Below, piece by piece: positions 1-32,189 of a DNA stretch of 32,189 nucleotides. The notes beneath the pieces were generated by a model, which did not search any database, was not told the origin of the DNA, and saw only the letters and a program-made list of their open reading frames with translations. Made by a program: the position numbers and the translations under genes. The stretch is from a virus (taxonomy: Duplodnaviria; Caudoviricetes). The DNA is taken from positions 1 to 32,189 of the IMG/VR virus record IMGVR_UViG_3300023172_000113; one strand, given 5' to 3'. Numbering within the stretch: the stretch's first letter is position 1; every line of letters starts with the position of its first letter.

Positions 1-1
1 A

Positions 2-1150
2 ACACAATCAAATGGTGTTTTTACTTTAGCATCACCAATTGTGTATCGTTCAGAGGGAACTAAATATACATTAGCAGGAACTAATAGCAAATCAGTTACT
101 AATAATACTACATCAAATGATAGATATGATTTGTTATTTATTAATAGAGGAACAGATTCTTTAGATATTACTGCTGGAACATTTAATGCTAATAGTCCAA
201 AAATTGCAGACTTAGATAAAGATGATGTTCCTATTGCTATTATTAAAGTCCCATCAGGAACAGGCAGTTTAACGGGTGTAACTTTTGATTTTCAAATGTT
301 AATGTCTACTTTTGATAAAGATGAATTAAATGATGATGAAGTGGCTACTAATAAAATTGCTGACGACGCAGTTACTACTAATAAAATTGCCGATGATGCT
401 ATTACTACTGATAAAATTGTTAATGATGCTATTACTACTGATAAAATTGCTGACGATGCTGTTACTTACGCTAAAATTCAAAATGTTGTTGCTGATAATG
501 TATTATTAGGTAATGATAATGGTGCAGGTTCTCTAGTTCAAGAATTAACTAAATCTGATGTATTAACTTTACTAAATGTAGAAGATGGGGCTGATGCTAC
601 TGATGCTACAAATGTAGATGCGGCAGGTGCAATTATGCACACGGATATTCCCGATAGCGATACTGGTTTTGTTAAAAGAACTGGTTCGGAAACTTATGAT
701 ATTGATACCAACACATATTTAACTGCTGAATCAGATACTTTAGATTCAGTTACTGGAAGAGGAAATGTTACTGCGAATGACGCAACCGTAGGAACTATTA
801 CATCAACAGTTAATCAAAATCTTGGATACGAGGTGCATAATACTATTACAGGACCAATTATGACAGGTGGTAAAACTGTTGTTTATGTTGATGATATTAC
901 AGGGTTAGTTCCTCCAAATGAAGTTACTTTGCCTGTTCCTACGGCTGGAAACATTTTACATGTTGTAAATATTGGTGCAGTTCCTATTACTATTTTCGGA
1001 AATCCCGTAATTAATTTAGGTTTAACAACTCATCCAAAAATAGCAATTGCTAATCAAATAACATTAGCACCACATGAATATGTTACATTACAAGCACATA
1101 ACGATACTATTGCACCTTTAGTTACGGGTCATATGATTATTAGTGATTGA
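2..1150 (+). CDS. Virion structural / tail-fibre-like protein, 5'-truncated
   Basis: The frame is open from base 2 (TQSNGVFTLASPIVYR...), so the gene runs off the window edge. It is Thr/Asp/Asn-rich, has five DDA(V/I)TTxKI decapeptide repeats, an 'NVEDGADATDATNVDAAGA' segment typical of phage fibre proteins and a beta-rich C-terminal domain. Confidence 0.65.
   Translation, partial: TQSNGVFTLASPIVYRSEGTKYTLAGTNSKSVTNNTTSNDRYDLLFINRGTDSLDITAGTFNANSPKIADLDKDDVPIAIIKVPSGTGSLTGVTFDFQMLMSTFDKDELNDDEVATNKIADDAVTTNKIADDAITTDKIVNDAITTDKIADDAVTYAKIQNVVADNVLLGNDNGAGSLVQELTKSDVLTLLNVEDGADATDATNVDAAGAIMHTDIPDSDTGFVKRTGSETYDIDTNTYLTAESDTLDSVTGRGNVTANDATVGTITSTVNQNLGYEVHNTITGPIMTGGKTVVYVDDITGLVPPNEVTLPVPTAGNILHVVNIGAVPITIFGNPVINLGLTTHPKIAIANQITLAPHEYVTLQAHNDTIAPLVTGHMIISD
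332..481 (+). repeat. Five imperfect 30-bp in-frame tandem repeats (DDAxTTxKIA)
   Basis: gatgatgaagtggctactaataaaattgct / gacgacgcagttactactaataaaattgcc / gatgatgctattactactgataaaattgtt / aatgatgctattactactgataaaattgct / gacgatgctgttacttacgctaaaattcaa. Confidence 0.9.
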
Positions 1151-1334
1151 TATGCAGGAAGTTTGTTTAGAAGACTTTTGCATTTCAGTATACTTATTGA
1201 CAATTTTAATTATAGTAGAATTATTAATTTATACATTAATAGCATTAGGCGCATATAAATTATACTATAAAATTAAATCCAAATTATCATATATATGGTC
1301 TAATAGAAAAAATAGCAAAAAATCAAAAAATTGA
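1143..1334 (+). CDS. Small single-pass membrane protein
   Basis: Long hydrophobic stretch (ISVYLLTILIIVELLIYTLIALGAY) followed by a basic tail; overlaps the upstream stop. Confidence 0.6.
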   Translation: MIDMQEVCLEDFCISVYLLTILIIVELLIYTLIALGAYKLYYKIKSKLSYIWSNRKNSKKSKN

Positions 1335-1343
1335 AAAATCGGC

Positions 1344-1390
1344 GTGAAAAATGGGGGCAGGGACAAAATTCCCTACCCCCGAAATTTCAC
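1344..1390. terminator. GC-rich hairpin between convergent modules
   Basis: GTGAAA..GGGGG-C-AGGGA / TCCCT-A-CCCCC..TTTCAC inverted repeat in the gap where + and - gene blocks converge. Confidence 0.65.
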
Positions 1391-1402
1391 AATAATGGGT
1401 CT

Positions 1403-2008
1403 TTACCACTCAACACTAAGGTCTTCAAATTTATTTTTAACCTCATCAAAATATTTTACAATACCATTTTCTTTACCATGCATCCACAAATCGTATGTCA
1501 ATTGTGAATCTTTTAAACAATAATCTGCAACACTTGAATATAAACCCTGATTCCACTTAAACACGGAATCTACACTACTCATATTTTTCTGGTCGGAAAT
1601 TGTATTCTTAACCAGATTATCTAAATGAATTCTCTTACCATGATTTTTTAATAGATACGCTGAGGTATCAATACATCTGGTTTCCCTTTCTTCAAGAAAC
1701 TTGCGGACAATGTAAATGTCCATAGCATCTCTAAGAACAGGTAAATCAAAAGCATTAATATTATGCCCTAATAGAATTCCACCCTTTTGAAAGTGCTCAT
1801 CTAAATCAAACTTTAATTGTCTAAGCGGTTTAATTTCTACACTCTCTTCTTTCTTTAATTCGCCAATTTCTTCATCAATATAAATTACACCTTTATTTCC
1901 ATCCCATGTAGTTACGCAAGCAACTTTAAACAGATGGGTATTTTCCCATCCACCAATGTCATAACTCAAGTTTTTAGTTTCAATATCAAACGATAATACA
2001 TTACTCAT
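1403..2008 (-). CDS. DEDD-family (DnaQ/RNase H-like) 3'-5' exonuclease
   Basis: ExoI SFDIET, ExoII GHNINAFDL, ExoIII YCLKDSQLT. Confidence 0.85.
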   Translation of the reverse strand: MSNVLSFDIETKNLSYDIGGWENTHLFKVACVTTWDGNKGVIYIDEEIGELKKEESVEIKPLRQLKFDLDEHFQKGGILLGHNINAFDLPVLRDAMDIYIVRKFLEERETRCIDTSAYLLKNHGKRIHLDNLVKNTISDQKNMSSVDSVFKWNQGLYSSVADYCLKDSQLTYDLWMHGKENGIVKYFDEVKNKFEDLSVEW

Positions 2009-3539
2009 CTTCTTTCACCTTTAATTTTACATATGTTTTTGTTTTTCTAACCTCTTCAAATAGATGCTTTACACTTTCCCAATGGCGATAAAATTTATTT
2101 CTTCCACATTGTTCATTCTTTCTGAATGCTTCAATCATCAAACGCTTATCAACCCAACCTGCGCTACCATCTATGGTCGTCTTTGGTTGTGTAGTATTGT
2201 AGGCATTAATAAACATTTTCTCGTTATACTTGTCAGCCAAACGCTTGGGTCGCTTTTTCAGTTTGTCCTCAAACCACTTTGTAATGGATTCAAAAGATTG
2301 GTCGGTCAAACTCCTACCTTGATTAATGTGTCGTGCAGTAATTTTAGGACTTCTTTCGCTGATTGCACAAAGGGCGGCGGCAATACAAATATTGTTAATC
2401 ATGTTCATAAAGAAGGTATTGATAGCAACATAGATATTATCATCAAAGCCATTCATGTATTTTTTCATAGCCGCCCAAACAATCTTAATTGCACCTTTTG
2501 CTTCTTCGGTCATTTCAAGAACCTTTCTTTTATCACCATCAACCTTTTCTAAACGCTGGTGAACCCACTTGTATGAAGAGTAAAGCATTTCAGCAAACTC
2601 TTCTTGGTATGGGGCTGCCCCACCATCATCTTCAATAATTTCCCCAATCATGTCCAAATAATCTTCCTCCATCTGACTCCTTAAAGACTCAGGGATTTCA
2701 CGCACATAAAGCCACATACGCTGGAAAACACCCTTTGTTAAGATAACTCTTTCTAATCCTTCGGGTGGTAGCGTGGTAGCCCAAAGAGAGCGTTGCGAAT
2801 CAACAATTAAATCTCTTCCAAAGTTAGTCAAACGCTTCTTGATTAGATGTGATTTAGAATCAAGACGGTTCATAAACTTCTGAAACAACATGACTGTTTC
2901 TTGCTTGTGTTGCGACTCCTTAAAAATACCAGAATGTTCAAACTCATCAAAAGCAATAATACCTGAACCATACAGACTCCCATAAATTGTCTTATCAATT
3001 GTTTCTTTAATATCATAGTCTTCTCCATTTGCTCTTGCTTCTCTTGCATCGGCCTTACTATAGTCTGGATTAGGTGCATCAATCTGCATTGTTCCTAATA
3101 AACCTTGGTCGGTAAAACTATCAGGGTTCTCAAGAGTAAATTCCTTTACGCCTGTAAGCGGTGTTTGGTTTTGAGTCGTAGGCCAAGCATTAACTAAATC
3201 AAAAGTTTTTGTCCAGACAGGTTCAAGAAAATCAAACATGGTTGTTTTACCACTTCTTGATGTTTGAATCCAACAGAAATGAATCCTCGGTTCAAGTGCA
3301 AGTCTCCCAACAGGAATCCTAACTATATCCTTTAGAATTTGCCCTAAAGTTACAAAGTATGACATTTGTGCTGGATATTCATTGTGGAGTGAAAACTGTC
3401 CCACTACATCTGTCCATTTTTTGACATTCTTTGGTAAATCTACTTTCTTTGAACGGATAGTTTCAAGTCCACTATCCGTGTCAGTAACTTTAGCCAAAGC
3501 ATCATACATTTCCCATTCATCTATATTTAAATCTTCCAT
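2001..3539 (-). CDS. MCM-like AAA+ replicative helicase
   Basis: Walker A TSRSGKTT, MCM-like Walker B IIAFDEFEH, Arg-finger-like FQRMWL, probable C-terminal winged helix; lies next to the primase in the replication block. Confidence 0.65.
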   Translation of the reverse strand: MEDLNIDEWEMYDALAKVTDTDSGLETIRSKKVDLPKNVKKWTDVVGQFSLHNEYPAQMSYFVTLGQILKDIVRIPVGRLALEPRIHFCWIQTSRSGKTTMFDFLEPVWTKTFDLVNAWPTTQNQTPLTGVKEFTLENPDSFTDQGLLGTMQIDAPNPDYSKADAREARANGEDYDIKETIDKTIYGSLYGSGIIAFDEFEHSGIFKESQHKQETVMLFQKFMNRLDSKSHLIKKRLTNFGRDLIVDSQRSLWATTLPPEGLERVILTKGVFQRMWLYVREIPESLRSQMEEDYLDMIGEIIEDDGGAAPYQEEFAEMLYSSYKWVHQRLEKVDGDKRKVLEMTEEAKGAIKIVWAAMKKYMNGFDDNIYVAINTFFMNMINNICIAAALCAISERSPKITARHINQGRSLTDQSFESITKWFEDKLKKRPKRLADKYNEKMFINAYNTTQPKTTIDGSAGWVDKRLMIEAFRKNEQCGRNKFYRHWESVKHLFEEVRKTKTYVKLKVKEDE

Positions 3540-4216
3540 TAATATTTCACCTCTTCTTCTTTGTTTAGTGCCTCAAGTATATTTTCAGCAGTTTTCTTTC
3601 CTATCCCTTTATGTTTTGATATAACACTAATTGTGGACATGGATATTTCTGCAATACTACCAAAGGTCTTTAGTAAGGCTTTTGCTTTTTCAACTGAAAC
3701 GCCTTTGATTTCAGTTAAAATGTCTACTCTAACATCGTCTGTTTTAATTTTCTTTGGTAACTCTTTGTGTATAACTAATTCTTTATCTATATGTTGTGTC
3801 GTTGCTACTATAATATGTGATGCTGTTTTGTAATTATCTACCCATATAGGTTTAACATCGGTGTGTAATGCGATAGAAGTTATTGCGCCAACGAACATTT
3901 GTTTCAATTTAACCCTCCAAGAAGATGTATTATATTGTGTTCTTTGAAGATATGAAATAGCATCGTCTAAAGTTCCATAAATTAATATAATGTTCTTATT
4001 ATAGGTCCTATCCATATTATCTAACTGATTAAAAATTCTTTTGTTTCTCACCGACTGTAAAAAGTCTGCGGCTGATTTTGCTTCAATACAGCAATCACCA
4101 ATAATATAATCTCCTATTTCCAACCATTTCTTTTCTGTTTCTATTTTAAGTCTCTCGGCAATTGTTTCTACTGCCCTACTTAACTGCGATTCTTCTCTAC
4201 TATCAATTATAATCAT
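3539..4216 (-). CDS. ERCC4/XPF-family structure-specific nuclease with HhH domain
   Basis: IIDSRE, L-x-IGDYII...IEAKS..DF..S core; C-terminal HhH2 (IKGVSVEKA...FGSIAEI...KGIGKKTA). Confidence 0.9.
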   Translation of the reverse strand: MIIIDSREESQLSRAVETIAERLKIETEKKWLEIGDYIIGDCCIEAKSAADFLQSVRNKRIFNQLDNMDRTYNKNIILIYGTLDDAISYLQRTQYNTSSWRVKLKQMFVGAITSIALHTDVKPIWVDNYKTASHIIVATTQHIDKELVIHKELPKKIKTDDVRVDILTEIKGVSVEKAKALLKTFGSIAEISMSTISVISKHKGIGKKTAENILEALNKEEEVKY

Positions 4217-5259
4217 TCACCATACCTCCAACATTTACCTACACACAGTCCTTCTTCAATCAATGTTTCACAATGAGGAGACATGTATCTCTTATCTACA
4301 ATAAATGATACTTGTTCTTGTGTCGTATATTGGTTATAATCAATCCAAATGTCTTCGTTTGATGCTATCAATTTAATCTCATTATTGATAATTGCTTTTA
4401 TATCAATCAAAGCGTCTCCAGATAATTGCCTTGGAGTGCATTTAAGTTCATTTTTCATAATTGCATATTCTGATAAAAACTCGTTATACCATTGAACAAG
4501 TAAAACTCTCGCACGATGATTAGGGTTTTCAACCATAATAGCATTTTTAAGACACGGTAAAATAGGTAAATCACCAGGACTTTCAACACTATGAATTTCA
4601 ACTTCCATGTTTTCCATCTTTTTAACAGACGGCCAAGACACTAAACGATGCCCAAAAACCGTAGGCTTTTCTTTAACAGGACCATTTTTAGATAAATCCA
4701 GTATATTTCTTATTCCAGAAGAAATAGTTTTGTCTGTAAGTGGAATACACCAACGGTTTGCACCGAGGTGATATGTATTTTGAACCCTTCTTAAACGACC
4801 TGTATTAATAACTACTGTATCAAGATAAGGACTTTTATCAATAACATCGTGACATATGTTAAAAAATGCTTTGATTTCACGAAGCGACCTTGCTTGAACA
4901 CCATAAACGAACATATGAAACCCACGACCTGAAAAAGAAACTGTATGTTTGTATTTCTTCTCTAAAAGCCAGCGATGTAAAACAAGCATATGTTCATATA
5001 AGTCACTCAATTCTTCTTCTTTTCCATGAGCATCAAAATCAAGAAATATTCTATCAAGGATAATTGAATACTCAAGACCACGATTATTTGAAAAATGTTC
5101 ATAATCATAAACCGATGTAAAAACATTCATCTTTCCGTTATACATTGAAATAAAATTCTTATACTCTGTAAGATTTTTTACAATAATTCTGGAAGGTTCT
5201 CTTGCTCTATTCCTTAGACTCCCTGCCCACATTTCTCTCGGAAAATACAAACTTTTCAC
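4213..5259 (-). CDS. Archaeo-eukaryotic primase, PriS fused to a PriL-like Fe-S C-terminal domain
   Basis: AEP motifs FLDFD, FSGRGFH, RLRRVQNT; C-terminal LPC...NHRARV...SPHCETL...LCVGKC. The true start may be the TTG (MYFPRE) just after the GAGGTGA RBS. Confidence 0.85.
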   Translation of the reverse strand: MKSLYFPREMWAGSLRNRAREPSRIIVKNLTEYKNFISMYNGKMNVFTSVYDYEHFSNNRGLEYSIILDRIFLDFDAHGKEEELSDLYEHMLVLHRWLLEKKYKHTVSFSGRGFHMFVYGVQARSLREIKAFFNICHDVIDKSPYLDTVVINTGRLRRVQNTYHLGANRWCIPLTDKTISSGIRNILDLSKNGPVKEKPTVFGHRLVSWPSVKKMENMEVEIHSVESPGDLPILPCLKNAIMVENPNHRARVLLVQWYNEFLSEYAIMKNELKCTPRQLSGDALIDIKAIINNEIKLIASNEDIWIDYNQYTTQEQVSFIVDKRYMSPHCETLIEEGLCVGKCWRYGE

Positions 5260-5341
5260 CTCTTCTTTTACTACAAATTGAACAGTATTTATTGATTCTT
5301 AGGGTAAGATATGCTTTGCAATCTTTACAATATTTTCCCAT
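5207..5341 (-). CDS. 44-aa CxxC...CxxC microprotein (not in ORF track)
   Basis: MGKYCKDCKAYLTLRINKYCSICSKRRGEKFVFSERNVGRESKE; the ATG directly follows the upstream stop. Confidence 0.55.
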   Translation of the reverse strand: MGKYCKDCKAYLTLRINKYCSICSKRRGEKFVFSERNVGRESKE

Positions 5342-5821
5342 CTAAATCATACCTGACTTTCTTTTTTCTTCTTCGGACATTAACTTAGTGTCTTGTCTAA
5401 TTCTTTCTTTTAAGGTCATTATAGCCTCATCTTTATCAACACTTGTTGTATCTGTTCCCATCTGTTTTTCATCAGGTTTTTGAACCTCTTCACTTTCTTC
5501 TTCAACTTTATCACTTCCAAAATCAACTGTTGCGGTCTTTAAAAAATTTGTTAATACAAATGAAACCATAATGTTTAGTTCTTTTCTAAGATGTTCAGAC
5601 ATATCCTTTGATAAATCTGATTGCGTAAGAATTTCCCATTTCATGCTATTATCCATATCACTAACTAGTGTATCAACAATGCTTTCTGTTATTTCTTCAG
5701 CATTAAGTATATCGTTAATAGTCCAAACTCTTCCTCTGATAACATCTTCAATAACACCGCTTTTTAGAAAAGTATGAACTTTTCCAACCTTATAAACTTT
5801 TTCAGCCTTAGAACCATTCAT
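5342..5821 (-). CDS. Hypothetical protein
   Basis: Likely start MNGSKAEK overlapping the end of the Cas4-like gene; acidic linker; no recognised motif. Confidence 0.6.
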   Translation of the reverse strand: MNGSKAEKVYKVGKVHTFLKSGVIEDVIRGRVWTINDILNAEEITESIVDTLVSDMDNSMKWEILTQSDLSKDMSEHLRKELNIMVSFVLTNFLKTATVDFGSDKVEEESEEVQKPDEKQMGTDTTSVDKDEAIMTLKERIRQDTKLMSEEEKRKSGMI

Positions 5822-6680
5822 ATTGGTCGCCACCGTCTGCCGCTTCACAATGGTCGTAATGTCCACAATGAATACACTTTTTGTAAAAGTAAGAAGCCTT
5901 AAAATCGTTCTCCATATAAGCATTAATTAATTTATCAATGGAGTTCAATACAGCAGTTTCAGAACGCTTACTAACCTTTTCAGCATAAACATAATTAGAA
6001 GCGGGGTAATACCAAGCCCAATGAGTAAATTTGATATTTGGGTCAAGACCATTTTCTAATAGCAATTCTCTATCGGCATTATCAAATAGCAACTTATAGA
6101 AAGCCATTTCTTTACGCATCATAGTTTTCTTACTATCTTTCCAAGCACCTGTTTTTAATTCCATAGGAATATAACCATTGTTCTCAAAAAACAGTCTATC
6201 AATAATACCCTGAAGGTGAACTGTAATACCACTTTCGGTTGTGAACTTGGCATCCAATTTAATCTCATTTCCAATAGGTATAAATGTATCAAGCGTATCA
6301 TCCTCTTTGCATTCAATAAATCTCTCAGTATTATATGCTGACATAGCCGTATAAAGAACTTCGTATTCTTCGTTGTCTGTTTCTGGGTATAGACTTCTAA
6401 AATGTTTTTGAAGTTCCATAGGATTTTCAACAAAATTTAAAGCGTCTTCAATTTTTACAATCTTCCAAAAGTCTTCTTGTGCGTTGTGAACAACAGTTCC
6501 TTTAATCATCGCAGGTGAAGTTTTTTGTTTAATGCTATCAATATAGTTATACTTGTATGACAAATTACAGAAGCCAAATGTTCCTATTGAAGATTTAGTA
6601 ATCTTCAACATTGGTCCTTCTTTATTATTTGGTTCCCATAAATATGTATATTCTCCGTTTTCTGTTCTCATTTCAATCAC
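5808..6680 (-). CDS. Cas4-like / RecB-type PD-(D/E)XK nuclease
   Basis: N-terminal Cys (FGFC), GTVVH, GIIDRL...MELKTG nuclease core, C-terminal CxxC-x5-C Fe-S ligands. Confidence 0.85.
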   Translation of the reverse strand: MIEMRTENGEYTYLWEPNNKEGPMLKITKSSIGTFGFCNLSYKYNYIDSIKQKTSPAMIKGTVVHNAQEDFWKIVKIEDALNFVENPMELQKHFRSLYPETDNEEYEVLYTAMSAYNTERFIECKEDDTLDTFIPIGNEIKLDAKFTTESGITVHLQGIIDRLFFENNGYIPMELKTGAWKDSKKTMMRKEMAFYKLLFDNADRELLLENGLDPNIKFTHWAWYYPASNYVYAEKVSKRSETAVLNSIDKLINAYMENDFKASYFYKKCIHCGHYDHCEAADGGDQYEWF

Positions 6681-6706
6681 CTTTTCTTTTGTTTTATCTG
6701 GGAGAA

Positions 6707-7189
6707 TTATTTCCTCCCGTTCTCTTTTTTTAGTTCGTCAATATATTGACTTGCCTCCTGTCTTGTTGTAATACCTTCCATATCTCCACCAAGTTTTTTA
6801 ATAAACTTGATTTGATTTTCAGTAGGTTCTTTATCAGCGTTTTCTTTGGAGACTTTCTTTGTTGCCCCTTCTAAGTTTGACCTTAGCATAGAAGCCGTAG
6901 TTAAATCATGACAACGCTTACACAATTCAACTACATTAGACCTTGCACTAATAAGATGGTCTAATCCTTCTTTCTTGCATTTATGTTGTGAAATAATGTG
7001 ATGCCATTCTGTATATCCATCAACACCTTTTTGTCCACAAATGGTGCAAGAACCTGTCTTAACCCACAGTTTTTGTTCTTCTTCTTGTAGTTCTGCAAGT
7101 CTAACTTCTAATAAATCAAATGTGTCTGATAACAATTGCATCTCACTTTTGATTTCTAATATCTCTTTAATATTGCTTTTATCTCTCAT
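6707..7189 (-). CDS. HNH endonuclease-domain protein
   Basis: CTICG...EWHHII...NVVELCKRCHD; N-terminal coiled coil; C-terminal PTENQIKFI...TRQEAS.YID module. Confidence 0.8.
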   Translation of the reverse strand: MRDKSNIKEILEIKSEMQLLSDTFDLLEVRLAELQEEEQKLWVKTGSCTICGQKGVDGYTEWHHIISQHKCKKEGLDHLISARSNVVELCKRCHDLTTASMLRSNLEGATKKVSKENADKEPTENQIKFIKKLGGDMEGITTRQEASQYIDELKKENGRK

Positions 7190-7190
7190 T

Positions 7191-9593
7191 TTACCACCAA
7201 CTATCTAATGTTGTTTGTCTGCCGTCGTTGGCTATTCCCATTAAATCCCACCTTAGAGATTCATAAATCAATTTGACTTTCTTAATAATTTCAGATTCAG
7301 CAAGTCTTTTCCAATTGATAGGGTAGAAGTCTTCTACTTCTTCATATTTCTTAAATGCAATATATTCTACATTCCTTGTTTTATCACCCACATTATATTT
7401 CGTTGGATATTTTTTGATGCCTTTATTATCTACATTGTAGTAATAATAACTATCACCAACTTCAATAGTCCCAATTTGTTCATTGTAAATCAATACACCA
7501 GCAGAACCTCCAGCGATTGAATCGTATTCGTCTAATGATTTTCTTAGACGAGTTCTTTTAATAACTGATTTAGGTTCATACTTTCCACCCTTTACAAGTT
7601 TATACATAGCCTTTGTGTATTTAGTAACATCATCTTCATTCTTCCCAGATGCTACCATTTCTAAAACTTTCTTTTGAACAGTCTTAGCCAACTTTGTTTC
7701 GTTTGATTTTTTCATCTCAAAGCCCATCACAAAGAATTGATTTTCTTTCAACCATACACCTTCCTTCCAAGATAGATAACCACAGTAGCGATTTTTCTTC
7801 ATAGATAGGAAAAAGGTTTCTGCAAACTTTTCAAACTCAAGAACCACATTGTCGTTAAATACTTCCTTCTGAATATATTCGTTTAGTTTAATGCACAACT
7901 GTTCAGCATCTGCAACATCTTTTACCTTAACGAAGATTGAATCCGTGTGTCCATAGATAACCGAATATCCCAACTCTTGTGATTTAAATGCAACGCTTCT
8001 CATAGCCTCTCTTGCTGATGCCGTGATTGCTTGAGCCATTTCCATGTCGCCCCAACCATACCCGTCTTTAGCCAAAACACCATAGAGGGCGTTCACACCA
8101 CGCTTTGTAGCCATTTGTGCTGAATCCCACTTTCTGTATTCTTCATCGTTCTTGGCTTCCTTACGCTTCTTCTTGTAATCATCACGCAATTTCATTAGGG
8201 TCAAAACCGCCTTTGGTAATACGCCTAACGAATCTTTGGTAAAGGAAACACTTGGTCTTTCTGGTTTGAACGCTACAAGGTTTTTAGGTGTAGCAAAATA
8301 CACTTTATGGGCATCTTGATTAAGGGTTTTTGTTTCCCATGAAATGTTTCGTGCGGCCATCATGCTTGGGTATAGAGATTTGAAATCAAAAATGGCTACA
8401 TTTTCATGTCTTCCGTATGTATCTTCTTCCTCAGGATTCATAACGAATGCCGCTTCATACTTTGTTTTATTTCCCTTAACACCTGTTGGTGCTTTCCAAT
8501 TAGAATGACGCATAAAATAAGCCGCACCCATTTGTGAATTATGAAACACGCACTCAAAAGGACAGATGAACAACTGTTGAAGTGCAATATCATTCTGTGT
8601 AATGTTCATCTCATTATCCATGCGAACCATCAATTCTACATCTACTCGGTTATACTCAAGAAATGTTTCACTATCTTCTAACCAAGAGCGCAAGAAAAAT
8701 TCATCCTCATCAAATTTAGAAGTTTTAGAAACCTTACCAGCATCTTGACCAAGAACCAATTTAGAACAGTCGTCTAATTTAAGAGATGGTAAAGTTCCTC
8801 TTTGTGCATCAAGCCAAAGTCGTTCAAAACGAGTCATAAGACAATATGTAATTCTACCCTTGATTGGTTGAGCCGTATTGGTATAATTGATATTGTATAA
8901 TTTGGTATCAGAAACCCCACGCACTTCACGGTGAGGACTTAACTTTCGTGGACTAATACCATTGTGGTGCATTCTTTCAATAATCTTAGGAATATCAAAA
9001 CCAAGAAGATACCAACCAATAATCATATCTGGGTCTTTATCTTGCATAAATTCAACGAATGCTTCCAACAAGTCATGTTCATCCTCATAAACCAATACGC
9101 CGTCATATTGTGGTAGTGGCTCTTGTGGAAAATGAGTCATAATAAAATATCTTTCATCGTATGAATCGTAAAAGGTCAAGGCGTTAATTTGTCCATCATA
9201 ACGACCACCCACTTGTGTTTCAATATCAAGATACCATTTTCGCATTTTGTATTCAGGGATTTCAGTAAGTCTATCATTAGCATATTTACGGGCAAGTGAT
9301 ATATCACCTTCATATGTATACTCCCAATTATCACGGGCTTCATACAAGTCTTGGACTGTATTAAACGAAACCTTAATTAGTTTGCGATTATCAAGTGAAT
9401 GATAATCACCAAAGTTATACTGAGGTTTAATACTCTCCATCCAACGCTTTTTAGTGGGTATGGTTGAAGGCATTTCATCACCTTGACGAATAAAGAAGTA
9501 GGGTTTGAAAGATTCAACCGTTTCTGTTTTTCTTTCACCATTTTCGTCTCGCCAACGCAATTCAACATTATTTTTTGCTTCACTAATAATCAA
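7191..9593 (-). CDS. polB: Family B DNA polymerase
   Basis: Exo motifs YLDIET, GFDIP, YNRVDV; polymerase motifs FDFKSLYPS, KxxxNALYG, YGHTDS, KKNRY; C-terminal PIP box QTTLDSWW. Confidence 0.97.
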   Translation of the reverse strand: MIISEAKNNVELRWRDENGERKTETVESFKPYFFIRQGDEMPSTIPTKKRWMESIKPQYNFGDYHSLDNRKLIKVSFNTVQDLYEARDNWEYTYEGDISLARKYANDRLTEIPEYKMRKWYLDIETQVGGRYDGQINALTFYDSYDERYFIMTHFPQEPLPQYDGVLVYEDEHDLLEAFVEFMQDKDPDMIIGWYLLGFDIPKIIERMHHNGISPRKLSPHREVRGVSDTKLYNINYTNTAQPIKGRITYCLMTRFERLWLDAQRGTLPSLKLDDCSKLVLGQDAGKVSKTSKFDEDEFFLRSWLEDSETFLEYNRVDVELMVRMDNEMNITQNDIALQQLFICPFECVFHNSQMGAAYFMRHSNWKAPTGVKGNKTKYEAAFVMNPEEEDTYGRHENVAIFDFKSLYPSMMAARNISWETKTLNQDAHKVYFATPKNLVAFKPERPSVSFTKDSLGVLPKAVLTLMKLRDDYKKKRKEAKNDEEYRKWDSAQMATKRGVNALYGVLAKDGYGWGDMEMAQAITASAREAMRSVAFKSQELGYSVIYGHTDSIFVKVKDVADAEQLCIKLNEYIQKEVFNDNVVLEFEKFAETFFLSMKKNRYCGYLSWKEGVWLKENQFFVMGFEMKKSNETKLAKTVQKKVLEMVASGKNEDDVTKYTKAMYKLVKGGKYEPKSVIKRTRLRKSLDEYDSIAGGSAGVLIYNEQIGTIEVGDSYYYYNVDNKGIKKYPTKYNVGDKTRNVEYIAFKKYEEVEDFYPINWKRLAESEIIKKVKLIYESLRWDLMGIANDGRQTTLDSWW

Positions 9594-9793
9594 TCTATCA
9601 CATCCATTTCTAATAGTCTGTCATGTAAGTAATTACATTGTTCAGGTAATACATGACATTGACCGCTTGCTCGGTAACCTCTAATATAAATAGCGGGTTG
9701 TCCTTTAAATATAACGCCATTACAAAGTCTACATCTTGCTAAACCTGTTCCTTCTTTTACTCCAAAACCAACAGGCATTATATCACAATCCAT
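9590..9793 (-). CDS. Small CxxC...H...C zinc-finger protein, paralog of 21714..21929
   Basis: GTGLARCRLCNGVI...GYRASGQCHVLPEQC; likely start MDCDIM or MPVGF. Confidence 0.65.
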   Translation of the reverse strand: MDCDIMPVGFGVKEGTGLARCRLCNGVIFKGQPAIYIRGYRASGQCHVLPEQCNYLHDRLLEMDVID

Positions 9794-10823
9794 GAGGTTG
9801 TGCTTCAATTTGACCTGCTTGTGTAACACGACAAAATCTTGCATTGTTTCTAAATTCTTCTAAATTGATAGCACCGACATAACTCATTGACGACCTAACA
9901 CCATCGTTAATATCTTGGACAATCCTACATACCTTACCTTTGTAGGGAGTAATCTTTGAATTACCTTCTACATTTTTAACTTCTTCACCACGAGCCAATT
10001 TAGAATCAATGGATGCAGACCCTTGATATTTCTTAAACAATTTCTCATTAGGCCATTGTCCTGTTTTCGCAATAGAGCCTGGAGTTTCTTTTGTTCCTGA
10101 AAACAAAGAACCAATCATAACTGCATCTGCACCAAGAGCCAAAGCCTTAGCAACATCACCTGTTGTTTTAATTCCACCATCAGCAATAATAGATACATCT
10201 AATGATTCTTCTTCAAGGAAAGAATAAATATCGTTTAATGCGGTTGCTTGAGGAACACCTACTCCAGCCCTAATACGGGTTTCACACATTGAACCATTAC
10301 CAATTCCGACTCTAAGAGTATCAGCACCTTCCTTGATTAAGTCCATAGCACCTTCCTTAGAAACAATGTTGCCTACCATGACATGAATATCTTCATATTC
10401 CCTCTTGACATAACTAACCATTTGCATAGGCAAGGAATGATGGCCGTTAGCAACATCAATACAAACACCTTTAAGTTGGGTATAATTTATAATTTTATCC
10501 AAACGGTCTTGCCCCGATTCACCAACACCAACAGCCGCCATATAATTACGAACACCATTAGCATCTATTTCATCACACATATCAACCTGTTCATCAATAC
10601 TTTGAAAACGATGTAGCACACCCATTCCCCCAAGTTTAGATAATTCAACGCACATATCAACACCACAAACGGTGTCCATAGGAGATGCAATTAATGGTGT
10701 AGCAAGAGAATAATCTCCAATGTTGGTATATAATTCACAATCTCCACGACTGTTAATACCAGACCATGTAGGTATAATACTAATATCATCGTAGGTTAAA
10801 CTCATTCTTTCTTCAATCTTCAT
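9783..10823 (-). CDS. guaC: GMP reductase (GuaC-like) of the IMPDH/GMPR family, no CBS domains
   Basis: SPMDTV, IDVANGH, catalytic loop [23 protein letters not shown]. The flap YQGSAS...KNVEG resembles Bacillus-type GuaC and lacks the IMPDH Arg-Tyr dyad. Family is certain; GMPR versus IMPDH is inferred. Confidence 0.75.
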
Positions 10824-11071
10824 TTTTTCTCTCTCCCTAATACTTTATTTTCATCAATTTTTAAGTCACCAAGAACCCATCGGAGGGCGTAAATGACTCC
10901 CTCTAATCCTTTGTAGTTTCTCATGTGTTTCATAAGAAGCGGTTTTGGTTTTCTTGTTTGTAGTGCCGTTAGATGTTTGTTTTGTTCTCTTTCGGCTTTA
11001 TTCAACAAGTCTTCTATTTCTTCCCATGTTCTTTCATAGGAAAAGTTTTCACTATCTTGATGGTCGTTCAT
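10820..11071 (-). CDS. Hypothetical helical protein
   Basis: ATGA-coupled on both sides; LEGVIYALRWVLG motif. Confidence 0.65.
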   Translation of the reverse strand: MNDHQDSENFSYERTWEEIEDLLNKAEREQNKHLTALQTRKPKPLLMKHMRNYKGLEGVIYALRWVLGDLKIDENKVLGREKK

Positions 11072-11262
11072 TCATATCCCTCCAATGTATGACTTACATT
11101 ATACATGTAGTCGTATTTAGTTAGTCCAGCAAGGTTAAATTTTTGATAGACCACTACACCGTTATAACAGGCTTTACAACACTTACCTTCCATAACAGGT
11201 TGAGCATTATATGTTTCATCAAGATGTTCTTCTTTACAAATGCAACATTTATTGCTCTTCAT
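11068..11262 (-). CDS. Small Cys-rich zinc-finger protein
   Basis: KCCICKE...YNAQPVMEGKCCKACY; likely start MKSNK or MTIKM. Confidence 0.65.
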   Translation of the reverse strand: MKSNKCCICKEEHLDETYNAQPVMEGKCCKACYNGVVVYQKFNLAGLTKYDYMYNVSHTLEGYE

Positions 11263-11467
11263 CTTTATTGTCATTTTTGGCGGCCTCCATTTTACATATA
11301 GGACATTCGCTTGTAATAAGGTCTTTACACCATCCACCGCTATGAATAATTCCTGCGGCTTCAATATTAAGTGCGTTTGTCATATATTGAATCATGCTTA
11401 CCATTTGTAGTAGCATATCCAATGCAGATGCTCGGCTTTCCAATTCTTTATTTTGTTCTTCATTCAT
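11249..11467 (-). CDS. Hypothetical protein with H-x4-C...CxxC
   Basis: 72-aa ORF directly downstream of PCNA. Confidence 0.6.
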   Translation of the reverse strand: MNEEQNKELESRASALDMLLQMVSMIQYMTNALNIEAAGIIHSGGWCKDLITSECPICKMEAAKNDNKDEEQ

Positions 11468-11471
11468 TTTA

Positions 11472-12239
11472 TCAACCTTCTGTTCTTGGTGCTCTCAGTA
11501 ATTTATAGTCGCCATTTATAACTGAGATTGGCGATTCGTCATTGTATGAAATAATAGTAATTCCATTATTCAAGTATTTATAAAACGGTGCGGAAAACTC
11601 AACGATAGCATCATCACCAATAGATTCAATTGCTTCAATGTTAATTGCAACCGATTCATTTTCTTTGGTAGAAGATACGGTAAGTCCAGAATCCGCAACG
11701 AAGTTTAACTTGTATACCGAGTTACCCACATTCTCACAATCCTTAAATGCATCTACTAATTCATCCGTAGGGATTTTGATTCTTGTAGATAGAGATGTTC
11801 TTGCACTAATAACAACGGGCTCTTCTAAAACACGACTCATAGTAATATTAGAAATACTATGAATAATGTTATCGTTATATTGGTGTCGTTCAAGAAGAGG
11901 TAACTTTACAGTCTTCTTTTCTGTGCTAATCTTAAGTAAGTTATCTTCCAAAGAAAATACACTTACTTCATTACCAAGATACTTTAAAAGTATATCTGTA
12001 TCAATAGCAAAACGACCAGCAACCGTGTTCTCATATTCAATAAGAGAAATTTTATTCTCTACAAATGTTGCAGGGTCAGCGTTCCAAACACTACATTTCA
12101 TCTCTTCAACATCAACGCCCATAATAATAGACGATGAAAGAGTGGTTAGTTTGTTGTTTGAACCGTAGTTCCACTTACCTTTAAGCAACACGCTTTCAAT
12201 CTTTTCTTTCAATTCTTTTCCATTCACTTTAAACTTCAT
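11472..12239 (-). CDS. pcn: PCNA-like DNA sliding clamp
   Basis: 255 aa with two-domain clamp size and pattern; C-terminal ESPI...LLRAPR matches the PCNA P...LAPR ending; RFC and PIP-box partners are present. Confidence 0.75.
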   Translation of the reverse strand: MKFKVNGKELKEKIESVLLKGKWNYGSNNKLTTLSSSIIMGVDVEEMKCSVWNADPATFVENKISLIEYENTVAGRFAIDTDILLKYLGNEVSVFSLEDNLLKISTEKKTVKLPLLERHQYNDNIIHSISNITMSRVLEEPVVISARTSLSTRIKIPTDELVDAFKDCENVGNSVYKLNFVADSGLTVSSTKENESVAINIEAIESIGDDAIVEFSAPFYKYLNNGITIISYNDESPISVINGDYKLLRAPRTEG

Positions 12240-12254
12240 ATTATCAACTCCTTA

Positions 12255-12325
12255 TTGGGGAAACGGCAACGGGTGGAGGAAATCCGTTGTCAGCAATAAA
12301 GCCGTTATTATCTGACTAACCCCAA
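12255..12325 (-). ncRNA. Candidate structured cis-RNA (pseudoknot-capable) upstream of the PCNA RBS
   Basis: Pairings UUGGGG/CCCCAA, GUCAG/CUGAC, AACGG/CCGUU, AACGGC/GCCGUU within 71 nt. Confidence 0.5.
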
Positions 12326-12350
12326 CATTAGGCACACACCCTTTACCTAA

Positions 12351-13274
12351 TCAAAGAGAGCCATTTCTGATAGACTCAATACCTGTCCATTCAACCTTTC
12401 CACCGCTACTTTCCATAACGGTAAAGGTCTGTCCAACATTCTCATTGTTGGTTTTAGACTTTCGGACATGGGCAGTAAGTTTGAAAGTTTTACCTTTCTC
12501 TTCCTTTTTACACTCAATGTATTGGAACAATTTTGCCGTGGTGTTCTTTTCCCAATCTGGTTTTGTTCCAACGATAGAAAATCCATCATGCACTTCTTTC
12601 ATATGCGTGATGAAAAATTTGTGGCATCGCAATTGACAAGCGGCTTTAAACAAACGCTTGTATTCTTCAGTCCTTGCATACCATTGGGTCGGAACCATTT
12701 TAACTTTATCAGCCTGTCTTGGGTCGCCTCCCTTAATATGATTCAAACGAGCAATCATATTTGTGGTATCAAGCCAAGTATCAAGCCCATCAAAAACAAT
12801 AGCCTTAACTGCCTCAATTTTAACTTCATCATCACCGTCTTCAATCTTACCAGATTCAATGGCCTCATTTACCATAGCGATAAAGAAGCGAGCCATATCA
12901 GCCGTAGCCAAATAATCAACAGTCATATCCTCATTATATACATGAGGGTTGAAGATAACAATTTTTTCATCTTCACTCCAATGTTGTCGCCATGTAGGTT
13001 CTGCACCCTCATCAAAATCAAGAACAAAAAGCCAATGTGTCTTTCGTTCTTCTTCTGTTCGGCAATCCAAAGCAACACCTGTTTTACCTGTTCCTGGATT
13101 TCCACTAATCCCACAAATCAAAAATGCTTGTTCTTGTTCAAGCAACTTTTTTCTTTGATTCATAGCACGAAGTTTGGCTTGTTTGAAAGCCGACTCGCTA
13201 TTGTTTTGTTTTGCTGCTTGGAGAGTAGCCCCTGCTGCATTTCCTTTTTTGTTTCCAATTCCCATATTATTCAT
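12351..13274 (-). CDS. RecA-fold P-loop ATPase (RadA/Sak4-like recombinase)
   Basis: Walker A GNPGTGKT, LDFDEG, Walker B IVFDGLD, FFITH; near SSB. Confidence 0.75.
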   Translation of the reverse strand: MNNMGIGNKKGNAAGATLQAAKQNNSESAFKQAKLRAMNQRKKLLEQEQAFLICGISGNPGTGKTGVALDCRTEEERKTHWLFVLDFDEGAEPTWRQHWSEDEKIVIFNPHVYNEDMTVDYLATADMARFFIAMVNEAIESGKIEDGDDEVKIEAVKAIVFDGLDTWLDTTNMIARLNHIKGGDPRQADKVKMVPTQWYARTEEYKRLFKAACQLRCHKFFITHMKEVHDGFSIVGTKPDWEKNTTAKLFQYIECKKEEKGKTFKLTAHVRKSKTNNENVGQTFTVMESSGGKVEWTGIESIRNGSL

Positions 13275-13485
13275 CTCCTAATTGTTGTTTAAATTGTTCT
13301 TTTAATTGTCTGAATTGTTGTTCAAACAATTGTCGGGTGAACTGTTTCCCGCTTTTCAAATGAATTCTTACTGAATATGGATTGTCTGGTTCTTCTTCCA
13401 ATCTTTTCCATTCAATAGATTCCACTTCCGACATATCAAAACAAAGTTGATGTAGTCTAAAATAACTTGTGTTTTCTCTAATCAT
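13267..13485 (-). CDS. Small beta-rich hypothetical protein
   Basis: AGGTGA RBS; overlaps the start of the ATPase gene. Confidence 0.65.
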   Translation of the reverse strand: MIRENTSYFRLHQLCFDMSEVESIEWKRLEEEPDNPYSVRIHLKSGKQFTRQLFEQQFRQLKEQFKQQLGDE

Positions 13486-13493
13486 ATAATCAC

Positions 13494-13588
13494 CTATTGT
13501 AGAGGCTTTGCACCCCGTCGTATGTCATTCAAACCGCCAACATATACACGGCAACTCGTAGGCCATTGGTGTATCTCTATGACAATAG
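13494..13588 (-). ncRNA. Candidate multi-stem RNA between SSB and the next RBS
   Basis: Closing stem CUAUUG..UAGAG/CUCUA-CAAUAG; inner stems AUACAC/GUGUAU and UAUGUU/GACAUA; T-loop-like GGGG-UGCAAAG-CCUC. Confidence 0.5.
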
Positions 13589-13632
13589 CCTAAGCGAGAT
13601 TCACATTCCAATCTTTTGGTAATCTATTAAAA

Positions 13633-14886
13633 TCACCAATAAGAAAGTTCTTCGTCGTCGTTAGTATCACCCACATCTTCAGGTGCAACACCCAAAGAAA
13701 TACGGGGAAGAATACCATAGACATTCAATGAAACAGGATTCCATTCATCATCAGAAAGGTTTCCATCATCATCCTTCTTTCGGGTTTGATTGGTTCGGCC
13801 AATAATGATAACATCTGAACCTACACCGAAATCAATGTCCACATTTGAAGGAATCCAACATGGGGTTGATTCAGGAATCTCTTCTTCTTCAAACCCATAA
13901 TTTCCATCAGCAGGTTCAATCCAAATAACACGGTTGCCCGTCTTTTCATTAACAGACAAATTCATGCTACTCACGATACCGTCAGTAATGCAAAGTTTCA
14001 TTCCAGGATTTGACATAATTTGTTGGTGATAATCTTCAATCTCCATCAAATCAGCAACATATCCTTCCATGTGTTCAGCCAACAAGTCTTCCATAGAAGG
14101 AGTATTGCCGACAAACAAATCATCTTCGGCATCAAGATTATCGTTATAGCGGATAGAACCAAGTGTGCTGGTCTTAATCCCATAACAAGCGTTTCGCTCA
14201 TCGTTAAAGAAGGCATGAAGGTGAACCCATCGGAAGTTTTCAACAGACCAATTCTTAGCGAGAGTGTCCTTCAAACCCAAAGTCCAATATTGAAAATCTC
14301 CACCTTCTTTCTTAGCGATAAAGTGAACTCGTCGTCGCCATTCTTCAGCAGGGAGAGGCTTACCGAAACGACTGTTCTTATCACCACTTGAATATGCTTC
14401 CAAGTTATCAATAGGAACAATCCACTTTCCTTCATCAACCTCAATAGAAGAGTTAGGAAGGTCGGGAATAACCTTTGTTTCAACCTCTCCGTTTCGCAAT
14501 TGGCTCTTTTCATAGACACCATTTTCCAAAACAACTTCAGCAACACGACCTTCATTAAAGACAGTATTAGCGTTTGAGTTGTAATCATTCAAGAGAGTTT
14601 TACGACTCCATTCTTGAATATCACGGGCTGGTTCAGCACCGACGATAAATCCAAAAGCCATATCACCAAAAGAATCACTTGAGGTTCGGGTGCTTTTCCT
14701 TGTTGAACTTCGCACAAATTGGCGAGTCAAAGCAAGAGCAGACCTCATGTGTTTTTCATTTTCCAAATCCAACCCGTTAGCAGTTGCAATTTCTTCCATT
14801 TTCGTTGTCATTTCTTCAAAACTGATACCAAGTTTGTTAGCCAATCCGTTCAGTTCATTCATCATTCTTTCATTCATTTTTTTCAC
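13633..14886 (-). CDS. Putative ssDNA-binding protein (RPA/OB-fold)
   Basis: C-terminal OB-like strand pattern (DFGVGSDVIIIGRT...LNVYGI), acidic tail ending in aromatics (DDEELSYW), position between RFC and the recombinase. Confidence 0.6.
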   Translation of the reverse strand: MKKMNERMMNELNGLANKLGISFEEMTTKMEEIATANGLDLENEKHMRSALALTRQFVRSSTRKSTRTSSDSFGDMAFGFIVGAEPARDIQEWSRKTLLNDYNSNANTVFNEGRVAEVVLENGVYEKSQLRNGEVETKVIPDLPNSSIEVDEGKWIVPIDNLEAYSSGDKNSRFGKPLPAEEWRRRVHFIAKKEGGDFQYWTLGLKDTLAKNWSVENFRWVHLHAFFNDERNACYGIKTSTLGSIRYNDNLDAEDDLFVGNTPSMEDLLAEHMEGYVADLMEIEDYHQQIMSNPGMKLCITDGIVSSMNLSVNEKTGNRVIWIEPADGNYGFEEEEIPESTPCWIPSNVDIDFGVGSDVIIIGRTNQTRKKDDDGNLSDDEWNPVSLNVYGILPRISLGVAPEDVGDTNDDEELSYW

Positions 14887-14895
14887 CTTTTTTGT

Positions 14896-15807
14896 TTAAT
14901 GGGTAAATTGCGCCACAAACCATGACACAATAATTTTCGGAGTCATTACCCTTTGCCTCCATTCCATTTCTCCAATTGCGCTGAGGCACTTAAATGTAGT
15001 CCCCCTGTCCAATTTCATATCTAATACACAATGATGTAGATTAACACAAATTTCTACGACAGAAACGCCCATTAAAACACGCTTCATCAAAAGACCATGC
15101 GCTTTATTTGGGTCGTCTGTCAAATACTTAACTATATCATAATAGTCGTTCATAAATTCCTTTGCTTTAGTTTTCAAATCAGAATTAGTAAAGGCAACTG
15201 CTTGTAATTCATTAACCGCCCTTCTCATATCTCCGTTCATCATACCAGCAAAAGATTGTATATCCTCATCTGGGAATGAAAGATTTTCATTCTCACAGAT
15301 ATTTTTAAGCATACTTGTCATGGACTCATTATCCAATGACGAAAAGTGATAATTTGCACAACGACTACGGATAGCATAATCTACTGAAGTCTCGTCATTA
15401 CATGTAATTATAAAACGAACTCCTGTGGCTCTTTCCATAGTTCTCTTTAAGGCTCGTTGCGAGTCCTTAAGCATACCATCAATTTCATCAAGTAGAATAA
15501 TCTTGAAGGGAACATTATCTGTGCCCTTAGTATTTGCAAAATTAGTGATAGTGTTACGAATAGTTTCTAACTTTCTATCTTGACTTGCATTAATTTCCAT
15601 GAAGTTATTTCTAATCTCATCACCAAGATACTGTAAAGCCAATACATAAGCGGCTGATGTTTTACCTGTTCCTGGCCTTCCATACAATAGAATGTTAGGA
15701 AGGTTAGTTTTATCTATCCATGATAATGCGTCTTCTACAAATTTATGTTGTCCTACAATCTCTTCAATCTTCTTTGGTCTGTATTTTTCTGTCCAATTCA
15801 TTTTCAA
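14896..15807 (-). CDS. rfcS: Replication factor C small subunit
   Basis: WTEKYRP, GRPGTGKT, EINASQDR, IILLDEID, SRC motif, GDMRRAVNELQ. Confidence 0.95.
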   Translation of the reverse strand: MKMNWTEKYRPKKIEEIVGQHKFVEDALSWIDKTNLPNILLYGRPGTGKTSAAYVLALQYLGDEIRNNFMEINASQDRKLETIRNTITNFANTKGTDNVPFKIILLDEIDGMLKDSQRALKRTMERATGVRFIITCNDETSVDYAIRSRCANYHFSSLDNESMTSMLKNICENENLSFPDEDIQSFAGMMNGDMRRAVNELQAVAFTNSDLKTKAKEFMNDYYDIVKYLTDDPNKAHGLLMKRVLMGVSVVEICVNLHHCVLDMKLDRGTTFKCLSAIGEMEWRQRVMTPKIIVSWFVAQFTH

Positions 15808-16183
15808 TCTCTCCTAATCCTTTACAATAACCACAGGGCATTTCAAGTGCTTGCCCTGAACCAGCACATTTTTCACATTTTATTTTGGGTGTATTACACC
15901 CCTTACAATTCTCATGATTCTTAAATCCAGAACCATCACATACATTACATAATTTCGTTTTAACATACATAGTAGAATGTTTGCTATTTGATTTCTTTGT
16001 AATTTTATATCTTTTATTTTTTCCTACATAAGAAGTTACTTTTCTTTCTGTCGGAACATATGTAAATGTCCCACCGTTTTCTTCAATGTAGGACATAATA
16101 GCATTGATAATGCCGTTTGAGGTTCTTTCCTCACCATCATTCATAGCCCTATCAATATATCTCTCAGCATAACTTTTGTTCAT
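15764..16183 (-). CDS. Protein with DnaJ-type CxxCxGxG zinc-finger repeats
   Basis: CNVCDGSG, CKGC, CEKCAGSG, CGYCKGLG after a possible winged-helix N-terminus. Confidence 0.65.
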   Translation of the reverse strand: MNKSYAERYIDRAMNDGEERTSNGIINAIMSYIEENGGTFTYVPTERKVTSYVGKNKRYKITKKSNSKHSTMYVKTKLCNVCDGSGFKNHENCKGCNTPKIKCEKCAGSGQALEMPCGYCKGLGEIENELDRKIQTKED

Positions 16184-16195
16184 TTTCTTACCTAT

Positions 16196-16330
16196 TTAAT
16201 CACCCACCTTTACTTCCGAAGAATCCACATCGTCATCATATAACTTAGACAGGTCTATAATTTTAAACCTACCCGCTTTTACTACATCAGCAAGCCAAAC
16301 TGTAAATGATACTCCTTGCGATTTTCTCAT
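16196..16330 (-). CDS. 44-aa hypothetical protein (not in ORF track)
   Basis: MRKSQGVSFTVWLADVVKAGRFKIIDLSKLYDDDVDSSEVKVGD; TAATG-coupled to the upstream gene. Confidence 0.5.
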   Translation of the reverse strand: MRKSQGVSFTVWLADVVKAGRFKIIDLSKLYDDDVDSSEVKVGD

Positions 16331-17160
16331 TAAAAATCACCCAACTTAGTATTAGTGTATCTGATTGTTTGCTTTCTCGGTTTTTTCAACCCAAGAATTT
16401 TACATTCTTCTGCGTCAAGTTTTGAAATTGCCCATGCTTTCCATTCAGGGTTTTTGAGATATGCTTTCACAAGGTAAGCATCCTTTTCTTTAAGACCCAA
16501 TTTATGACAAATCTTGGGAACAGGAGAATAAGAGTTCCTTTGAGGAAAATTTACTCTTCCGTGGTGGTTACCATTCCAAGAAAAGACAAAGATTTCCCTA
16601 AAGTAATCTTTAGACCACCTTCTCATAATCTGGTCAGAAAATGCAATCTTTCTAACATCAATATTTGGGGCAACCCAACTTAGAATTTGCATATCGGAAG
16701 GGTCATTATATTTCATATAACTCAAAACCTCATGTCTGTCCTTGTTCTTTAAATACTCAATGTTCAAATCATAGACGCTTTTATCATACTTTAATGGTTT
16801 GGAACAATTTGGTGCGTCTAATTTAATATATTCTTGACGATTATCTGTTTGTCCCATTCGCTTTCTCACACACATATTCATAATTGACTTAGGAACATCT
16901 TTCTCATTGATAGAAGTCAGCACTACAAATTTGTGAATTGTTAAGATGTTGATAATTTTCTTAGTCTCAGGTTTGTAATGGACATCTTCAATAAGAATGC
17001 CGTGATTTTTGGGGTATGAATATATGTCATCAATTGTAATATCTGATGCATCCATCACTACAAATGGTCTGCTACCTAAAATTTGTTTGGCTCTTCTGGT
17101 TTTTCCAGCACCATTTCCACCTACAAGCAATTTAAATTTCGTTGAAGTAGTTTTCATCAT
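16330..17160 (-). CDS. Divergent RFC large-subunit-like AAA+ protein
   Basis: Walker A GGNGAGKT, MDASD (cf. RFC ELNASD), Walker B ILIEDVH, basic C-terminus ending in PIP-like NTKLGDF; close to rfcS. Confidence 0.65.
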   Translation of the reverse strand: MMKTTSTKFKLLVGGNGAGKTRRAKQILGSRPFVVMDASDITIDDIYSYPKNHGILIEDVHYKPETKKIINILTIHKFVVLTSINEKDVPKSIMNMCVRKRMGQTDNRQEYIKLDAPNCSKPLKYDKSVYDLNIEYLKNKDRHEVLSYMKYNDPSDMQILSWVAPNIDVRKIAFSDQIMRRWSKDYFREIFVFSWNGNHHGRVNFPQRNSYSPVPKICHKLGLKEKDAYLVKAYLKNPEWKAWAISKLDAEECKILGLKKPRKQTIRYTNTKLGDF

Positions 17161-17548
17161 TCATCATCTCTCTAATTCTATTCATTCCTTCTTCTTCCAA
17201 ATGATTCTTGTTTGATATTTCTTCCGATACTGCATCAAATAGTCGCCAATCTGCATGTGAACACGGGAGATTTTTATTCATTAGTTCTCTAACTGCGTCA
17301 AGTGCGGCCTTTTTACCTATAATTAATACGGGTGCTTTTCTATTTGGCCCTTCAACAGTTCTTAAATTACATTCAATATCTAAGGAGTTAAATTTTCTCT
17401 CCAATGCTACTAAAAACTCATGTGATGCTCTAAACATAATTCTAACTCTAATGTTCCATCCTGTTTTACTTGTATTAGATTGATAACTTGTAATTTCAGG
17501 TCGGGCAATTGTTAGTAAAATTCCACTTAATTCCCCATTGTTGAACAT
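17132..17548 (-). CDS. Degenerate LAGLIDADG-fold protein
   Basis: ELSGILLTIA helix at the LAGLIDADG position, WNIRVRIMF strand, C-terminal NHLEEEGMNRIREM like the HLTxEGLxKI ending of LAGLIDADG proteins; catalytic acidic residue missing. Confidence 0.55.
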   Translation of the reverse strand: MFNNGELSGILLTIARPEITSYQSNTSKTGWNIRVRIMFRASHEFLVALERKFNSLDIECNLRTVEGPNRKAPVLIIGKKAALDAVRELMNKNLPCSHADWRLFDAVSEEISNKNHLEEEGMNRIREMMNDENYFNEI

Positions 17549-17550
17549 TA

Positions 17551-17814
17551 TTATTCCTCAGATGTATCAAGCGTTGTTTGATTAGGGTCACTCAAAGTAA
17601 TGGGTAAGGGATTTTGAAGTTCTTTAATACAAGCATCAAACAAATGTTTGGGCAAGACACCTTCAATCCTATACAGCATTAGTTTTCCACCGCATCGCAA
17701 ATGGTAATAAGATTCGCCCGTCGGTATATCTTGAACTAAGCCTTCTTCTGCACCGTTAAATGGTTCTCGGCAGTAATGACATAATTTTCCTTCTTCTATA
17801 TTTCTAATATTCAT
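17551..17814 (-). CDS. Zinc-finger protein with PIP-like tail
   Basis: CHYC...YHLRC; C-terminal NQTTLD. Confidence 0.6.
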   Translation of the reverse strand: MNIRNIEEGKLCHYCREPFNGAEEGLVQDIPTGESYYHLRCGGKLMLYRIEGVLPKHLFDACIKELQNPLPITLSDPNQTTLDTSEE

Positions 17815-19316
17815 TAAATCAACTCTTCTAATTGTGTTGGTTGGTCTTTATCATCTCGGTATTTTACATAGCGAGGGAATCGCAAACCATACTCTCCGTT
17901 TTCATTTTGAGTGAGAATGTCGCCCTTGACTTCAATAATCATATTCCCTGCACCTAATGTATTATACTGCTGGCTTAAGAAGTTTAGGTCTGATTCTGTA
18001 AAACCTGAACCTACCCAACCAATAGGAACTAAGTCATTTCCATTCTTAATAGCAATCTTAAAAGAAGCATAAACACCAACACGCTTTCCACGACCTTCTG
18101 CCGCATCAGTAATAATACAATCAACATCAACCAATGGCGGTTTGTATTTAGCCCAATCCTTAGACCTTGCACCAAATTGATAAATGGCGTTAGGTGATTT
18201 AACAATAACACCTTCATAACCAGATTCAATTGCTTCATTATAGACATCTAAAAACTCTTCATGGCTTTCAATTTCCACCGTATGTGCGAGAATATCCTCG
18301 CCAAAGTGCATATTCAAAGTTTGAAGTCGTGTGTTCAATGGGTCTTCAAACACAGGTTGTCCACCATACATCAAACAATCAAACAAAACAAGTTTAACTT
18401 CATGACGATAAATAACCTCTTCAGTCTTCCCATGAATACGACTCATGATATTTTTGAAATCAGCAGGGTTTCCATTGGTATCAACAGGGAAAATCTCACC
18501 ATCAACAATCCAATCCACGGGGTCTGTGTTTTCTTTAATAATTGGGATGAGGTCATTTTCAAACTTGGAGGTAATATTATCACCCTTTCGGTTATAGATG
18601 GTAATACCATCTTCGTTCTGATGAATCTGAGCACGAATTCCGTCGTATTTGTAATCACAAAATTTCTTTCCACGAACTGTAAAGTTGATATTTTTAGCAA
18701 GCATTGGATTCATATAATTCCCTGCTTCGGGAACACATACAATCGCACCATTTGATACAGACTGTTCAATACATTCTCCCATGCTCAAAAAGGAGGTAGC
18801 CTTCTTAATATCATCATTAGGAACACCGTAGGTCTTATTCATAATTTTCTTAACAACATTCTTACCACATTTGTTGCGGGTTTCGTTGAGAGCAAATGCT
18901 AACATCCAACGCTTCCCAATGTGATTTAGCGAGTCCCATGCGGCCATGAGCAAACCATAGGTTTCTTCACGGTCATAGACAGGACTACTCAAGGCATTGT
19001 GAATACTCCTAACTGTAATTAGCGTATTGTTATGTTCATTACCTTCAGTTAATTCCTCAACCGCTTCACCAAGTCCACCGAAGGTGTCAATAAAACCTTC
19101 AATAACATCTACATCAACATTCATTTTTTCTGCAATACGGCTGATTAGTCCTGCTTCACCCACACCTTTATTCGGGTAATTTCCTGCCCAAAGATTTAGC
19201 ATAGAGATAGCCTGCTGTTCATCTGTATTGATGTTTTCATCATAATATTTCACCATTTGTGTAGGTGTCATAGTCATAAATCTCTCGTTAATTTCTGCAA
19301 ATTCATTCCAATTCAT
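17814..19316 (-). CDS. lig: ATP-dependent DNA ligase
   Basis: KYDGIRAQIH, VDGEI, FDCL, EGVIVK, WAKYK, LRFPRY; start reassigned to MNWNEF. Confidence 0.95.
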   Translation of the reverse strand: MNWNEFAEINERFMTMTPTQMVKYYDENINTDEQQAISMLNLWAGNYPNKGVGEAGLISRIAEKMNVDVDVIEGFIDTFGGLGEAVEELTEGNEHNNTLITVRSIHNALSSPVYDREETYGLLMAAWDSLNHIGKRWMLAFALNETRNKCGKNVVKKIMNKTYGVPNDDIKKATSFLSMGECIEQSVSNGAIVCVPEAGNYMNPMLAKNINFTVRGKKFCDYKYDGIRAQIHQNEDGITIYNRKGDNITSKFENDLIPIIKENTDPVDWIVDGEIFPVDTNGNPADFKNIMSRIHGKTEEVIYRHEVKLVLFDCLMYGGQPVFEDPLNTRLQTLNMHFGEDILAHTVEIESHEEFLDVYNEAIESGYEGVIVKSPNAIYQFGARSKDWAKYKPPLVDVDCIITDAAEGRGKRVGVYASFKIAIKNGNDLVPIGWVGSGFTESDLNFLSQQYNTLGAGNMIIEVKGDILTQNENGEYGLRFPRYVKYRDDKDQPTQLEELI

Positions 19317-19683
19317 TATTCCACTCTCCAAATTCTTCTTCTTCTTCTTCTTCTTCTCTTCTATGTTTCCACGGTGCTTCGTTTTCAAGCATCATGGCTC
19401 TTTCAACCTTCTCTTGTTGAGAAAGTTCTTCTTCTTCTGCTTGTTTTTCCACCTGAGGGGAACGGGTAAGCAAATCCTCCATTCTCAAAAATGCAAGTTT
19501 GACATCATGTATAGTCAATCGCTTGTTTGATTCTTCACCTCCAGCCTGAAATTCACACATAGAGGCATAAATCTCCAATAGTGATTTTGCCCTAAAAGCA
19601 AATTCTTCCAATGTAGATTCAGGTAATTGACGGTTTGGTGCAACCGTTCTAAATATTTCTCTTACTTCTCTTTTACTAACCAT
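19303..19683 (-). CDS. Histone-fold protein with acidic C-terminal tail
   Basis: Short helix (KREVREIFR), loop RQLP, long central helix, then KRLTIHDVKLA (cf. RKTIxxEDIxLA); poly-Glu tail. Confidence 0.6.
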   Translation of the reverse strand: MVSKREVREIFRTVAPNRQLPESTLEEFAFRAKSLLEIYASMCEFQAGGEESNKRLTIHDVKLAFLRMEDLLTRSPQVEKQAEEEELSQQEKVERAMMLENEAPWKHRREEEEEEEEFGEWNNELE

Positions 19684-20099
19684 TTTTCCATACTCTCCTT
19701 TTGATAAAAGTATTTCGGATTTTCATTCTTATCAAGGCTCAGCGCAATCCAAACCGAACCACTTAACGAATCTATTCGTATTACTTCATAACCATTTGCT
19801 ACTATTTCAGTATCAATCTCTGGTGTTTTTCCATATAGTCTGGATAACTCACTTGAGACAACTTTTATATTATCAGCAACATATTTTATAATCAGAGGTC
19901 TTTGTATTTCTACATAAGGCGTGTATTCTAATTCATACTCTCCTGTTTGATTACAAACATTACAACCAGCCCCACTACATATAGGACAAACGATGCACAT
20001 ATTCGTTAATACGGGAAACCTTACTCTTCTGACTCGTCTGCTATCCACACTTTTGTGTGTCTCAAAATCTGATGGTCTTCTTCCTTTTCCCATGTGCAA
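19662..20099 (-). CDS. Hypothetical protein with CxxCxGxGCxxC zinc finger
   Basis: CPICSGAGCNVC; exact start uncertain. Confidence 0.6.
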   Translation of the reverse strand: MHMGKGRRPSDFETHKSVDSRRVRRVRFPVLTNMCIVCPICSGAGCNVCNQTGEYELEYTPYVEIQRPLIIKYVADNIKVVSSELSRLYGKTPEIDTEIVANGYEVIRIDSLSGSVWIALSLDKNENPKYFYQKESMEKWLVKEK

Positions 20100-20467
20100 T
20101 ACTCTCCATTACCTAACACAATTGCCGAATCAAGAATTGGTCGCTGAACCCTCAAGGTATTCCAATCGGTCTGACTAAAATAAGCCTTACCGAATGGGTG
20201 GGTATGAATCCAACATTTCATAGGAATAGTCATACCCTTAACACTCTCATCTTTATAATCAACAAATGAGGCCGTTCCCTTACTGATAAACAACTTTTCA
20301 TCACGGTCAATTACTACTGAAACTTCAAGGCCAGGAAGTCTAGTAGTGCTTAAATCCCAAATAGCACCCCAGAACTGTTCTGTGTTTCCATAATGTTTAT
20401 ACACATTTTTAAGAAAACGCTTTTCTTTATTCCATTCACTTAGGGTAATTTCTTCATCTTCTATCAT
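20021..20467 (-). CDS. JAB/MPN+ (JAMM) metalloprotease
   Basis: Upstream Glu (LEVSV) and H-x-H-x7-S-x2-D: WIHTHPFGKAYFSQTD; start MIEDEE. Confidence 0.85.
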   Translation of the reverse strand: MIEDEEITLSEWNKEKRFLKNVYKHYGNTEQFWGAIWDLSTTRLPGLEVSVVIDRDEKLFISKGTASFVDYKDESVKGMTIPMKCWIHTHPFGKAYFSQTDWNTLRVQRPILDSAIVLGNGEYCTWEKEEDHQILRHTKVWIADESEE

Positions 20468-20471
20468 TTTT

Positions 20472-21002
20472 TCACATCCATTTTGGTTTTGCTCGCTTAG
20501 TGTATTTACTTCGCCAACTGTTCCATTGTTTATCACCACGATAATAATTTCGGTATGCTTGAATAGAGCATTCCGTTTTGTATTCATCAGGCATACATTG
20601 GGGTGGCTGGGTAAATCCATTATCCTCAATTAACATTGGAGGATTACGCAAGACTTCTCGCAAGCATCTGTCAGTCTTGTGTTCTTTCCCATAACGATAA
20701 GTGTATTCTATACAAAGGGCTTCAAACAATTCGTATGTCCATTGATAATGCTGAAGACTTGAACGAACCCAAATAGTAGAGGGGTGGCTGATATGTGCAG
20801 TTTTATAGAGAACATTGAGTTTGTCTTCGGGCAACTTTTGAAACACATATTCATCATCGTCATTACAATAATAGTATTGGTCTACAACACGATGAGCCGT
20901 TGAAAGCATTTGAGCAGTTTCAAGAATCATCTTGATACAATGTGCATCATTGTGCATAACTGCGGCAATGTTTGGATTTTCATGCAAGTAAAAAATATTC
21001 AT
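20472..21002 (-). CDS. Pyrimidine-dimer DNA glycosylase-like protein (DenV/Pyr_excise family)
   Basis: MNIFYL...HCIKMILETAQMLSTAH...YKTAHISHPSTIW...EYTYRYGKEH...AYRNYY. Confidence 0.8.
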   Translation of the reverse strand: MNIFYLHENPNIAAVMHNDAHCIKMILETAQMLSTAHRVVDQYYYCNDDDEYVFQKLPEDKLNVLYKTAHISHPSTIWVRSSLQHYQWTYELFEALCIEYTYRYGKEHKTDRCLREVLRNPPMLIEDNGFTQPPQCMPDEYKTECSIQAYRNYYRGDKQWNSWRSKYTKRAKPKWM

Positions 21003-21145
21003 ACTTTATCCCTCCACATTTTCTCAGTTTCTTCTGCACATCCAAAACACCAGAAAACTTGATTGTTTAGTTGATGGACAGATTTACCGATACATACACC
21101 ACATTTAGTGCAATTCATTTCTCTCATTGTATTTTTATATTTCAT
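20999..21145 (-). CDS. 48-aa CxxC...CxxC microprotein (not in ORF track)
   Basis: MKYKNTMREMNCTKCGVCIGKSVHQLNNQVFWCFGCAEETEKMWRDKV; ATGA overlaps at both ends. Confidence 0.6.
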   Translation of the reverse strand: MKYKNTMREMNCTKCGVCIGKSVHQLNNQVFWCFGCAEETEKMWRDKV

Positions 21146-21261
21146 TCTTCTTCACCCAATAGATTGTTTGGCTCAGAATAATCCGATGTTACCCTATAAA
21201 GAATTTCAGATATAAAACCAACAAATAAAATCCAGATAAAAAGAGTAATTATGGGATTCAT
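21142..21261 (-). CDS. 39-aa membrane microprotein (not in ORF track)
   Basis: MNPIITLFIWILFVGFISEILYRVTSDYSEPNNLLGEEE; ATGA-coupled. Confidence 0.6.
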   Translation of the reverse strand: MNPIITLFIWILFVGFISEILYRVTSDYSEPNNLLGEEE

Positions 21262-21353
21262 TCTGATTCCTCCATGCATTCATCACAATAAAAATTCAAT
21301 GTCCAATTTTCGCAGAAGCGGTTCTCACAAGGAGTTTTCATAGCACCACACAT
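21258..21353 (-). CDS. 31-aa Cys-rich microprotein (not in ORF track)
   Basis: MCGAMKTPCENRFCENWTLNFYCDECMEESE; TAATG and ATGA coupling. Confidence 0.55.
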   Translation of the reverse strand: MCGAMKTPCENRFCENWTLNFYCDECMEESE

Positions 21354-21598
21354 TATTCTTCCTCCACATAAAAGGTAAAACCAGCAAGATGAAACATACT
21401 CTTAGTGGGCATATAATCTCTATTCCAAACATCATCTCCGATATGAGGTATGTATTGCCTTTTGATACACTTACCATCTACTTCAGCGTAAAAACTACAA
21501 TTCCTAAACCTCAAATAAAATTCACTCCCATTGGTAAGAGTTCCCTCAATTTGTGTAGGGGCGGCAATAGATGTAACAGCAAATTCATTTACTATCAT
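21353..21598 (-). CDS. Hypothetical protein
   Basis: APTQIEG...FYLRFR; start MIVNE after AGGTGA. Confidence 0.6.
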   Translation of the reverse strand: MIVNEFAVTSIAAPTQIEGTLTNGSEFYLRFRNCSFYAEVDGKCIKRQYIPHIGDDVWNRDYMPTKSMFHLAGFTFYVEEE

Positions 21599-21711
21599 TC
21601 GCTCACCTTCCATGTAGAAGCAACACCGCAACAGGTAATAACATTAACGATAACAGGGGTTTCTCGTTCATAATGACGACCACATTTTTTACAATCATAT
21701 ACTACTGTCAT
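21595..21711 (-). CDS. 38-aa CxxC...CCG microprotein (not in ORF track)
   Basis: MTVVYDCKKCGRHYERETPVIVNVITCCGVASTWKVSE; GGAGG RBS, ATGA overlap. Confidence 0.6.
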   Translation of the reverse strand: MTVVYDCKKCGRHYERETPVIVNVITCCGVASTWKVSE

Positions 21712-21713
21712 GA

Positions 21714-21929
21714 TTATTCCTCCAATGGTTCAAACCCAAGTGCAATCTGTCGTTCAGCAGAACAATCAAATGGGTTAGAATGAATCTGCCCACTTACACG
21801 ATACCCTACCAATTTAATATTGCTTTGTTCAGTCGTAATTATTTGTCCACACACACGACAGGTAGCATTTCCCGTTCCCATGCCGACAATCCAGCCTTTT
21901 ATTTGTTCTTTATTTTCTTTATTCTCCAT
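21714..21929 (-). CDS. Small zinc-finger protein, paralog of 9590..9793
   Basis: GTGNATCRVCGQII...GYRVSGQIHSNPFDC. Confidence 0.65.
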   Translation of the reverse strand: MENKENKEQIKGWIVGMGTGNATCRVCGQIITTEQSNIKLVGYRVSGQIHSNPFDCSAERQIALGFEPLEE

Positions 21930-22002
21930 CATCATCACATCCATCATCGTCCAATGTAGAAATTCCAATTGCTGCACCAATTAACCAACTTAGTAATCCC
22001 AT
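21919..22002 (-). CDS. 27-aa hydrophobic/acidic peptide (not in ORF track)
   Basis: MGLLSWLIGAAIGISTLDDDGCDDDGE; follows the E1 stop, whose GGTGA acts as RBS. Confidence 0.45.
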   Translation of the reverse strand: MGLLSWLIGAAIGISTLDDDGCDDDGE

Positions 22003-22007
22003 CTAAA

Positions 22008-22574
22008 TCACCCGTTAATCCTAAAGTGCTTTTCCACATAGTTCCCAATGAAATAATTTTGCATCCATTGAGCACCATAACCTGCAATAACAACCTGCAT
22101 AAACTTTACACCTTCTGGCTTTCCATCCCAATCATTACCTTGACATGAAAATGAACCATCAGGCCCGCTTGTAAATGCATTGTAAAACTTAGGGTCTTCT
22201 TGAAATGAAATCATAGCCGCATTCCTTCCTTGCGCTCTTAGGTCAAGCCATTTAACGCCTGAGTTATACATAACCCTACGAATATCAAGATTATCAGCAC
22301 AACAGACAACCAAATCAAATCCTTCAATCTGATTAGGGGTTAAAACAGGGAAGGGCTTAGCCACGATTTTATATCGCTTAGCCATAGCATCTACCTTTTT
22401 TGTATCAATTTCCATCTTAGAGAAGTTTTGGTAGGAAATATTCTTTTCTTCCACAATATCAGGGTCATAAACCGTCATATTGTAGAGTCCAGTCTTATCC
22501 AAAAGTGGAATAAGGAAACTTCCAATTCCACCTGCCCCAATAATCAGCACATTTCTCGTTTTTACATTCTTCAT
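22008..22574 (-). CDS. ThiF/MoeB/E1-family ubiquitin-like activating enzyme
   Basis: IIGAGGIG, YDPDIVEEKNISYQ, KVDA, DLVVCCADNLDIR; candidate catalytic Cys in SFSCQ; no CxxC Zn pairs. Confidence 0.9.
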   Translation of the reverse strand: MKNVKTRNVLIIGAGGIGSFLIPLLDKTGLYNMTVYDPDIVEEKNISYQNFSKMEIDTKKVDAMAKRYKIVAKPFPVLTPNQIEGFDLVVCCADNLDIRRVMYNSGVKWLDLRAQGRNAAMISFQEDPKFYNAFTSGPDGSFSCQGNDWDGKPEGVKFMQVVIAGYGAQWMQNYFIGNYVEKHFRING

Positions 22575-23194
22575 ATTTTCACCTTCTTTATATTTCTTTT
22601 TAGTCTCGGCAAACTAATGCCTAATTTTTCACACACTTCTTTTTGGGTATATGATGTGTGGACATATACAAAAGCAGCAATAACACCTCTTGTCAAGGTT
22701 TCTTGCTCTTCCCAATCTTTACAAGCCTTAGCAACTTGTGGATTATCAATTCCGTGATTAGACAAAAACTCGTCAATATCATTTAAACCAAACACTCCAG
22801 AATTTGAATAGTATCTTGCAATCTTCCTGCTAAGTTTAGAGCCCTTACTTGGTCTACATCCTAAAAACTTACAGTAATCTCTCAGTATTGCTGGTCTATT
22901 ATTATCTCTCATCGTGTAATACAAAATTGCACAGGCTCTTTCGGCCAAATCATATCCTTGATACAGCGTTGTTTTGCTGATATGAACATGATTTTTATTG
23001 ACCTCATCAATTATATCAATATCAAATTGATTACATAGTAATAGTAACTCAGAAGTCTTTACCTCTTTTACTTCAGTTAGTCTTCCGATTTCTATAATCC
23101 TATATGCTTGTATGCAACCACATTCTTGACAAACGGGCAACCCAATATCACGATTTAATTTCAGGTGCTTCGCTTGACAATTCACACACGGCAT
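22571..23194 (-). CDS. TFIIB/TFB-like protein
   Basis: N-terminal Zn ribbon CVNC...VCQECGCI; two cyclin-like repeats (ACAILYYTMR, IAAFVYV); BRE-binding-type HTH TQKEVCEKLGIS. Confidence 0.7.
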   Translation of the reverse strand: MPCVNCQAKHLKLNRDIGLPVCQECGCIQAYRIIEIGRLTEVKEVKTSELLLLCNQFDIDIIDEVNKNHVHISKTTLYQGYDLAERACAILYYTMRDNNRPAILRDYCKFLGCRPSKGSKLSRKIARYYSNSGVFGLNDIDEFLSNHGIDNPQVAKACKDWEEQETLTRGVIAAFVYVHTSYTQKEVCEKLGISLPRLKRNIKKVKI

Positions 23195-24395
23195 CCCAAT
23201 CCAACCTAATATCCTGTTGATTTTCAGCATGATGTTGTATGTATCGTGAAACCGTTGAAACAAGTTTCTTCAACATAGAATCATTTTTACAAGCAAATGC
23301 TCTTGCGGCAAATTGGTCACCTTTTGTAGCACCGTTACTTAGGTTGTCAATACAAATCGGGCCAGACCATTTTGCAACTCTATCAGTATTGTTAATAATA
23401 GGATGACTAAATGGGACTTTTTGAGCCTCTCCAGCAGTTCCTGTCGTTAAAACATAGGTTGAAACATCCTGAATGCCACGCTTTGACTGATTATCAACAA
23501 TCATCCAATCTGCATATTTACCACGAACAAACATTGCAAGGACACCGTTATGCTGACCCTTAGTAATTTCAGGGTAATCACGACACATATTCTCAAACAA
23601 TTGCATGGCTCGCTTTTCAGCACCTTCGGGCTTACGGTTCTGCTTTAGAAACTCTTTCATAACTTTAACTTGAGCCATTGTAGGTTTCTTACCCACAGTT
23701 TGATAATATAACTTGGCTGGAGGCAAATTAGACCATTTCTTAGAACGCTTACGCCCGACAAGATAACTGTCCACCAACGAATTCAATTCCTTAACACCAA
23801 TTTGACCCCATAGACCAGAAGTAATTTCAATTGCGAATTGGTCTTCATCAATTTGCATCAGATTCAAACGAGTTAAACGCTTATGAATTTCATTACCTTC
23901 TCGTTCATAAAAATGGTAAGGCACACGGTTTTCCATAGCATATGCTACATTCTCAGGGATGTTAATACATCGGTTAAGGTAATCGTCAAGTGCTTCTTGT
24001 GCTTCTACACCTTTACCGTCTAAATAAGCGGCTCTCATAATTGTCCTTGATAATGCTTTAAGAATAATTTCTACATTACACTTTTCACCGTTGATAGCGT
24101 ATCGTGCACCATCTTTGTGAATAGAAATTAAATAACGACAACGACCAATACGGAAAAGAACAGGTCGTGGACTTCGCCTAACAATACCAATAATATCATT
24201 ATTTTTCAATGATTGATAGATAGACTGAATCGTTGGTTCAGTAGCATCAGAACGATTACCTCGTCGTGCATAAATATCTACATTTCTACTTCTTCGTATA
24301 TTTCTTGATGATAGTGGTGTTTCTAAGATACTCGTTCTATCATCTGATGCATGTCTAATTCTAAAATTTAATGTTTCTTCACTCATTTTTTCCAC
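23148..24395 (-). CDS. Large protein with a C-terminal E2/UBC-like motif
   Basis: PFSHPIIN...SGPICIDNL resembles the E2 active site HPNI...GxICLDIL; two genes upstream of E1. The CDS is secure; the E2 call is tentative. Confidence 0.5.
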   Translation of the reverse strand: MEKMSEETLNFRIRHASDDRTSILETPLSSRNIRRSRNVDIYARRGNRSDATEPTIQSIYQSLKNNDIIGIVRRSPRPVLFRIGRCRYLISIHKDGARYAINGEKCNVEIILKALSRTIMRAAYLDGKGVEAQEALDDYLNRCINIPENVAYAMENRVPYHFYEREGNEIHKRLTRLNLMQIDEDQFAIEITSGLWGQIGVKELNSLVDSYLVGRKRSKKWSNLPPAKLYYQTVGKKPTMAQVKVMKEFLKQNRKPEGAEKRAMQLFENMCRDYPEITKGQHNGVLAMFVRGKYADWMIVDNQSKRGIQDVSTYVLTTGTAGEAQKVPFSHPIINNTDRVAKWSGPICIDNLSNGATKGDQFAARAFACKNDSMLKKLVSTVSRYIQHHAENQQDIRLDWDAVCELSSEAPEIKS

Positions 24396-25413
24396 CTACA
24401 ATTTGCATAATTTTATTCAATTGTTTCTCACTCAACTCTTTTCCAATCATAACTTGATTTATGATACTTTCAATGAAACGCTTTTCCCAATCATTACGAC
24501 CATCCTCTACTGAAAATAGGGGCAAATCATACAAAGCCAATGCTTCTTCAATGGCCTCACTTGCTCTATTTTGGTAGACGGAGGCCTTTATATCCTTTGC
24601 AATAATTTTAGTAGGGTTAATATATTCCATTCGGGCTTGTCTCTCTTCGTCTTTGTTATCCATCATTCGTGTAAAGCGTTCCTTCTTAGCAAACAAAAGT
24701 TGCACATCACGCCATAGTTTTTCATTAGGATAACCACGGGTTTCAATTTGTTTTCTTGGATTATTGGGATGATTCCAACGCCAAACTACTGAGGCCATAT
24801 TACCCAAAGAACCACTTTTCGTTTTAGCAATTACATATTGTGGTTCATATCGTCGGGTTGCATGGGAATAACGATTACCCTTATTGCGAACATTGACTCG
24901 CAAATCCAACTCTTTAACTTCGTTGAACAATTCTTCCCATTCATCACCATATTCATTCCACCACCATTCAGCCTTCATTGACTTAACTGCTTCTTTCAAC
25001 CATTCTTGAATCAATTCTTCAGTAATGGTGTCAGGGTTTAGACCTTTATTTTCAATCAAGTGGCGAATAATCATCCAATTAGTGATGTGTTCGCTACCAA
25101 GAATTTCAAGATTTCCATTCTCAGTATTTTCAATTTCAAAATGCCATGCAATCTCATGTCCACAGATACAATAATGTGGGTGTTTAGCCAAATGTTCTGG
25201 GGGTAGTCGGTTTGGATTATCACGCAAAGGAATATACCATGTATTTCCCGTTGCCTTCCATTCATGTTTTGCTTGTTCCCAATCATCCGAAACTGATTCT
25301 GCTGTTAGTCGTTCAATTAAAGCCTTATTCAAAGCACCTGAACGATTAACATTAATAACATCAAGTTGTTCGCCAATAGCATGATGTGTTTCTACAAAAT
25401 CATTCATGGTCAA
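24379..25413 (-). CDS. Hypothetical protein with CxCGH...GSEH metal-binding motif
   Basis: YCICGHEIAWHF...ILGSEHI; C-terminal WEKRFIESI...LSEKQ module. Confidence 0.7.
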   Translation of the reverse strand: MTMNDFVETHHAIGEQLDVINVNRSGALNKALIERLTAESVSDDWEQAKHEWKATGNTWYIPLRDNPNRLPPEHLAKHPHYCICGHEIAWHFEIENTENGNLEILGSEHITNWMIIRHLIENKGLNPDTITEELIQEWLKEAVKSMKAEWWWNEYGDEWEELFNEVKELDLRVNVRNKGNRYSHATRRYEPQYVIAKTKSGSLGNMASVVWRWNHPNNPRKQIETRGYPNEKLWRDVQLLFAKKERFTRMMDNKDEERQARMEYINPTKIIAKDIKASVYQNRASEAIEEALALYDLPLFSVEDGRNDWEKRFIESIINQVMIGKELSEKQLNKIMQIVGGKNE

Positions 25414-25672
25414 ACCTCCTAAATGCTATCTGCTCTTCCAAATGCGTGTCGCACAGTTCATTAAGTTTGGAATGCAACGATTCTGTAATTCCAGGAATTG
25501 TGTTTCGGTGCAAAGCCAACCAGACATTATGATATTGGTTAAGAACAATAACCAAACCATTGTTATCCTCGTGAGACTTAATCACGACAGGGGGCATTTC
25601 TTCGCTGTTAATCAGCCTAAATTCTACTTCTTTTCTTTTTCTTCCATTTCCAATTGGTGTCATATTTATCAC
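25400..25672 (-). CDS. Hypothetical protein
   Basis: Coupled to neighbouring genes; no recognised motif. Confidence 0.65.
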   Translation of the reverse strand: MINMTPIGNGRKRKEVEFRLINSEEMPPVVIKSHEDNNGLVIVLNQYHNVWLALHRNTIPGITESLHSKLNELCDTHLEEQIAFRRFDHE

Positions 25673-25872
25673 TCCATGTTCATTAGGTGTGTTAGTGGGT
25701 CTTGTTTTAGAGTTTGCTTGCTCAACAAAATGTGAGGAAACTTACTCAATAGTAAAGGAACGACCTTATTCCAATCTATTTCGCCGTCATATTGTTTAGT
25801 CCAAACTGAACCGTTGGATTTTAACGATGTGACTCTATATACTTCATGTTTTTCTTCCTTGCTTTCGCTCAT
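25669..25872 (-). CDS. Hypothetical protein
   Basis: Likely start MSESKE after a GGAG RBS. Confidence 0.55.
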   Translation of the reverse strand: MSESKEEKHEVYRVTSLKSNGSVWTKQYDGEIDWNKVVPLLLSKFPHILLSKQTLKQDPLTHLMNME

Positions 25873-25926
25873 ACTTATTTCTCCATTGTTTATCTTTTGA
25901 TGGGTAGTTACCATCTTTGAGGAGAA

Positions 25927-27831
25927 TCAAAAAATTTCACAAGACCCGCCAGCGCAAGCAATTTCTCCGCTTAGGTCTGTGTTATCTTCTGACTCTATCA
26001 CCTTTGTTAAATCTACCTTTGTCAAGGTATTCAATAAATCGTAGTAAGCACCCATTCTAATTGTCTCAAACGGGGCTTGCTTATATGTTCCTCCGTCATA
26101 GGGTAAAACAGACAGGCCATTGTAGTATTTTCTGTTTGTCCACATCCATTCCCCGACTTCATCCCATTCATATTTACGAATAGATACAGTAGCCGACACA
26201 TTATGGGAGTTCATGCCCGAAACATGGCCTCCTTTGACCCATGTGCGACTGATATTCTTAACCCTATGAAGCATATTCAAAGCCGTTTCTTCGCCTCGGA
26301 GGATGGCTTTTTCTGGTGCTTTTTGGGGTAATGAAATGACCGCCGTATCATGTGGTCGGAAGTATTCATCCTCAATCAGTTCTGGGTGATTTTGAGCCAG
26401 ATAATCATAGATAGCCTCATTCTTTCCAACACGGATTCTTCTAATATAAAATTCGTCATGCCATGCGTGAATACCGCTTGATGTTCCAAGAACACATGAA
26501 GTAGTTCCTGCTGGTTTAACACAAGTTTGTCTTGCCGCAGGGTTAATTCCAATTTCTTTTGCTATTGATTCATTAGTTGCTTTAATTGCATTAGTGATAC
26601 GCTTAAAATCCATTTTCTTAACACGGTTAGAAGCAATACCTGTCATAGATACACCAATTAATGCATCACGCTCGGTATTTTTTTGCCAAATCTCCCTTAG
26701 ATAATGAAAATCAGTATAACCTGCTTGTAGGGTAGCAATAATGGTAGCGGCTACTGCTCTTTTAATTAAATCCTCTTCGTCAATAACATCAGAAGAGTTA
26801 ATTTCTACCAAGTTACAAAATTGATTTGGTCGTAATGCGATTTCACAGCATGGGTTAGTGCCCCAATCTTTATCATTGGTAAAATAAATTCCTGGTTCAC
26901 CAGCACCAGATGCTTCAATATAATTCCATAGTTCATCAAAGTCCTTTTTCTCAACTTTACTTCGCACTAATACGGCAGAATTGTTTGCTCGCCCACGCTG
27001 AGGATTTAGTTCCCACCAATTACCTGATTTTGCAGTAAGCATATCATAATCATCACGGCTAAACAAAGAAATTAGAGCCGCACGACGAATACCACCAGCC
27101 AAAACTGCATCAGCAATATGACACATAATATCATGCACTTGAATAGGTTCTAATTGCTCATAATTAGTAGTATTTTTTAGAATACCTTCTATTTTATTAA
27201 TGGCAATTTTTAGTGGTTCAGGGCCTGGGGCTTTTCCTCCAGATGTGATTAATCGTTCACCTTTTAATCGCACATCAGAATAATCAAAGATTGGTGTTGA
27301 TGTATTTTGTCCAAAGTATGATTTAACCAAGACCTTAACTGCATCAGCCCATCCTTCAATAGAATCACCAATCAAATATCGGCGTTTTCTATTAGGGTTG
27401 GGGTGTATAACAGGAGGCAATCGTGATACATGGTGTTTTTGGACTGAATATCCAACACCTGTCCCTCCAAGTAAAAGGAACATTGACTCACTAAATGCTG
27501 CTATGTTATCAATAGGCATATAGGCACAGTTATAGATTCGGTTAGGGCTCAATTCAATAGGCTTTCCAGCAAATTGCATTGAACGCATAGATGGTAGAAT
27601 TTTCTTACTTCTCACAAATTCATAGGCATTAGTAATCACTTCTTCCAAATTAGGGTATTTCTTAATATGCATATTCATATTTCTATCACAAAGTTCATCC
27701 CAAGTCTCTCTTCGTTGTAGTTCTGGGATGTATTTTGCATATTTCATATGAACAGTAATATCGCTCAAAATTTCATTAGGGTTTATGTCTGGCATAATTT
27801 CACTTCCAGTATTTTTTTCATATTGTTCCAT
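25927..27831 (-). CDS. nrdJ: Class II (B12-dependent) monomeric-type ribonucleotide reductase
   Basis: YNCA, GGTGVG, RRAALI, TNPCCEI, VKPAGT, C-terminal CAGGSC; no beta subunit nearby. Confidence 0.92.
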   Translation of the reverse strand: MEQYEKNTGSEIMPDINPNEILSDITVHMKYAKYIPELQRRETWDELCDRNMNMHIKKYPNLEEVITNAYEFVRSKKILPSMRSMQFAGKPIELSPNRIYNCAYMPIDNIAAFSESMFLLLGGTGVGYSVQKHHVSRLPPVIHPNPNRKRRYLIGDSIEGWADAVKVLVKSYFGQNTSTPIFDYSDVRLKGERLITSGGKAPGPEPLKIAINKIEGILKNTTNYEQLEPIQVHDIMCHIADAVLAGGIRRAALISLFSRDDYDMLTAKSGNWWELNPQRGRANNSAVLVRSKVEKKDFDELWNYIEASGAGEPGIYFTNDKDWGTNPCCEIALRPNQFCNLVEINSSDVIDEEDLIKRAVAATIIATLQAGYTDFHYLREIWQKNTERDALIGVSMTGIASNRVKKMDFKRITNAIKATNESIAKEIGINPAARQTCVKPAGTTSCVLGTSSGIHAWHDEFYIRRIRVGKNEAIYDYLAQNHPELIEDEYFRPHDTAVISLPQKAPEKAILRGEETALNMLHRVKNISRTWVKGGHVSGMNSHNVSATVSIRKYEWDEVGEWMWTNRKYYNGLSVLPYDGGTYKQAPFETIRMGAYYDLLNTLTKVDLTKVIESEDNTDLSGEIACAGGSCEIF

Positions 27832-27843
27832 TGTTATAAAAGT

Positions 27844-28092
27844 TTAGATTCTACCTATAAAGGCGTTGTAATCCTTAGCATACCTAGGGTTATAACAATC
27901 ATCACAAATAAAACCATAAAGAGGTTGTGTATTTACATTTGCCCATGATATTGGTGCTTTTACCGTAATTTCCTTATCTTTTTTACCATGCTTGCTTGTA
28001 GATGTAGGTAGCGTAATTACACTAACTGCACCATAAGGCTGCTTGGTATCTTTATCCACAATTATTTTCTTTTTACATGTTATACATTTCAT
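27844..28092 (-). CDS. Small CxxC...CxxC protein
   Basis: MKCITC...FICDDCY. Confidence 0.65.
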   Translation of the reverse strand: MKCITCKKKIIVDKDTKQPYGAVSVITLPTSTSKHGKKDKEITVKAPISWANVNTQPLYGFICDDCYNPRYAKDYNAFIGRI

Positions 28093-28313
28093 ATTTGTTC
28101 ACCATCCTTTCTGAAAACCTTCCTAACTGAAGATTTAATTTCATGATAGATACCCTTTACTTTAGGGCTTTTAGACACGCTGACAGTTTTAATTGTCCCT
28201 GTATCTTTGTTTTGAATCTTGAATATTAGATGTTTTTTAATCTCGTAGCCAATAACGACTACATTCAAGGTTTCTATTTCTTTTGCTATTTTGTCAATTT
28301 CTTTCTTTTTCAT
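28089..28313 (-). CDS. Small basic protein, possibly HicA/dsRBD-like
   Basis: alpha-beta-beta-beta-alpha pattern with KKHLIF and VSVSKSP. Confidence 0.5.
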   Translation of the reverse strand: MKKKEIDKIAKEIETLNVVVIGYEIKKHLIFKIQNKDTGTIKTVSVSKSPKVKGIYHEIKSSVRKVFRKDGEQI

Positions 28314-28336
28314 TCTCCTACCTCCCTATGAATAGG

Positions 28337-28408
28337 CGGGCATAGAGGGAATTGAACCCCCATCTTCGGCTTAGAAGGCCAAAATGCTATCCATTACACC
28401 ATATGCCC
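28337..28408 (-). tRNA. tRNA-Arg(UCU)
   Basis: GGGCATA acceptor stem, TGGTGTAATGGATAGCA D-arm, anticodon loop CTTCTAA, T-loop TTCAATT; no encoded CCA. Confidence 0.93.
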
Positions 28409-28412
28409 AAAG

Positions 28413-28497
28413 TGGCGAGAGTGGGATTTGAACCCACGAATCACTTAGGAACAGGATTTTAAGCCCTGCGCTTTTAACCATGCTCAGCCATCTCGCC
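28413..28497 (-). tRNA. tRNA-Leu(UAA)
   Basis: GGCGAGA/TCTCGCC acceptor stem, anticodon loop CTTAAAA, long variable arm, GTGGG-TTCAAAT-CCCAC T-arm, discriminator A. Confidence 0.93.
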
Positions 28498-28789
28498 GTA
28501 TGTATTCTACATTGTAATCATTACAATATTTTTTAAGAGCACTAACATGGACATCATCCTTAGTGTTATAGTCCATGTTATTATAAACTTGTATAAGTTC
28601 AGTCAAATACAAGGATTTTAGTTCTTCGGGTAAATCCGAATCTACTGCTTCTTCAAAATGACGAAGAAGTATTTCCAAACCTCCATACATCTTAACATCT
28701 TTATCGTGTTGCTTCGCCCGCTTAATTTCTTCACGGAAGGTAAGGTATAATTTAGGGATGTTCTTAATAGTATACCATATTGCCTTCAT
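28484..28789 (-). CDS. Hypothetical protein
   Basis: ATGA-coupled; its stop lies inside tRNA-Leu. Confidence 0.6.
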   Translation of the reverse strand: MKAIWYTIKNIPKLYLTFREEIKRAKQHDKDVKMYGGLEILLRHFEEAVDSDLPEELKSLYLTELIQVYNNMDYNTKDDVHVSALKKYCNDYNVEYIRRDG

Positions 28790-29133
28790 TCTAAGCCCTC
28801 TTCAAATTCTGCTTCAATGTCAAGATAAGTAAAAATTTCAAGAGCCTCTTTAATTCGTCGTTCTTGACTTTTCCCGTTTTTGTATTGACAGGTTCTTCTC
28901 AATAAATTAATTAGTTCATTTTTATATACATTTGCCGTAATGAAATGTTTTTTCTTTAATTCTTCAACTTGAGATTTAACACCTAAAATAGTAAATTTAC
29001 ATTTCATCCAATGAAATGGGTTACTATATGAGGTGGTTGCTGTTTTATTTTCACGATAGTCCTCAGCCAAATAAATAGTCAGGCCTTCCAAAATATCAGT
29101 ATCAATTTCTGTTAATTCAATCATATTAATCAC
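28786..29133 (-). CDS. Hypothetical protein
   Basis: 115-aa ORF in the co-oriented block. Confidence 0.6.
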   Translation of the reverse strand: MINMIELTEIDTDILEGLTIYLAEDYRENKTATTSYSNPFHWMKCKFTILGVKSQVEELKKKHFITANVYKNELINLLRRTCQYKNGKSQERRIKEALEIFTYLDIEAEFEEGLE

Positions 29134-29145
29134 TTTTTAAAAAAA

Positions 29146-29216
29146 TGGTTCTAACCGCAATTCGGCTACATAAGAGTAGGTCAAACCAAGCCTACAATTG
29201 GATTATATAAAAATCC
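29146..29216 (-). ncRNA. Candidate pseudoknotted 3'-UTR RNA followed by a U7 tract
   Basis: GGAUU/AAUCC hairpin; GUAGG/CCUAC stem whose loop UGGUUU pairs with downstream GAACCA; intervening UAGCCG/CGGUUA hairpin. Confidence 0.5.
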
Positions 29217-29423
29217 TTACTCGTTTCCACCAACAATTGCCTGAGCGAGCATAACTTCATTGACTTCATCAAAGTTGATGTTGGTAATATCCTCACGAGT
29301 TACGAGTTCTCCATCAACATAAGTCCAATGAGTCGGATGCTCAATAATCTGGTCAAGAACCTCACTTGCAGAAAGAGAAAGTTCGGTGTGTCCCGTTTCA
29401 TTCAAAATCGTCAATTTCACCAT
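29217..29423 (-). CDS. Ubiquitin-like (ThiS/MoaD/SAMP beta-grasp) protein precursor
   Basis: 68 aa; VDGELV (cf. ThiS VNGEIV); terminal strand EVMLAQAIVGG followed by a 2-aa extension NE. Confidence 0.75.
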   Translation of the reverse strand: MVKLTILNETGHTELSLSASEVLDQIIEHPTHWTYVDGELVTREDITNINFDEVNEVMLAQAIVGGNE

Positions 29424-29428
29424 TTATC

Positions 29429-29737
29429 TCACTCTCCAAAAACAGGTCGGCCTTCCGAAGTAAATTCACCACCATTAGTCAAATGCTTGACAACGGCCTT
29501 TTCCATCTTTCGGCGGGTTGAAGCAATTCGCTTTTCGCTGATAACTCCAAGAGTCAAAAGCGTGTTCAGCGTTTCGTTGATGTATTCGCTTGCAGTTGCG
29601 TATTGCTCTTTTTGCGTTGCATCAAGATAAACTCCACCCGTTGCACGACTCATAATTCGTCGCATTTCAAACTCGGTAATGAGTCCTTCGTTCATTTGTT
29701 CATTCAGTTGTTGTTCCAATTGGTTCACATCAGTCAT
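29429..29737 (-). CDS. Hypothetical protein, first gene after the promoter
   Basis: AGGTGA RBS; directly upstream of the Ubl gene. Confidence 0.7.
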   Translation of the reverse strand: MTDVNQLEQQLNEQMNEGLITEFEMRRIMSRATGGVYLDATQKEQYATASEYINETLNTLLTLGVISEKRIASTRRKMEKAVVKHLTNGGEFTSEGRPVFGE

Positions 29738-29803
29738 ATTTTTTCACCTTTTTTCGTGGAACACTAAAGCAGTTCCGTTCTATCTTTAACACAGTAGTTC
29801 AAG

Positions 29804-29818
29804 CCTATAAACATTTAC
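29804..29818 (-). promoter_or_regulatory. Putative archaeal BRE/TATA promoter
   Basis: GTAAATG-TTTATAGG in the intergenic gap upstream of 29737; the leader has a GGAAC/GTTCC hairpin. Confidence 0.5.
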
Positions 29819-29862
29819 ACGCTCTAATCTTTTGCATTTTGGGCGACAACCCAATATCAAAG

Positions 29863-30135
29863 TCAGTCGTTTTGACTGACATTTGAATCTCTAACTTTCC
29901 AGATGCAGACTTCTTTACCACCAAATTCAGGGTAGTCTTCGTTGCCCGACCTCTGTATTTTTACTACTCCTACCTTCTCAAAATTCTTATTCTTTGAGAG
30001 GAGGTTGGTTAGTGCTGTCATAACTATACCTTGCTTTCCCTCATTTGCGAAATCATAGATTTCATGAGTGCTTGCCTCACCCCTTTCATTTAGCCATTTG
30101 ACTATTCTCACCGTCATTTTTTTGTATTTTACCAT
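29863..30135 (-). CDS. Winged-helix DNA-binding protein
   Basis: WLNERGEASTHEIYDF...LTNLLSKNKNFEKVG...IWKV pattern. Confidence 0.6.
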   Translation of the reverse strand: MVKYKKMTVRIVKWLNERGEASTHEIYDFANEGKQGIVMTALTNLLSKNKNFEKVGVVKIQRSGNEDYPEFGGKEVCIWKVRDSNVSQND

Positions 30136-30238
30136 GCCTAAACATCTCCTTTTTACTACTTAAAGTATTAGTCCAACAATAACAGCACATGGCATTTTTC
30201 GTTGGAATAAATACATCACACATTACACAAAAGGGCAT
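30086..30238 (-). CDS. 50-aa Cys-rich microprotein (not in ORF track)
   Basis: MPFCVMCDVFIPTKNAMCCYCW...; TAATG-coupled with a GGAGG RBS. Confidence 0.5.
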   Translation of the reverse strand: MPFCVMCDVFIPTKNAMCCYCWTNTLSSKKEMFRHGKIQKNDGENSQMAK

Positions 30239-30399
30239 TACTCTTCCTCCTTATATTCGCTGATTATTTGCTGAGCAATTATCTTAGCATCATACCAAGA
30301 TTTGCCCAATTGAAGAAAGATAAACCATGCAATCTTGTCAGCACTATATTTTCGCACCAACATTTGCTCAATTCTGCGATTTATGGTCTCTTTTTTCAT
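30238..30399 (-). CDS. 53-aa hypothetical protein (not in ORF track)
   Basis: MKKETINRRIEQMLVRKYSADKIAWFIFLQLGKSWYDAKIIAQQIISEYKEEE. Confidence 0.55.
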   Translation of the reverse strand: MKKETINRRIEQMLVRKYSADKIAWFIFLQLGKSWYDAKIIAQQIISEYKEEE

Positions 30400-30401
30400 T
30401 T

Positions 30402-30698
30402 TTACATTCCCTTCCCGTAACCGTTGGTATTTCCAGAGCCTTGTCTCAAAGCAATCAGAAGTAGAGTTAGATAGCCAATCAAATCTTTGACGACATCCTC
30501 ATCACTTTCCATTGAGTCATTACCTTGCATTAAACGATTCAGTTTATCATCAATTCTAACCCTTAGTCCTGCATCCTTTCCTAACTTGGAAAAGATGCTA
30601 ATTGGGTTCATGACAGAATCGCCATATTGTTCATTCTTCTGAATCAAGAAATCTCTCAATTCGTTCATCGTTTTTCGTATCTCTTCTTGGGTATTCAT
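30402..30698 (-). CDS. DUF1599 / nucleotide-modification-associated domain 1 protein
   Basis: KNEQYGDS...RIDDKLNRL...EDVVKDLIGY; true start MNTQEE (98 aa). Confidence 0.8.
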   Translation of the reverse strand: MNTQEEIRKTMNELRDFLIQKNEQYGDSVMNPISIFSKLGKDAGLRVRIDDKLNRLMQGNDSMESDEDVVKDLIGYLTLLLIALRQGSGNTNGYGKGM

Positions 30699-30789
30699 TT
30701 TTTTCCACCATTGTTGTTTTTGCAAAATATTATCAATTTCATGATTGCAATGAGTTATATTAAGACATGATAACTCTATCATTTTGGGT

Positions 30790-31100
30790 GCTTTTCCCAT
30801 TATCCCATCGGTCAAAATGGGCGAGAAAACAAAACGCAAGACCTTTCCTGCATTATCTCGGTCAAAATGACCGTTTTCCCACTTTTCCCATTTTCCCATG
30901 AGGGGGTCAGCCACAGACACACACACATACATATTAAGTCGCTCATAATGATAGAGAAAGAAGAAAGGTAAAGGTAAGGTAAGGAAGGGATGGGAAAAGG
31001 GGAAAAGGTAAGAAATAGAACATAATGACTTAGATAATCTATAATATCTCTTACAAAATGTTTTCCCATACCAATGAGAAAACATGGGAAATCCCATTGA
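30790..31100. repeat. Cluster of TTTTCCCA-type motifs, CGGTCAAAATG x2, AAGGT and CA microrepeats
   Basis: ttttccca at ~30792, three times in tandem at ~30874-30898 and at ~31061; inverted tgggaaa at ~30991 and ~31085; cggtcaaaatg at ~30810 and ~30859. Confidence 0.7.
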
Positions 31101-31375
31101 GAATTAAGTAGGTCATAATGAGGGAGATAAATATACATAATATAATTGAATAAATTAAATCAGTTAAAATTATGTTGATAATAATAGATATAGTTTATAT
31201 AATGACTTGGATATAACTACATAAAAGAAGTAAATTGATAGAGAAAGTCGGCCTCCGACCCCCCATGAGGCCACCCCCTCCGACCCTCGCCCCCTTATAA
31301 GCGACGGCGCACCTGAGCCAGCCCCCTATATGATAACAAAAGGAGGCTTCATAATCATATATATGACGCATCTAC

Positions 31376-31387
31376 AACCATATGGTT
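31376..31387. repeat. Palindrome AACCATATGGTT, copy 1
   Basis: Perfect 12-bp palindrome, recurring at 32129-32142. Confidence 0.85.
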
Positions 31388-31432
31388 AGTAACTTACTAT
31401 TAAGTGGTAATTGCGCTCTTTGAGAAGCAATT

Positions 31433-31448
31433 AAAAACCCCGAAGGGC
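31433..31448 (-). terminator. Small UUCG-loop hairpin plus U5
   Basis: GCCC-TTCG-GGGT-TTTT downstream of 31530..32072. Confidence 0.4.
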
Positions 31449-31529
31449 GGACATATTTTTTTGGGGGCAGGAAAATATCCGAAAACCTGCGGATTGACTT
31501 TCATCAATCCTCTTCTTCAAAGACCCCCA

Positions 31530-32072
31530 TCATGCAGAATCCTCCGCATTGGATTCTTCAACCTCTACTTCAAAGACAGGTGCGGCTTGAGTCCAATCCT
31601 CCCCATCACGGAACATTTTCTTCAAACGGCTCATGTGCGTTTTGTCCTCCTTTTCATTCCAATGTTCAAACGAAGGGTGTCGGAAGGTTTGTCGTTCTTC
31701 ACCAACCTTGATTGAGAAGGTTGGCTTTTGGTTGTCGGGGCAGGCATCCCAAAATGCCCGCCGAGCAGGATGCAGGGATTTGACTTCGTTCTCCATAGCC
31801 CGAAGCACCTTTTTGTCAATCTTTGTGTTAGACCAATTGTTGAAGCCGTATTCGCCGTTCTCAATTTCAGCGGCAAATTCGCTTCGCCATTGTTTCACAA
31901 TGTTTGAACGGGTAGAGGCGGTTCGCTTTCCACGACGAAGGTTTAGTTTGACTAATTCAAGTCGGTCTTCTTCACCTTCAGTAGTGGGTTCAAAACCCTC
32001 AATCCATGCCTCAACAGGCACAATCATGTTCGTCCATCGTTCATCGCTCATTTCTTTCTTGTTGGCTACCAT
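31530..32072 (-). CDS. Hypothetical protein, stand-alone and visibly more GC-rich
   Basis: GGTGA RBS; charged 180-aa product. Confidence 0.75.
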   Translation of the reverse strand: MVANKKEMSDERWTNMIVPVEAWIEGFEPTTEGEEDRLELVKLNLRRGKRTASTRSNIVKQWRSEFAAEIENGEYGFNNWSNTKIDKKVLRAMENEVKSLHPARRAFWDACPDNQKPTFSIKVGEERQTFRHPSFEHWNEKEDKTHMSRLKKMFRDGEDWTQAAPVFEVEVEESNAEDSA

Positions 32073-32128
32073 TGTTTCACCGATAATATGACTTCAACCC
32101 CACTAATAGGGTTGCGAATACAAAGTAG

Positions 32129-32142
32129 CAACCATATGGTTG
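32129..32142. repeat. Palindrome CAACCATATGGTTG, copy 2
   Basis: Perfect 14-bp palindrome upstream of the 180-aa gene. Confidence 0.85.
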
Positions 32143-32189
32143 TAATGCTTTGCAATGAAAACCTTAAGCGAATTAACAACCATGTTTTC

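Follow-up and report, generated by a model that had tools for sequence, protein, structure and literature searches.

A predicted E2-like protein with an invariant cysteine in a conserved gene row of marine, probably archaeal viruses

In the virus record IMGVR_UViG_3300023172_000113, the last ~140 residues of one protein are predicted to form an E2-like domain around an invariant cysteine, Cys348. A divergent E2-like domain is supported by the predicted fold, the invariance of this cysteine and the gene context. Given that the domain is encoded in a conserved row with a likely ubiquitin-like (Ubl) tag, an E1 and a protease, the virus likely tags proteins with a modifier of its own. We consider the protein to be probably the E2 of a virus-encoded Ubl cascade, in which Cys348 would carry the tag and ligate it to a target without a separate E3. 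The window, that is, the whole stretch of DNA analysed, is the entire linear virus record of 32,189 bases (29% complete by CheckV). Its relevant features are as follows.

23148..24386, minus strand: E2-like protein, 412 aa from ATG 24386 (237 homologs; 149 cluster-representative matches)
23634..24386, minus strand: N-terminal region, residues 4-254, predicted folded alpha/beta unit when modelled alone (AF2 pLDDT 90.9, pTM 0.78)
23226..23633, minus strand: UBC/RWD-fold (E2-like) domain, residues 255-390, predicted fold
23370..23450, minus strand: variable loop from strand 4 to Cys, residues 316-342 (11-77 residues across 81 homologs)
23352..23354, minus strand: Cys348, predicted catalytic cysteine (81/81, 72/72 and 92/93 rows)
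22571..23194, minus strand: TFB-like gene (Zn ribbon CxxC...CxxC and TFIIB repeats in homologs)
22008..22574, minus strand: minimal ThiF/MoeB-type E1-like adenylyltransferase, 188 aa (Pfam ThiF E 9e-16; PDB E1 matches)
20021..20629, minus strand: JAB/JAMM protease-like gene (motif E...HxH-x7-S-x2-D; Prok-JAB E 0.0066)
29217..29423, minus strand: ubiquitin-like candidate, 68 aa, ending AIVGG-NE (GG invariant in 47 rows)

The E2-like protein and its cysteine

The 415-aa ORF named in the sequence-only reading is present at 23148-24395 on the minus strand. Its GTG at 24395 is the longest-ORF start, and ATG 24386 is the likely true start, since the ESM Atlas record begins there and close homologs align from there; residues are numbered throughout by the 415-aa ORF. 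The string PFSHPIINNTDRVAKWSGPICIDNL and the Cys codon TGT 23352-23354 pointed out in that reading were both found, the cysteine being Cys348, as were the beta-rich segment before it and the helix (358-370) covering GDQFAARAF.

A homolog search with the E2-like protein returned 237 proteins, and a first alignment was built from the query and 80 of the 120 homologs listed (81 sequences). A deeper set came from a full HMMER search with a C-terminal profile, which gave 149 matches among 50%-identity cluster representatives. The deep alignment has 93 rows and holds the 92 full-length-looking matches, with shorter ones and a 1,617-aa repeat protein left out; one row with a degraded C-terminus was removed in a later alignment of 92 rows. 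A pattern scan of 185,579 GTDB genomes yielded two contigs, both in bacterial MAGs and both probably misbinned viral DNA. Parts of the region also occur in 15 runs of the salt-marsh metatranscriptomes of 2018, and contigs of four of these runs span parts of the ORF, which shows neither strand nor level and may reflect DNA.

As the earlier reading had anticipated, a UBC/RWD-like fold is predicted for the C-terminal ~140 aa, with the topology of the UBC/E2 superfamily (N-terminal helix, four-strand meander, C-terminal helices). Structural matches of the domain lie at rmsd 3.5-4.5 A with 4-12% identity in most aligned rows, and the top rows include RWD domains and Mediator chains. Cys348 follows strand 311-319 and an intervening loop, and helix 358-370 begins 10 residues further on; judged by topology only, this is the arrangement of active E2s, in which a conserved Cys lies between strand 4 and the crossover helix.

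The conservation expected of a catalytic Cys was borne out: Cys348 is kept in 92/93 rows of the deep set at 20-57% identity, and the sole row without it is the one with a degraded C-terminus. The motif G-P-I-C-I-D-N (G345-N351) is invariant in 81/81 homologs, and in the deep set G345, P346, D350 and N351 vary while Cys348 stays. Judging from these alignments, conservation of the Cys motif is far beyond chance. The residues G292, Q309, D360, Q361, R365, N371, D372 and T381 are kept in 91-93/93 rows. In the deep alignment, Cys348 is the sole Cys or His position conserved in more than 40% of rows, and the E2-like domain has no conserved His, no His column exceeding 15/93 rows. The "displaced HPN" motif (HP...N) on which the earlier argument had leaned did not survive comparison: H331 and P332 are not conserved and lie in the variable loop, with HP in 8/81 and HP(x0-1)N in 0/81 homologs, and the motif is therefore a lineage-specific coincidence. 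Thus the divergent E2 reading is retained for its E2-like domain with a conserved Cys, but not for its motif argument.

The N-terminal part, put at ~280 aa in that reading, is ~250 residues long (the domain starts near 255). It is basic here, as claimed, with a net charge of +14; among homologs the charge is more moderate, with a median of +7 and values from -3 to +16. A structural search with residues 4-254 gave no coherent fold match. Residues 146-254 are strongly conserved, with motifs ENRxPY, AxEISxGxW and QNR and a mean top-residue share of 0.60 versus 0.55 for the E2-like domain; residues 4-146 are lower. A Cys/His pattern of RING, HECT or RBR type is absent from the N-terminal region in the 92-row alignment, where no Cys column outside Cys348 reaches 30% and two His columns come to 33/92 and 36/92. 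The region may recruit substrate in place of an E3, and it might act as an adaptor that binds a conserved partner.

Partner genes and viral setting

The E1 is unusually small and begins almost at the Rossmann fold. Its Cys144, in SxSCQ (codon 22143-22145), is invariant, as is Tyr48, which stands in place of the Arg of the SNLxRQ motif; the ATP-binding Arg may be supplied by the invariant R99, R113 or R117, or by a partner protein. The best family matches of the E1 are ThiF/MoeB sulfur-carrier adenylases. In the protease-like gene, residues E102, H142, H144, S152 and D155 are invariant in 66 rows, a homolog gives a stronger Prok-JAB match (E 1.4e-4), and the true start probably lies inside the ORF. 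In 59 loci the GG of the Ubl candidate is followed by 0-9 residues; the candidate has no match in Pfam and PDB sequence searches. Together with its upstream neighbour (29217-29737, minus strand) it had the highest RNA-library contig depth in 3/4 runs (57.8, 85.6 and 34.2 versus ~3-7 over the E2-like gene), in contigs that cannot rank genes.

Gene order was compared in the best 80 of 184 viral loci, three of them identical to the window and others redundant. The E1 was found in 76 loci, while 73 had the JAB gene and 59 the Ubl candidate; the order was always Ubl-E2-E1-JAB, on one strand, and every locus lacking a partner gene has a flank shorter than the largest distance observed. In a divergent clade, the E1 and JAB genes are present in 14/14 loci and the Ubl candidate in 10/14. 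Approached from the E1 side, with at least 3.5 kb upstream, the E2-like gene is present in 62/62 viral and 30/30 metagenome loci; the locus sets (here the best 80 of 301 viral and the best 80 of 408 metagenome loci) overlap and are not independent. In all relatives with contigs long enough to include the set, down to ~20% identity, the gene order is unchanged. With a linked GG-ended modifier candidate, an E1 with its Cys and a JAMM protease, the row has the parts of a Ubl-E1-E2-JAB system, and no other E2 candidate was seen within the window. The entire module is syntenic, with ligase (65/80 loci) and ribonucleotide reductase (RNR; 60/80) also travelling along, and distance correlations did not favour the Ubl-cascade genes over ligase.

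The TFB-like gene starts within the E2-like gene, with an overlap of 47 bases at the 3' end of the latter. The two adjoin in 79/80 loci, mostly overlapping, and the first CxxC codon of the TFB-like gene lies at most 150 bases from the E2-like stop in 76/79. This overlap and adjacency suggest translational coupling.

Several other genes were observed in the row, all on the minus strand. A histone-fold-like gene with an acidic tail (19303-19683) was found by a local profile in 66/80 loci, and a homolog of it matches Pfam CBFD_NFYB_HMF (E 0.008). Just upstream of the E2-like gene, 24379-25413 encodes 344 aa with an H-x-H-x-C-x-C-x-H...H cluster; it has no family match and occurs in 55/80 loci. 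Two unannotated ORFs that travel with the set, a CxxC zinc-finger-like one of 145 aa (19662-20099, 69/80 loci) and one of 90 aa (25400-25672, 64/80 loci), could be further components. The same row, with a very divergent E2-like gene, was seen in a bacterial-MAG contig, probably a misbinned virus (L083, G001:C24, 884-11924), as RNR, E2-like, TFB, E1, JAB, zinc finger, histone-like and GroES/GroEL-like genes. A 184.7-kb virus record (G003; L044, L072) contains the row twice, in differing copies that may stem from an assembly joining two genomes.

The source is a marine, probably archaeal virus, of which neither the virus nor the host has been cultured. Its minus-strand genes include PolB, a clamp loader (RFC), an ATP-dependent ligase, ERCC4 and PD-(D/E)XK nucleases and ribonucleotide reductase, and an archaeal-type replication module (PolB, clamp loader, ligase, TFB) is present. 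An IMPDH/GMP-reductase-family gene (9783-10823, minus strand) adjoins PolB. The best GenBank phage matches of PolB are haloarchaeal tailed viruses at ~25% identity, and the relatives are records of 92-96 kb. By gene content, the virus fits the magroviruses of Poseidoniales, tailed viruses of 90-100 kb, as characterized in PMC5434244 and PMC10768690, the former of which counts magroviruses among the most abundant ocean virus groups. The viral E1 is already in print as an auxiliary gene of MoeB/ThiF type, accompanied by a comment on ubiquitination (PMC8276007; PMC10160649); a description of the E2-like protein or of the full set was not found in the literature, with supplementary material covered in part.

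Proposed mechanism and alternative readings

We infer the following chemistry and targets from sequence, Cys invariance, gene order and co-occurrence, together with the predicted fold. The JAB protease would remove the residues after the GG of the tag, and the minimal E1 would adenylate Gly66 of the tag and hold it as a thioester on Cys144. The tag would then move to Cys348, again as a thioester, and from there to a target lysine. Lacking both HPN and His, the E2-like protein implies a different thioester activation, and the invariant Q309, D360, Q361, R365, N371 and D372 may stand in for the HPN/His of classical E2s. Target choice would fall to the variable loop ahead of the Cys, together with the conserved N-terminal region; candidate targets are the product of the overlapping TFB-like gene and host transcription or replication proteins.

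The close tie to the TFB-like gene, the high-ranking structural matches to RWD domains and Mediator chains, and the lack of both HPN and a conserved His would also suit a non-catalytic RWD/UEV-like scaffold, which would work with the overlapping TFB-like protein in viral transcription and in which Cys348 would be structural. We think this unlikely. RWD/UEV domains, as described in PMC1779556, have no conserved Cys, whereas Cys348 is more conserved than its neighbours, follows strand 4 and a loop, and has invariant polar residues around it; moreover, the virus has Ubl, E1 and JAB candidates and the window shows no second E2 candidate for them. Alternatively, Cys348 might serve this cascade as a carrier, but with an end product other than a protein isopeptide. 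It would then act in a sulfur relay with host sulfur enzymes, or in attaching the tag to a nucleic acid (DNA or RNA) or small molecule to which the basic N-terminal region binds. The position of the genes in a DNA replication/nucleotide module (PolB, RFC, ligase, RNR), the sulfur-carrier adenylases among the best E1 matches and the net basic charge are consistent with such a role. However, rhodanese, TtuA-type and desulfurase families are absent from four related virus records (controls detected in 13-14/14 genomes), we know of no sulfur relay that uses an E2-fold protein, and the charge is modest and variable, which together make the carrier role improbable.

Related bacterial systems (Bil, type II CBASS) serve antiviral defence according to PMC11601596, so the protein or cascade could also be a counter-defence decoy that soaks up or reverses a host Ubl system, with no dedicated target. 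We give this very little weight: the virus has its own tag candidate and E1, and a gene order kept down to ~20% identity is more readily explained by a core function than by an accessory gene of an arms race.

The preferred reading, a virus-encoded E2, can be extended, tentatively and with considerable doubt, to magroviruses in general: they might possess a core, self-contained Ubl cascade, with a new His-less E2 fused to a target-selecting module of new fold, and use it as a transcription switch during infection by tagging the coupled viral TFB or transcription proteins of the host. If true, a prokaryotic virus would employ Ubl conjugation for its own cycle, and not a host for defence. The E2-like protein is the component that sets genuine protein conjugation apart from a sulfur relay of the MoeB type, and the fold of its N-terminal region of 250 residues has no match.

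Comparison with known conjugation systems

Canonical UBC E2s (PF00179; UbcH5, Ubc9, ASFV I215L) and RWD/UEV domains share the predicted fold of helix, four-strand meander, Cys and helices. Canonical members have HPN ~10 residues before the Cys, and the viral protein does not; Pfam UQ_con was not among the 25 families listed out of 38 (81 members, E up to 1) and gave 0 matches in the virus's own record. Inactive RWD/UEV domains have lost the Cys, in contrast to the invariant Cys348, and the viral protein was not placed among them. In sampylation, which is host-encoded, a GG-ended small protein (SAMP), a ThiF-type E1 (UbaA) and a JAMM protease act together. The viral set resembles it in these parts and in its archaeal setting, and the SAMP-activating E1 model matches the viral E1 at E 1.2e-7, below cut-off; but sampylation has, to our knowledge, no known E2, whereas the virus has an E2-like gene.

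Class 6d operons (Prok-E2_D, PF14460; PRTRC), as described in PMC1779556, have separate Ubl, JAB, E1 and E2 genes, as here. Their E2s likewise lack the classical His and show a similar GxICx motif in the best, non-significant HHalign register, but they have an invariant His C-terminal to the Cys that the viral protein lacks, and their operons lie in bacterial genomes and mobile elements rather than in a viral replication module. Against TIGR03736, the viral E1 gives a weak match (E 8.6e-9) that falls far short of the cut-off. HHalign against Prok-E2_A, B and D gave probabilities of 0.15%, 0.54% and 1.2%, with thin profiles of 9, 10 and 4 sampled members.

BilABCD (PMC10557695) resembles the viral set in its Ubl, E2, JAB and E1 without an E3. 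The Bil Ubl requires JAB trimming, a step that would be shared here. BilB diverges in the loop that joins strand 4 to the catalytic Cys, a loop for which a part in target choice has been proposed and which is likewise variable in the viral protein. The Bil E1, however, is a large IAD-AAD-CYS protein with Zn, compared with 188 aa in the virus, and BilB is a stand-alone domain with a conserved His next to the Cys (CEHH), whereas the viral protein has no such His and ~250 extra residues. With the His and HPN patterns absent, the protein is therefore not filed in the BilB, class 6d or canonical UBC families; it would form a family of its own within the predicted UBC fold, acting much as BilB and class 6d E2s do. 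Bil and the type II CBASS systems tested so far are host defences against phages, whereas here the whole Ubl-E1-E2-JAB set is on the side of the virus.
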